Source: Octopus sinensis
Taxonomy: Eukaryota
Direction of reading: 5' to 3'
Length of the DNA: 64,000 nucleotides
NCBI RefSeq assembly: GCF_006345805.1
Contig: NC_042999.1
Location: 4,526,001-4,590,000, forward strand
Of the stretch, positions 1 to 64,000 are shown piece after piece. The translations under genes and the position numbers were made by a program. Within the stretch, counting starts at the first letter, position 1; each line of letters begins with the position of its first letter. The notes under the pieces were generated by a model. The model did no database searches, had not been told where the DNA came from, and was given only the letters and a program-made list of their open reading frames with translations.

Positions 1-120
1 TTTGAGGTCCACACCAAAGAATAGAGTAAAACACAAGTCAAATAAAGAAAATTTTCTTACATTTCTAGAGGGAAGACCATTGGGACCCACTGGAAGAGAA
101 CTGCTGTGTTAGAGTATCAG

Positions 121-540
121 GAAAATGCTTTGCAGCATTCATTCCTTCTCTTTACATTCTGAGTTCAAATCCCACTGAGATCAACTTTGCCTTTCATCCC
201 CACCCCCTCGACCAGGGCCAGCAATATAAGGTGCCAGTCAAGTACTGGGATCGATATAATTGACTAACCACTTCCCCTAAAACTGTCAGCCTTGTGCCAA
301 AATTTAAAGCTGTTATTATCAAGGTGGCTAACTTACAGAATTGTTTGTGAATCAGACAAAATGCTTAGCAGCATTTCTTCCAGTTCTTTACATTCTATGT
401 TCAAACGCCACCAAGGTTGACTTTGCCTTTCATCCTTTCAGTTCAATAAAATAAAGAACCAATCAAGTACTGGAGTTGATATAATCACTTTGCTCCCTCC
501 TTCAAAATTACTGGCCTGTGACAAAATTAGAAAGAACTAT
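121..540 (+). mobile_element. Two tandem degenerate SINE-like repeat fragments
   Basis: The block gttcaaat...caactttgcctttcatcc...agtactgg...ggccttgtgccaaaattt occurs twice here and recurs at 6940-7100, 8220-8400 and 47280-47620. Confidence 0.6.
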
Positions 541-1047
541 TATTGTTGTTGTTATAGTTGTTATTTATGGCATACTGGTTAAAAATTGCTACAAAATTAT
601 AAATTTTAATTAAATTATTTTGTTTATGAAAAATATCCTCCAAACCCTAATAAGGCAATGCATTTTTAATTTAAACATGCACACACAAATAATTTATTCA
701 TTAATCATACATCCTCACAGGAATTACTTTCACAGTCTCTCCCACTTGGTCGGGCATAAGACCACTCTGCCACTCTTCAAATTATTGGTAAGGAGAAACA
801 AGAATTCACGCTTCTTCCCTTCTCTCCAAGCCATAGAAACAAGACATGAAACCATTCCAGGCAGCAACCAAAATCAAATAATGAACACCATTTGCTGAAA
901 TAATCCATCACTATTTCAGCATTGTCCAAGTTAATTGTAAGAAATTAGTCAATAATTGTACACAAGACTGCAATGCCTTGTGAAGCTGGTGCTTGGCTTT
1001 TAATTCTGTTATAGTAAGCAAACAAGTAATACACCTCCCTCCCTCTT

Positions 1048-1105
<58 letters not shown>

Positions 1106-1143
1106 TTGATATATTATATATATATATATAGATCTATATATAT

Positions 1144-1198
<55 letters not shown>

Positions 1199-2167
1199 TA
1201 CAGTACCATTCTATTAAAGCATTCCCAGCCAATTTTGTATATGTTTCCCTACCTATATATATCCAGTGAGATTATATAAAACTGCCTGAATAGTTAACTA
1301 TGTAAATCATGCTAAGTAGTGAGTGTTTTAGAAAGCTAATGCATTTGACAAATATAATAGAAGCCGTGTAAGAGTGCAGAGAATCTTTACATGTACTCTT
1401 ATTGGTTATGTATGCAGGCATCCTTCCTATAATAATGTCAAAAGTGTCAGACCTAAAGAGTATTTAGCTTCCTTGCTAAAGGTAGGAGAAGGAAATATGT
1501 CATATTATTGGTGATTCATGTAAGGAAATGAATATTTTAGACAATAATATTGTGAACTTATTGTAGACAGTGCTCAGGTGTGCTACAACTCACCAGAAAA
1601 AGTAGCCAAAAGTGCATGAACAGTTCATAGAATAATGCACAGGAAGTGGGCAGTGATATTTCTAAATACAATATTAGTAAACTATTATTGAAGATAATCT
1701 TATAATGGATTTAATTAGGAAATGAAAAATTTATAATAAAAACCTATTTCATTATCATGGTCATTTGGTCATTAGAAACAATTATATTCAAATAAGCTAC
1801 AAAATATTAGTTAGACCTGATATAACCTAAACAGATATCTCATAATACTCAAATAATAATGTTTTATGTATATATGTGTGTGTGTATGTATATATTTAAG
1901 TTGTATTTGAAATTAAAGTTTCTGTAGGAGACTTTAAGGTGTAGTATCCAAACCTTGTTTTGGGAATGTCCCTTGTAGTGTGCCTGCAGAGCACATTCAC
2001 CACTTGCCAGGCATCATCCAGCATAGTGCACTTAATTATTTAGAATATATATATATATATATGTTTTTTATGTTCAATTATTATAAAAACACATTTACAT
2101 AAATCTGATGGGTTACTCTATAGTTTTGTTGAGTACAAATTTATTATTCTTAAGCAAGAATGTTAAT

Positions 2168-2246
2168 GACAGGGACTTCGAAGTTCCAATCAGTTAAGTC
2201 ATTGTTGGATGATGGCTTAACTGGCCGAAATTTCGAAGCCACTTTC
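2168..2246 (+). ncRNA. Pre-miRNA-like hairpin (candidate)
   Basis: Continuous 16-bp upper stem (2190-2205 with 2209-2224), a small internal loop, then a roughly 10-bp lower stem and a basal extension. G-U pairs favour the + strand. The context is non-repetitive. Confidence 0.4.
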
Positions 2247-2296
2247 AATAATTTTCTTGTTTAAGAATAATGAATAAACAAATACATATATATATA

Positions 2297-2329
<33 letters not shown>

Positions 2330-3158
2330 ATATATATATATATATATTATATATATATACTATATATATATACACATATATATAAATACACATATATAAA
2401 TATATATATTATATATATATATATATAATTTTAAATAGTTTTATGATATATTGTTCATTTTTTAGTTAGCTTGCAAAATAGTAGTGTTAAAAATTGGTTT
2501 ATGTAGCTACATAGATAAACTGAAAGATATTAATCTCTCGAGGGTGTTCTACAAATAAATTCGAGTTACCTGCCATGTCATTTGGGAAATGTTAAGTGCT
2601 GTTTCTGGATAAACACCATTAGTTATTTTAGATTTACTGAAATCAATAAACGTAAACCACATGACAGAAATTATTTGAGTCACTAGTATCTTATACATAA
2701 TAAAAAGAAGAAAAACCGTGAGAGAGAAAGAAAACGAGGCTAATGTAATATAAGCATGAGAAAGCTATGAGAGTATTGACCAAAAATTAAGCTGATGTAA
2801 ATGAACGCAAAAAGAAGAACACCCCATGACTATTGCCATTTCTTGTTACTGTTTCTAAATATGGAAGACAAAGAAGAAGAAGAAAAAATATATAAAATAT
2901 TTTTGTAATATGTTCTCTTGCATTTTCATAATATTCCTGCCAAAATGTTCAATGTATTGTTTAAACTCTGTCAGTTGGGTTTTTTTTTATTCTTTTTTTT
3001 TTGTTGTTTTCAAGAATTTAAACTGAATTAAAGAAAATAAGCTAAACACTAAAATTTGAATGAAAATAATTTGATTGCCATAACATATATATTTATACGT
3101 ATGTGTATGTTTGTATGTATATATAATATATATATATATACATACACACACATAATAC

Positions 3159-3198
<40 letters not shown>

Positions 3199-3249
3199 CA
3201 TATACATAAATATATATATCATCATACATATATATATATATATATAATA

Positions 3250-3321
<72 letters not shown>

Positions 3322-4384
3322 GTATATGTATATATTATGTATATATATTTATTGAGAAGTTCAGTATTATTCTTGTGCTAAACACATATTCACTGAAAAG
3401 TTTCTTTTTGACTTTGATTTACTTCTCAAAAAAGAGAAAAAAAAAATGCAGAATGCAGCAAAGGCAAAGTAAATAATTTCCATAATCTTACAAAAACTAT
3501 TTGAAACTTTCACAATTTCTGATGTTAAAAGAATTCTTCGCCAAATATTTTGGTAGAAAAAATGAAACAATGACATAGCTAAGAATTTCTTGTCAAAACT
3601 TACCTCTTACCAAAACTTACCTTTTAGAAAGGGGAGATTTATTTCATAAATCCTGACAGGTTAATAGAAGAGATTCAGTGTTGATAATTCTCTCTGTTTT
3701 ATCTTTATTATGAAGAAAATATAGTTAATAATATGAGATGATTAAAAAAACAGAAACTAGGAAATTTTCCTAACCAACAAACAACTAGTGGTGTGTTCTA
3801 TGTATCTATTTTATATCATCTGGTCTACTTGATGATGTTCCTGATCTACTCTAATCAGGGAATATATGCATGTAAGAAAAAATATATATACATATATATA
3901 TTCATATACATACACAATATGTGTGTGTATGTATATATATATATGTGGAATTTCCAGTATGCTAGGGGGTATATGAGTGCTTGTGTGTTTATACACTCCT
4001 TTTTATTAATTCCATTTCTTCTTCTTCTCTTCAGGCCAATCTTCCCCCATACTCAATCAGCCTGTTTTGCCTGACATTTCTCTGTGACCCTTTTTTTTTT
4101 TTTTGTTATACCAAAATTTCAGAAAGAAAAAAAATTCTACCGTGAAATGATTTCCCCTCATCCCCCCACTTCCCACACCCCCACCAAAAAAAAAATAATA
4201 AAATGAAATAAATAAAATAAATATATATAAAGAAATGACATATTTTTATCACTTTTAAACTTATTCCAGGTTGTTGTGAGCGCATTGACCATGCGAGATT
4301 TGTAAATGTGCAGTGTTGTGCAAAAGAGAGGATGAAAGAGAAGCCATGAGTGCACAACCTAAATGCAGTTGTAAATGGGACAAT

Positions 4385-5760
<1,376 letters not shown>

Positions 5761-7139
5761 TATATTATATCTACTGGCACAATTTTAAGCAGTTGAAAGA
5801 TAATTTTTAAAATCTTTCAAACTGTAAAAAAAAATAATAAAATAAATAAAATAAAACCAAAAATTTATTACCTCTTTTTTATCTAAATTATGAAAATTCA
5901 ACATTAATTTCTGTCTATACTCATTTTTTTTTATTATTCAAATTCAGTAAAATCGTATTTTTAACAAATAATAATAATGATGATGATGATGATAATAATA
6001 ATAATAATTACTATTGCTATGATGTTTTTTCCCTCTATAACATTGCAACATCACATTATAAGATTCTTTAAAATGAACTACTTTATTTAAAATAATAAAA
6101 TTCAGGAAATTCAATATTTTTCTTCGTCTCTTTGTTTTTTAATCTCTCTCTCTCCTTTTCTCTCTCTGTCTATGTTTATCTCCCCCTCTCTCCCCCTTTC
6201 CCGCTATCTATACATACATGATATATATATATATATATATATATATACCTCTCTTGATTTTTCTCTCTATATGTATATAAGTGTTCCTCTCTCTCCCTCT
6301 CTCTCCTCTCTTTCTCTCTCTCTCTCTCTCTTTAATAAAATCCGGTTTGTTTGTTTTTGTATTTCTTTTTCCTTCAATATGAGATCGTGGACAGAAATGC
6401 TTTCTAGGTGACTTCACATTCTTTTGTGGACACAATTCATTATAATTCATTATATTTTTGATGTTTCAACATCAAAAACTGATTCTATTTGAAAAATAAA
6501 ATTGAAATTTTATTCGAAAAAAATGTATTTTTGATTTTGTTTTTTTTTTATATATTTTTCTTATTACATACAAGCGAAGAACAAGAACAAGAACAAGAAC
6601 ATTGGTGTAATAGAATTGCATTTTGTCATTTCAATCAAATATAAGCAGCCGAGAATTAAAGAAAATAATGAATTAATTACACCATCAACTTAAAATTTAT
6701 TGTCACTCATTAAGACACATCACAAGTCATTAAAACTGCTTATCAGGAGATTTAATGAAAGAGAATTATTCAATTTGCTCTGTGTTCATCCAACCTGCTA
6801 GAAATAGCAGACAAAGCCGTCCATCCAATCATACCATTGGTTAAGGTAATACCTAGAACTTTTAGAATTCAAGTGTCCTTTCTTTTCTTAAATCATACTT
6901 CCTATTATAGGCACAAGGGGAAAGGGGGGGGCAGTCAATTACATCGACCCCAGTGTTTCACTGGTACTAAACTTATCGACCCCGAAAGAGTGGAAGGCAA
7001 AGTCAATCTAGGGCAGAATTTGAACTTAGAATGTAGCGCTGGGCAAAATACCGCTAAGCATATCATCCAATACGCTAACAATTCTGTCAAGAAGAAGAAG
7101 AAGAAGAAGAAGAAGAAGGAGGAGGAGGAGAAGACTGGA

Positions 7140-8095
7140 AGTACAAAGTACTATGATTAAGTGATGATAAATCCTGAAATAAGTTAAACAGTAAAGAAAC
7201 AAAGAAATTAGTATCGCAACATCCGCTGAAAAGTTTGGATCTGAGAGCAGAGGTGGAAGGGTTTTTAATTGCAGCACAAGACCAAAGCCTCCACACCAGA
7301 AACCACCAAAAACAGATAATGAAGAAAAATACAAGTGACTGCAGAATATGTAGTGAGAGGGAAGAAACAATGCATCGTATTGTCTCTGATTGCCCAGCCC
7401 TGGCCAAGAAGGAATACATCCAGTCAAGAGTAGAATTGGGACCAAGATATATTGGCAGCTGTGCCAGCACTCTGGAATGACAACAGTAAAAAATGGTATG
7501 AGCATGTCCCAGAAAAGGTCTTGAAAATGACAAAGCAATCATATTCTGGATATGCTGATAGACACAGATGGAAGCACTCCATCGGTTACGACGGCGAGGG
7601 TTCCGGTTGATCCGATCAACGGAACAGCCTGCTCGTGAAATTAACGTGTAAGTGGCTGAGCACTCCACAGACATGTGTACCCTTAACATAGTTCTCGGGG
7701 ATATTCAGCGTGACACAGAGAGTGACAAGGCCGGCCCTTTGAAATACAGGTACAACAGAAACAGGAAGTAAGAGTGAGGGAAAGTTGTGGTGAAAGAGTA
7801 CAGCAGGGATCACCACCATCCCCTGCCGGTGCCTCGTGGAGCTTTGGGTGTTTTCGCTCAATAAACACTCACAACGCCCGGTCTGGGAATCGAAACCACG
7901 ATCCTATGACCACGAGTCCGCTGCCCTAACCACTGGGCCATTGCGCCTCCACAGATACAGATAAAGAGATTAAGATTAATATGCCAGGTATTGTCAGGAA
8001 CCAACAAGAAAAAAAAGGCCTTTTAATCAACATGTCAGTCACAACAGATGATAATATATCCCTAAAAGAAATGGAGAAACTCTTGGAAAGCAAAG
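7140..8095 (+). mobile_element. Decayed R4/Dong-like (RLE-clade) non-LTR retrotransposon C-terminal fragment, split by a SINE
   Basis: DLRAEVEGFLIAAQDQSLHTRN...CRICSEREETMHRIVSDCPALAKKEY (CCHC knuckle) ...WDMLIDT. The sequence resumes after the SINE as TDKEIKIN...LLINMSVTTDDNISLKEMEKL. Confidence 0.8.
7570..7950 (-). mobile_element. Full-length tRNA-derived SINE
   Basis: The minus-strand head ggaggcgcaaTGGCCCAGTGGttagggcagcgg...GGTTTCGATTCC carries A and B boxes. It is flanked by duplicated ACAGAT. Confidence 0.85.
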
Positions 8096-9005
8096 TTTAA
8101 TCAAGCTAATTCACTGATACTTTTTAATAGGCCCCTGGAAGGCAGAAAGGTCATATAAATCTCAGCAGGATTTGAACACAGAATGTAAAGTCTTCATTAA
8201 AAAAAGTGTTTCAATGTTTAACACAAGGCCAGTAATTTCAGAGGAGGGGGTAAGTTGATTATATCAACCCCAGCGTTCAACTGGTACTTAATCTATTGAC
8301 CCTGAATGGATGAAGGGCAAAGTCAGTCTCCCTGGAATTCAAACCCAGAATGTAAAGATGAACAAAACACTGCTAAGCCTTTTGCCTGATCTGGTAACAG
8401 TTCTGAGAGCTCCAGGCCTTAACTTAACTGATTATTACAAAGCATTTTGTCTAACAATTGTACAAATGACAAATCATATCAGCTCTGCTCCTTGTAAAAG
8501 GCATTAACAGCTTATTGGAGACAGTTGCAAAGGCAAATGAAATCCCTGCATTTACTGTTGCTAATAGACGTGAAGTCTACGGATTCAGGAACTTTATCTA
8601 AGAATATGTTGTTTTAGAAACCTGAGTATGGAAATGATTGCTTACTTTACAACCACCTGGTTTCAGGTTCAATCTCACAGTTTGGTGCCTTTTGGAAAAT
8701 GTTTTTAATGTGTGTGTGTGTGTGTGTGGGTGTGGGTGGGTGTGTGGGTGTGGGTGGGTGTGTGGGTGTGGGTGGGTGGGTGTGTGTGTGTGCATATAGG
8801 TAAAATAGACAAACGGAATGAGTAGAATTGGGCAACAAGAGAGATTACAACAGATACAACAAGAGGTGACAGACAAAACGTAGACACAAAAAAAACTAAC
8901 TTAAAAAGTTGTGCCCAATGAATTGCACAGCAAAAACAAGGAGAAAGAAAAGAAGGAGATTGAGGTGTCAGGTGAACCCTTTACCAAAGTAGAATAAGAA
9001 TTAAG

Positions 9006-9042
<37 letters not shown>

Positions 9043-9147
9043 GTATAAAATGGGTGAACACATGCTTGTATGTATACATATTCAAGTATATGTATGTGTA
9101 TGTGTGATAATTGCTTTGGGTAGCTGATTTTGGTATCCTGATATATA

Positions 9148-9380
9148 CAAAAATCCCTCAACCATCGTGGGTGCTACGTTCCAAATACACACACACACCC
9201 CTGGCGATTGGTGAAAATCCCCGAAGTAGAAACAGCACTGCACTGTATTTTTTTATTATTTTTATAATTTGTATATATTTATTTTTTATTATAAATGCAA
9301 AACAACACCAACGAGGAACCGACGTAAGCTTAAATGATAAACCGCGATAGGTGAACCGCGATATGGCAAGGAAAATACTG
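9148..9380. mobile_element. Tigger/Tc1-like MITE inserted in the 5' LTR
   Basis: Ends caaaaatccctc and ggaaaatactg follow a TA. Homologous to the fragment at 61164-61247 (cagtaatccctc...). Confidence 0.6.
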
Positions 9381-10528
9381 CACATACAACTCTCAAGGGA
9401 AGTCTCGTCTAACCACGTGGCAATCATGAGACGAGAGATGAACGAGCTGGCAGCCAAAGAAGGGTCGATACCACTACACACATGGATAATGATGCTAGGA
9501 ATTGTACAACATGACCTTCGGAAGTGAGCTGTTTAACTTGCAGTTACGAATATTCAGTATATTTTGAAGCACAACATATGGCGAGAGGATGACATCCGGA
9601 AGAGATTTAAACTTGGAAGAATCTAACGCCTGGCAGACAACAGTTCGAAGCCAAAACGGAATGCGACGGAGTTGACGATGTCTAAAAGAAGCCAACATTT
9701 TTTTTTCTACCTGCGGAGTTGAAGCCTTAATGAAGTTAAAAGATGTTTTTTTCCAGGTAAGTCTTTAGAACGCAACGTACCGACAAATAATTAATGCATT
9801 GCAACAATTAATAAAGCCGAGACTATTAATTGTGGACAGGTTAAAATTATTGGAACTAAAGCAACTAGAAGGTGAGTCAGTCAATAACTTTCGGTTATTC
9901 TTAGGATTAATTCTCAAGCTTCCTTCTGTCATTTGAATAAGTTGAAAGAACCTTGTCTGGTGGAACTGACAATAACCTCTAATAGCGGCGCCCGAGCGTG
10001 GGCCACGCCGTCTGATCCTCGCCACTGGATCAATTCCTCAGCATATTAAACGTGCAGAGCATCGCAGTTCTGCTAAGCAGCCTCATATCCATCGTAGAGT
10101 CGGAAATACTGTTTGCGAGTGGTCGACAAACAATTACAAACTTTAATGTCAACAAGAATACCCGCAGTCGTGAGGTTGTAGTGAAATGTCGAAATTGTCT
10201 GCGTACACACAAAGCTCGTGTGTATCCAGCATATGGGGAAAATTGTAATAAAAACGGCAAATTAGGGCATTTTGCAAGATTTTGCCGATCTAAGAATGAT
10301 CATCGTGTGGACAACATAAATGTATTTCCAAGCGAGACTGAATCTGTCGACAGTTTGTTGCTAAAGATGAACAACAACGAGAGTGCAGATAACACGGGGT
10401 TTTGTGTTGTAGAAATAAGCATTGATATGCAAGTGGATACTGGGGCAGCTTGTTTGATAGTCCCGTTATCATTTGTTTCACAGTTAGATATCCCAACTGA
10501 ATCATACCACAATAGATTAACCATTTTT

Positions 10529-10942
10529 GATCTTTTCGGTTTGAACAGCAGTTTTTTAAAATAATTTCCACGTAACTAAACACTTTTAAATTTCGTATAC
10601 TGGTAGAATGTGTTCATAAAACATCTTTTTCTCTTGACTTTATTGAGAAAATTCTATAGTTTGTAAGGTATTTGTTGTTGTTTTTTCTTCAATTTCTACA
10701 ATTTCAACCAATCAATGACGTCTATTGAGGTAAAAAAAAACATTCTGTGCCGTATGAATATGTCCCTCGTTTAAGAAACAGATTGGGTTTATTTACATTT
10801 CTGAAGAAAAAAAGATACCCTTCCCCCACCCCTAACCCTAAACCAGATTGAAATGCAATAGATCGATACTAGGGTCATAATTATGGGTGACAATTTCATA
10901 TGACACCGCTAGAAAAAACTGCCGTTCAAACCGAAAAGATCC
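10529..10942. mobile_element. Mutator-like MITE with about 28-bp TIRs and 9-bp TSD, inside the Gypsy protease
   Basis: TIRs gatcttttcggtttgaacagcagtttttt and aaaaaactgccgttcaaaccgaaaagatcc. TSD ACCATTTTT at 10520-10528 and 10943-10951. Confidence 0.85.
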
Positions 10943-13727
10943 ACCATTTTTGATGGTTCAGATCCAAAGGTTGTTGGATCAATACGAGTGACATTTAAAT
11001 TCAACAACACCAAGGACTCTTGTAAAGTTATTGTGATTGATAGCCCATACTCTTTGGGGCTGATTGGAAAATATATTATTAAAGACTGTTTGTTTCAATT
11101 TAAACATGGATGTGTTAGCAGACCTTAAGGTTTTGTAGATCGAGTTAACTGCTCTGATGCGAGATATAGCGGGATGAGTTCAGCGAAACACGTTCCATTA
11201 CATTTTGAAAGGGAAGTAAAAGATGAGTTAAAGAGGTTGGAAATGATGGGTACCATCACACCATCGGATTACTCTGGAGTCAGATGTGCCTCACCTGTGG
11301 TATGGCTGAGAAAAACAGACGAATCTCTTCGCATGTGTGTCGATTACAAGCCTCATTTAAATGCACGTATTGACACTTGTTCTTTTCCCATACCATCAAT
11401 CGATACCATCTTCTCCGGTATACCAGGTGCAAAATTTTTCTCCAGTCTCGATTTAAAGCATGCGTATTGACAAATACTTTTAGCGGTGGAAGCAAGACAG
11501 ATTTGCGCTGTTAATACAACCAATGGTTTCTGCCTGGTTAACAAACTTCAAATGGACCTTAAGAATTCGAGTGGCATATTTCAGAACTGCATGGAAACTC
11601 TACTAAAAGAGATCGAAGGAGGCAGGGTATACCAAGATTATAGCCTCATTTATACTAGTTGTAAAGCAATATTGACGAGCAGAGAAAATGCGGTGGTTGT
11701 AAGACTAACAAAGAAAAGTCATTCTCCAGAAGAAGAAATTTAACTTTCCTGGGAATGAATATATCTGAAGAGAGAATTTCTCCATCGCAGGAATTCGTAG
11801 CAAAACTAAAGGATATACAAGTACCAAAATCGAAGGAATTTATTGACAAAATATTCGGTCTGACGAATTACTACGGAAGATTTGTCCCGGCGTATGCTGA
11901 AAAAATAGAACCACTCTCATCAGCTAGATCTAAAGAATTTAAGTGGGGTAAAGTGCAAGATAAGGCCTTCCGTATGATTATCACTCGTCTTTCGGAGGCT
12001 CCAGTTTTGCAACCGTACTCAATGGTGATGAGAAGCAATCTCTCCCTCTCTCTCTGTAGATGCATCCTTTGTTTGCAGGAGCTGGGGTGTTATCCCAGAC
12101 AGGACACCCGGAAACATTCATAAGCCACACCTTTAGCCAGGTACAATGAAATTGGTCGAACATAGAGAGAGGAGGGGCTTATGCAGTGGTATGATACGTG
12201 GATAGCTTCGGCATTTCCTTCTGGGAAAGCAGTTTTATTTGGAAACAGATCACCAGCCTTTAAAAACCCTGTTCGCGAAGAATTTAGATGTATCTCGATT
12301 TGCTTCGCAAACAAGAAAAAAAAAACAGCCGAGTGGAGTTTGATTCTGTCACAGTACGATTTCGTCGTTGAACATGTTCCGGCTAAAAGTATTCCACGCG
12401 TCGATGCCTTCTCTCGATTGCGGTATAATAAGATTAACGATGGTGATATAATATTCTTTGCTTCGCATTGAGACAAATGCAACAGCGCGTGGCAGGACAT
12501 CGGTCCCGTAATGATGGAAGGCATCCGAAAACAACTAGATGCAAATACATTATATAACAAAATAAAAAAAAGGAATTTTACATCAAAATTGGAAATTGGT
12601 CTCTAATCTGGAACGTGCATTTGTTAAAGAGTTTTTGTGTTAAAGCCATCAGGAAGCGTCGATGCTTCCTAGGGCTAAACAGCGGTGGTGTAACCCCCTA
12701 CTGTCACGTTCACGTTAAATTGACAGTATACAACCATTCTATCGCCCCACCACCGTACATATCTCTATGAGATATTTAGAAATTTAATATTTCTGAAAAT
12801 GACTTAATATATCATAAAAATAGTCTTATAGAGTCGCATTATTAGCTAAAATACAAGACACAAACATGGGTTTTGAACAAACAAGAAGGCACGACTCTGT
12901 GTTTGGTTGCCTGGGTTGGCTTACTCGGTGGTGAAGTTTGTATGCCAGAGAGTTAGACAAAATTTAGTAAAGGCAAATGATTCATGGCCTATTTTTAGGC
13001 CCTGGGAAAGTGTGCATATGGATTGGGCATATGTTCCAAACATTGGTGACGTATTTGTAATTGTAGATGCCTGTTCAACATAGATCAAGGCATTCTTGTG
13101 TCCTAATCGCTCAACTGAATCGGTAAAAAAAAAACAAGCCGCCCGAGGTCTTCGCTCGTTTTGGTGAGCCAACAGCTTTAGTATCGGACAACGGGCCTGA
13201 ATTTGTTGTATTAAAGAACATGTCATCAATGGATTGGAGAAAAATTGAGACACCTGCTTACAGTTCGGCATTGAAAGGGCCGTAGAAAGTGGGAAAGCTG
13301 CACTGAAGCATGTTAGACAAGGTTGCATCCAAGGCAGAATGCGATACATGTCGGAAAGAATATTGCATGGATTAAGGAAGAGGGTCGCCCACTGCAGTCA
13401 GTGGCAGTTGAGCAACTGGCCTCGCTAAACATACGGAAACCAGAATTGAGCGCAACTCCTGGCACAATTGTTCATCCATGAGTTTGCAAGGATGCCTAAC
13501 AGTAACTATATCAAGTCCCCAGGCCAGGCGTGACGCCAACACCGGAGTTATAGAAGTGGAGCGGCCTATTATTGACAATAATAGCCGTCGAAGATCGAAC
13601 ACGAAAATTTCAGCAAGTCCTCAACTGAGGCGAAGTGCACGAATTGCGGCAGGATGTAAAAAGCCAAAACGTTTCGAGGAGGAATAATGTGATAGTTGCT
13701 CTGGGATTGCTGATTTTGGTATCCTGA

Positions 13728-13749
<22 letters not shown>

Positions 13750-13761
<12 letters not shown>

Positions 13762-14053
13762 CAAGTTATCACTCACCTCACCAACAACAACACTGAACAC
13801 CTTTTTGATCTCCATGTGTCTAACACACGTGGATATGCCTACAAAGTCGGAGGGCAGCACAGCTCCCGTGACTTTCGGAAACATTTTTTCACGCTCAGAG
13901 TTGCTGAAGCATGGAATAAACTGCCTGCGTCGGTTGTTGACTGCCATGACACAGCATCCTTTAAGGCCCTCATGCTTTCCGAAATCCGCCGAAACTACAC
14001 CTGATTATATATACACTTTAGATGAGTTGTAGTGCACCTGAGCACTGTACACA

Positions 14054-14065
<12 letters not shown>
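13750..14065 (+). mobile_element. CR1-clade LINE 3' end inserted in the 3' LTR
   Basis: TRGYAYKV..RKHFFTLRVAEAWNKLPASVV..SFK motif followed by an (ATT)n tail. Confidence 0.8.
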
Positions 14066-14085
<20 letters not shown>

Positions 14086-15059
14086 TATATTCTCAAGGGA
14101 AGTTTCGTACAACGACATGGCAATCATGAGATAAGAAATGATTTGGCAGCCAAAAAAAAGGCGATACCGCTTCGCACGTGGATGATGATGCGAGGAACTG
14201 TATAGCATGGCCCTCGGATGTGAGCTGTGTAACTTGAAGTTACGAACATTCGATATATTTTGAAACACAACTGTGTGTGTGTGTGTCTATAAACGTATAT
14301 GTGTATATATGTTTATATATTTATGTGTGTATGAACGTACATTTGTGTGAATTACAAAAAACTAGCATATTTTTGCTTTTATTTTTTTACTCTCCTTTTC
14401 TGTTTCTTTCTGTTATTTTCCCTTTTTCTTTTTTTGTTTGTCTCCAGTCATACATATGTGGCAATTTGGTGTTCTTATGTACCAACACAATACTTGAAAA
14501 GTCTAAAACAAGCATATATTTGTGTGTGTGTGTGTATTGGCTCTACTTGGTGATAATCGCCTCTCTTCTACTTGATCCAACACTCGTGCTTATGTTGTAT
14601 GGTGAGGAGAATATAGTCTCTTTTATTTTTCCTTTTGTCTTTTTTACTTGCTTCGATCATTTGACTGCAGCCATGCTGGAGCACCGCCTTAAAGGATGTT
14701 ACTCGAAAAAATCGACCATCCCAGGACTTATACTTTGTAAACCTAATACTTATTCAATCGGTCTCTTTTGCTGAACTGCTAAGTTTAGGGGACATAAACA
14801 CCAGCGTCGGTTGTCAAGCGATGGCGCGAGGATAGACGCACATCCAGTACATACATATCGTTACTATTGTGTCAAACTGTCGTATGTCCAAATTTGGCCA
14901 ACTGCCGCAGTCAAATGATTAAAACAAGTAGAGGAGAGAGTAAGGCCAGTTTCCCGTCCGTAAAGGGTTTAACTTTATGGCGTATCGTCAGATCTCAAAA
15001 CTTGTTGGCCCAAGGCCTCTTAAGTCCCTTTATGGACGGGAAGCCTAAGGGAATCCCAT

Positions 15060-15560
15060 AAACAGTCCTTCCTCATTTTTAATAAGTGTTCGCGAGGGAC
15101 TTAGATGTATCTCGACATACTTCGCAAGAAATAGCCGCGATGGAGTTTGATTGTATCACAGTACGATTTCGTTGTTAATCATGTTCCGGGCAAAAATATT
15201 CCACGCGTCGATGCCATAATGAGACGAACGATTGTAATATAATTTTCTGTGCTTCGCATTTAGATAAATGCAACAGTGCGTGGCAGGACACTGATCCTGT
15301 TATGATGGAAGGTGTAAGAATCTTACAAACGTTAGAATTCAGCCTTGCTGTGTTGAACTAGGTGGATACCAGTATACCATCGTGCTTCATTTGTGAATAA
15401 GAGAATAAAGAATCGTATATATTTTTAAAGTTGCGTTTTGTTACCGACTGGTAGTTTCTAGAAACAAAAAGAAAGGAAATTGTGTTGCACCCCAAAAGGG
15501 TAAAGAAGCAACCAGTTCCCATTACAAAGGCATCCGAAAACAACCAAATGCATGCATGTA
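15060..15560 (+). mobile_element. Second Gypsy pol fragment (RNase H to integrase junction) of the same family
   Basis: Direct nucleotide similarity to 12260-12545. Confidence 0.8.
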
Positions 15561-15579
15561 TATATAGGCCAACATGTCT

Positions 15580-15639
15580 TAGGGTCTGATGATACGCCTT
15601 AAAGATATTCTTTATGGCGAGAAACGCAGAGTAACCATA
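15580..15639 (+). ncRNA. Hammerhead-like motif (degenerate type I)
   Basis: Sequence parses as tagggt-CTGATGA-long stem II (cgcc/ggcg, taaaga/tcttta)-GAAAC-gcaga-GTA-accata. Stem I pairs at 5 of 6 positions. Confidence 0.45.
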
Positions 15640-16968
15640 TAAACAGGCCTTCACCAGTAATAACTGTATCTATATATACGCATATATACGATGGGCTTCT
15701 TTCAGTTTCCGTCTACCAAATCTACTCACAAGGCCTAAGGCTATAGTAGAAGACACTTGCCCAAGTTGCTACGCAATGGGACTGAACTCACAACCATGTT
15801 GATTGGAGGCAAGCTTCTTAGCGCGCAGCCACGCCTGCACCTATGGGTACAGATGTCACAAAACATCTCTACTTCTTGATTGGTTTTTGGTTGACTAAAA
15901 GAGGGAAGAACTATCACTGTGTATAAACATGAGCAATGATGAAACTCCTATGATCAAAGTTCACCCAATAATCCTGTATATTCATATATATTTCAATTGA
16001 TTGAATAAACTCAGAAGATTTAGGGAAAATTTAGTAACTTCAGCGCTAAAGTTCTCACATTTCCATTTACTTAGGAATAAATTTAATTCCTTAAATTTCT
16101 AATCTCGTATTTTGCAGCAACTTTTGTTTTAAATAAAAGTTTTAAATTGACTTTCATATATTTTACATTGATTTGGTGTAAATAAGTTTATATTATTTAA
16201 AGTTCATATAATTACAGTTCATTTGTTTTAATTTCAAATTCAATTGTTTTAAAGTGCAATTCATATACTTTAACTGCAAATTCAGTCGTTTCAATTCGAA
16301 GTTCAGTTGTTTTAATTTCGGAGTGAAAAAATTAAGATTGTTGTAAACGGTTCTGTGCTAAAATTTTTGCTAGTATTTAATTTGGTTTCTTCAAAATTTG
16401 TTGGAATAGTTGACTATTTCATCACTTTATAAAGGGCTCTTGTGCTTGATTATTTATGTCACCTGGTTCATTAAAGATTTATTTCCAAACTAAAAGAAAA
16501 ACAGCGTTTAAAAGTATTTACAAGGAAAAAAATAAAATATAGGAAAACGTATGTTGAAATAGTATTTTATTTCATGTGATAAGAAAACTAGAAATCTAAC
16601 ATTAGAATCTTCTTGTCGTGGAACACATGGTTATTATATTGCGTAAACTTTACTGAATTGATTTTGCTGGAACAAACCAAATATTCCTAGTTTTCTGAGA
16701 ATTAAATTATTTACTTTATAAAAAATACAAATGTGAACAACTCGTCTCAACTTTTGAGAGTAGCCTCCCTTGCCTAAAGAAACTGACTTTTTCTCTTTTA
16801 TGAAGTTTCACGGGAAACGTAGACAAGTTTCGAAATCCTTTATTCTGTACGACAGGAATTATGTTAAATAAACATATTAGACAAGGCAGCTGTTGTATAT
16901 TGAATAGCCAAAGAGAGAAGTTAGCAATACATTGCAGATATACAATCTCTACCTTTCTTATTATCATA

Positions 16969-17845
16969 TCTATATATATAAAACTGTAGTTGTGTGAGTG
17001 TCTGTCCCCTTCGATTTAGATTCCTAACTCCTCCCACATTTTGCGGTGCAGTTTAACCAAATTCGGGTATCTTATAGTCGTGATTCATATCGAGCCTGTC
17101 TGACTATTAGCGCGCGTCAACGATGAGTCTACGATTTAAAAAAAATTTACCATCATTTTTTTCCATTTTAATGCATAAAATGCATCGTATGTCGATGGCG
17201 GCGGAGTTGGCGTCCACGCTCACAACTGCACCTGTTTGCTTCTCCCCCTTCCCTCCCTCGTGAAGCTGTGGGGAAGGGAGTGTAAGGAAATCAACGTCGT
17301 AATGCGTTGTGAAGGAAACCAGCGTTCTTTTAGAACAACGACTTCATGGCTTGAAGACACCAAAACAGAAATGGCTAAGAAAGCCCGAATTTATAAGGGA
17401 AGTAACTCTCTAAAAATGCTTATATAGTTATTTCCCTTACAAATCCGAGCAACGCCGGGCGATACTGCTAGTCTTTATATATAAAAGTAAGGTTGTGTGT
17501 CTGTCTCCTACGATTTAGATTCCTAACTACTCCCACATTTTGCGGTGCAGTTTAACCAAATTCGGGTATCTTATAGTCGTGATTCATATCGAGCCCTTCT
17601 GGGTATTAGCGTGAGTCTACGATTTAAAAAAAATTTACCATCATTTTTTTCCATTTTAATGCATTATATAAGGGAAGTAACTCTCTAATAATGTCTACGC
17701 TGCGTCAACGATTTAAAAAAAATTTACCATATTTTTTTTTGTATTTTTAATGCATTGTTTTGCTATTTTTTGGCTATAACTCTCTAAAAATGCTTATATA
17801 GTTATTTCCCTTACAAACCCGAGCGACGCCGGGCGATACTGCTAG
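16969..17845 (+). mobile_element. Head-to-tail dimer of a non-autonomous Helitron (16969-17471 and 17472-17845)
   Basis: Each unit starts TC(T/A)TATATATAAAA and ends with a GC-rich hairpin (ccgagc..gccggg) plus CTAG. The host site is A|T with no TSD. Confidence 0.85.
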
Positions 17846-18518
17846 TTTACTTATAAAACATTTCCTTTCCTGCCACTAAAACGTTCTCAGCATAGACATC
17901 ACTGAAATAATGTTAAAAGAAACTAGAAACTTCAGAGTGACGGCAAAAGCTTGTCCTCGCAATATCTGGAGTACAAGTGCGTCACTATTTGTAGAGAAAA
18001 TGGAACTATTAAATTTTAAGAAAACTGAATATTCTGTTTCCCTGGTTTCAGTCTGGAGATTAAGGATAAACTCAAAGGATTTTTATTTCATTGTGCTACT
18101 GGTTTCATTGACTGAACAAGATTTAAGTAAAATATATCGAAACCAGAATCGTGTTAGCGATTATTTAATAACGATGTTTTAAAGGGAGATAACTCGTATT
18201 TCAAGTATAAGGGAGATAATCGTTTGAGCTGTTCTCAACCATGTTTTTGTCTGTGGGTTCTTTTGATTGCTATTTTACTCCGATGGATTCCTCATAAGCA
18301 ATTCGATGTTTAAATAAATAAAACTAATTTTCTATACTTATTTATTATAAGGAATTGTTAACATATGTTGTGTCTTGTAGAAGTATAATCAATTTATTGT
18401 AAAAATTTTAACGATTGAGAAACTTTGGTTCAGAGCAGCGGTTCCTAACCATTTCATTACCAAGGAACCCTTTTATTAAATGAGTTTTCCCACGGACCCT
18501 AGGATATGTTCATCCTTA

Positions 18519-18571
<53 letters not shown>

Positions 18572-18599
18572 TTAATCACAAAATGGTTAGGTTCAAGTT

Positions 18600-20535
18600 C
18601 AGGGTCCATAACAAGATTCGTCATACAGGTGTACGAATAGCAAAGAAAACTTATGCAAAGCAGTTAAAACAACCACGAGTTTTGCAGTTGTTTCAGAAGA
18701 GATGCAGCAATGTTTATTTAGAAGGTTCATGGCAATCTTTCCATGATGGAATATATAAAATAGGTTTTAAAAGAAGACAACAGTGAGATTGGTTTGATTC
18801 CAATGATACTGTGATAAATGAGCTTTTAGCAACAAAGAGATCCACTCATGAAAAGCTTCTTGACCCAAACGTTAAGAACAAAGTGCAACTAGAAAAGTTG
18901 TACAAGTCTCAGAAAACAGACTTGCAAAAAGAACTCAGGAGGCTTAAAGACACTTAGTGGAGAAATTTGTCTGAGGAAGAACAGGCAGCCTATGACAGGA
19001 AAGACATTAAAAGTTTCTATAGTTTATTGTGGCAAGCTTTTGGATCGCAATCTTCGTCATATGTTCCCTTGAAGTTGAAAGAAGGAAATGAGGTTATTAA
19101 AGATCCTCCTTGAATAATGAATATATGGAGAGAATACTTTGCAGATCTTTTCCACAATCCGTCTGTAGTGAACATGGACGTCATAAACAACGTTCCTCAA
19201 AGAGAGAGAATGCAACACATGGATGATACATCTTCCATAGAAGAAGTAAATCTGGCATTATGCAAACTAAAATCAGGTAAAACTCCTGGATTGGGTGTTA
19301 TTCCAGTTGAAAGTCTGAAAGCAGGTGGGGATCATATTTCATCTGAAATTCATAACCTGATAACTCGAGTTTAGAATGAATCTTCTGTGCCACAGGAATG
19401 GATAAATAGCATTCCAATCTCTCTAATTAAGGGTAAGGGCCCAAAAGCAGTGTGGTAATTCTAGAGGAATAACTTTTCTGGCACATACCAGGAAGATACT
19501 TTCAAGGAGCATGTTAGATTGTCTTGTTGAGAATGTCTGTCCACATGTAATTCCTGAAGAACAATGTGGTCTCAGACCTGAGCGAGAAACAATGGACATG
19601 ATACTTTCTGTGAGGCAAGTTCAAGAGAAATGCTTAGAGGAAAAAATGCCATTATATCAGGTCTTCATAGATTTAACTAAGGCATTTGACACGGTAAACA
19701 GGAAGGCTCTGTAGATTGTTTTGTGTAAAACTTGGTTGTCCAACACATTTTGTGAGCATTTTTAAGGAATTACACAGAAACATGAAAGCTCAGGTAGTCT
19801 TTAATGGTGAGCTACCTCATGAATTTTCAGTGGACAACAGTGTCAATCAGGGAGATATTCCTGCCCCTACACTTTTCTCTATTTTGATGCATTACTTTGG
19901 TATGCTTTCAAGGATTGCAATGGGGAAATCGGAATCAGATTTCAGACATCTGGTTGTATTTTTAATTTGACCCGGTTTTATGTTGATGATGATGCTGATT
20001 TTGTTGGCACACTCAGAGGGGGACATGCAACATTTAATGGACTGATTTTCCACTGTATGTGTACATTTCGGATCGACATTTAACTTAGGGAAAGCAAAAG
20101 TAATGTTTACTCCCATACCAGAACAAACATTTTGTGAATGGAACAGGGTTAGATGTCGTTAACACCTTTGTTTACCTAGGAAGCACACTGTCAAGAGATA
20201 GTAGTCATGATGCAGAGATATACTATTGAATAGAGAAGTGTTGCCTTTGGAAAGCTTGAAAAGCGAGTGTGGGCGGATAGGGGTATTTCCTTGCAGACAA
20301 AAATCAGTGTCTATTAAGCATGTGTATTGTCTGCACTTCTTTATTCAAGTGAGACATGGATCCCTTACAAGCGTCGCATAAAAATGCTGGAGAGATTTCA
20401 TCAAAAGTGCCTCAGACTTATCTTAGGAGTCAAGTGGGAATGTTTCATACCAGATACAGAGGTTTTGCGTATGGCACATTCCAGCTCAATTGAACATGTT
20501 ATCTTGGCTCAAATGAGATGAACTGGACATGTTAA
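18600..20535 (+). mobile_element. Decayed RTE-clade (BovB-like) LINE ORF2
   Basis: KLKSGKTPG, EEQCGLRPERETMDMILSVRQVQEK, FIDLTKAFDTVNR, FVYLGSTLS, LLYSSETW, ERFHQKCLRLILGVKW. Multiple stop codons. Confidence 0.9.
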
Positions 20536-20999
20536 ATCAGACATAGTGTGTGCAAGGGAGAAGACTGCACTGACATGATCATATGATATATATGAATGAG
20601 GACAACTGCATAAAGAAATGCCAATTGATCTCTCTCTCTGACTGGGTGTCTTCTCTACAGTAAGACACCTATTTCTGTCTCTCTGTTACCTTTCATCATC
20701 TAGCAAAAGATCACTTCCTTCAATTCTTCATCCTGTCTCAAAGGATCTTTGCCTTGCAAGTTATTTGGTGATCCTACCAGTGCAGGTGCCACGTAAAAAG
20801 CATCCAGTCCACATTGTAAAGTGGTTGGCATTTGGAAGGGCATCTGGCCATAAAAATCATGCCAAAGCATGGTGCAGTCTCCTGCCTAACCAGCTCCTGT
20901 TAAACCATCCAACCCATACCAGCATGGAAAGCAGACGTTAAATGATGGTTGATTTGAAATGTTTAAGAGGCTAGTTTGGAGTTTCAGTTCAGCATTTGG

Positions 21000-23750
21000 T
21001 TCTTGGATGTGAGAATGCAGTAGGTTCATTGGTACAAAGTTGGCAGAGTTTACTGTTACTTGGTATTGTTGTGCATGACAATATTTTCCAGTTACTGCTA
21101 AAGAAAGTAATTTTTATTTAAACGTCCATATATGTTTGGATAATGATGTATTGTTCTTTCTGTTTGTGTTGGTTATTGTTGTGTATTGAACTGGTTTGCT
21201 GTAGATCTTATAACTGTCGATATAGTAGTTGGTGTCGTGTTCATGTTTACCATTGCACCATAGACAATACTGCTTGAGGCAGTTTCCTTCTATAGGGCAG
21301 GATATAAATATTCTAAAATTACAATTGCTATTATGTGTGATTTAGGTGTTCACTTTCAGACAATTTTTGGTGGTTGTAATTGGCTGCAGTTCTTTCAAAG
21401 TTGTTGGTTATGGAAAACGACAATTTTATGTTATTTGTTTATTAGTTTGTTGTACTTGGGATGGAATTTTTTTGCAGTATTTTGAAAAATAATTCAGCTA
21501 TTGATGTGGAGACTTGTATGTTGAAGGGGAGATTAAATCAGATAATTATAGTTTTTCTATTTTTACATTTTTAAAAAAAATTAATACAGGAGGTTTGTTT
21601 ACACTTTTTCCTGGTGACTGCTGTTATTGAGAGCTCCATTATATAGAGTTGCTATTTCATTTAGCATTCTTTCATTTGAAGATAAAGAAGAAAATCTTAG
21701 AGATATATTCCTTACTCGGTTTTTTTAATGTTTTTAGGGTGATTGTATTGTCTATGTATATTCTTTTACTTGTTTCAGTCATGCTGGAGCACCGCCTTTA
21801 GTCAAGCAAATTAACCCCAGGACTTATTCTTTGTAAGCCTAGTACTTATTCTATCGGTCTCTTTTGCCGAACTGCTAAGTTACGGCGACGTAAACACCAG
21901 TATCGGTTGTCAAACGATGTTGGGGGAACACACACACAAACATATACACGACAGGCTTCTTTCAGTTTCCATCTACCAAATCCATTCACAAGGCTTTGGT
22001 CGACCCGAGTCTATAGTAGAAGACACTTGCCCAAGGTGCCATGCAGTGGGACTGAACCCGGAACCATGTGGTTGGTAAACAAACTACTTACCACACAGCC
22101 ACTCCTACGCCTATATACTGAATTTTTTTGTCTATCTTTCTTGCAGGGTTTATATTAAGTCAAGAGTAGCATCCAGGAAGTTGGTTGAATTTAGTTCGGC
22201 TTCTCTACTACAGTAGAAGCCCAAGTTTTTACAAAAGTAATGCAGGTCTTTCCTAAATTTATGTTTCTTATGTGTTAAAATTTCTTTGTAGATGTAAACC
22301 ATCCTACCTTTATAGGCCACCTGTGATGAACGGGAATTCGTTCATCTCGGATGGTAAGTTTACTAATATGTAAAGGCTGATAATGTTACTTTCCTCTGCC
22401 TAGACTTTTGACCCCATGCACACATCAAATGGTTTCTTTAGTGTTTTTCTTAATCCAGAAAGCATTTGTTGTGGAAGAGGAGCAATTTCCTCGCTTGTAA
22501 TGTTCTCTCTATTTCAGTGTTGTTTGTTGTGGTTATTGTTTTTGTGTAAATCAAAGCAGCCATAAGAATAGGTTTTGTTATTGATGTGTAATAAACCAGT
22601 CAAACTGGAAGAAGTGGCATTCATTTTTGTGTTGAATCTTGTTAAACTTTGTATGTGTTACTTCAAAGAGGAACTGACAAGTTTGCTTGTATTTTTGGTG
22701 ATGTGTTGAGCGATACAATATGCTTGAGAAGACCTGTTGGGTCAAGTAAAAGCAGAATCATAGCTGTGGCCAGTGCCCCCTAACTGGCTCCTGTGCCAGT
22801 GGTACATAAAATGCATCATCCAAACGTGGTCGATGCCAGTGCCCCCTGACTGGCCCCCATGCTGGTGGCACGTAAAAAACACTATCTGAACACAATCGAT
22901 GCTAGGCCCACCTGACTGGTTCCTACGGTAGCAGCACATAAAAAGCACCCACTACACTCTCAGAATGGTTGACATTAGGAAGGGCATCCAGCTGTAGAAA
23001 GATTGTCAGATCAGATTGGAGCCTAGTGCAGCCGCTGGCTCTCCAGATCTCAGTCAAACCGTCCAACCCATGCAAGCATGGAAAGCGGACGTTAAACAAT
23101 GATGAAGATGATGATGGTGATGAATTTGTCTTTTTTCTTTTTACTAATGATGCCTATGTCCAATTGCTATTGAAGTTGGGCTTGTGGTCTTCCATAGTTA
23201 TTTACAGACATTTTAGTGTTAGTGTGTTTGCTGTCTTCTATTTTAAGTTTAGTGGCTATTTCTTTGGCTGTGGTGTTTCTATCATTTAAAACTGCATTTG
23301 TGTGTGTTGGAGATTGTTTTAGAAAAAAAGCAGTTACAAGAAGTTTGACTTTTCTGTGAGAAGCTGTTTGTCTTGTCTGAATATATCTGGGCTTGTTTTT
23401 ATGTGGTTAATTTTCTGTTTCAGCTATTTCTGCAGTTTGTTGATTCGTTTGTTTGATTTTATTCCTTTAATCATTGTGAATCAGTCATCTTCAAAGGGTT
23501 GTGGCAATAGTGTGGGAGATGGACATTCGACCATCTTAAATCTATAATTGTTGGTAGACTGTTCTGTCTTTCGATAAAACTTTGTTTTTTTTTATTGGTG
23601 GGGTTGCAGTAGTATTTTCAGGTAATGTCTTTTGGTTGGTATCAGTGTTTTTTCAGAGAAGTGTATTGGGTGTTGCTGTATGTTTTCCTATTTTTCAGTT
23701 AATGTAACAAAAGCAACCATGTTGAAACAGAGCTATCATATTAATGCTTA
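21000..23750 (-). mobile_element. Decayed Penelope-like element (RT and GIY-YIG remnants), interrupted by SINE and LINE-tail copies
   Basis: Minus-strand remnants CPIEGNCL, NTSLSKHIW, CQLCTNE and FDVCMGS are similar to the PLE at 28200-30175. Confidence 0.65.
21765..22112 (-). mobile_element. tRNA-derived SINE (dominant local family)
   Basis: Head aggagtggctgtgtggtaag...gggttcagtcccactgc and tail caagtaaaag. Partial copies at 14640-14830, 15680-15843, 30890-31070, 35650-35800 and 56250-56890. Confidence 0.85.
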
Positions 23751-23776
23751 ATTTTATGTTCAATTATAAAAAAACC

Positions 23777-24248
23777 TAATGTGACAGTCCCAGGAAAGGG
23801 AAGAATGCTACTGCTATTTAGCCCAAGGAAACACTGTTTCCAGTTGGCTTCGTGACACAAGTGTTCTGTGTCCTTAAGTTTTCAAACAGGGGAGATAAGC
23901 ACCTCCACCCAGCAAAGCCAGCATTCAGAGACTAGTTTCAGAGTTATTGCACTTCATCAGTTTAAAGTAGCTTGGCGTGTTAGCTGTTAATGTTTAATTG
24001 CTGTTTGAAAACTTGCAGAATTTCAAGTGAAATAAATTCACTAAGCATCGACAGCTAGCAGGCCAAGCTACTCCAGACTGATGAAGAGCAATAACTCTGA
24101 AACTAGTCTCTGGTTGCTGGTTTTGCTTCTCTCCCTTGTTTGAAAACTTAAGGACAAAGAACGCTTGTGTCACGAAACCAACTGGAAACGATGTTTCCTT
24201 GGGCTAAATAACAGTAGCATTCTTCCCTTTCATGGGACTGTCACATTA
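23777..24248. repeat. Long inverted repeat (arms about 210-220 bp, spacer about 45 bp), probable Penelope pseudo-LTR pair
   Basis: 23777-23997 is the reverse complement of 24042-24248 with scattered substitutions. Each arm carries a hammerhead core. Confidence 0.85.
24073..24113 (+). ncRNA. Minimal type-I hammerhead ribozyme (Penelope-associated)
   Basis: Sequence parses as ccaga-CTGATGA-agag(caataa)ctct-GAAA-ctag-TC-tctgg. Stems I and II are perfect, stem III is the palindrome ACTAGT, and the cleavage triplet is GUC. Confidence 0.8.
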
Positions 24249-26034
24249 AGTTGGCAACAAACCATCACTTTATTGTACTGCTACTTTATAAGTCTCTCTG
24301 AGAGATTTAGAAATGCAATATTTCTAATTATAATAAAACCAATTTTATGTTAATCTGAAGGATTACTCTGTATACACACACATGTACACAAAGACACATG
24401 CACAATTTGGTGTGTGAATGTGTGTATATGAAGGTATATGTATGATATGAACCTGAAAATATTCCTGTGTGTGTGTGTGTGTGTGTGTGTTAGTGTTGTC
24501 ATTAATAAACTTGGAATGACATTTCTGTCCTTTGAAATCAACCATATGTGAACTTCCAAAAATTCAGGCCATTTTCTTTACTAAACACTCAAATATCTCT
24601 ACTGAAGCAAAATCCAGGTTTTCAAACCTTATCTCTCTTCTTCTCTCTCTACTTTTCATTATATTCATTTATTTAATGTATTTCTCTATCTTGTTCTCTT
24701 TTTTTCTTCTTTTCACCTTATAGTTTTCTCATTGGATGATCAACCAAATTTTTTGAAAGCAAATGTTTATGGTAAACTTACCTTTCATATTACACCGTTT
24801 ATTTATTTTAATTTTATTGTATTCTTCTTTTGAATTTGGTTTGTCTTTAATACAATCCCTATATGGTAATCTTCAGTTACGTTTATTGTCTGTGAGTGTA
24901 TAAGGACAATATTTGTAGCAGAGTTGATGTTTTAACCTGCCATGAACTTTTCTGAAGAGTAGTCTTTGACATTATGTTGTGTTTGAGAAGAAGACCCATC
25001 AAACTGAGCAAAATCGCAGTCGTGGCAGATACCAGTGTCACACAAATGGCACTCATGCAAATGGCACTCATGCCAGTGGCACATAAAAGCATTCATTACA
25101 CTCTTGGTTGGCATTAGGAAAAGCATCCAGTGGTAGAAAAGCATGCCAAATCAGACTGGAGTGTAGTCCTCCGGTGTACCAGCCCTTGTTAAACCATTCA
25201 ACCCATGCCAGCATGGACAACAGACGTTAAATGATGATGATGGGTGTGTGTATGTGTGTACAGATGATGTAGTGTTGATTATATAACTAAAATAGATTAC
25301 AAAAGCACTCTTAACTAATGGAATTAACATCTGTTCTCTCACTTCACTCACCTTCCCATTGCACTCTTGGAGTGGTTGGCATTAGAAAGCCGTGAAAACA
25401 TGCCAAATCAGACTGGAGCCTAGTGCAGCCTTCCAGTTTGCCAACTCTGGTCAAACAGTCCGACCCATGCCAGCATGGACAATGGACATTAAATGATGAT
25501 TCTCTACCATTGTGATTCCTGGATTTTCAGAGCAGTGAGATTAAATCCTAGCTTCCCAGACCCCAGTTGAACTGTCCAACCCATGCCAGCATGGAAAATG
25601 GACGTTAAACAATGATGAAAGCATCTGTGAGTATCTTATGCATTTTGTTGTCCAATGGTTCATTTGTGTCATATGAGTTATTTAAAAGAATTGTTCTCGA
25701 CATAGTTGGTATTTCTATCCTGATAAGTGATCAAAACTAAATTCTTATACCAGAACTAATATCACGGTACACCTGCAAAACAAGTATGCTAAATAATATT
25801 GAAACTAAGACAGCTACATACGATCAATTTTGTATACAAACCAAAAATAGTGTACTGTACTATCATGTAAATTTTCTTCAAAATCCCTCGGTTATTTAGA
25901 AAATCTAAAAAATCATCATGGACTATTATCTTAGTTCACAGTGTATACAAGTATATATATAAATATATTTATACACACATTTGTACATATAGGTATGTAC
26001 ATTCATATGTACATATACATGTATATACACATTC

Positions 26035-26422
26035 TTTTATTTGTTTCAGTCATTTGACTGCGGCTTATGCTGGAGCACTGCCTTTAGTCAAGCAAATCGA
26101 CCCCAGGACTTATTCTTTGTAAGCCTAGTACTTATTCCATCGGTGTCTTTTACTGAACCACTAAGTTACAGGGACATAAACACACCAACATCAGTTAAGT
26201 GATGGTGGAGGGACAAACACAAACATTTACACACACACACATATATATATATATATACAACGGGCTTCTTTCAGTTTCCCTCTACCGAATCCACTCTCAA
26301 GGCTTTGGTCGGCCCCGAGGCTATAGCAGAAGACACTTGCCTAAGGTGCTACGCAGTGGGACTGAACCCAGAACCATGTGGTTGGTAAGTAAGCTACTTA
26401 CCATACAGCCACTCCTGCACCT
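26035..26422 (-). mobile_element. tRNA-derived SINE (same family)
   Basis: Near-identical to 21765-22112. Confidence 0.85.
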
Positions 26423-27290
26423 ATATGTACAAATTAAAAAGATGTTGCTAAGGTTTTTGTCCAATGCACAAACAATTCTGCCAATAATGATAATAATGGA
26501 AAAGTGTGAAGTGCTATTCTGATAGTGTTTAGTGTAATAAATTTGAAATAATGGGGATTTGCAGTAGTTATTGAATATGTTGAGAGAATTGTTCAGTTAC
26601 CAACCTGGCTGAAACTGGCTCTGTAGTACAAATGTCTTGTTTTCATAAGTTTTGAATTAAAATCTTCCACCCAACCATAGTCACAATTTATGTTCCTAAC
26701 ACTAGCTTAATGATAACTGAGTTATTTTACTAAATTCTTTGTTATATTTAAAATAATTGAAAGACACACAGAGCATCTCAAAATACAGTAACGAAAGGGT
26801 TAATTAATATACTTCTATTATCCTTCATCATCATTTAACATCTGTCTTCCATGCTGGCATGGGTTGAACAGTTCGAAAGGAGCTGGCAAGTCAGAGAGCT
26901 GCACCAGTCTCCAATTATCTGTTTTGGCATGTTTTCTACAGCTGGATGCCCTTCCTAACACTAAACACTTTACAGAGTGCACTGGGTGCTATTTTGTGTG
27001 GCACCAACACCAGCAGGGTCACCAAGTGACTGGCAGGACAAAGACCTCTCAACTGGGAGAGGGAATGGAACTACAGGAAGTGACTAGAGTACAACAGAGG
27101 GATAAAGATAGATGCCTTATACAAAGGAGATACTTGGCTACTCCTGTAGGAGAGGACAGAGAGAAATAGATAAGGGTGGAGATGCATCAGGACCTACCAA
27201 CATGTAGCAGTGGGGTGGGGATTGAAAATAACAGAAAATTGTTCTTTAAGAAAATGTGTAAAAGATCACATCACAGCACTTTTTTTTTAA

Positions 27291-27296
27291 TTTATT
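27291..27296 (-). promoter_or_regulatory. Candidate polyadenylation signal AATAAA of MIC19
   Basis: tttatt on the + strand, about 290 nt downstream of the stop codon. Confidence 0.45.
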
Positions 27297-27582
27297 CTCT
27301 TGTAATCATTCCCTTTTAACGAAGCCAAATACAATTAATTGTGAAGACTAAGATATAAAAGAATGTCTCGTCTCTTCTAACAGCTTTGAACAAGCCACAG
27401 ACAAACATAACAACTCTAATGGAAGTGGGAAGACGGCCCTTCAAGGTCTTAAGTTTGGTGGTAATCTGCAGGACGGCTGCTTTGATGGTAAGTAATCTTT
27501 TTGAAGAACTGCAGCCGTGGAATCTTCCATTGACCATACCCAGCATTCTTAGAATATTGTTTCAATTGGTGCAAGAATTAGG

Positions 27583-27609
27583 TCAGACTTTCTTGGCAAG
27601 AATAACATT
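27583..27609 (-). CDS. CHCHD3: MIC19 terminal coding exon G (NVILAKKV*)
   Basis: Strong acceptor tttttttttctttcttcAG, phase 0. The short tail before TGA is comparable in length to the CHCHD3 C-terminal tail. Confidence 0.85.
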   Translation of the reverse strand, partial: NVILAKKV

Positions 27610-28199
27610 CTGAAGAAAGAAAAAAAAAACAGTAGAAATAGAAATACAACACAATCAAAACAGGAATATATATATTCTTTTCTATTTCAGGTACAAGGAA
27701 GTGGTTAGATCGACCCTAGTGTGAAACTGGTACTTAAAGGCAAAGTTGACCTCAGCAGAATTTGAACCCAGGACATAAAGACACAAAATGCCCCTAAGTA
27801 TTTTGCCCAGCATCCTAATGATTCTACCAACTTTATATATTATGGAGATGCAGTTACATAGCAAGTGATTGCATTGTGGGAGACATATTGTTAGCTATTT
27901 AGAAACACACAGAAACTGTTTACTTTGCTTAAACATTTCTTGTTTGTAATAATGGTGCCAACATTTTCATCGGTCGAAACTGCAGCTGAATTTTTGTGTC
28001 AGTGAACAAGTCACAGTTTCAAGCAATGACATTTCTTGACTCTATTATTACAAACAATAAATGTTTAAGTGAAATTAAGGCTTTTTGTGTTTCTAAACAT
28101 CTAAGGCTGCAATCACTGTATACATATATATATATAGATAGATCTTTAAATATATTCAATGAGAATACTATATACTGAATTTATATTGAGTGCTATATT

Positions 28200-30175
28200 G
28201 TATCAAAGTATTAATACTATTAAAATATTTATATATTAAATACAAGTGATTATATATATTTTTTAATAATATTTTTTAATTATATCTATTACCTAATAAG
28301 ACAAACTTATTTTTACAATTTGACATCAACAATTATTACGCATCAATATCACCAATTATATCAAATAAAGCTATAATTTTAGCCAAAAATCATACTGACA
28401 TTACACCATAGGAAATTGATATTATTCTATTAGATAGAAAAACACTAATTAAATTCAATGACAAAATATGGTGCCAATCTGGTAATAATAGTTTATTTAT
28501 TTATTTGATATTACAATGGGATCGTCCGATTCCGCACAGATCTAGTAGGATTATATTTATTATGAGACTAAACAATACTTCCCAGCTTTGATGGGAGGAT
28601 TATATAGAGATGATGCACTCCTTGTCTATAATGGTAGATCCAAAAGAAAATAGGAAAAATGAGAGAGGAATTATAAAAATTTTGGCTTATCTATCACATT
28701 TGAGGAAAGTTATTCTAAAGCAAATTTTTTAGACGTAATCTTAGACCTTAATAATTTAACCTACTATCCATTCCATAAACCTAATGAATATCTTAAATAT
28801 ATAAATATTAATTCAAATTATCATATATTATTTATGATACTTTTAAGTAATGATCTATCTACTAGAATATCTGACCTATCTTATAATGAAGAAATTTTTA
28901 ATAATCATGCCAATTATTACAATCCGGCTTTAGCTGCTAGCGGATTCAAACAAAATATTAAATACATAAAGGATACTAAACTAAAAATTTTCATAGCACA
29001 AATGGAATTAATACATGCGCTACTAAAACAAGAAATAAAGATAACCTTAAATATAACAATAATATGAAATTAATAAAAAATGAAGAACTTCTATACAATA
29101 AAAAAACCTAGAAAAAATAATGATAGGCAAAGAACTAAATATAATAATAACGACAAATACTCAATGAAAAATATACAAATCCCAAAACTAATATATAAAT
29201 GTAATTAAACTATCTAATAGAAGTGGAAGGAGAGACATTATTTGGTACAAACTGCCATTTTCATTAAATGTTAAGGGTTTAGCAAAAAAGTTTTTAAATA
29301 TAGTTAAAAAAAGTTTTCCTAGGAATCATAAATATCATCATATATTTAATAGATTATCGATTAAAATATCCTTCTCTACAATATCAAACATAGGATCTAA
29401 TATAGCCTGTTCTCATAAAAGGAAAATTAACAAATATAAAAACAGCCATAATAATAATAACTTTAACAATAATAATAATGATGGTAATAATATAAGAACT
29501 AACAATAGGAGTATATGTAATACTTATAATACTGGAACACCTAAACCCAAGCAAAATTCTAACTACAATACATTTGAAAATATAAAAAGTGCCTTAGATA
29601 ATATAATACCACAAGCTAATAATATTAAAAATAATTCAAAAGCAATAAATATATCTAATTCTATGATAAATAATACTACAATAAATTCAACATTAATACC
29701 ACAAATAACCATAACAATAGTAGACACTATTCAGCTGAACAGAAATATAATAATAAAAATAAGAACTGCTCATGTGAAAATTAAAAATTATGTCCTTTAA
29801 AAGGCAATTGTAGAAGATTTAATGTAATATACAAATGCAGAGTTACATTAATTAATAATTCACAAAGTAAGGTATATAAAGGTAGTTCTGTTAATTTTAA
29901 GCAAAGATTTTTAGTGCGAATATATTCCTTTAAGCCAAATATAGCCACCAATACAACGTCATTAGCTACATATATACATAAACTAAAGAAAAACAAAGTT
30001 AACTATAAATTGGAATGGTCTCTAATAGATTCAGCCACACCATACACGCATAAATCTAATAGTTGCCGTCTCTGTATGAAAGAATCACTGTATATATTAT
30101 TATATAAACATAAGAACTTAATAAATTGTCAGTCAGAAGCACTTTTAGAAGCATTATTTTAAACACTCTTAGATT
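28200..30175 (+). mobile_element. Decayed Penelope-like element in the last MIC19 intron (antisense to host)
   Basis: RT remnants FDITMGS, GLYRDDAL, NFLDVILDL, YPFHKPN. C-terminal IIWY..PF, CPLKGNC, VIYKC, TSLATYI..LK, CRLCMKE (GIY-YIG region). Confidence 0.85.
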
Positions 30176-30213
30176 ACCAATAGGAAAACAGATTAAAAGA
30201 TTAGTAAACTTAC

Positions 30214-30349
30214 TTGTCTTGCTTGGTCGACAGCTGTAGCAAAGGCATGAACTTCCGCTGAGCAGTTAAGTGGGTGAGACTGATTGGTGCGATAGCATTC
30301 CAATACCTTCAGCTGGAGATCTTCGCAGACAGGAGCCTCAACATGTTTT
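30214..30349 (-). CDS. CHCHD3: MIC19 coding exon F, 136 nt, phase 2 to 0, CHCH domain
   Basis: Acceptor tttgtcaattacAG and donor GTaagt. Translates to KHVEAPVCEDLQLKVLECYRTNQSHPLNCSAEVHAFATAVDQARQ, resembling CHCHD3 PVCADLQAKILQCYRENTHQTLKCSALATQYMHCV. Confidence 0.95.
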
Positions 30350-31224
30350 CTGTAATTGACAAAAGTAAAGTTGACTAATTCATCATCATCATTGTTGGAC
30401 AGTTCGACCAGGGTCTGGGAAGCCAGGAGGCTGCACCAGGCTCCAGTATGATCTGGCAGTGTTTCTACAGCTGGATGCCCTTCCTAATGCCAACCACTCC
30501 ATGAGTGTAGTGGGTGCTTTTTACGTTGGTGCCTTTTACGTGCCACAGGTACAGAAGCCAGTCAAGGCGGCGCTGGCATCGGCCATATTCGGATGGTGCT
30601 TTTTACGTGCCACTGGCAATACTAAATACATTTAGAATATACAAGTGTGTTTAAATGAGTTTAGCATCATACTTTTAACATCCACATTTCAATGGTTGAA
30701 TAGAGTTTATCGAGGCTGATTTTCTGTGGCCGGATGTTCTTCCTGGGGCCACCATAACTTATTTCCAAGCAAAGTCATATTACTCCCATGGCTAGGCTTG
30801 CATTCACAGAACATTGGAAACAAATGACACTACTTGTTTAACAGTGACACTCGTTCACAACTACCACACTTTAAGAAGACACACACACACACACACACAC
30901 AGGCTTCTTTCAGTTTCCATCAACCAGATCCACTTACAAGGGTTTGGTCAGTGTAGGGATATAGTAGAAGACACTTTCCCAAGATGTCATGCAGTAGAAC
31001 TGAACCTGAAACCATGCGGTTGGAAAGTAAACTTCTTAACCACACAGCCACATCTGCACCCCTTATTTCTCAAAGTGGATGTAGATATATACAAGATTGC
31101 CTTATTTGGAAGGTGAAATAGCAACAACATAAGACAGCCAATAAGAACTAAATAAGAAAAAGCAGCAGCTCACAGCTGAAACGAATTAATCAAATCCATA
31201 AACTGATCCATATAACCTACTCTT

Positions 31225-31620
31225 TTATTCTTTTACTTGTTTCAGTCATTTGACTGGCCATGCTGGAGCACTGCCTTTAGTCAAGCAAATCAACCCCAGG
31301 ACTTATTCTTTGTAAGTCTGGTACTTAATCTATCAGTTTCTTTTGCTGAACTGTTAAGTTACAGCGACGTAAGCACACCAGCATCGGTTGTCAAGCGATG
31401 TTGGGGAAACAAACAAACATACACACACATATATATATATATATATACACATATACTCGACGGGCTTCTTTCAGTTTTCATCTACCAAATCCACTCACAA
31501 GGCTTTGGTCGGCCCGAGGTTATAGTAGAAGACACTTGCCCAAGGTGCCACACAGTGGGACTGAACCCGGAACCATGTGGCTGGTAAACAAGCTACTTAC
31601 CACACAGCCACTCCTACGCC
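31225..31620 (-). mobile_element. tRNA-derived SINE (same family)
   Basis: Near-identical to 21765-22112. Confidence 0.85.
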
Positions 31621-32124
31621 TATTTATTATATACATTTGAAATAGGATCTAACATCAACATTCTCGATTGTAATACAAGTAGTATGGCAGTAATAGTGAT
31701 GTAAATGGAATAATCTCAGACCGGGCAATGTATGTGTTTATGAGCGAAACACCTAAGCCCCATGCAGCTGCGGCAGAAGGTAATGGCGAAACTTCTGCTG
31801 ACTCTTTCGCCACAATTTCTCTCACTCTTTCCTCCTGCATCTTGCAGCTCACCTGCGACAGACCGGTGTCTTGTCCAGGTGGGGAACCTATATGCCAAGG
31901 AAACCGGGAAACCGGCCCTTATGAGCCAGGTATGGCTCGAGAAGAAACAAACAAACAACATGTGGTTGGGAAGCAAAGTTCTTACCACAAAGCCATTCCT
32001 GCACTTCATGAATATTTCTAACATTATTTACAGAACAGAATAACCAATGAAAAGACAAAAGAAAATTTCAGGTGTGTTGCTAATTTTTTTCCTTTTAACA
32101 AAAAAAAAAAGAAGAAAAAAAAAC

Positions 32125-32502
32125 AAAGGAGTGGCTGTGTGGTAAGTAGCTTGCTAACCAACCACATGGTTCTGGGTTCAGTCCCACTGCGTGGCATCTT
32201 GGGCAAGTGTCTTCTACTATAGCCTCGGGCCGACCAAAGCCTTGTGAGTGGATTTGGTAGACGGAAACCGAAAGAAGCCTGTCGTATATATATATATATA
32301 TATATGCGTGTATGTTTGTCCCCCCAACATCGCTTCACAAACGATGCTGGTGTGTTTACGTCCCCGTCACTTAGCGGTTCGGCAAAAGAGACCGATAGAA
32401 TAAGTACTAGGCTTACAAAGAATAAGTCCCCGGGTCGATTTGCTCGACTAAAGATGATGCTCCAGCATGGCCGCAGTCAAATGACTGAAACAAGTAAAAG
32501 AG
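32125..32502 (+). mobile_element. tRNA-derived SINE (same family, opposite orientation)
   Basis: Head ggagtggctgtgtggtaagtagc at 32128. Forms an inverted pair with 31225-31620. Confidence 0.85.
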
Positions 32503-32582
32503 AGTACAGATCACATTACATAAAATTCTAAAAGATCAACTCCCACCCATCCATCACGCAAATAGGGATACAATTTACTCAC

Positions 32583-32653
32583 AGGAATTTGTTTTCTACT
32601 TCTTCCACTGCTTTTGCAAATTCTTGCCTTGTGGCAGTATTCATCTTTGTACT
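32583..32653 (-). CDS. CHCHD3: MIC19 coding exon E, 71 nt, phase 0 to 2
   Basis: Acceptor ccgtgttccAG and donor GTgagt. Translates to STKMNTATRQEFAKAVEEVENKF(L), resembling CHCHD3 TTEQYQKAAEEVEAKF. Confidence 0.92.
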
Positions 32654-33965
32654 CTGGAACACGGAATATAAGGTGAAAGAGAAATGGAAATTTGAGAAAC
32701 TATTGTCCTTGGGAATACAGAACAGAAATATCATACAAGTTTACAAAGGAAAAGGTTTGGTAATTTCAAAGATTTTACATAACTGTCGTGGATACATTGT
32801 TTGGTCATCTCAGCAGCTTGGTCTAATACAAGATTTATGTTGAGGCAACTGATCTATTATTAAGAATATCGTCAACATCACTGGAAACATATGGGGCAGT
32901 TCATTGAGGTGGATTTTCTGCAGCCAGGTGCTCTTCCAGTCACCAACAATAACTGGTTTCCAAGCAAGGAAATATTTTTCCATGGCCAGAGATAAAGGAA
33001 ACTGCTTGTATGGCAGTGATGCTCATTTACAGCTTTTGCACAGTGTCAGGACAAGGCCACACACAGGTACATATGATTGTGTGTGTGTGGGTATACATAC
33101 ACACACATCATCATTTAACATCTGCTTTCCATGCTGGCATGGGTTGGACGGTTTGACAGAGGGCTGGCGAACCAGATGGCTGCACCAGGCTTCAGTCTGA
33201 TCTGGCAGAGTTTCTACAGCTGGATGCCCTTCCTAACGCCAACCACTCCAAGAGTGTAGTGGCTGCTTTTACGTGCCACCGGCACGAGGGCTAGTCAGGC
33301 GGTACTGGCAATGGTCACACGCAAATGGTGTTTTTTATGTGCCACTTGCACAGATGCCAGTCTAGCAGCACTGGCAACAACCTTGCTCGAATGTTGTTTT
33401 CATGTGCCACTGGCACAAGTGCCAGTATGGTGACACTGGTAACGATCACACGCGAATGGTATTCCATCTACCAAATCCACTCACAAGACTTTGGTTGGCC
33501 AATGACCATAGAAAACCTTGTCCAAGATACCCAAGGTGTCGTGCAGTGGGACTGAACCCAAAATCATGGGGTTGGAAAGCAAACTTCCTAACCACACAAC
33601 CATGCCTGTGCCTCTGTTAGAAAAACTGTAATTCAAAACTCTGGGCAGACAAACAACTTATTTCTTTTCCTGTGAAGCCTTCCATGGCTTAGTGGTTAGG
33701 GTATTCCAGTTCACAATTGTAAGGTTGTGAATTCAATTCCCAGTGAGAACTACATTAAAGGTGTGCATGTCTGTGGAGTACTCATCCACTTGCACATTAA
33801 TTTCATGAGCAGGCTGTTTTATTGATAAGATCAGCTGGAACCCTCAACGTTGTAACCGCCTTCACAAGTCTGTTTAGCTAAATGGCAAAACCAATGAATA
33901 ACTCATATTTTAAAACACTAAACAATTTTTAGTTTTAAAAGAAAAAAAAATTGAAAATCACAAAC

Positions 33966-34139
33966 CTGGAGTTGCAGAGATTGCATTTTATCTTGGTAAA
34001 ATTCTTCAATGGATCTGAAAGCTTTTTCTCGCTCCACATAAATTTCGTTCATTTGTTTATAAATATGATTTCGTTCCATGGCAATCAATTCCTTCTCCTT
34101 GCTTTCGGCCTCAACAGCTGGAGCAAGAACTTCTGGCGG
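33966..34139 (-). CDS. CHCHD3: MIC19 coding exon D, 174 nt, phase 0-0, coiled coil
   Basis: Acceptor ttcctggtAG and donor GTttgt. Translates to PPEVLAPAVEAESKEKELIAMERNHIYKQMNEIYVEREKAFRSIEEFYQDKMQSLQLQ. The FRSIEEFYQDKMQSL segment aligns with CHCHD3 LKKQDAFYKEQLARL. Confidence 0.9.
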
Positions 34140-36039
34140 CTACCAGGAACAATATCAAATAAAACCATTTTCATTTCTTTCAACAACAACAACAGTCCAG
34201 ACATTAAACTGGGGTCCGTGTAAAAATTTGATTATCGATATGTCAATAAGCCCATGAAGATCAGTAGCAATGAAGAGTGGATTAATTTTAGAAGATTTAA
34301 GATTTGCAGAACATGTCTAAATTTTAATTACTGTTAGTTCTCACTCCACAGCAAAAGTTATATATGGAAGGGGTAATACACACAATTACGAATGATTTGA
34401 AAAACTATATTCACTGAAACACCTAACTTTAACCCTTTAGCATTTAAACTGGCCCTAACCGGCCAAAAGTATTCTGCCTGTTTTATGTTCAAACTGGCCA
34501 GATCTGGTCTCTCACACTAACCCTACAATATCGTTTTAAAAGTTAACAGCTACCTCATCAAAATCTCATCACTACAAGATAATGCTGGATTAGTTCAAAA
34601 CAAAGTGGATGAAAAGGGATTAATTTTGGCAGAATAATGTGAACACTAAAGGGTTAAAGACAGCCAAAGAACTACACATCACTTATCTAAAAGATGGACA
34701 AACCCTCTGGATACCAACCCACCTGGCACTGCTGCTGGGTTCTTTGACTCAAACCTCCTGATTTAACCCTTTGGCATTCACATTACTCTGTCAAATGTAA
34801 TGTTTATTTATCCACATTGAATTAATCGTGAATTATTTCAAAGCTTTGAGATTTCAAACTTTGTGTTTGCTTACTTTCAGAATGACATTGTAAGGTAGAC
34901 GTGAGAAGCCAGATCCAGCCAGTTTGAATATAAAACCAGTAGGAGTATTTTTAGCCAGATATGGCTAGTTTAAATGCTAAAGAACTGAAGTGATCTAAAT
35001 TTAAACCTTTCATCATAATTTCATGTTACTTTCTCGTCTAGATGCCAGTTTAAAAATGACAAAACTATTTCGATAAATTTTTCATTATTTTCAAAACTAA
35101 TTAAAATAAAGGCATTTTATTTCAACAGAAATATGGTAATAAAATGGTCAACCCTTTCGATACCAACCTACCTGAAACTGCCCTTGGCTATATGATACTT
35201 CTCATGATCTAAATTCACCTTTAGCATGCTTAAGGCACATCATGTCACTGTACGAGTTTTCTCCCCTGTAGCTGCAGGTGCATTGTGTCGCATTGAGAAA
35301 ACTCATACAGCAATGTGAGGCATCTACAGCATGTTAAAGGTTTAAAGCTTTTCATAAAAATTTCATTTTAATTTTTGTTCCAAATATCAATTTAACAATG
35401 ACATCATCATTATCACCTTTACCATTTACATCCACTTTTCCCTGCCTGCATGGGTCAGATGGAATTCATTTAGGCATATTTCTTATAGCTGGATGCCCTT
35501 CTAGTCACCAACTCTCAACTGTTTCCAAGCAAGAAATATTTTTCTGGCAATATTACCTTGCATATTCACATGGGTCAGACAAGGTGATGCTTGTCTACAA
35601 CCATCACAGGATGTCAAGACAAAGATACACATCAGCACACACACACACACACATGAGGCTTCTCATAGTTTCCATCAATCAAATCCATTCACAAGGCTTC
35701 GGTCAGGTCATGGTTATAGGACACTTGCCCAAGGTGCCACACAGTGAGATTGAACCTGACACTATCATACTTGGGAAGCAAGCTTCTTAACCACTCAGCC
35801 ACACACACATTATTTTACTAAATTCTTTGTTATCTTAGAAATTTATTAAAATATGTAGAGAGTGTATTTCAGTGGCAATATAGTAAGAAAAGAGTTAAAG
35901 AAAGTTAGCAACATTTCTCTATTTACATCGAAGATTAAATACAGAATATGAAACAAGATCAACATTTGCAATATTTTCTAAACATACATTGATCTCATAC
36001 AAACCTTGTCACATTAATTCAATTTAGCCATAAGTACAA

Positions 36040-36250
36040 AATGAAATAAAAGTAAATTAAAATGAAATAAAATACAATTAAATTAAAATGAAATAAAATT
36101 AAATGAAATGAAATAAAATAAAATTAAAATTAAATTAAATTAAATTAAAATGAAATAAAATTAAATTAAAATGAAATAAGATTAAATTAAAATGAAATAA
36201 AATAAAAATAAAATTTTTAAAATGAAATAAAAATTAAATAAAATCATGAA
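36040..36250. repeat. Degenerate pentanucleotide satellite (AAATT/AAATG/AAATA)n
   Basis: Directly visible in the sequence. Confidence 0.9.
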
Positions 36251-36881
36251 ATAATAAGCAAAATTTTCTCTTTGCTACAAAAAAAAAATTAAATTATTGT
36301 GGAATGTAACAGCAGCAGATAGCAAGCTAAAAATAAAAGCCTCAAGAAAATAAAGATGATTAAATGATAAAATGCTGTAAAGAATTTAGAATTTTGTTAG
36401 ATGAAAAAATAAGACTTCCATCAATTATTAAGACCAAGTTTTAAGTCTTAGAACCATCACTGTCCTTGTTTAAACGTCCACTTTTTCATGCTCACATGGG
36501 TCGGACAATTTGTTGACCTAGGATTTTCTATGCTCAGAAGCTTCTTCTGTCCCTCAACCGGATGAGATGATACATTCCTCTTTCTCCTCAATGGTATGTC
36601 ACCTTTGGAGAATTCTTGAATCTTGAGATTATCTCTGCTTCACGTCGTGTGGAGTTGATCATCATTGACATTGTCAACAGGAGGAAACGAGTTTTAATAA
36701 ACCAAGAATTTATGCTGTGTGGTATTTGGAACACACGGATTTCTCTGTCTTGTTCAAATACATGCGACTGACCATTAAGTTCTTCCTCTTGGACACTTTA
36801 TATGTGTGTGTGTGTGTATGTATATGTATATATATATATGTGTGTGTGCATATGTATATATATAGATATATATGTATATAG

Positions 36882-36913
<32 letters not shown>

Positions 36914-37453
36914 TATAGATATATAAATATGTATATAGATATATAAATATATAGATATATATATGTATATAGATATATAAATATGTATATAGATATATAA
37001 ATATATATATATATTTATGTATATAGATATATATATGTATATATATTTGACAAAATGGGTAAAAATTAAAAAAGTGCATAGCATTACATTAAACAATACA
37101 TTCAAAAGTTTAAATAGAAACGCAAATGGAAAATTCTCCATGTAGAATCCTGCTAATTTCTCCCCAGTTCTTGTCCACAAGATCACGCCTTTAACGATAA
37201 CATTGTTCACTTTTGGTGGCATGAAGCTGCTGGGAATAGCAAACGGACAGGTGACAGTGAAGAAAACTGTCCACTGTTCATTTGCAATTTCCAGCAGCTT
37301 CTCTCCATTAATGCCAACAAAAATCAACAAAATTATTGTTAAAGGGATGAAACTGTTAGGATCTTTTGGACAAGAACTGATGAGAAATTAGGAATATCCT
37401 ATGTGGGAAATTTCCATCTGTTAGGTTTCTATTTAAATTTTAGAACATATGTA

Positions 37454-38325
37454 TTAGGTCATCCCATAAATAATGCAGTTTTTTTCATTTGTATGAACTA
37501 AAAGTCGGAGAGGGACGAAATAAACTACCCGCATCATCTTGCTATAAAAGCAGGTAGTAATTTTACTTCGTCCTTATTCTTAGTGCATGTTTTGGAGAGT
37601 GCAGTTCGATTTTAACAGCTATTTTTTCAAAGCTATAATGGAAGTGACAAAGGAGCATATTCAGCATATTTTGCTTTATGAGTTCAATAAAAGCAACAAT
37701 GCAATGGGAAGTGCAAAGATTATTAATGCAGTATATGGGGATCGGACAATAAGTGTAAACCAGAGTCAACGGTGGTTCTAGAAATTCTGAGCCAGAAACT
37801 ACAGCCTAGAAGATGAGATTTGTCCTGGAAGATCTGTAGAGCCTGTTGAGGACATCTTGCAAATCTGGTGGAACAAAATCCCATTACAACTGTTGAGGAA
37901 CTAGCAGAGAAGTTTGGATTTGGTCATTCAACCAGTCATTTAAATCAGCATTAGAAGAAAAATGACCATCTTTGGTTTCAAGACAAAAGGTGTTCTTCCA
38001 TCAGGATAATGCTCAGCCACATACAGCAAAGATGACATTCCAAAGGCTGGAGCAGTTTGAATGGGAAATGATGCCTCACCCACCATATTCACTAGATGTT
38101 GTCCCATCTGATTATCATTTATTCCACAGTCAGTACTGGAAGAGTATTTTTCATAAGGAAGAAGTGAATTTTGGAAGAGGAGCCTTGCAAGTCTACCAGA
38201 TAGACAGTAGAGCATTGTAGAAAATGAAGGGCAATATATTTTAGATTAAAAAAGAACTTTGATTATATTAATTTTGAAAAATTAAAGAAGTATAAAGAAA
38301 TTGCATTATTTATGGAATGACCCAA
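37454..38325 (+). mobile_element. Internally deleted mariner transposon with TIRs and TA TSD
   Basis: TIRs ttaggtcatcccataaataatgcagtt and ttgcattatttatggaatgacccaa. Remnants HILLYEF, FHQDNAQPH, HPPYSLDVVPSDYHLF. Confidence 0.9.
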
Positions 38326-38711
38326 TATGTATATATATATAGATATATATGTATGCGTATATATATATATATATATGTGTGTATGTATGTATATTATATA
38401 TATATATATACACACACAAGTGAGTGGACAAACAAAAGAAAAAGGTATTCAACACATTTTTAAAAAACAGTTCCACACATTTTTATTTAAAATAGTTTGA
38501 TTTGGTTCCATGTGACTAACAGTTTTGCAGGCTTCTAACAGAAAGCAAACTTGTTTAGTCTCAGATAAGAGAATGGAGGAATTTTACCATTCAGCAATCT
38601 GAGCCTGAATGAGTTAGGTTTCTGTTAGAAGTTTGCAAAATTCAAAATCACATGCAACCAAATCAAACTGTTTTAAATGAAAATAATAACAATTATATAC
38701 ATATGTATATA

Positions 38712-38744
<33 letters not shown>

Positions 38745-38746
38745 TT

Positions 38747-38779
<33 letters not shown>

Positions 38780-39083
38780 TGATCAACACCATTATTTGAT
38801 ATCCAATTCTCCACCCTTCCAGGTGTCACACAGAGTTTGTTGAGGCAAAACGTCTAAGGGCAGATGCCTTTGCTGTCACCAACCATTACCTGTCTTCAAG
38901 CAAGTTAATAGTCACCTGTGTCCAACATGCTTTTCGCAAAAGACAGGAAATTGAGATCACAAATGTGATAGTGATGCCCATGTGTAATTATAAGACAAGG
39001 GAACACACAAGCAAACATATATATATGAATATATACACGTCTGTATCAGTGTGTATATGTACATACGTACATACATGCATACA

Positions 39084-39133
<50 letters not shown>

Positions 39134-39817
39134 TGCATGCATACATACATTGCCAAAGATCCCAGCATCACCATCACAATACAGGACCAGATACTGCTTG
39201 GGTTTCAAGAACCCATAGCTCCTCAATATTCTTCCAAAATGAGTGAGTGGCCTGTATGATGTGCACGTGTCTTCAAAACAAAACTGTATCTCCTCCTGCC
39301 AAGGGTTTGAGATGATCCTACCTCGTGGCAGGAAACAGAGATGAAGGTAGCAGCACCAATCCCACCTCATTCACTGAATGCCACACATCAGAGAAAGGTT
39401 TCAAATAATGGTGTAGCACAGCCAACAGTAGTGCCCCAGCATGACCACAGCTCTAAAGCTGATACAATTTCGAAAGTTAAAGAATATACATGCATACATA
39501 TGTATGTATATATATACACATATATATATGCATACATGTATATATATATATACATGTATATATATGCATACGTGTATATACATATATATATATGCATGTG
39601 TATACATATGTATGCATACGTGTATATATATGCATAAGTGTATATATATATATATATGCATACGTGTATATATATATATATATATGCATACATATGTATA
39701 TATAGATATCTATATGCATGTATATATATGTATATGTGTGTGCATACATACATGCATGCATGTACGTACGTATATATATTTCATATGTATGTGAAAAGTC
39801 GAAAAGTAATACACAAT

Positions 39818-39881
<64 letters not shown>

Positions 39882-39945
39882 ATATTATACATACGCATAC
39901 GTATATGTAACTTTTTGATACCACTTCAATGCACATATATATATG

Positions 39946-41202
39946 CATTGATGTGATATCAAAAAGTTCCCAGACTAATTCTCTAGCACACCAACAGATG
40001 GCAGCACACAGTTGCATGCTTGGTGAGAGCCAGCCTTGTGCCAAATGAATTCACTGTGTTTACTTTGCAACTGCTGAAATTTGTGATGCCAAGTATACTG
40101 TAGCTACGATTTTGTCACGAACAGGAAGTTGGAAGAAAGAGTGAACGCGAAATTTAGAGTTAAACTTGAGAATTCTGCTACAGAGACATTGAGCAAACTT
40201 ACAACAAATTACAGAGATGAGGCAATGGGTAGTACACAATATTTTGAGTATCACAGGCATTTCAAAAGCAGAAGAACATCCCTGGAATATGATGAGTGAT
40301 CTAGAGAAAAACTGGCCACAAGTGCCATCCCAGGAAATGTGGAGAAAATTCATCAGCTTGTAGATGAGGGTCATCGGAGGAGGGTCAGTGACATTGCTGA
40401 TGTTGTTGTTGTTCTGTTGTATTCCTCCATGTAGGAATTCCCAATGTTTGAAATGAACATGTGGCATGTCACTGCTGAATTTGTCCCCTGCCTGCTGACC
40501 ACTAAGCAGAAAGAACATCCTGAGTGTGTCAAGATCGCTATCAGTGTGCCACAGATGACCCATCCTTTGTGTCAAGGATTATCACTGGTGACAAGAGTAG
40601 GGTCTACGAGTATGACGCTGAGACAAAGCAGCAGCTGTCCTAATAGAAGAGTCCTTCATCTCCATGACCGACAAAGGCTTAACAAAACTGCACCTCAAGT
40701 AAGAGCACACTCACCATTTTATTTCAACAACCACAGTAATTGGGCATCGAGAATTCTTGCCCCAAAGCCAGACTGTCAACTGAGAGTTCTACTGCAATAT
40801 TTTGAAGAATGTGAAGGAGGACATTTGGCAAAACTGACCAGTGGAGCACAAAGAACAGGATTCTTGACAATGACCCCTGTCACCAAGCTCTCCTCACTCA
40901 TGAATTTTCTCCAAAAACCAGCATGGTACCACTCTTGCACCCACCTTATTAACAAGATTTTGCAGCTACAGACTTCCATCTCTTCTCCAAGATGAAAGTG
41001 CAGCTCAAAGGTCACCATTCCAACACCATTGTCAAGATCGAGAGCAAATCACAGAAGGTCCTCAACTCACTTAAGGAAAACGATATCCAAGCCGGATTCC
41101 AGAAGTGGCAGGAATGCAAGGCGACAATTTCGAAAACTTAGGTAAATAAGTTGATTTGTATTAAACGTAACTAGTCTGGGGACATTTTGATACCACCTTG
41201 TA
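39946..41202 (+). mobile_element. Decayed full-length mariner transposon
   Basis: TIRs gatatcaaaaagttcccagacta and tagtctggggacattttgataccacc. Remnants FVPCLLT, IITGDKSRVYEYD and DFHLFSKMKVQLKG. Confidence 0.85.
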
Positions 41203-41339
41203 TGTGTATATACATATGTGTGTGTGTATATAAATATTATACATATATACATACATATAAATATATATAAATGCAAGTATATATACATACATATATATAC
41301 ATTACACACACACACACGTATGTATGTGTATATATGTAT

Positions 41340-43368
41340 ATCATCATCATCATCATCGTTTAGCGTCCGTTTTCCATGCTAGCATGGGTTGGACGGTTCT
41401 ACTGGGGTCTGTGAAGCCAGAAGGCTTCATCAGGCCCAGTCAAATCTGGCAGTGTTTCTACGGCTGGATGCCCTTCCTAACGCCAACCACTCCGTGAGTG
41501 TAGTGGGTGCTTTTTACGTGCCACCCGCACTGGTGCCAGACAGAGCTGGCAAACGGCCATGAACGGATGGTGCTTTTATGTGCCACCGGCACGAGGGCCA
41601 GGCGAGGCTGGCAACGGACACGAAACGGGGCGGTGCTGGCAACGGTCGCGAAACGGAAAGTTCTCTTACATGCCACCGGCACTGGTAACACATCTGCAAT
41701 TTCCATTGATCGATTTCCATTGATCGATTTTGATTCTGATCGTCACTTGCCTCAACGGGTCTTCACAAGCAGAGTTTTGACATGCCACCGGCACTGGTAG
41801 CACATCCGCAATTTCCATTGATCGATTTCGATTCTGATCCTCACTTGCCTCATCACGTCTTCACAAGTAGAGTTTTGTGTCCCAAGAAGGGAAGGTATGC
41901 ATACGTAGGCTGGCTCCATCCCATGTAGAAGGCCACGGGTTATGGACTCACTTGTCCTGCCGGGTCTTCTCGCGCACAGCACACTTCCAGAGGTCTCGGT
42001 CTCTAGTCATTTCCTCAGTGAGACCTAAAGTTCGAAGGTCGTGCTTCACCACCTCGTCCCAGGTTTTCCTGGGTCTGCCTCTTCCACAGGTTCCCTCCAC
42101 CGCTAGGGTGTGGCACTTTTTCACACAACTATCTTCATCCATTCTCGCCACATGACCATACCAGCGCAAACGTCTCTCTTGCACACCACAACTGATGCTT
42201 CTTAGGTCCAGCTTTTCTCTCAAGGTACTTACACTCTGCCGAGTGTGAGTACCGGCATTACACATCCATCGGAGCATACTGGCTTCATTTCTAGCGAGCT
42301 TACGCATATCCTCAGCAGTCACGGCCCATGTTTCACTGCCATGTAGCATGGCTGTTCGTACACACGCATCATACAGTCTGCCTTTCACTCTGTGCGAGAG
42401 GCCTTTTGTCACCAGTAGAGGTAAGAGCTCTCTGAACTTTGCCCAAGCTATTCTTACTCTAGCAGTTACACTTTCAGCACACCCGCCCCCGCTGCTGACT
42501 TGGTCACCTAGGTAACGGAAACTATCAACTATTTCTAGTTTTTCTCCCTGGAAAGTGACGGAAGTTGGTCTCTCAGAGCATTTTCAGTGTTTATTGTTCC
42601 TGAGCATCTGCCACATACAAAAACCATCTTCCTAGTTAGCTTTCCTTTGACATTGCTGCATCTCTTATGTGTCCATAGCTTACACTTGGTGCATCTTATA
42701 GAGTTTCTACCTACACCTTTTCTACAGATCGAGCAGGGCCATCTACCTGAAGGTGTTTGTGATTGTCTACCTTCCTACTGATTACGACTTTGGTTTTAGC
42801 TAGATTGACTCTGAGGCCCTTCGATTCTAATCCTTGTTTCCACACCTGAAACTTCTCCTCCAGTTCTGATAGCGACTCAGCAATTAGAGCAAGGTCATCA
42901 GCATAGAGGAGCTCCCAAGGGCATCTTGTCTTGAATTCCTCCGTTATTGCCTGGAGGACTATGATAAATAGGAGGGGGCTGAGTACTGAGCCTTGGTGGA
43001 CTCCTACCTCTACCCGGAATTCTTCACTGTACACATTTCCAACCCTCACCCTACTAGCAGCGTCCCTGTACATGGCTTGCACAGCTCTCACTAACCATTC
43101 ATCTATCCCTAGTTTCCTCATTGCCCACCAGATAAGGGATCGGGGGACCCTGTCGAAGGCTTTCTCCATGTCAACAAAAGCCAGGTACAGGGGCTTATCT
43201 TTGGCTAGGTATTTCTCCTGCAGCTGCCTTACCAGGAATATAGCATCAGTAGTACTTTTCCCTGGCACAAACCCAAACTGCATCTCATCTAAACTAACTC
43301 TCTCTCTAATTAGTTGGGCTATGACCCTCTCCGTAACCTTCATCACCTGGTCCAACAGCTTGATGCCT
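41340..43368 (-). mobile_element. 5'-truncated, comparatively young RTE-clade LINE (RT, PHD-like finger, 3' UTR, (GAT)n tail)
   Basis: ORFs 42711-43421 (QFGFVPGKSTTDAIF, FVDMEKAFD, GVHQGSVLSP, LLYADD) and 41948-42412 (LHGSETW, RRLRWYGHV, GRGRPRKTW). About two frameshifts. Confidence 0.95.
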
Positions 43369-43744
43369 CTATATATATATATACACACACACACACACAT
43401 TAAGGCAATTAATTCCCCCAAATTACTAGGTATTGAACCAGTATTTCCTTGGATGAAACTACCTCTTCATGAGGTTAACACAACCTCTTAACCGAATATG
43501 TGTCTGTGTATATATACGTATAGATATATATTTATGTGTATGTATATATATATATATACATATACGTGTGTGTGTGTGTGTATATAATATATATATACAC
43601 ACACACACATGTATATACATGTATATATGTGGTGCACCTGAGCACTGTATACAATAATTTAATTATCATGTATATATATGTATATATATATATATACATA
43701 TGTATATACATATGATATACATATATATACATGTATATGTATAT

Positions 43745-44075
43745 ACAACAGCAGAACAGGGCACCACTGCATGGTGCCAAAGATCCCAACATCACCATCA
43801 AAGTACAGGACCAGATACTACAACAGCTTGGGTTTCAGAGGACCACAGCTCTTCAATATCCTTCTTAAATGCCTGAGAGATCTGCATGGTGTGGATGTGG
43901 GTTTCTTTAAAACTAAACTGGATCTCTTCTTGTCAGGGGCCCCAGATGAACCTACCTCTCAGCAGGAAACACAGATGCAGGCAGCGGCATCAAACTCCCT
44001 TGTTGATCAAGTGCCACATATCAGAGGTGGTTCCACATATAGTGTAGCTCATTCAACGGTGGTGCCCCAGCATGG
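43745..44075 (+). mobile_element. CR1/L2-group LINE 3' fragment (second copy at 39145-39460)
   Basis: SLGFRGPQLFNIL...FKTKLDLFLSGAPDEP...NSLVDQ motif. Confidence 0.75.
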
Positions 44076-44299
44076 CTGCAGTGTTCAGGCTGAAACATTT
44101 TTAAGGATTTATGAATATACATATATATATATATACATATATATGTATATGTATATATATGTATATGGCCTGCTCGCTTAGCTGGCGGGGTGGCGTTGTT
44201 TGAAGGCTAAAATAATGCAAAGCACATTGTGACCAGCGATGTGTAGCGACATCTGATAGCATGGTCGGTCACTGTGATTACGGTAATATATGTATGTCT

Positions 44300-44305
44300 G
44301 TATGA

Positions 44306-44343
<38 letters not shown>

Positions 44344-44586
44344 CATAAAGTATATATATATATGTATGTATGGAGTATAAATATATATATATATATATAT
44401 ATAGGTGTGTATGAGTCAAAATATATAATATATATATATTATCTATATATATAGTGTGTGTATTATTATATATGGTATGGTGATGGATATGATTTATATA
44501 TGTGTGTATATAATATGGGGAGATATAATAAATAATATATATATGTGTGTGTGTATGAGTATAATAATATATATATATATGTGTAG

Positions 44587-44620
<34 letters not shown>

Positions 44621-45179
44621 TATATATATATAGATATATGTATGAGTATAAATTATATATTATATATATATATATATAGGTATGAGTATAAATATTATAT
44701 ATATATATATATATATATGTATGAGTATAAATATATATATATATATATATATATGAGTAATATTAAATATATATATATATATGTATGAGTATAAATATAT
44801 ATATATATATATGTATGAGTATAATAATATATATATATATATATGTATGGAGATAAATATATATTATATATATAGATGTATGAGTATAAAATATATGATT
44901 ATATATATATATATATGTATGAGTATAAATATATAGTATATATTATGAGTATGAATATAAATATTATATTATATATATATATATATATGAGTTAAACTAT
45001 ATATATATATTATATATATGTATGAGTATAAATATATTATATATATATATTATGTATGAGTATATAATATATATATAATATATATATATGTATGAGTATA
45101 AATATATATATATATATATATATATGTATGAGTATAAAATATATTATATCTATATATATATATATATTATATGTATGAG

Positions 45180-45221
<42 letters not shown>

Positions 45222-45500
45222 ATATATATTATATATATATATATATATATGTATGAGTATAAATATATATATATTAGATATATATATAATGGCGGTGCCC
45301 CAGCATGGCCACAGCTCATAAGCTGAAAATGGAATCAATCATATATATATATATATGTATGAGTTAAAGATATAATATATATATATATATATATATTATA
45401 TAATATATATATGTATGAGTATAAAATATATATATAATTATATATATATGTATGAGTATAAAATATATATATATATATATTATATATATATATATATATA
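44300..45500. repeat. (TA)n-based compound minisatellite with recurring TATGAGTATAAAT anchor
   Basis: More than 20 copies of the anchor separated by variable (TA)n tracts. Confidence 0.9.
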
Positions 45501-45762
45501 TAATTAAATGCAGGTTTTATTCAAATGTTTTATACTTCCCACATCCATTTCAAAGAAAACATTGGTTTTATTGCTGAGGGGATAAAATGATGTAAAACAA
45601 TGTAATCATCTTGTCAGGGAAAAAAGGGAAACAAAACACATCAAGAAGCCATTTTAACCGAATGTGATTACCACGTACATGATGAAGGGATCGCTGGAAA
45701 GTTATTTTTTAAAAAACTGTTAATGGATTTAATATCAAAGGCAATTCAGAGACAGAGGTTTC

Positions 45763-45799
<37 letters not shown>

Positions 45800-46846
45800 A
45801 TATATATATACACACACACATATATATATATACACACATATATATATATATGTATGTATGTATGTATATGTGTGTGTGTGTATATATATATATATTATAC
45901 GTATGTATATGTATATAAATGTATATATATGTGTGTATATATATGTATATATACACAAGTTATATATACATATTATATATATATATTCAGCATATGACAA
46001 ATTTAGCTTTGGGCTTTCATTGTTAATTGCATTCAATGGTCACACGATGTTTTGCGCAGCGTGAAGAGGAACATACTGGAAAGAAAGAGCACATCAACAA
46101 AGCGAGAGAAGACCATGGACTTGAACTCAGTATTTCATCTGTTACAGACGTTTCAGTACTCAGCAACACATGATGTGATGCTGCAAATGCAATCTGTAGA
46201 TGCACCTCAGAAGTGCAGCATCAGTAAGCAAACATTATTTAGAGCAATAAATGACAAATGCAAATAACAGGCAACATGCAGTAACCGAATTCCCATCGCG
46301 AAGGGGGACAAGGCTGAAAGGAGAGGGAAAGAAGTGGGGTCAGACAGATGTGGACAGGTATTGGGGATAATCCAGGTGAGCTGCTAACCATGATATGGGG
46401 ACACAGGACCTTACGATAGAAAAAAATGGATGAGCAATTAAGATAAGACATCGAATGGTCAAGAATACAGTTTTGGTGTAATAAGCAAAAAGCAGTGGTG
46501 TTGTGGTGTCAGCATTCACCATTGGTAGACGCGTCTGGTTAAATGTCCACAAAGACATCTAAAAACATACAGATGTACATTTATGCACTCACACCAACAC
46601 ACACCCAAACAGACTCAAACATGTATACATGAACACATATACACGGCATGTAAAAGCACCCACTACACTCGCAGAGTGGTTGGCGTTTGGAAGGGCATCC
46701 AGCTGTAGAAACTCTGCCAGATCAAGATTGGAGCCTGGTGCAACCATCTGGTTCGCCAGCCCTCAGTCAAATCGTCCAACCCATGCTAGCATGGAAAGCG
46801 GACGTTAAACGATGATGATGATGATATATATATACATATACACAAA

Positions 46847-46900
<54 letters not shown>

Positions 46901-48163
46901 ATTCATACATACATCTATCTACAGAGATATACAAAAACACACACACACACATATATACACATACATCAACCCCATAGCAGTATCATCATCATCATCATTA
47001 TAGTAATTTTCATATGCATTATAAATACATGTGAAACTTACTATAATGATGATGATGATGATGGTGGTAATAGGACAACAATAATAATAATGAGAAGAAG
47101 AAGAAGAGGTTAGATGGTTGTATCTGGAAACAAATGGAGACGATACAACACAGCAAACAGTGAGAGTAACAAAAGTAACAATAATAATAACAATAAAAAC
47201 AATAAAAATAACAATAAAAACAATAATGAAAATAACAACAAGAAGAATAATCCTTTCAACAAAATGCACAAGACCTAAATTTCAGGGGTGAATCCTAATT
47301 AATTACATCGACCCCAGTACACAACTGGTACTTATTTTATCGACCCCAAAAGGATTAAAGGCAACATTGACTCTGGCAGGAATTGAACTCAGAACGTAAA
47401 CTAAGCATTTTGTCCAGCACAACAACAATAATCTGCTCTACTATTGGGAGAAAGGGATAATTGAGTACATCGACCCCAATACTCAATTGATGCTTATTTC
47501 ATCAAGCCAGAAAGGATGAAAGGCAAAGTCGACCTCGGCACAGTTTGAACTCAGAACATAAAGACAGACAAACCACCACAAAACACTTTATCCAGTCTGC
47601 TAACGATTCTGCCAGCTCCCTACCTTCAAGACCCTTCCCATGTCATATGGATTTATATGGCTGATTACCCGGGTTCTGTAGTACATGTCTTCCCCACCGT
47701 TCCTGGATGGGATGCTAGTCTGTCACAGGAGAACTCATTTTTGGCAGCTGAGTAGACTGGAGCAACATGAAATGAAGTGTCTTGCTCAAGAACACAATGT
47801 GTCGCCTCATCAAGGAATTGGAACCACAGTCTTAGAATCATTAGCTCAACACCCTAACCACCAAACCAAGCAACCTGACAAACATTAACAATAACAAAAA
47901 CAACAATAATTATAACAACACCACCAACAAAAATAAGAATAATAACAACAACAATAACAATCCATTCTGTCAAAGGTACAAGAGCAGAAATTTTAGGGAG
48001 CATGGATTAACTGATTATATCAGCCACCAGTACCTGACTTGACCACATACACACACACACACAAGTACATGTGTGTATGCACATATATATTTGTGTGTGA
48101 ATATGTGTGTGTGTGTGTGTATATATATACATATATATATAAATATGTATTAGAAAAAATAAT

Positions 48164-48808
48164 AGGTACTCAGAGATCTAGATGGTTGTACATTTACAGA
48201 TTTTTATTAGTATGTCACATGTTTTTATAAATCATACATTAGCGCTTGCATCTACTCCAGATTCTGGACATTCTACTAGAGTGGATGCAAGCGCTAATGT
48301 ATGAGTCATAAAAACATGTGACATACTAATAAATATCTGTAAATATAAAACCATCCAGATTTCTGAGTACCTTATTTCTTCTAATATATAATACCTGTAC
48401 ATCACCTCCAAACCTAATATATATATAATATATATATATAATATATAATATATATATATAATCATGGTACCGTAATAAAAAATCATTCACACTGAAAGCA
48501 TATATATATATATATATATATATTATGCTTTCAGTGTGAATGATTTTTTATTACGGTACCATGATTATAATGCTGTAAATAATAACAATGGTACTTTTAT
48601 GTAAGTTTAAATTTCATGCCAATCACCGTGCAATGACTAAAGAAAATAACAGGGCATATAAGCCCTTGACAGAAAAAAGAAGGCTTTCCTATCCATGTAG
48701 GAAAACCTTTTTTTCTGTCAAGGGCTTATCTGCCCCTTTATTAGACTATTTTCTTTAGTCATTGCACGGTGATTGGCATGAACTTTAAACTTACATAAAA
48801 GTTACCGT

Positions 48809-48845
<37 letters not shown>

Positions 48846-49430
48846 TATATATATATATATATATATGGTTTATAGATTAGAGACAGGTATTCTCTGTATA
48901 GACTACACTTTGTAGTGCTCAAGAGATTTGAACTTGAGCAGGCAGAGGAGAAAATGTAAGGACAAGCAATTTAAGCAAATCAATATACGAAAATTATTAA
49001 ATACATTTAATACAAAAAATGTACAATGTTTACATATGAAAAAGTCCAGCTTACACAGAATAGAAATGATATCAGGAATTAAAGGGGTTGAATAAGAGTT
49101 TTACTAGTCCACCATCTGTTTCTAGGGGTTTGGTGTTCCAAAATAATTATTGTAAATTGATTCCATCATCGGATACTACCAGCCTCCATCTTCAGGGAAG
49201 AATTTTAAACTTCATTCTATTAACATCTCAAATGTAAAATTCTTCCCTGAAGATGGAGGCTAGTAGTATCCGATGATGGAACCAATTTACAATCATTAAT
49301 TTGGACCACTAAGCCCCCAGAAACAGCTGTTGGACTCGTAAAACTCTTATTCAAATCCTTTAACCCCTGATATCATTTCTACTCTGTGTAAGTCAGACCT
49401 TTTTATATTTAAATATATGTACATTTTTAT
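48164..49430. repeat. Cluster of four consecutive fold-back inverted repeats
   Basis: 48164-48372 (arms about 94 bp), 48461-48565 (perfect 40-bp arms around (TA)n), 48583-48813 (arms about 110 bp) and 49012-49430 (arms about 200 bp). Confidence 0.9.
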
Positions 49431-52400
49431 TTGTTTTAACCCTTTAGTGTTTAAACTGGCCATATCTGGCCCAAATATTCTGTATGTTTTATGTTCAAAC
49501 TGGCCAGATTCTGCCTCTCACACCTAACCTACATTGACATTCTTAAAATAAACTATCACATCATTGAAACCTCAAAGCTATAACGTAATGTATGATTAAT
49601 TCAAAACAATTTGAGTGAAAAAGTATTACATTTAACAGAGTAATCTGAACACTAAAGGGTTAAATGTATTTAATATTTTTTGTATCTCAACTTGCCTAAC
49701 TTGCTTGTCCTTATATTTACTCCTATATATATATATATATATAATGTATGTGTGTGTGTACATGTGTATATTTATGTATATGCCTATGCATATACTGTAT
49801 TTTCGGGTATATAAGGCACATTCCAATTTTGGCAGATGTAATCTGCAGGAAAAAAAAACTCCAGCTAACCTGGAATCCTCTAGCTAATTGCCTCATACAT
49901 TTCCATGTAAAGGAACCATGGAAACTTAGACTAATGCCCTTTTGGTAAGCTCAGTTACCTCTACCAAATATCACCATTGACCTCCAGTGTCACTAGTATT
50001 TCCCATCATTAATAATGCTAACCAATTCTACCCATTGGTATATAAAGATGCAGGGTGACTTTTGGGGGTAATTTTTTGGAAAAAATAGGGCACCTTATAT
50101 ACCAGAAAATACAGTGTGTGTGTGTGTGTGTGAAAACAGGTGATTGGAGAACTTTTGGTATTATCTATTGACCATTAACACATGTTTCAGTTGCTAACAG
50201 GAGTTACAAAACTGTACATGAGTAGAAAACCTGTTATATATCTCCAGATAAAAATTCTTCAGGCAGAGAATGAAGTAATATTATTAATCGGTGGCACGTA
50301 AAAAGCACCATTTGAGTGTGATTGTTACCAGCATTACCTTACTGGCACATGAACAAAACATTCAAGCGAGGTTGTTGCCAGTACCGCTGGACTGGTTCCT
50401 GTGCAGGCGGCACCTAAAAAAACACCATTTGAGCGTGCCCTTTGCCAGTACCGCCAGACTGCGCCCTCATGCCAGTGGCACATAAAAGCACCCACTACAC
50501 TCTCGGAGTGGTTGGCATTAGGAAGGGCATCCAGCTGTAGAAACTCTGCCAGATCAAGATTGGAGCCTGTTGCAGCTATCTGGTTCGCCAGTCCTCAGTC
50601 ATTCGTCCAACCCATGCTAGCATGGAAAGCGGATGTTAAACGATGATGATGAATAATATTTGATTTTGTCTGAAGAATTTCTAATAGGAGATATCTTACG
50701 TGTTTTATACTACCAGTACAATTTTCTAACACCTATTAGCAAATGAAACACGTGTAAGGGTGAATAAATATACCAAACAATTTTCCAGTATTTCAACTCT
50801 TATGCATACTTCATACAAACATAACATCTTCAAATGGATTTGGAAAACTGAAATAAGCAGCAGATGTATTTCAAAAGGTCCACACCTTGGATTTTAATCC
50901 AATCTATATTATACATGCATCCATCTATACATACATACAAGTAGTATATCTTGTGTGACTGCTACAGTCATGTTCAGAGCGCCACACAGATTATCCCATT
51001 CCAGTAGAGTAGCATTACTACTCATGTGATACAGAGGAAATGCAGACGAAATTAAGATAAACACAAATTTATATTACACTGTGTAACACGATTCTTGTCC
51101 TTGGGCAGTGACTGTTATTTCCTATTTGCTTATCCCTAGAAAGTACATGAAATGGCTAATATTTCCTTCAAACTTTGCTTTTGTTATATTTATTCAAACT
51201 CCAAAGAATCCCTCTCAACACATGGCTACGATGCTCCCCCACTACTCCTGGTCATAGTCAGAGATGCACATATTGTCATCTACTAAAGAACATGCTCAAA
51301 TGATTATGGTCAAGCAACTGACAAGCAAATCTGTGGTATTGAGCAGAATATTCACTATAACAATATTTCTGCTTCAACAATTCAGCACTGAGTTTGTTTG
51401 AAATACAATGGAAAATAGTTCAGTTTCAAGACATTGATGTCCAGGTCACAAAAGCAAAGTTTGAAGGGAATGGCAATCATTTCCTTTGATTTCTAGAGAA
51501 ATAACAAATGAGAAATAACTCTTAGTGACCAAAGACAAAAAGGAATTTTAATTTTATTACAGTGTTATTAGTTCCTACATATTTCACCATTATGTCTGCT
51601 TGAAACCCCACTTTGGGTGTTCCAAATGCATTTGGATGCTTAACCAGAAAAGATTGGCAGGAAACACTTTATTACATTAAGTTGCAGAGAACTAATGTCA
51701 GGAGTTGGGGAGATGGCAAAGCATTTTGTGAGGGAAACAGAGCGAAAGCGATTAGCAAAGGAAGAAGAAAAAGTAAACTAAGAAATAAGAGAGAGGGGGG
51801 ATGAGAGAGAATGAGAGCCAGAGAAGACAAATAGAGAATAAAGAGAGAGGAAGGAAGAAAGTAATTTAGACAACCATAAGAGGAAGAAACAAAAATATAG
51901 AAATATATAACATGGTCATTTAAGTGAAATTAATATATAAATTATTATTATTATTATTATATATATTATCTATTTATAATATACTTCAATCTGGTTAAGC
52001 AACCATATATGTATTTGGAAAACTCGATGCTGGGTTTGAAGAAACTATAAGGGGAAACATGGAGAAATTAATAATATACACTTGCATTTATCTTAATTTC
52101 CCCTATGTACATGTATGTATATATATGTGTGTGTGTGTATATACACACAGCAGTAGGACTGAACAAGAAACCTGGTGGTGGGGAAGCAAGACCCCCTCAA
52201 CCATACACCCATGCCTGCATGAATCTGCTAATCATTTCAAAATCAGTAAACCATGCAACCAAGACGAACAAACATTAAACTGAGATGGCAATTAATAAGA
52301 GAAGATTATGTAGTTCCCATGCCGCACATCAAACATTCCAACCTTTCACCCTGTTTACATGAAAATAAAGCAAATGATGAGTCTTTGATTTTTTTTTTAA

Positions 52401-53049
52401 TGAAAGCAAAAGAAACACACAAAATGATTAGAAATGAGAAAAAGCTTTAAGATTAAGGATGAAGAGAGGCAAGACAAAAGGATCCCCTTTTTTTCTGTTC
52501 ATGTCAAAAGAGACAACAGCGAGACAACAAACATTCAATTTTCACTAGAGATATAGATAGACACACAGACAGACAGGATGAAAGAGCGACAGGAGGAGAA
52601 GAATTGACCACCACCCCCACTACATAACTGGTACTTTATCGACCTTGAAAGAATGAGAAGCAGAGTTGACCTCGGAGCACAATGAAGGTGGAACAATTAC
52701 CACAAAATAAACGAACTGATGCTCTAACAACTTGGCTAATGAACCAACTAATACAATGTGGTTGGGAAGCAAACTTCTTAACCACACAGCCACATTTGTA
52801 TCTGCGTATATATATATATCAGGGACATGCCGTCTAGGCAGGCAACATAAAACACAATACATCAATGGCAATATTTTCCACTCGTGGCAAAATATGTACT
52901 TAATTCAATAAAATCATGAAGGTTTCTCTGGTTACTATGCATAAAATGAGATGCAAATCTGCCTTCATCTCAGTCGTGCACCGGTATTTCACTTATTTTT
53001 TTGTGTTTTACTACATAAACTACCTACCCTGAGTAATTGCTTCTAGCAC

Positions 53050-53056
53050 GTGCCTG

Positions 53057-53091
<35 letters not shown>

Positions 53092-53130
53092 TATATATAC
53101 ATATACACACACACACACACACACATATAT

Positions 53131-53161
<31 letters not shown>

Positions 53162-54029
53162 TACATATACACACACACACACATATATACATATACACAC
53201 ACACACACACATATACATATACACACACACACACACATATATACATACACACACACACATATATACATACACACACACACATATATACATATACACACAC
53301 ACATATATATATACACACACACACACACACATACATATACACACACACATATATACATATACACACACACACATATATATATACACACACACACATATAT
53401 ACATATACACACACACACATATATACATATACACACACACACATATATACATACACACACACACATATATACATACCACACACACACACACTATACATAT
53501 ACACACACACACACATATATATACACACACACACATATATACATATACACACACACACACATATATACATATACACACACACACACATATATACATATAC
53601 ACACACACACACATATATACATATACACACCACACACATATATACATATACACACACACACATATATACATATACACACACACACATATATACATATACA
53701 CACACACACATATATACATATACACACACACATATATACATATACACACACACACACATATATACATATACACACACACACATATACATATACACACACA
53801 ACATATATACATATACACACACACATATACATATACACACACACCACATATATATACATATACACACACACACATATATACATATACACACACACACATA
53901 TATACATATACACACACACACATATATACATATACACACACACACATATATACATATACACACACACACACATATACATATACACACACACATATATACA
54001 TATACACACACACACACACATATACATAT

Positions 54030-54060
<31 letters not shown>

Positions 54061-54551
54061 TATATATACACACACATATATATATACATACACACACATA
54101 TATACATATATACACACACACATATATACATATATACACACACACATATATACATATATACACACACACATATATACATATACACATACATATATACATA
54201 TACACATACATATATACATATATATACACACACACACACATATATATATATACATACACACACATATATACATATACACACATATATACATATACACACA
54301 CACATATACATATACACACACACACATATATACACACACACATATATACACACACACATATATCACACACACACATATTATACACACACACACAACACAT
54401 ATACACACACACACACATATATACACACACACACACACCACACACATATATACACACACACACATATTATACACACACACACCACATATATACACACACC
54501 ACACACATATATACCACACACACATATATATACACACACACACATATATAT

Positions 54552-54604
<53 letters not shown>

Positions 54605-54699
54605 CCACATATATACACACACACACACCACATATATACATACCACACACATATATACACACACACACACACATATATACACACACACACCACATATAT

Positions 54700-54739
<40 letters not shown>

Positions 54740-54740
54740 T
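53050..54740. repeat. About 1.7-kb compound (CA)n/(TA)n microsatellite
   Basis: Directly visible. It is the source of the spurious 431-579 aa ORFs. Confidence 0.97.
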
Positions 54741-54784
54741 TGGAAGGAAATATTTTTACATGTTGGCTTGTAGTGATAAAACCC

Positions 54785-55125
54785 AATAAAACCCTTTGTT
54801 AACGGGTAAAGACTCCCACCTCGATCATGACTGACCATGGTATTGCACCTGGAAAGTTACCTTCCAAGGCACAAGTCCTGGCAAGGTGGTTTATGGAAGA
54901 CCAGCTGTTGCCCATGCAAACCAGCCATACCACTGATGTTATCCCAGGGAAAGGCAAAGGGGCCGATACAGCTTGACACCAGTGACAACTCAGCTGAGTG
55001 ATCTGGAGCAATGTGAAATAAAGTGTCTTGCTCAAGAACACAGTACACAGCCCGGTCCAGGAATTGAACTCACTACCTCATGATTGTGAACCCACTGCTC
55101 TAACCACTAAGCCATGCACCTTCAC
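54785..55125 (-). mobile_element. tRNA-derived SINE (second family)
   Basis: Minus-strand head aggtgcatggcttagtggttagagc...gagttcaattcc. The block ttgagcaagacac is shared with 47690-47870 and 56970-57125. Confidence 0.7.
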
Positions 55126-55446
55126 TTTATCAATGCCTACTTTATTTATACCTACTGTCAACCCTGAATATTTATTGACATCAAGTACCTGCTACTGATG
55201 TACATATATATATATATACTTTATTTTAAGCAGCAGAAAATTCAACAAAATCTGTTACTCTGAGATTTTGTTGAATTTTCTGCTGCTTAAAATAAAGCAT
55301 ATTACTCTACCACTGGTATTTGAGTACTCTTTTTTTCCACCTTGTTTCACATTATGTGTTTACTCCGGTATATATATATATATATATGATGATGATATAT
55401 ATATATATATAGATATATATATATATATATAATATATATATATATA

Positions 55447-55494
<48 letters not shown>

Positions 55495-55814
55495 ATGTTA
55501 GTGTCTGAAATAAAGCTGTTGTCAGATTTACACAAAGAAATTATTTATTACAGAACAGACAGAAGCATTCAATGAAACAGCAGCACAAATATTTGTCATA
55601 AAATATTTTGGTTAATTATCTTAATCTTTGGCATAATCATTCAATGAAAGACATGACTATGCTCTCCAACTTCACTACGACAAATCACATAACAAGTGTA
55701 GTGTGTGTGTATGTATCTGTGTGTGTATGTATCTGTGTGTGTGTGCGTGCATGCGTATGTGACTTATCGGTAACACCGTACGTAATACAGAGGAGAAGAA
55801 GATAAACAAATACA

Positions 55815-56080
55815 GGAAGCCGATCGGCCACTATCAGTTTGTGTCGGTCACCATCGAAACCTTGCGCGTTCTCAGACCCCCCCCCACACTGATTCCCTCC
55901 GCAAATACAGGATAACTGTGGCCCATTGGAGAAATGAGTCCCGCAAAGTGAGGTGATTGTTACAGCGAGCGTTACTGGCCATTCTCCACAATGACACCCT
56001 TGTAATCAAGTCTTGCAAGGTACAGCTAACACGTGAACCATTCTGGAGTGCACAACCCACCACTTCCTCTCCCCCAATAT
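55815..56080 (+). mobile_element. Old RLE-clade (CRE-like) non-LTR 3' remnant
   Basis: YQFVSVTIETL...LLQRALLAILHNDTL resembles the FVPVAIETLG...LFQRISLAIQRGN C-terminal motif. Confidence 0.45.
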
Positions 56081-56460
56081 TTTCTGCTGCATAATTCCCC
56101 ACCCTTTTTTTTCTTTTTACCATTTTTTTGGCTCCTCGGTGAGGGAGTTCTGGGTGGTTTTTTTTCTCAATAATTTGATCTTTTATACTTTTTATGTGTT
56201 TTTTTCCTGTAAAGATTTATTAATAAAAATGATTCTTTTATCTGTAACCTTTCGTTTGTTTCACTCATCAGACTGTGGTCATGCTGGGGCAACGCCTTCA
56301 AGAATTTTTAATCGAATCGATCAACCCCAAGACTTATTTTTCTTATAAGCCTGGTACTTGTACTATCGATATCTTTTACCAAACTGCTAAGTTACAGGGA
56401 GATAAACACACAAACACTGGTTAAGTGGTGGAGGGGGACAGAACCCTCACACACCCACCC

Positions 56461-56501
<41 letters not shown>

Positions 56502-56702
56502 TATATATATATAATTTATATATAGAGGGCATTATTATACATAGATGCCACACGCTAAGAGGGACAAAAAGTCATTTCTACCAAAAATGTTACTAATCCC
56601 ACCGAATGCAATCTTTCAAAGCAACCTCTTATGAGGTTTTTCACGCTATCTACCTGATAATTTCTTATTAAGATTCCTTATTAAGAAGTTGTCCTTAATT
56701 GC

Positions 56703-56739
<37 letters not shown>

Positions 56740-57706
56740 GACTTCTTTCAGTTTCTGTCTACCAAATCCACTCACAAGGCTTTGGCCAGCCTGAGGTTAT
56801 AGTAGAAGACACTTGCCCAAGGTGCCTCGCAGTGGGACTGAACCCAGGACCATGTGGCTGGGAAGCAAGCTTCTAACCACACAGCCACACCAGCACCAAC
56901 AAAAGGATGAAGATTCTTCCCAAGTCATATAAAGGCAAAGACCCAGTTTCCTGATTTGTATGGCAAATCTATTTCCCCCAGATGGGATGCTAGTCTGTTG
57001 CAAGTTTGAGTGGACTGGAGCAAAGTGAAATGAAGAGTTTTGCTCAAGAACACAATGTGTCACCTGGTCCAGGAATTGAAACCACACTCTTACGATCAGG
57101 AGTCCAACACCCTAACCACCAAGCTACAGTAATCAAGTAGAAAGGAAAAAATTACTTGAAACTGCCCCATCCGTGAACTCTACATCCTTTTAATACATTT
57201 CGGTACCATTAAATTGGTAACACACATTTTCCAAAATTCAGAAGACTGAGATTAGAATTTGATGGTAGAACAACTATACCTCGATAGGTCCCACCAGGTA
57301 AAGAAATTGAAATATGAGGACATAATAAACAAGGACCATGTCAAGAGCCGGCATGTGGCCTCTACATACAAGAAGAGCATCCAGCCACAAGGAACATGCC
57401 AAAGAAGACACTGGAACAAACTGCAGGCCTTGGGCCCATTGGGTCCTGCTAAACCATCCAACCCAGGCCAGCAGGGGAAATAGACACTAAATGATAAATA
57501 CTACAATTTGTAGCTCTGCCTTCGAATCTTAAAAACCCATAGTGTTTGTTCGTAACGGAAAACTACAGATGGAGAAAGTATGAAATATTCTGTAACAAAT
57601 AAACTGCTGTTTTGATTATTTTTATTTTGAATGTTAGAAATTTTATGAAGCCAAACCAGACATGCAAAAGTGGGAGGAAAAAAAAAAAAATGGGAAAATA
57701 TCTTAC

Positions 57707-59053
57707 CTCAATCTTGGGAGCAGCAGGAGTAGGGGTCAAAGGTTGTACGATAGAAGAAGTAGAAATTTTAGGACCAGGAATATCTTCCTTAGGAGAAGGT
57801 TCCTCAACTGAAGGCTCAGCTGGTTCTGGAACAGAAAGAGCAGCTGCTGCTGCTGCTGGGGCTGGGGCTGCCAAAATACTCTCTTCTTTGGCAGCTTCTT
57901 TCTGTGGGAGTTTTTCCTCTTCAGAACTCAGCGCCAGAGCTGCTGGTATGCTCTCCATTTCAGTTTCTTCCTGTGGAAGTTTCTCCAATACCACTGCTGG
58001 AATAATTTCTTTCTCAGCAGCTTCTTTAGGGGCAATTTCCTCTGGAATTGCCAAAACACTTTCTTCCTGCTTGGTTTCATTGGGTAGGACTGTTTCCACC
58101 TCAGGACTCAGCACTGCTGAAATACCCTCGACTTTTTCAAGTTCTTTTGGCAGAGCTTCTTCTACTTTTGAACTTAATTCTGGTGTAACAGAAATAACCT
58201 CGATCTTTTCAAGTTCTGTTGGTGGGGCCTCTTCCACCTTCAAACTCAATTCTGGTGTTGCTGAAATAACCTCAATCTTTTCGAGTTCTTTAGGTGGGGC
58301 TTCCTCCACCTTCAAACTCAATTCTGGGGTTGCAGAAATACTTTCAATCTTTTCAAGTTCTTTTGGCAGACCTTCCTCCACCTTCAAACTTAATTCTGGT
58401 GTAACAGAAATAACCTCAATCTTTTCAAGTTCTTTAGGTGGGGCTTCCTCCACCTTCAAACTCAATTCTGGGGTTGCTGAAATAACCTCAATCTTTTCGA
58501 GTTCTTTAGGTGGGGCTTCCTCCACCTTCAAACTCAATATTGGGGTTGCAGAAATACTTTCAATCTTTTCAAGTTCTTTCGGTGGGGCATCCTCCACCTT
58601 CAAACTCAATTCTGGTATAACAGAAATACTCTCAATCTTTTCAAGTTCTTTTGGTGGGGCTTCCTCCACCTTCAAACTTAATTCTGGTATAACAGGAATA
58701 CTCTCAATCTTTTCAAGTTCTTTTGGTGGAGCTTCTTCCACCTTCAAACTCAATTCTGGTATAACAGAAACACCCTCAACCTTTTCAAGTTCTTTTGGTG
58801 GGGCTTCCTCCACCTTGGAACTCAATACTGGTGTTGCTGAAATACCTTCGATCTTTTCAAGTTCTTTTGGTAGGGTTTCCTCCACCTTTAAACCCAACAC
58901 CGGAATTGTCGAAATATCCACTTTCTTCTCAGGTTCCGTGGGTTGGGTTTCTTCTACCTTGGAACTCAACACTGGGGCCTCTTCCTTTCTCTCACTTTCA
59001 ACAGGTTTTTCTTTTTCCTTGGAAAGCAAATCAAATTTAGTAGTGGAACTGTA
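57707..59053 (-). CDS. CHCHD3: MIC19 coding exon C, 1347 nt (449 codons), symmetric phase 0-0, with 24-aa PEVK-like tandem repeats; probable cassette exon
   Basis: Acceptor catattacAG and donor GTaaga. Stop-free frame YSSTTKFDLL...PAAPKIE lies within ORF 57563-59080. Length is divisible by 3. Confidence 0.75.
58112..58969 (-). repeat. Coding minisatellite: 12 units of 72 bp (24 aa, consensus LSLKVEEAPPKELEKIEVISATPE); last unit 66 bp
   Basis: Units counted in the translation and checked against nucleotide spacing (unit 1 starts at 58969, unit 12 at 58177). Confidence 0.95.
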
Positions 59054-59823
59054 CTGTAATATGATTTGAACATGTAACACACATTGTTAATCATCTCCTA
59101 CACCCCACCATACTTACATGCAACCTCCACCCAGCCACACTCCTAGTCCATCACCCCCCACACATTTCTACCCCACCCCCTCTACTTTGACACCTCATCA
59201 CCACTATTTTTTCATCTATTTCCACCTCCACCCCAGTTACTCCTACACTCACTTCTAAAATGTGAGTAGTCATGTAGTTCCTCAACAGCAAGAAACCTGT
59301 TCTGCTCTGGGCCCTTGCCCCATAATTTAACCCCTCCATCTCCAAGCATAAAGCCACCTTTCTAAGGTTCAGAGTCTTGGAAGCTGCATGGCAACATCAC
59401 TAGTCCTGGTGATACAAAACAAGCACCTAATACACAATGCGTGTTACATGTATCAGCATGTATCAGTGGAAGTACACGAGAATATACAGTTACATCCTTT
59501 GTAGTCTTTCTGTAAAATAGTTGGCATTAGGAAGGGCACCCAGCCATAGAAATCATATCAAACCAGACATTGGAGCACGATGCGGTCCTTGGCCCACTGA
59601 ATCCGGTCAAACCATCCAACTCGTGGCAGCATGGAATATGGACACGAAATAATAATTACTCCAATTTGTAGCTCTGCTTCATATCTTAAAGACAGTGCCT
59701 CCTGTTCATAATGGAAAACTAGAGATGGAAAAAATATGAAATACTCTATAAGAAATAAACAGCAGAAGCTAAAGCAAACAAGCAACAAAAATTAATTTTA
59801 AAAAAAGCCAGAAAATATCTTAC

Positions 59824-60524
59824 CTCAATCTTGGGAGCAGCAGGACTGGGGATCAAAGGTTGTAACATAGAAGAAGAAGGGATTTTAGGACCAGGAATAA
59901 CTTTCTTAGGAGAAGGTTTTGGAGTTGGAGATTCAGCTGGTTCTGAAATAGAAGGAGCTGTTGTTGCTGCTTTTGCTTTCGTTGGGGTACTTTTTTCCTT
60001 GGCAGCTTCTTCCACTTTAGCCTTCTTTTCAGTTTCTTTCTGTGGGGTCTTTTCCGCTGGTTCTGCCGCGATACTATCTTTAGGGGCAGTTTTATCTACT
60101 TTGGAACTTAAGACTGGAGAAGTTGAAACACACTCTTTCTTTTCAGATTCTTTGGGTGCGATTGCCTTAGAACCCAGCACTGCTGGAAGACCCAATTTCT
60201 TTTCAGGTTCTTTGGGTGCAAGTTTTTCCACTTTAGGGCTCAACACAGCAGCCTCTTCCTTGCTTTTACTGTCAACAGGCTTCTGTTCTTTTTCCTTGGA
60301 AAGCAAATCAGGTTTAGTAACAGGAGAAATAGGGGATTTTTTAGGAGAACCAGGAACAGGGATAGTGGGCGAAGGCGGTAAAATAGGAGTAGCAGGGATA
60401 ACGGGTATAACTGGGAAACTCGGTACCGGTAATTGAGGTTTCTCTGGTGGTGCTTCTACTGCAGGGGCTTTACGCTTGTCTTCAACAATCACCTTTCTTT
60501 TTAGTGGTTCATTGCTCTTGGTAA
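59824..60524 (-). CDS. CHCHD3: MIC19 coding exon B, 701 nt, phase 1 to 0, Pro-rich/PEVK-like low-complexity insert
   Basis: Acceptor ctttctctatttgtAG and donor GTaaga. Open frame VTKSNEPLKRK...PAAPKIE lies within ORF 59746-60612 and is in phase with exon A. Confidence 0.8.
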
Positions 60525-61507
60525 CTACAAATAGAGAAAGAGAGAGAGAGGGAGATAATGTTTCAACTGAAAAATAAATTTTAATAATTGGTAAATGGGA
60601 GAAGAATATCATAAAGTAACAAAAGCTGATTATTGGGTATTTTCAAGCAAATCCCAAAACTTTTATGGTAAAAAAAAAAAAGGGCTTAACATCATTGCAA
60701 ATTTGACAGAAGTTACTTGGTAAATTGCACCAATTGCAGCACTAATATCAAAGAGAAGGCAGTATAGAGCTATGTGTTGGATACAATGCAGTTTCTTTAT
60801 ACAGAGGCTCAGTGAAGAGTTGTGGGTGGACTTTGTGCAAATAGAAAATTTAAAATATTTGGGGTTTTTTTCAAAATAAAGAAGGAAAATTATCAATCAA
60901 ATAAAGAAAACTGATTAGAATTCAAAATCTGGAACCAGACCAGAAATAGTCGACACGGATACTAAAAATAATTTCCTCTCTGCAGATTATTCCATAACAC
61001 GAACTTGAAAAAAAATGAACAAAAAAGTGGTTACACATACACAATACAAAAACTTACGCTCAAAAGATTTATGTCATTCGATTTTTCCAAGATATGATAT
61101 AATTAATTTTTCTTTAAATATCATGACTGTATCAAGTACTTTCTGCAAAATCTCATATATACACAGTAATCCCTCAACTATCGCAGGTGTTATGTTCCAA
61201 AACCCCCTGTGATAGGTGAAAATCCACGAAGTAGAAACAGTACTGTACTTATCATCATCATCACACACACACACACACACAGAGTCAAAAGGTAAGAGCT
61301 AGAGATGCTCAATATAGGAAACAGAGTAGTACTCAAATGATTTGAACTTTCACTCTGGAGTCCTTATTGAGGACCAGGTCCACAGAGTAAAGAGTGGTCA
61401 TAAGAGAAATCCAGGTGAGCTGATAGGGAGACAGTAATACTGATAAACACAATTAGGCTTGATATATATATAAATATGCATACATATACATACACATATA
61501 TAGGGAG

Positions 61508-61576
<69 letters not shown>

Positions 61577-61896
61577 CAAAAACTAAATATATTCAGAATA
61601 TAAACACATATGTACAAGCATATAGATATTTACATATATTGACAAATAAACTTACTTTTACATGGGGTATGAAAAAATACAGAAAACTAAGGAGAGAATG
61701 CATTGTCTTTTTTAACTCGACAGCTGTTTCTGGGAGCTTAGACTTACATAATAGTCATAAAGTCCAAAAAGTCATGGATAAACAACAAGATAATACATGA
61801 TTACTTCGAAACAATGTGAATAAATAAGCAAAACGTTTTCCATAGTAATCTGAATGCTAAAGGGTTCAAGGAGCTTCAAAAGGACCAATCGTTTAC

Positions 61897-61948
61897 CTTT
61901 GGGTTTTTCCTTGATGCCATAAATCTGCTTGGCAACGGAATCCGAAAC
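61897..61948 (-). CDS. CHCHD3: MIC19/MIC25 (CHCHD3/6 family) internal coding exon A, 52 nt, phase 0 to 1
   Basis: Acceptor ttctctttgttttAG and donor GTaaac. Translates to VSDSVAKQIYGIKEKPK, resembling the N-terminal LSENVIDRM motif of vertebrate CHCHD3. Its phase matches the next exon. The start-codon exon is not in the window. Confidence 0.8.
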
Positions 61949-62749
61949 CTAAAACAAAGAGAACATTTAATGAACAAATTAGTTTTCTTGTAGATTGGTA
62001 ATAATTAATACATTAATAAGTGTTAAAAAAATATAAATCTTCCTCATATCCTGTGGTCATTTTTGTCTTCAATTTATGTCTAATTTAATGCAAAGACTTT
62101 GAAGGGTAAATCTCATTCTTGAAATTTAGAAGAATCAATAACTACTTTCCTATTAGATATGTGGACCGGAATAAATGGACTTACTCTAAAACTTAAAACA
62201 ATATTAATTTAACCCATTTGATAACAACCTGCCTAAAACCACCCCTGGTTCTATGATACAGAACCAAGGATGGTTTTAAAATTATCTAAAAAATTTTCAT
62301 AAAAATCTTTTATTTTGTTGCCAATGTCAGCTCAATAATGACAATTATTTTAATAAATTCTTTTTTTTTCCGAAATTATTTGAAGAAAAGGTAGTGTATT
62401 TCAACACAAATATGGTTAAAAAATGGTTAACTTTAAATATATTATTTGTAGGAAGTCACAAAGACGAACAGTAATGGACAAAAAAATATACATTTTACTA
62501 CAGGACAATCCATGGTTATTGCACTGAACGTTAGGCAACCATGTTAATGCAGTGAACAAATATTGAAGTAAGATAAAATTTTACAAACAATTCTAAGCCG
62601 TGTTGACATTTAAAAACAAGCATTAGATTGGTGGTGGACTGGTAATGGGAGATGCCCATGGAAAAGGCAGGTCAAAAGGGTGGTGAGGTTAGATATGAAT
62701 ATATTGGACTTTTGGAGAGAGAAATGACAGCATTATGAAGAATCACGTA

Positions 62750-63072
62750 ATACGCTACACTGCACATTTATTTAACCTGACCAGATCTGCCAGTGCCGCT
62801 AGACTGGCTCCTGTGCAGGTGACATGTAAAAAAATACCATTTGAGCATGGCCGTTGCCAGTACCACCTGACTGGCCCTCGTGCCGGTGACACGTAAAAAA
62901 CACCCACTACACTCTCGGAGTGGTTGGCATTAGGAAGGGCATCCAGCTGTAGAAACTCAGCCAGATCAAGATTGGAGCCTGATGCAGCCACCTGGTTCGC
63001 CAGTCTTCAGTCAAATCGTCCAACCCATGCTAGCATGGAAAGCAGACATTAAACAATGATGATGATGATGAG
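62750..63072 (+). mobile_element. RTE-LINE 3' tail copy (one of at least 12 in the window)
   Basis: aaagcacccactacactc..ggcattaggaagggcatccagctgtagaaac..ccaacccatgctagcatggaaag..(GAT)n. Other copies at about 20760, 22730, 25000, 25360, 26830, 30380, 33105, 46625, 50285, 57350 and 59510. Confidence 0.85.
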
Positions 63073-64000
63073 ATCTGTGGATGGTGCAAAGTCCCTCTTG
63101 ACCCAAGGTAACGTAGTGGTGGAACAATGTAGTTGACAGGGCCATTAGGGAAAAGAAACAGGCATGGAAGGACTGGAAGAACGGTGGTAGTAGGGAATTC
63201 TATCAGATTGCCAGAAGGGAAGCTAGGAGACAGGTTTATTAAGCCAGAGGGGAAGCAGATAAGAAAAAATTTGCTAATGTTCTACATCATGAGGACCAAA
63301 GACCTTGAAGTGTTTCATGTTGCAAGAGAGTGTGTGAGAGCGAATCATGATGTCATAGGAGAGAAATGTGTCCACATGGATGATGGCTCACTTGCATTTA
63401 ATGAGGCTGCAAAGAAGGAGACTTAGAGACACCACTATGAACGGTTGCTAAATCAAGGAAGTGAATGGGAGAAAGAGAGTCTGTCAAATGTCAACCCAAC
63501 AGAGGGACCAGCTATCCAAGTTGACAGTACTTTGGTAGATAAAGCAATTGAGGGTATGAAGACAGGGAAAGCCCCCGGCCCATCAAGAATCATCGCGGAG
63601 ATGCTTAAAATATCTGGCGGTGTCAGCTATAGTCTAGTCACCCGTATAGTCAATGAGGTGATACATGAAGGAGTCATATCCAATGACTGGTGAAGGCGAT
63701 GCATTCGATACGAATAATTACAGAGGTATCAAGTTGTTGCATCAGGTAATGAAAGTCATGGAGAGGGTCATAGCCCAACTAATTAGGGAGAGAGTTAGGT
63801 TAGATGAAATGCAGTTTGGGTTTATGACAGGGAAAAGCACCACTGATGCGAAATTTCTGGTAAGACAGCTGCAGGACAAATACCTAGCCAAAGATAAAAC
63901 ACTGTACCTGGCTTTTGTTGACATGGAGAAAGCCTTTGATAGGGTCCCCCGATCCCTTATCTGGTGGGTCAATATGGAAACTAGGAATAGATGAGTGGTT
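63073..64000 (+). mobile_element. RTE-clade LINE ORF2 fragment, same family as 41340-43368, running off the window
   Basis: KTGKAPGPS, NYRGIKLL, EMQFGFMTGKSTTDA and FVDMEKAFDRVPR. Stops and a deletion are present. Confidence 0.92.

What the first reader, a model, noticed from the sequence alone, without database searches (positions are those of the whole stretch)
57340..60320. Exon C was born by partial duplication of exon B plus its downstream intron, with a newly recruited acceptor
Seen: exon C begins with homology to the middle of exon B (TKFDLLSKEKE-KPVES versus TKPDLLSKEKEQKPVDS), and both exons end in PGPKI.SS...QPL.P.PAAPKIE|GTAAGATATTTT. The following intron sequence is alignable for about 300 bp, including the same RTE-tail remnant (57350-57706 versus 59510-59823). 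Exon B contains about three degenerate proto-units of the 24-aa repeat. The acceptor of C (ttacAG tacAG, two AGs 5 nt apart, only the first in frame) has no counterpart in B. Inference: this is a traceable exon-birth history of duplication, de novo 3' splice site, then repeat expansion.
Basis: partly seen in the sequence, partly recalled or inferred. Interest (0 to 1): 0.72.

Follow-up and report, generated by a model that had tools for sequence, protein, structure and literature searches.

The report
Duplicated exon in octopus MIC19 gene
A piece of one exon of a cephalopod mitochondrial cristae gene (MIC19/CHCHD3), with its downstream intron and a resident retroposon, was copied about 0.5 kb downstream and later grew an internal 24-residue repeat array; this is a clean but ordinary case of exon duplication, and no transcript yet shows the copy being spliced in.

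Summary
On the minus strand, exon B (60524-59824) and the open block C (59053-57707, 449 codons, phase 0-0) share two homologous blocks. These are B 60317-60077 with C 59040-58791, and B 60011-59531 with C 57900-57372. Identity is about 75-83%, and the second block runs about 290 nt past identical GTAAGATATTTTC donors.

The intron similarity is not due to independent insertions. Both copies carry the same SINE-like retroposon at the same site. They share a unique flank that none of 11 other window copies has, and 19 derived substitutions (control pairs: maximum 10).

Homology stops 14 nt downstream of C's only in-frame AG, and the matching part of B has no AG. The 72-nt array (units 76-99% identical) is younger than the duplication.

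The gene is the MICOS subunit MIC19/CHCHD3. Using a published octopus rate, the duplication dates to roughly 25-45 My. It predates the split from the species that supplied the only related transcript.

That transcript joins B directly to the next exon, and no transcript containing C was found. Exon status therefore rests on indirect evidence: 3n-only indels, a synonymous excess in the repeats, an intact frame, and a copied strong donor.

Verdict: a new member of a known kind, of modest interest.

The parts
61897..61948 (-). Exon A of the MIC19-like gene (VSDSVAKQIYGIKEKPK, donor in phase 1)
   Evidence: tblastn and blastn of transcript L001/P0001; exact coordinates; ttttAG acceptor and GTAAAC donor.
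59824..60524 (-). Exon B, the ancestral linker exon (701 nt, phase 1 to 0). It is basic (net +13) and is the source of the duplication from about 60317 onward.
   Evidence: It is present in the related-species transcript P0001. Squid- or cuttlefish-like homologues P0002-4 have a single PPKIPRSALLQLLSPSP motif.
59676..59823 (-). Unique proximal part of the B intron, co-duplicated (homologue at 57516-57706)
   Evidence: 79.4% identity over 141 columns, K2P 0.24, with indels of 5, 38, 4, 3, 4 and 3 nt. None of 11 other retroposon copies shares this flank.
59380..59675 (+). SINE-like retroposon in the B intron, with its sense on the + strand (antisense to the gene). Its degenerate GTTAAA-(GAT)n tail ends near 59675. 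Its 5' part continues to about 59380-59490.
   Evidence: Other window copies end sharply at 59656 plus the tail. There is weak 5' continuation to about 59398. The family is about 270 nt long.
59054..59530 (-). Spacer between the end of the duplicated source and exon C. It has no counterpart downstream of C. Its last nucleotides supply the TTAAC branch-like motif (-37) and the acceptor AG (59055-54).
57707..59053 (-). Block C, a putative cassette exon (449 codons, phase 0-0). It is acidic (net -52). 59040-58791 and 57900-57707 are homologous to exon B.
   Evidence: The frame is open while both other sense frames carry stops.
58097..58960 (-). Array of 12 units of 72 nt (24 aa, consensus KVEEAPPKELEKIEGISATPELSL). 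Units 2-11 are 76-99% identical, and units 6-7-8 resemble 9-10-11.
   Evidence: TRF; unit table and identity matrix; 14 synonymous against 16 non-synonymous variants.
57516..57706 (-). Copied proximal intron after C, including the identical GTAAGATATTTTC donor
57372..57515 (+). Copied retroposon fragment. The tail is present and the copy is cut off at about 57372, so the distal breakpoint of the duplication lies inside the element.
33966..34139 (-). Exon D (phase-0 acceptor), the next exon after B or C across a 23.6-kb intron
32583..32653 (-). Exon E
30214..30349 (-). Exon F, encoding the CHCH-like segment (CEDLQLKVLECYRTNQSHPLNC...)
27276..27609 (-). Last exon G (NVILAKKV, stop at 27585-27583) plus 3' UTR

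Best explanation
The window carries most of a cephalopod MIC19/CHCHD3 gene (a MICOS subunit) on the minus strand.

Shown:
- A SINE-like retroposon inserted, antisense, about 150 nt downstream of the linker exon B. It aged there for about 0.15 substitutions per site.
- A segment of about 790 nt was then copied and now sits about 480 nt further down the same intron. It runs from the middle of exon B (about 60317), across the donor, to the middle of the retroposon (about 59531).
- The copy kept B's strong donor and a phase-0 end.
- Inside the copy, two or three pre-existing 22-24-residue proto-units were amplified in several rounds into 12 units of 72 nt. The latest round left units 7 and 10 differing by 1 of 72 nt.
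- The copy changed from basic (+8 in the source part) to strongly acidic (-52).

Inferred:
- The first AG upstream of the junction (59055-54) is preceded by one TTAAC branch-like motif with no AG in between. It makes the copy a 1347-nt, frame-neutral (0-0) cassette exon.
- Inclusion would insert 449 residues into the linker between the SAM50-binding N-terminus of MIC19 and its MIC60-binding CHCH end.
- Skipping gives the conserved A-B-D isoform seen in the related species.
- The high density of GARGAR purine hexamers may help a long exon with an average acceptor to be recognised.
- Purifying selection on the frame and on the repeat sequence implies that C is translated at least sometimes.
For: Homology and its limits.

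Single retroposon insertion before the duplication:
- The unique flank beyond the element's 3' tail is found only in B and C among 13 copies.
- B and C share 19 derived states, with 11 private to B and 16 private to C over 123 columns. Control pairs average 3 and reach at most 10.

B is ancestral:
- The related-octopus transcript P0001 and three more distant cephalopod homologues have a single copy of the linker end.
- In a three-way comparison, B(window) = B(L001) and differs from C at 79 sites. The other two patterns occur at 8 and 15 sites.

Timing:
- Unique-intron K2P is 0.24 and the retroposon part is 0.31.
- Window against L001 gives dS of about 0.10-0.12 in three partitions.
- Published calibration: JC 0.09 = 25 My and 0.2 = 56 My (PMC13282606).

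Array younger than the duplication.

Coding constraint on C:
- Exonic indels of 3, 6, 6, 9 and 3 nt are all multiples of 3. Only 2 of 8 intronic indels are (Fisher p = 0.016).
- There are 14 synonymous against 16 non-synonymous distinct variants among units 2-11, a per-site ratio of 0.33 (p = 0.003-0.03).
- The probability of no stop under neutral substitution is 0.05-0.14.
- Composition alone leaves the 462-nt 3' unique part open in 1 of 10,000 shuffles.

Phases and splice context.

Gene identity:
- Pfam DUF1690 scores 31.1 bits against a cut-off of 29.7.
- The best PDB profile hits are Mic60-Mic19 fusions, but weak (E = 0.46).
- The N-terminus MGxxxSTRR..EEDE appears in P0002-4.
- Domain roles are taken from review PMC13293838.
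Against: No transcript or protein containing C was found in any search. The only close transcript skips it or lacks it.

The B-versus-C omega in the 3' block is about 1.1. The source part of exon B itself evolves fast between species (omega 0.64, with indels), so B/C dN/dS cannot separate 'coding' from 'relaxed'.

The stop-codon test alone is weak (p = 0.05-0.14). The antisense strand of C is also open.

The acceptor has only 11 of 20 pyrimidines, although exons A, D and F of the same gene are similar at 12-13 of 20.

The way the copy was placed cannot be resolved. It could be an insertion 480 nt downstream, or a tandem duplication followed by a deletion.
Confidence: 0.68

Rival explanations
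1. C is a dead intronic duplicate (pseudo-exon) that is never spliced in. Its open frame survives because it began as an ORF, because the array is young, and because its purine-rich composition is poor in stops.
For: No C-containing product turned up in three word-indexed searches and one exhaustive search. The related transcript joins B to D. The 3' block has omega of about 1.1. Substitution alone leaves the frame open in 5-14% of neutral simulations. The antisense frame is open too.
Against: All five exonic indels are multiples of 3, against 2 of 8 in the adjoining intron (p = 0.016). Synonymous variants are in excess among repeat units (p = 0.003-0.03). Both other sense frames carry about two stops per unit. 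The donor and 21 exonic nt before it are perfectly conserved within a 75-80% background. Logan k-mer contigs would be expected to break inside a 72-nt array, so the absence of assembled transcripts is weak evidence (inference).
Confidence: 0.25
2. The intron similarity comes from two independent insertions of the same abundant retroposon, and only exonic sequence was duplicated.
For: The element is abundant, with at least 12 copies in 64 kb. The two copies have different 5' extents, as 5'-truncated retroposons do.
Against: About 90 nt beyond the element's 3' tail (59676-59763 and 57516-57607), plus the donor-proximal intron, are homologous only between B and C. B and C share 19 derived substitutions, against a control maximum of 10. 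Homology is continuous from the exon through the donor into the element.
Confidence: 0.02
3. The similarity profile is shaped partly by later gene conversion between the 3' ends of B and C, not only by one old duplication, so divergence-based dating is biased young near the donor.
For: dS is 0.19 in the 3' exonic block and 0.79 in the 5' block. There is a 34-nt perfect run across the donor. Window B and C share AAGATTGAG where the orthologous L001 B has AAGACAGAG.
Against: The unique intron just beyond the donor is back to about 79% identity with many indels. B=C≠L sites are few (8) compared with B=L≠C sites (79). Splice-site and enhancer constraint could explain the conserved run. The 5' block dS may be inflated by out-of-register repeat units.
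Confidence: 0.3
4. Both exons are ancient (present in the coleoid ancestor), or C is the older one and B is the derivative.
For: None directly. Transcripts could hide a skipped cassette exon in the outgroups.
Against: B alone carries the conserved N-terminal third and the phase-1 acceptor that matches exon A. C lacks them and cannot replace B in frame. Intron divergence of 0.24-0.31 is only 2-3 times the dS between two octopus species. Distant cephalopod homologues have one copy of the motif.
Confidence: 0.03

Closest known systems
Tandem exon duplication giving rise to alternative exons (Kondrashov & Koonin 2001; Letunic, Copley & Bork 2002; cited from my own knowledge)
   Same: The adjacent, same-strand exon copy lies within one gene, with a copied donor and compatible phases. 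The new copy is plausibly alternative.
   Different: Classic cases duplicate whole exons and usually give mutually exclusive pairs. Here only the 3' two-thirds of an exon plus intron was copied and the acceptor is foreign. The phases (B 1-0, C 0-0) allow only a cassette after B, not mutual exclusion.
Exonisation of intronic sequence by recruitment of a new 3' splice site (for example Alu exonisation; new mammalian exons, bioRxiv 10.1101/009282, listed)
   Same: The acceptor comes from sequence that was not previously a splice site. The new exon is expected to be alternatively included.
   Different: The coding body is not intronic or transposon sequence. It is a copy of an existing coding exon that brought its own donor. 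The retroposon here is a passenger in the intron, not the exon.
Intra-exonic or exon-level repeat expansion in extensible linker proteins (titin PEVK, nebulin super-repeats; from my own knowledge)
   Same: P/E/V/K-rich units of about 24-28 residues are amplified in blocks, here with a hint of three-unit blocks. Copy number differs between species.
   Different: There is no sequence homology: exhaustive HMMER gave only low-complexity hits. The array sits inside one exon of a small mitochondrial protein rather than as many separate exons of a muscle giant.
MIC19/CHCHD3 and its vertebrate paralogue MIC25/CHCHD6 (review PMC13293838)
   Same: The relatives have an N-terminal MG..STRR motif. A central variable region is followed by a C-terminal CHCH segment. 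Pfam DUF1690 scores above its cut-off.
   Different: Human MIC19 is 227 aa with twin CX9C motifs. The octopus protein is 402 aa without C and would be about 851 aa with it. The fourth cysteine is Ala or Ser in all four cephalopod sequences. The review text contains no occurrence of 'isoform'.

Membership tests
Exon-duplication-derived alternative exon | Significant similarity between neighbouring exons of one gene on the same strand | tested here: met
   blastn E = 1e-30 and 3e-70; 75-83% identity.
Exon-duplication-derived alternative exon | Reading-frame compatibility of the copy (symmetrical phases for a cassette exon, identical phases for a mutually exclusive pair) | tested here: met
   C is 1347 nt, phase 0-0, between the B donor (phase 0) and the D acceptor (phase 0). 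The cassette condition is met. The mutually exclusive condition is not met, because B is phase 1-0.
Exon-duplication-derived alternative exon | Transcript evidence that the copy is spliced into mRNA | tested here: inconclusive
   No C-containing product. One related-species transcript lacks C. No RNA data from this species were accessible.
Exon-duplication-derived alternative exon | Evidence of purifying selection on the copy | tested here: met
   3n-only exonic indels (p = 0.016), synonymous excess in repeats (p = 0.003-0.03), intact frame. The 3' block omega of about 1.1 is a caveat.
MIC19/CHCHD3 (MICOS subunit) | Match to a curated Mic19 family profile above its threshold | tested here: met
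   P0001 against PF07956 DUF1690: 31.1 bits against a cut-off of 29.7. That this Pfam family is the fungal Mic19 family is from my memory. Window exons D-G are 93-98.5% identical in DNA to P0001's transcript.
MIC19/CHCHD3 (MICOS subunit) | C-terminal CHCH domain with twin CX9C motifs | tested here: not met
   The sequence reads CEDLQLKVLEC (C-x9-C), then C-SAEVHAFAT-A. The fourth Cys is Ala or Ser in P0001-4 and in the window. A profile search gives only weak hits to the Mic19 CHCH of fungal Mic60-Mic19 fusions (E = 0.46). The layout resembles the fungal type rather than the human one.
MIC19/CHCHD3 (MICOS subunit) | N-terminal Gly-2 myristoylation motif | tested here: inconclusive
   The first exon lies outside the window. 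MGASGSTRR is present in P0002-4. P0001 is a GTG-started call on a 5'-truncated contig.
SINE-like retroposon with LINE(RTE)-type tail | Dispersed copies with a sharp common 3' end followed by a simple-repeat tail | tested here: met
   At least 12 copies end at the same position, with ...GGACGTTAAA(C/T)GATGATGA(TGA)n.
SINE-like retroposon with LINE(RTE)-type tail | Tail shared with an autonomous RTE element | tested here: inconclusive
   One copy (41340-41620, minus strand) lies about 330 nt 3' of an RVT_1 ORF on the same strand. Continuity with that element could not be shown without a repeat library.

The most novel reading that the evidence does not exclude
Octopods have evolved a lineage-specific long isoform of the MICOS bridging subunit MIC19. 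A roughly 30-40-My-old duplicated cassette exon would insert a 449-residue, strongly acidic module of 24-residue repeats, possibly beta-rich, between the SAM50-binding N-terminus and the MIC60-binding CHCH end. Regulated inclusion would alter the length or charge of the outer-inner membrane bridge, and so the geometry of crista junctions, in particular tissues. The second AG, 5 nt downstream, would give an unproductive (stop-containing) splice form.
Probability: 0.2. Interest if true: 0.6.

Novelty: new member of a known kind. Interest (0 to 1): 0.35.

Why it matters
Every step of this history is readable in one sequence. A dated retroposon serves as a built-in marker. Next comes a partial exon-plus-intron duplication with both breakpoints located to within about 15-40 nt. 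An acceptor was then borrowed from neighbouring sequence. Finally came staged repeat amplification with a reversal of charge. That makes it a useful teaching or benchmark case for how long cassette exons arise. If C is translated, it also raises a concrete question about how much linker a MICOS bridging subunit can tolerate. Exon duplication and repeat expansion are themselves well-known processes.

Tried and rejected
(1) Protein searches for a C-containing product. I queried B+C, P0001 and a junction-focused query without the array. Only P0001 and three distant cephalopod MIC19 homologues came back, none with C.

(2) Exhaustive HMMER of exon C against 1.84 billion representatives. There were 44 hits, the best at 1.8e-18. 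The four I read, including the best two, are unrelated low-complexity repeat proteins.

(3) Exact-product look-ups of the two window ORFs. Nothing was on record, so neither the species nor orthologous genomic loci could be fetched.

(4) Search for a counterpart of the 477-nt spacer (59530-59054) downstream of C, or anywhere else in the window. None was found, so a simple intact tandem duplication is not supported, and the placement mechanism stays open.

(5) Test for residual homology upstream of the junction. The score was no better than shuffles, so I rejected the idea that the acceptor evolved by point mutation from former exon-B sequence.

(6) PDB sequence search with P0001: no hits. With a four-sequence profile, only weak Mic60-Mic19 hits appeared.

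(7) AlphaFold2 on exon C alone. Mean pLDDT was 48.7, too low to use for a fold search, so none was run.

(8) Literature. Nothing was found on MIC19 or CHCHD3 in cephalopods, or on run SRR16213285.

(9) 'C's acceptor is unusually weak' was rejected. Its pyrimidine content (11 of 20) matches exons A, D and F of the same gene.
Full report
**What is there**

The finding lies in a minus-strand gene. Translating the region gives two long open blocks.

- Exon B is 60524-59824. It is 701 nt, with a ttgtAG acceptor in phase 1 and a GAG|GTAAGA donor in phase 0.
- Block C is 59053-57707. It is 1347 nt (449 codons) and ends in the same GAG|GTAAGATATTTTC.

A protein search with B+C returned one close relative, P0001. 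It has 402 aa and comes from a 1.5-kb Logan transcript contig, L001.

tblastn and blastn of that transcript place the remaining exons:

| Exon | Coordinates | Note |
|---|---|---|
| A | 61948-61897 | donor in phase 1 |
| B | 60524-59824 | phase 1 to 0 |
| D | 34139-33966 | acceptor in phase 0 |
| E | 32653-32583 | |
| F | 30349-30214 | |
| G | 27609-27583 | followed by 3' UTR |

The first exon lies outside the window.

**Gene identity**

- P0001 matches Pfam DUF1690 above its curated cut-off (31.1 bits against 29.7).
- Three more distant cephalopod homologues (P0002-4, 322-351 aa) start with MGASGSTRR..EEDEK and end in a CHCH-like segment.
- A profile of the four sequences gives its best PDB hits, though weak, to Mic60-Mic19 fusions.

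The gene is therefore the MICOS subunit MIC19/CHCHD3. According to review PMC13293838, the N-terminal region of MIC19 binds SAM50. [quoted passage not shown] Exons B and C encode the variable region between those two ends.

**Checking the observation**

blastn of the B region against the C region gives two collinear blocks.

- B 60319-60077 aligns with C 59042-58791.
- B 60011-59531 aligns with C 57900-57372. This block crosses the donor and runs about 290 nt into the intron.

Global alignments give these values:

| Segment | Identity | K2P |
|---|---|---|
| 5' exonic block | 74.8% | 0.31 |
| 3' exonic block | 82.7% | 0.20 |
| Unique intron (59823-59676 / 57706-57516) | 79.4% | 0.24 |
| Retroposon part | 74.8% | 0.31 |

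A 34-nt run across the donor is identical in both copies. Using the second AG gives F-H-Y-stop.

**Is the intron similarity a co-duplication or two insertions?**

Part of the shared intron (59656-59509 in B) belongs to an abundant dispersed family, with at least 12 copies in the window. I aligned 13 copies with their flanks.

- The element's sense strand is the window's + strand, so it is antisense to the gene.
- Its 3' end is a sharp ...GGACGTTAAA(C/T)GATGATGA(TGA)n tail that faces the exon.
- B and C both carry a degenerate version of this tail.
- Beyond the tail, B and C share about 90 nt of flank (59676-59763 / 57516-57607) that none of the other 11 copies has. They also share the donor-proximal intron.

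The insertion site is therefore the same.

Within the element, B and C share 19 states that differ from the family consensus. Another 11 are private to B and 16 are private to C, over 123 columns. The 55 control pairs share 3 on average and 10 at most.

The element therefore inserted once. It aged for about 0.15 substitutions per site and was then duplicated together with the exon.

B's copy of the element continues 5'-ward to about 59380-59490, whereas C's stops at about 57372. The distal breakpoint of the duplication therefore lies inside the element.

I could not confirm the 'RTE-tail' label. One copy sits about 330 nt downstream of an RVT_1 ORF on the same strand, but continuity with that element is unproven.

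**The proximal breakpoint and the acceptor**

Homology starts at ACTAAA (B 60317 / C 59040). The 30-120 nt upstream align no better than shuffled sequence, and B has no AG in the preceding 42 nt.

The acceptor AG (59055-54) therefore lies 14 nt outside the copied segment, in unrelated sequence. A single YTNAY motif (TTAAC) sits at -37, with no AG between it and the first AG. Pyrimidine content is 11 of 20, similar to exons A, D and F of the same gene.

The 477-nt spacer between the end of the source and C has no counterpart after C or elsewhere in the window. I cannot tell whether the copy was inserted about 480 nt downstream or arose as a tandem duplication followed by a deletion.

**Polarity and age**

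B is ancestral for three reasons.

- It alone carries the conserved N-terminal third and the phase-1 acceptor that fits exon A.
- The related-octopus transcript and the three distant homologues have one copy of the ...PPKIP.S..LQ.L.PSP.. motif.
- In a three-way alignment, B(window) and B(L001) agree against C at 79 sites. The other two patterns occur at 8 and 15 sites.

C serves as an outgroup to polarise two changes in exon B. Window B lost a 15-nt KLPQK segment, and L001 B lost one proto-unit.

Window against L001 gives dS of 0.10-0.12 in three partitions, whereas the B/C neutral proxies are 0.24-0.31. The duplication is therefore about 2-3 times older than that species split.

Using the rate implied in PMC13282606 (JC 0.09 = 25 My, 0.2 = 56 My), the duplication falls at roughly 25-45 My and the species split at roughly 15 My. 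Both are rough estimates. It follows that the L001 species should also carry C, so its transcript most likely represents the skipped isoform (inference).

**The array**

In codon register there are 12 units of 72 nt starting at 58960.

- Units 1 and 2 align with B's proto-units.
- Units 2-11 are 76-99% identical to one another. Units 7 and 10 are 99% identical, 3 and 5 are 96%, 8 and 11 are 90%, and 6 and 9 are 89%.

This hints at duplication of a three-unit block followed by homogenisation. The expansion is clearly younger than the B/C duplication. Further degenerate periodicity follows at 58096-57881.

The net charge reversed, from +8 in the source part of B to -52 in C. GARGAR hexamers are five times denser in C than in B.

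A single-sequence AlphaFold2 model is of low confidence (mean pLDDT 48.7). It draws two strands per unit and leaves the flanks disordered. I treat this only as a hint.

**Is C an exon?**

Evidence for:

- All five exonic indels are multiples of three, against 2 of 8 in the adjoining intron (Fisher p = 0.016).
- Among units 2-11 there are 14 synonymous and 16 non-synonymous distinct variants, a per-site ratio of 0.33, with 16 of 30 at third codon positions (p = 0.003-0.03 depending on transition bias).
- The frame is intact, while both other sense frames carry about two stops per unit.
- Neutral substitution would leave the frame open in only 5-14% of simulations.
- The copy carries a consensus donor, and its phases are 0-0.

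Evidence against:

- No product containing C appeared in three word-indexed searches or in one exhaustive search.
- The 3'-block omega is about 1.1.
- The source part of B is itself fast-evolving (omega 0.64).
- The antisense frame of C is also open.

Short-k-mer transcript assemblies probably break inside such an array, so the absence of assembled transcripts is weak evidence (inference). I put about two-thirds probability on C being a real, at least occasionally included, cassette exon.

**Verdict**

The duplication history is sound and unusually well resolved. The 'exon birth' claim still needs spliced reads.

The process belongs to a known class (exon duplication, recruitment of a nearby acceptor, repeat expansion), so I rate it a new member of a known kind. 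The most interesting open possibility is a long acidic MIC19 isoform specific to octopods.

Noticed in passing
window 34120-34160 (exon D acceptor) versus L001 804-830: The window reads ...ttcCTGGTAG|CCGCCAGAAGTTCTTGCT where the related transcript has exonic CTGGCAGCTGCT-CTTGCC. In the window the acceptor appears to sit 7 nt further 3', offset by a 7-nt insertion. Exon length (174 nt) and frame are preserved, but the first four or five residues differ (PPEV against LAAA).
   Followed up: partly
window 60060-60330 (exon B) versus L001 300-620: The linker exon B differs between the two octopus species by whole-unit indels. The window has a 60-nt proto-unit that L001 lacks. A 15-nt KLPQK segment is deleted in the window. 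L001 has an extra 21-nt SPKKSPT duplication and a 15-nt SKEAV segment that window B lacks. Omega is 0.64 here, against 0.08 for the N-terminal part of the same exon.
   Followed up: yes
window 30214-30349 (exon F); P0001-P0004: The CHCH segment of all four cephalopod MIC19 homologues has C-x9-C, then a third Cys. An Ala or Ser stands where the fourth Cys of the human twin CX9C would be. The ECYRTNQSHPLNC spacing resembles the fungal Mic19 CX10C.
   Followed up: partly
L001 1-20: P0001's 'MC' N-terminus is a GTG-started call with an in-frame TAG 6 nt upstream. The contig's 5' end is probably truncated or chimeric, and the true start is likely MG... as in P0002-4.
   Followed up: no
window 59811-59844 and 57694-57727: A 34-nt perfectly identical run straddles both donors within a 75-80% identical background. 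Window B and C share ATTGAG where L001 B has ACAGAG. This could reflect local gene conversion or splice-related constraint.
   Followed up: partly
window 41340-43421 (minus) and 63665-63994 (plus): These are non-LTR reverse-transcriptase ORFs (RVT_1, E = 1e-31 and 2e-11). The first has a copy of the same SINE-like family about 330 nt beyond the end of its downstream ORF (41948), on the same strand.
   Followed up: partly
window 53020-54840: About 1.8 kb of (TG/TA)-type microsatellite, with strong GC skew, gives spurious ORFs of 430-580 aa in several frames. Similar TA/CA-rich tracts lie at about 4100-5500, 36800-37300, 39000-39800 and 44400-46100.
   Followed up: no
window 57707-59053: Exon C is strongly acidic (pI 4.4, net -52), whereas its source in exon B is basic (pI 9.4, net +8). 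The units have an alternating hydrophobic/polar pattern (IEVIS, LSLKV) that AlphaFold2 draws as two strands per unit at low confidence.
   Followed up: partly

What the first reader, a model, noticed from the sequence alone, without database searches (positions are those of the whole stretch)
58112..58969. In-frame 72-bp coding repeat array with a 216-bp higher-order duplication
Seen: twelve 24-aa units. Units 6-7-8 (SISAT, VISAT, VISVT) recur as units 9-10-11 with shared diagnostic bases (actttcaatc, tcgagttctttagg, ggtgtaacagaaataacctc), which indicates a recent three-unit duplication. Terminal units are more diverged than central ones, and no unit has a frameshift or stop. Inference: the array is evolving by unequal crossover under selection for an open frame, so copy number may be polymorphic.
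Basis: partly seen in the sequence, partly recalled or inferred. Interest (0 to 1): 0.7.

Follow-up and report, generated by a model that had tools for sequence, protein, structure and literature searches.

The report
Coding 24-residue repeat in MIC19-like gene
The repeat is real: twelve in-frame 72-base units, the middle three duplicated as a block, lie on the minus strand in a duplicated exon of an animal gene for the mitochondrial cristae protein MIC19 and were kept readable by selection, which makes this an ordinary kind of coding repeat in an unusual host gene.

Summary
Observation confirmed. Window 58112-58975 holds twelve head-to-tail 72-bp units with no indel or stop. They code on the minus strand (consensus PELSLKVEEAPPKELEKIEGISAT). 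Units 6-7-8 and 9-10-11 are sister pairs (7, 3 and 5 mismatches), and units 1, 2 and 12 are the most diverged.

The array is not a free-standing gene. It fills a 1347-nt exon ("B", 59053-57707). Exon B has an AG acceptor, a GT donor and phase 0 at both ends. It is a diverged tandem copy of the 3' two-thirds of the upstream exon "A" plus about 290 bp of intron. Both exons lie in the variable linker of a MIC19/CHCHD3-family gene (Pfam DUF1690 above threshold, Cys-helix C-terminus).

Selection on the reading frame is supported. pN/pS among units is 0.27, against 0.8-0.9 in the off-frames. Between the two 216-bp copies there are 9 synonymous and 6 non-synonymous changes (P=0.002). Exon indels are multiples of 3, whereas most intron indels are not.

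"Recent" is only relative: the two block copies differ by 7% (pS 0.19), at least as much as orthologous exons of the closest sampled species (pS 0.10-0.12). That species' mRNA joins exon A directly to the next exon, so inclusion of exon B is unproven and probably alternative. Copy-number polymorphism could not be tested. Likely role: a long acidic spacer in the MIC19 tether (inference).

The parts
58112..58975 (-). Array of twelve in-frame 72-bp (24-aa) units, consensus PELSLKVEEAPPKELEKIEGISAT; net charge -33
   Evidence: TRF. Unit table and mismatch matrix. Composition.
58400..58615 (-). Copy 1 of the 216-bp higher-order block (units 6, 7, 8)
   Evidence: It differs from copy 2 at 15/216 sites.
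58184..58399 (-). Copy 2 of the 216-bp higher-order block (units 9, 10, 11)
   Evidence: Same calls as copy 1. Sister pairs (6,9), (7,10) and (8,11) in the NJ tree. pS 0.188 and pN 0.036 between the copies.
57707..59053 (-). Exon B: 1347 nt = 449 codons. Acceptor ttacag|TAC, donor GAG|gtaaga, phase 0 at both ends. Holds the array plus about 135 residues of degenerate E/K/P-rich tail; net charge -52.
   Evidence: Boundaries and phases. Homology to the linker exon of P0001. Paralogy with exon A.
59824..60524 (-). Exon A: 701 nt, phase 1 to 0. Orthologue of the single linker exon in the related-species mRNA L001. Holds 2-3 degenerate copies of the same motif; net charge +13.
59531..59823 (-). Intron segment after exon A that was duplicated together with the exon
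   Evidence: About 80% identical to 57372-57706. Gap lengths are mostly not multiples of 3.
57372..57706 (-). Intron segment after exon B, the paralogue of 59531-59823
61897..61948 (-). Upstream coding exon (VSDSVAKQIYGIKEKPK) of the same gene; its donor leaves phase 1
   Evidence: 98% identical to L001.
33966..34139 (-). Exon E5, start of the conserved DUF1690/MIC19 domain; acceptor in phase 0
32583..32653 (-). Exon E6 of the conserved domain
30214..30349 (-). Exon E7, the Cys-helix (CHCH-like) part
   Evidence: Best PDB sequence match is the Mic19 CHCH domain of 7pv0.
27583..27609 (-). Last coding exon (NVILAKKV, then stop)

Best explanation
The array is a real, minus-strand, protein-coding tandem repeat of twelve 24-residue units. 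It makes up two-thirds of a 449-codon exon (B) in the variable linker of a MIC19/CHCHD3-family gene of an animal genome.

Its history, as read from the sequence:
1. The ancestral linker exon (today's exon A) already held 2-3 degenerate copies of a 20-24-aa motif, PVLSSKVE..APKEPEKK.
2. A tandem segmental duplication copied the 3' two-thirds of that exon plus at least 290 bp of the following intron. An AG at the junction serves as a new phase-0 acceptor.
3. In the new copy one motif was amplified to a 72-bp array by unequal exchange or replication slippage.
4. Last, a block of three units (6-7-8) was duplicated to give units 9-10-11.

Since these events the units have diverged mostly at synonymous sites, and indels have stayed in frame. 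The exon has therefore been translated and kept under purifying selection.

Exon B is symmetric (phase 0 to 0), so it can be included after exon A or skipped without changing the frame. The mRNA of the closest sampled species skips any such exon. I therefore infer an alternatively included cassette exon.

Inferred function: a long, strongly acidic, proline-punctuated and probably disordered spacer. It would be inserted between the N-terminal segment of MIC19, which contacts the outer membrane and SAM50, and its C-terminal domain, which binds MIC60. It would change the length and the charge of the linker (from +13 to about -39) in the tether across the intermembrane space.

Shown: the anatomy, the duplication history, the coding constraint and the family of the host gene. 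Inferred: inclusion in mRNA, disorder and the spacer role.
For: Repeat anatomy.

Higher-order block: offset-3 mismatches are 5, 7, 3 and 5, against 9.5-10.4 at other offsets. Permutation P=0.003. NJ sister pairs (6,9), (7,10), (8,11)..

Coding strand and gene:
- The minus-strand translation matches the linker exon of P0001.
- tblastn and hand-checked splice sites give a consistent seven-exon model with canonical AG/GT sites and matching phases.
- The C-terminal 135 aa hit Pfam DUF1690 at 33.9 bits (cut-off 29.7) and MIC19_MIC25 below threshold.
- The best PDB sequence match is the Mic19 CHCH domain in 7pv0, E=0.18.
- Homologues P0002-4 start MGASGS or MGATNS, as N-myristoylated MIC19 does (PMC6235283).

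Exon duplication: A 60319-59531 matches B 59042-57372. Identity is about 80% in both the exon and the intron part. Exon gaps are 9 and 3 nt. Intron gaps are 2, 8, 38, 4, 1, 1, 2, 3, 4, 2, 3, 2 and 13 nt..

Selection:
- Differences from the consensus by codon position are 14/32/56.
- pN/pS is 0.27 in the frame, against 0.81-0.87 in the other two minus-strand frames.
- The block copies have pS 0.188 and pN 0.036, binomial P=0.0018.

Not an assembly artefact: all twelve units are distinct, and the longest exact repeat is 66 bp.

Cassette reading: length 1347 = 3 x 449 with phase 0 at both ends. L001 joins exon A directly to E5.

Roles of the MIC19 domains: PMC13293838, bioRxiv 10.1101/345959.
Against: - No transcript or protein containing exon B or anything like it was found. 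Searches covered 5.8 billion clustered proteins and 1.84 billion representatives (unrelated repeat proteins only). An exact look-up of the ORF also failed.
- The acceptor has a weak polypyrimidine tract, and the only related mRNA lacks the exon.
- A vs B in the 3' flank gives pN/pS 1.1. Outside the array there is thus no sign of amino-acid constraint, only of frame constraint.
- The codon-position signal is shared by the antisense frame (pN/pS 0.35), because the third positions coincide.
- AlphaFold2 without an alignment did not return a plain coil. It gave a low-confidence model (mean pLDDT 48.7) with one beta-hairpin per unit.
- Exon 1 lies outside the window, so the N-terminal myristoylation motif of this gene was not seen.
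Confidence: 0.7

Rival explanations
1. Exon B is an unused duplicate (a pseudo-exon) inside an intron, and the array is a neutral intronic minisatellite that happens to be still open.
For: - The only related mRNA (L001) goes from exon A straight to E5.
- No protein with this exon exists in any database searched.
- The acceptor is weak.
- A vs B pN/pS is about 1.1 in the 3' flank.
Against: - 449 codons are open although the exon differs from exon A by about 20% at the nucleotide level, the same divergence as the adjoining intron, which is riddled with indels that are not multiples of 3.
- pN/pS is 0.27 among units and 0.19 between the two block copies, against 0.8-0.9 in the off-frames.
- The donor GAG|gtaagatatttt is conserved, and a phase-0 AG sits exactly at the duplication junction.
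Confidence: 0.13
2. The array is translated but folds into a regular repeat domain (a solenoid or stacked beta-hairpins with a 24-residue period) that binds a partner, rather than acting as a disordered spacer.
For: - Each unit alternates hydrophobic and polar residues (IEVISAT-PE-LSLKVE) and is followed by a charged loop.
- AlphaFold2 predicts one hairpin per unit, with pLDDT 53-71 in the array.
- Foldseek and HMMER both pull out 24-residue leucine-rich-repeat proteins.
Against: - Confidence is low: mean pLDDT 48.7, TM-scores 0.1-0.27, rmsd 7-17 A.
- No Pfam LRR family matches at E up to 1.
- The Asn/Cys position of the LRR consensus is Ala or Thr.
- There are three prolines per unit and a net charge of -33 over 288 residues.
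- The database hits are unrelated repeat proteins matched through 'KELEK'-type words.
Confidence: 0.1
3. The array, or its three-unit duplication, is an assembly artefact (a collapsed or expanded repeat).
For: Tandem repeats are error-prone in assemblies. No reads were available to check.
Against: - Every unit is unique, with at least 3 differences from any other.
- The two 216-bp copies differ at 15 sites.
- The longest exact repeat is 66 bp, shorter than ordinary reads.
- The differences follow a coding pattern, which assembly errors would not produce.
Confidence: 0.03
4. The coding strand is the plus strand (ORF 57612-59069, 485 aa, Ser/Phe/Gly-rich).
For: An equally long ORF exists on the plus strand. 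Its pN/pS among units is 0.35.
Against: - That frame shares third codon positions with the minus-strand frame, so its low pN/pS is a by-product.
- It has no Pfam hit, no homologue and no splice context.
- The minus-strand frame is homologous to a transcribed MIC19 linker exon and has canonical splice sites in the right phase.
Confidence: 0.01

Closest known systems
Coding minisatellites / in-frame tandem-repeat arrays with higher-order structure in disordered protein regions (general class; established knowledge)
   Same: - Head-to-tail units whose length is a multiple of 3, with no frameshifts.
- Edge units are more diverged than central ones.
- A multi-unit block duplication is present.
- Substitutions are biased to synonymous sites.
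   Different: - The units are old and all distinct: the closest pair is 4% apart and the block copies 7% apart, so there is no sign of current homogenisation.
- Variability in length among individuals, the property usually used to define such loci, was not testable here.
MIC19 / CHCHD3 (MICOS subunit; Pfam DUF1690 and MIC19_MIC25)
   Same: - The host gene has the C-terminal coiled-coil plus Cys-helix domain (DUF1690 above the Pfam cut-off).
- Its best PDB sequence match is the Mic19 CHCH domain.
- Its homologues carry an MG..S N-terminus.
   Different: - Human CHCHD3 has the domain directly after the N-terminal segment (DUF737 at about residues 14-175 and CHCH at 176-217, PMC13293838). This gene has a 234-aa basic Pro/Lys-rich linker exon and, potentially, a further 449-aa acidic repeat exon.
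- Only three cysteines are present (CX9C plus CX10C spacing) instead of twin CX9C.
PEVK-type elastic spacer of titin (28-residue PPAK motifs; from my own knowledge)
   Same: - Pro/Glu/Val/Lys-rich, low in aromatic residues and without Cys.
- Tandem units of 24-28 residues arose by exon or unit duplication.
- The plausible role is an extensible, unstructured spacer.
   Different: - There is no sequence homology.
- The P+E+V+K fraction is 57%, plus much Leu, Ile and Ser.
- The array is strongly acidic rather than mixed in charge.
- It is one large exon, not many small ones.
- It sits in a mitochondrial intermembrane-space protein, not a sarcomeric one.
Leucine-rich repeats with a 24-residue period
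   Same: Same period, and an L..I.V pattern in each unit. LRR proteins are the top matches of both HMMER and Foldseek.
   Different: - No Pfam LRR hit.
- The conserved Asn/Cys position is absent.
- The structural matches are poor (TM up to 0.27).

Membership tests
In-frame coding tandem-repeat array (coding minisatellite) | Head-to-tail copies of constant period that is a multiple of 3, without frameshift or stop | tested here: met
   Period 72, 0% indels, 12 units, open frame.
In-frame coding tandem-repeat array (coding minisatellite) | Lies in a translated exon (coding constraint visible) | tested here: met
   pN/pS is 0.27 against 0.8-0.9 in the off-frames. The block copies differ by 9 synonymous and 6 non-synonymous changes (P=0.002). 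The translation is homologous to a transcribed exon of a relative. Direct transcript evidence for this exon is lacking.
In-frame coding tandem-repeat array (coding minisatellite) | Copy number varies among individuals | not testable with these tools
   No reads or other individuals were available. The only related data are motif-scale in-frame indels in the paralogous exon A between two species.
Higher-order repeat (multi-unit period) | Units n apart are more alike than neighbours, over at least two copies of the block | tested here: met
   Mean mismatches at offset 3 are 5.0, against 9.5, 10.4 and 9.7 at offsets 1, 2 and 4 (units 5-11). Permutation P=0.003. NJ sister pairs. There are only two copies of the block.
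MIC19 / CHCHD3 family (host gene) | DUF1690 / MIC19_MIC25 domain | tested here: met
   PF07956 scores 33.9 bits, above the cut-off of 29.7. PF05300 scores 19.8 bits, below its cut-off of 33. The same holds for P0001-4.
MIC19 / CHCHD3 family (host gene) | C-terminal CHCH fold with paired cysteine motifs | tested here: inconclusive
   The sequence has C-x9-C, then a third Cys 10 residues later; the fourth Cys position is Ala. The segment aligns to the Mic19 CHCH domain of 7pv0 only at E=0.18.
MIC19 / CHCHD3 family (host gene) | N-terminal Met-Gly myristoylation motif | not testable with these tools
   Exon 1 is outside the window. Homologues P0002-4 start MGASGS or MGATNS. The start of P0001 is an unreliable GTG call.
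Alternatively spliced cassette exon | Canonical splice sites and symmetric phase, so that inclusion or skipping keeps the frame | tested here: met
   Acceptor ttacag|, donor |gtaaga, 1347 nt, phase 0 to 0. The exon A donor and the E5 acceptor are also in phase 0.
Alternatively spliced cassette exon | Both inclusion and skipping isoforms observed | not testable with these tools
   Only a skipping-type junction (A to E5) was seen, and in a related species. No inclusion isoform was found in any database.
Titin-type PEVK region | About 70% or more P+E+V+K, with 28-residue PPAK motifs | tested here: not met
   P+E+V+K is 57% in the array and 54% in exon B. The unit is 24 residues with no PPAK-like consensus. 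The 70% criterion is from my own knowledge.
Leucine-rich repeat | LxxLxLxxN/CxL core recognised by LRR profiles | tested here: not met
   No Pfam LRR family at E up to 1. The Asn/Cys position is Ala or Thr. Foldseek TM-scores are 0.27 or less, on a low-confidence model.

The most novel reading that the evidence does not exclude
A lineage-specific, alternatively included exon gives the MICOS subunit MIC19 a 449-residue, strongly acidic repeat module that changes linker charge from +13 to about -39. Tissues could use it to tune the reach or stiffness of the SAM50-MIC19-MIC60 bridge, and so the spacing of crista junctions. Alternatively, it could form a previously unseen 24-residue beta-hairpin repeat fold in the intermembrane space.
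Probability: 0.12. Interest if true: 0.6.

Novelty: new member of a known kind. Interest (0 to 1): 0.33.

Why it matters
As a repeat it is ordinary: many disordered protein regions grow by in-frame unit and block duplication.

Two things are worth keeping:
- It is a clean, datable example of how a linker grows. The steps were exon duplication, recruitment of an acceptor at the junction, unit amplification and block duplication. An internal control, the co-duplicated intron, shows that the frame was selected.
- The host is MIC19, whose linker connects the outer-membrane SAM50 contact to the inner-membrane MIC60 contact. A 449-residue acidic insert, if expressed, would be a natural experiment on how linker length and charge affect contact between the two mitochondrial membranes.

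Tried and rejected
- **Pfam on exons A and B:** no family; only sub-threshold noise.
- **Word-indexed search with exon B:** one hit, P0001, through the paralogous linker exon; nothing carries the array.
- **Exhaustive HMMER search of 1.84 billion representatives with exon B:** 44 hits. The five I fetched (the two best and the three other most identical) are unrelated repeat proteins: 12-aa repeats, coiled coils and bacterial 24-residue LRRs. I rejected them as homologues.
- **AlphaFold2 without an alignment, then Foldseek against the PDB:** the model has low confidence and the LRR matches are poor, so they were not used as evidence of fold.
- **Phage DNA collection:** no match.
- **Rfam and tRNA scans of the window:** nothing.
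- **Exact look-up of the exon-B ORF in public assemblies:** not on record.
- **Literature search for the run accession of L001, to name the species:** nothing. I could not identify the organism. The tools hold no eukaryotic genome collection, so orthologous loci in sister species could not be fetched.
- **Unit 8 as a clean crossover chimera of unit types 5 and 8:** rejected. Its differences from unit 11 are private to unit 11 and are not clustered on one side.
- **Codon-position bias as a test of strand:** rejected. The antisense frame shares third positions.
Full report

Yes. Tandem Repeats Finder reports one array of period 72 at 58115-58897, with 10.9 copies, 86% matches and 0% indels. Self-identity of 58112-58969 is 0.84 at offset 72 and about 0.3 at offsets a few bases away.

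The region is open on both strands. Read on the minus strand, it resolves into twelve 24-residue units from 58975 down to 58112, with consensus PELSLKVEEAPPKELEKIEGISAT. The sequence on either side no longer matches the unit (45-55 mismatches of 72).

**2. The higher-order duplication**

- Mismatches per 72 bp are 7 (units 6-9), 3 (7-10) and 5 (8-11).
- Among units 5-11 the mean is 5.0 at an offset of three units, against 9.5, 10.4 and 9.7 at offsets of 1, 2 and 4.
- The observed order gives the lowest possible offset-3 sum of all 5040 orderings (P=0.003).
- A neighbour-joining tree makes (6,9), (7,10) and (8,11) sister pairs. It groups units 3, 4 and 5 with 8 and 11 as one class.
- Pair 5-8 is also close (5 mismatches), so mismatch sums alone cannot fix the register.
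- Units 1, 2 and 12 are the most diverged.

**3. What the array sits in**

The only database protein that matched the minus-strand translation is P0001, a 402-aa product of a transcript contig (L001, Logan run SRR16213285). tblastn of P0001 on the window, followed by reading of the splice sites, gives a consistent minus-strand gene:

| Exon | Coordinates | Notes |
|---|---|---|
| E2 | 61948-61897 | donor leaves phase 1 |
| A | 60524-59824 | 701 nt, phase 1 to 0 |
| B | 59053-57707 | 1347 nt = 449 codons, ttacag\|TAC ... GAG\|gtaaga, phase 0 to 0 |
| E5 | 34139-33966 | acceptor in phase 0 |
| E6 | 32653-32583 | |
| E7 | 30349-30214 | |
| E8 | 27609-27583 | ends with the stop codon |

Exon 1 is outside the window.

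The C-terminal 135 residues hit Pfam DUF1690 at 33.9 bits (cut-off 29.7) and MIC19_MIC25 below threshold. Their best PDB sequence match is the Mic19 CHCH domain in the Mic60-Mic19 fusion 7pv0, a weak match at E=0.18. More distant homologues, P0002-4, begin MGASGS or MGATNS, the N-myristoylation context known for MIC19 (PMC6235283). The host gene is therefore a MIC19/CHCHD3-family gene of an animal genome. I could not name the species.

**4. Exon B is a diverged partial copy of exon A**

- A 60319-59531 aligns with B 59042-57372. That span covers the 3' two-thirds of the exon, the identical donor context GAG|gtaagatatttt, and about 290-335 bp of intron.
- Ungapped identity is about 0.78-0.83 in the exon parts and 0.80 in the intron part.
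- In the 3' exon part the gaps are 9 and 3 nt. In the intron they are 2, 8, 38, 4, 1, 1, 2, 3, 4, 2, 3, 2 and 13 nt.
- The co-duplicated intron thus acts as an internal neutral control. At the same divergence, only the exon kept its frame.
- Homology stops at the first codons of exon B. The AG used as acceptor lies just upstream, at the duplication junction, and is the only AG in phase 0 there.
- Exon A holds 2-3 degenerate copies of the same motif (AVLSPKVEKLAPKEPEKK..., PVLSSKVDKTAPK...). The 72-bp unit of exon B is therefore an amplified descendant of an older motif.

**5. Selection on the frame**

- Differences from the unit consensus fall 14/32/56 on codon positions 1/2/3.
- Nei-Gojobori pN/pS over all unit pairs is 0.27 (0.28 for units 3-11) in the minus-strand coding frame. 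It is 0.77-0.93 in the other two minus-strand frames.
- The antisense ORF gives 0.35-0.40, but only because its third positions coincide with those of the real frame. It has no homologue and no Pfam hit.
- The two 216-bp block copies differ by 9 synonymous and 6 non-synonymous changes over 48 and 168 sites: pS 0.188, pN 0.036, binomial P=0.0018.
- This is the best evidence that exon B has been translated since the last duplication.
- Outside the array the constraint is mostly on the frame rather than on residues. A vs B pN/pS is 1.1 in the 3' flank and 0.48 in the 5' flank.
- The two exons have opposite net charge: +13 for A and -52 for B.

**6. How old is it, and is it turning over?**

L001 is from a close relative:

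- Conserved exons are 96-100% identical and the 3'UTR is 96.7% identical.
- pS is 0.10 in E5-E8 and 0.12 in exon A.
- Exon A is its orthologue (93-97% identity locally). It differs by five in-frame indels of 21, 15, 15, 60 and 6 nt.
- The 60-nt indel is exactly one motif, flanked by the direct repeat GCACCCAAAGAAyCTGAAAAGAAA.
- The linker therefore does gain and lose motifs between species, and it evolves fast (pN/pS 0.46, against 0.10 in the conserved domain).

The array itself shows no sign of current homogenisation:

- The closest units differ at 3/72 sites.
- The block copies differ at 15/216 sites, with pS 0.19. That is at least as much as the two species differ.
- The longest exact repeat is 66 bp.
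- 'Recent' therefore holds only relative to the rest of the array.
- The A/B duplication is about 20% diverged in the intron and is probably older than the species split. The estimates rest on few sites.

**7. Is exon B used?**

This is unproven. Points in favour:

- The selection signature in section 5.
- Canonical splice sites and symmetric phase.

Points against, or cautions:

- L001 joins exon A directly to E5.
- No protein containing a B-like exon turned up in the searches of 5.8 billion clusters or 1.84 billion representatives.
- An exact look-up of the ORF failed.
- The acceptor has a poor pyrimidine tract.

The reading that fits all of this is a cassette exon that is included in some transcripts or tissues, or in this species only.

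**8. Likely function (inference)**

In MIC19 the N-terminal region contacts SAM50 of the outer membrane, and the C-terminal CHCH domain binds the mitofilin domain of MIC60 (bioRxiv 10.1101/345959; PMC13293838). The exon lies between these two parts.

Its product is 54% P+E+V+K, has 2 aromatic residues and no Cys in 449 residues, carries three prolines per unit and has a net charge of -52. Such a sequence is most simply an extended, disordered acidic spacer that lengthens and recharges the tether.

AlphaFold2 without an alignment gave a low-confidence model (mean pLDDT 48.7; 53-71 in the array) with one beta-hairpin per unit. Foldseek then found only poor LRR matches (TM 0.27 or less), and no Pfam LRR model matches. 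I keep a structured repeat fold as a minor rival.

**9. Comparison and novelty**

As a sequence feature this is a new member of a well-known kind: an in-frame tandem repeat with a block duplication in a disordered linker. It is not a PEVK region (composition and motif not met) and not an LRR.

I found no description of a MIC19 with such an insert; a search for CHCHD3 with 'octopus' returned one unrelated review. This is a host-gene curiosity rather than a new mechanism.

**10. Verdict**

Block duplication, unequal-exchange-type growth and selection for an open frame hold. 'Recent' and 'polymorphic' are not shown.
- No step needed to be referred.

Noticed in passing
window 20824, 22968, 25107, 30473, 33222, 41466, 46679, 50511, 59520, 62923 (core motif); fuller copy about 62790-63060: A SINE-like interspersed element (core GGATGCCCTTCCTAATGCCAAC) occurs 10 times in the window, against 0 expected. 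One copy lies in the intron segment duplicated with exon A (59520-59600). Its counterpart lies after exon B (about 57372-57460), and that is where A/B homology ends.
   Followed up: partly
window 42711-43421 (-), with the neighbouring ORF 41948-42412 (-): A reverse-transcriptase ORF (Pfam RVT_1, 110 bits) of a retrotransposon lies inside the 23.5-kb intron between exon B and E5. The neighbouring ORF has no Pfam hit.
   Followed up: partly
window 53069-54724; 44307-45502; 4385-4981: Very long compound microsatellites are present: (AC)n/(TA)n over 1.65 kb with a 24-bp super-period, and (TA)n of 1.2 kb and 0.6 kb. They produce many spurious long ORFs.
   Followed up: no
window 59824-60524 vs 57707-59053: The paralogous exons have opposite net charge: exon A +13 (Lys-rich) and exon B -52 (Glu-rich). 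Including exon B would flip the charge of the MIC19 linker.
   Followed up: partly
window 59824-60524 vs L001 123-808: Exon A differs from the related-species mRNA by in-frame indels of 21, 15, 15, 60 and 6 nt. The 60-nt one is one 20-aa motif flanked by a direct repeat of about 24 bp. The 15-nt 'KLPQK' segment missing from exon A is present in both L001 and exon B.
   Followed up: yes
L001 1-30: The 'M' start of P0001 is a GTG call with an in-frame TAG directly upstream, so the 5' end of that transcript contig and the N-terminus of P0001 are unreliable. Homologues P0002-4 start with MGASGS or MGATNS.
   Followed up: partly
window 30214-30349 (-): The CHCH-like region has only three cysteines (C-x9-C, then C after 10 more residues), and the fourth position is Ala. 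P0001-4 share this. The spacing resembles the fungal Mic19 CHCH domain in 7pv0.
   Followed up: partly
window 34129-34139 (-) vs L001 809-819: The first four codons of E5 differ completely between the window (PPEV) and the related mRNA (LAAA), although the rest of the exon is 96% identical.
   Followed up: no
window 57612-59069 (+): A 485-aa antisense ORF (Ser/Phe/Gly-rich) mirrors the array. It shares third codon positions with the real frame and so mimics a coding signal. It has no Pfam hit.
   Followed up: yes
window 33304-33460 and 41506-41624: Short tandem duplications of 62-65 bp (about 2 copies) lie within or next to SINE-like elements near exon E5 and near the retrotransposon.
   Followed up: no
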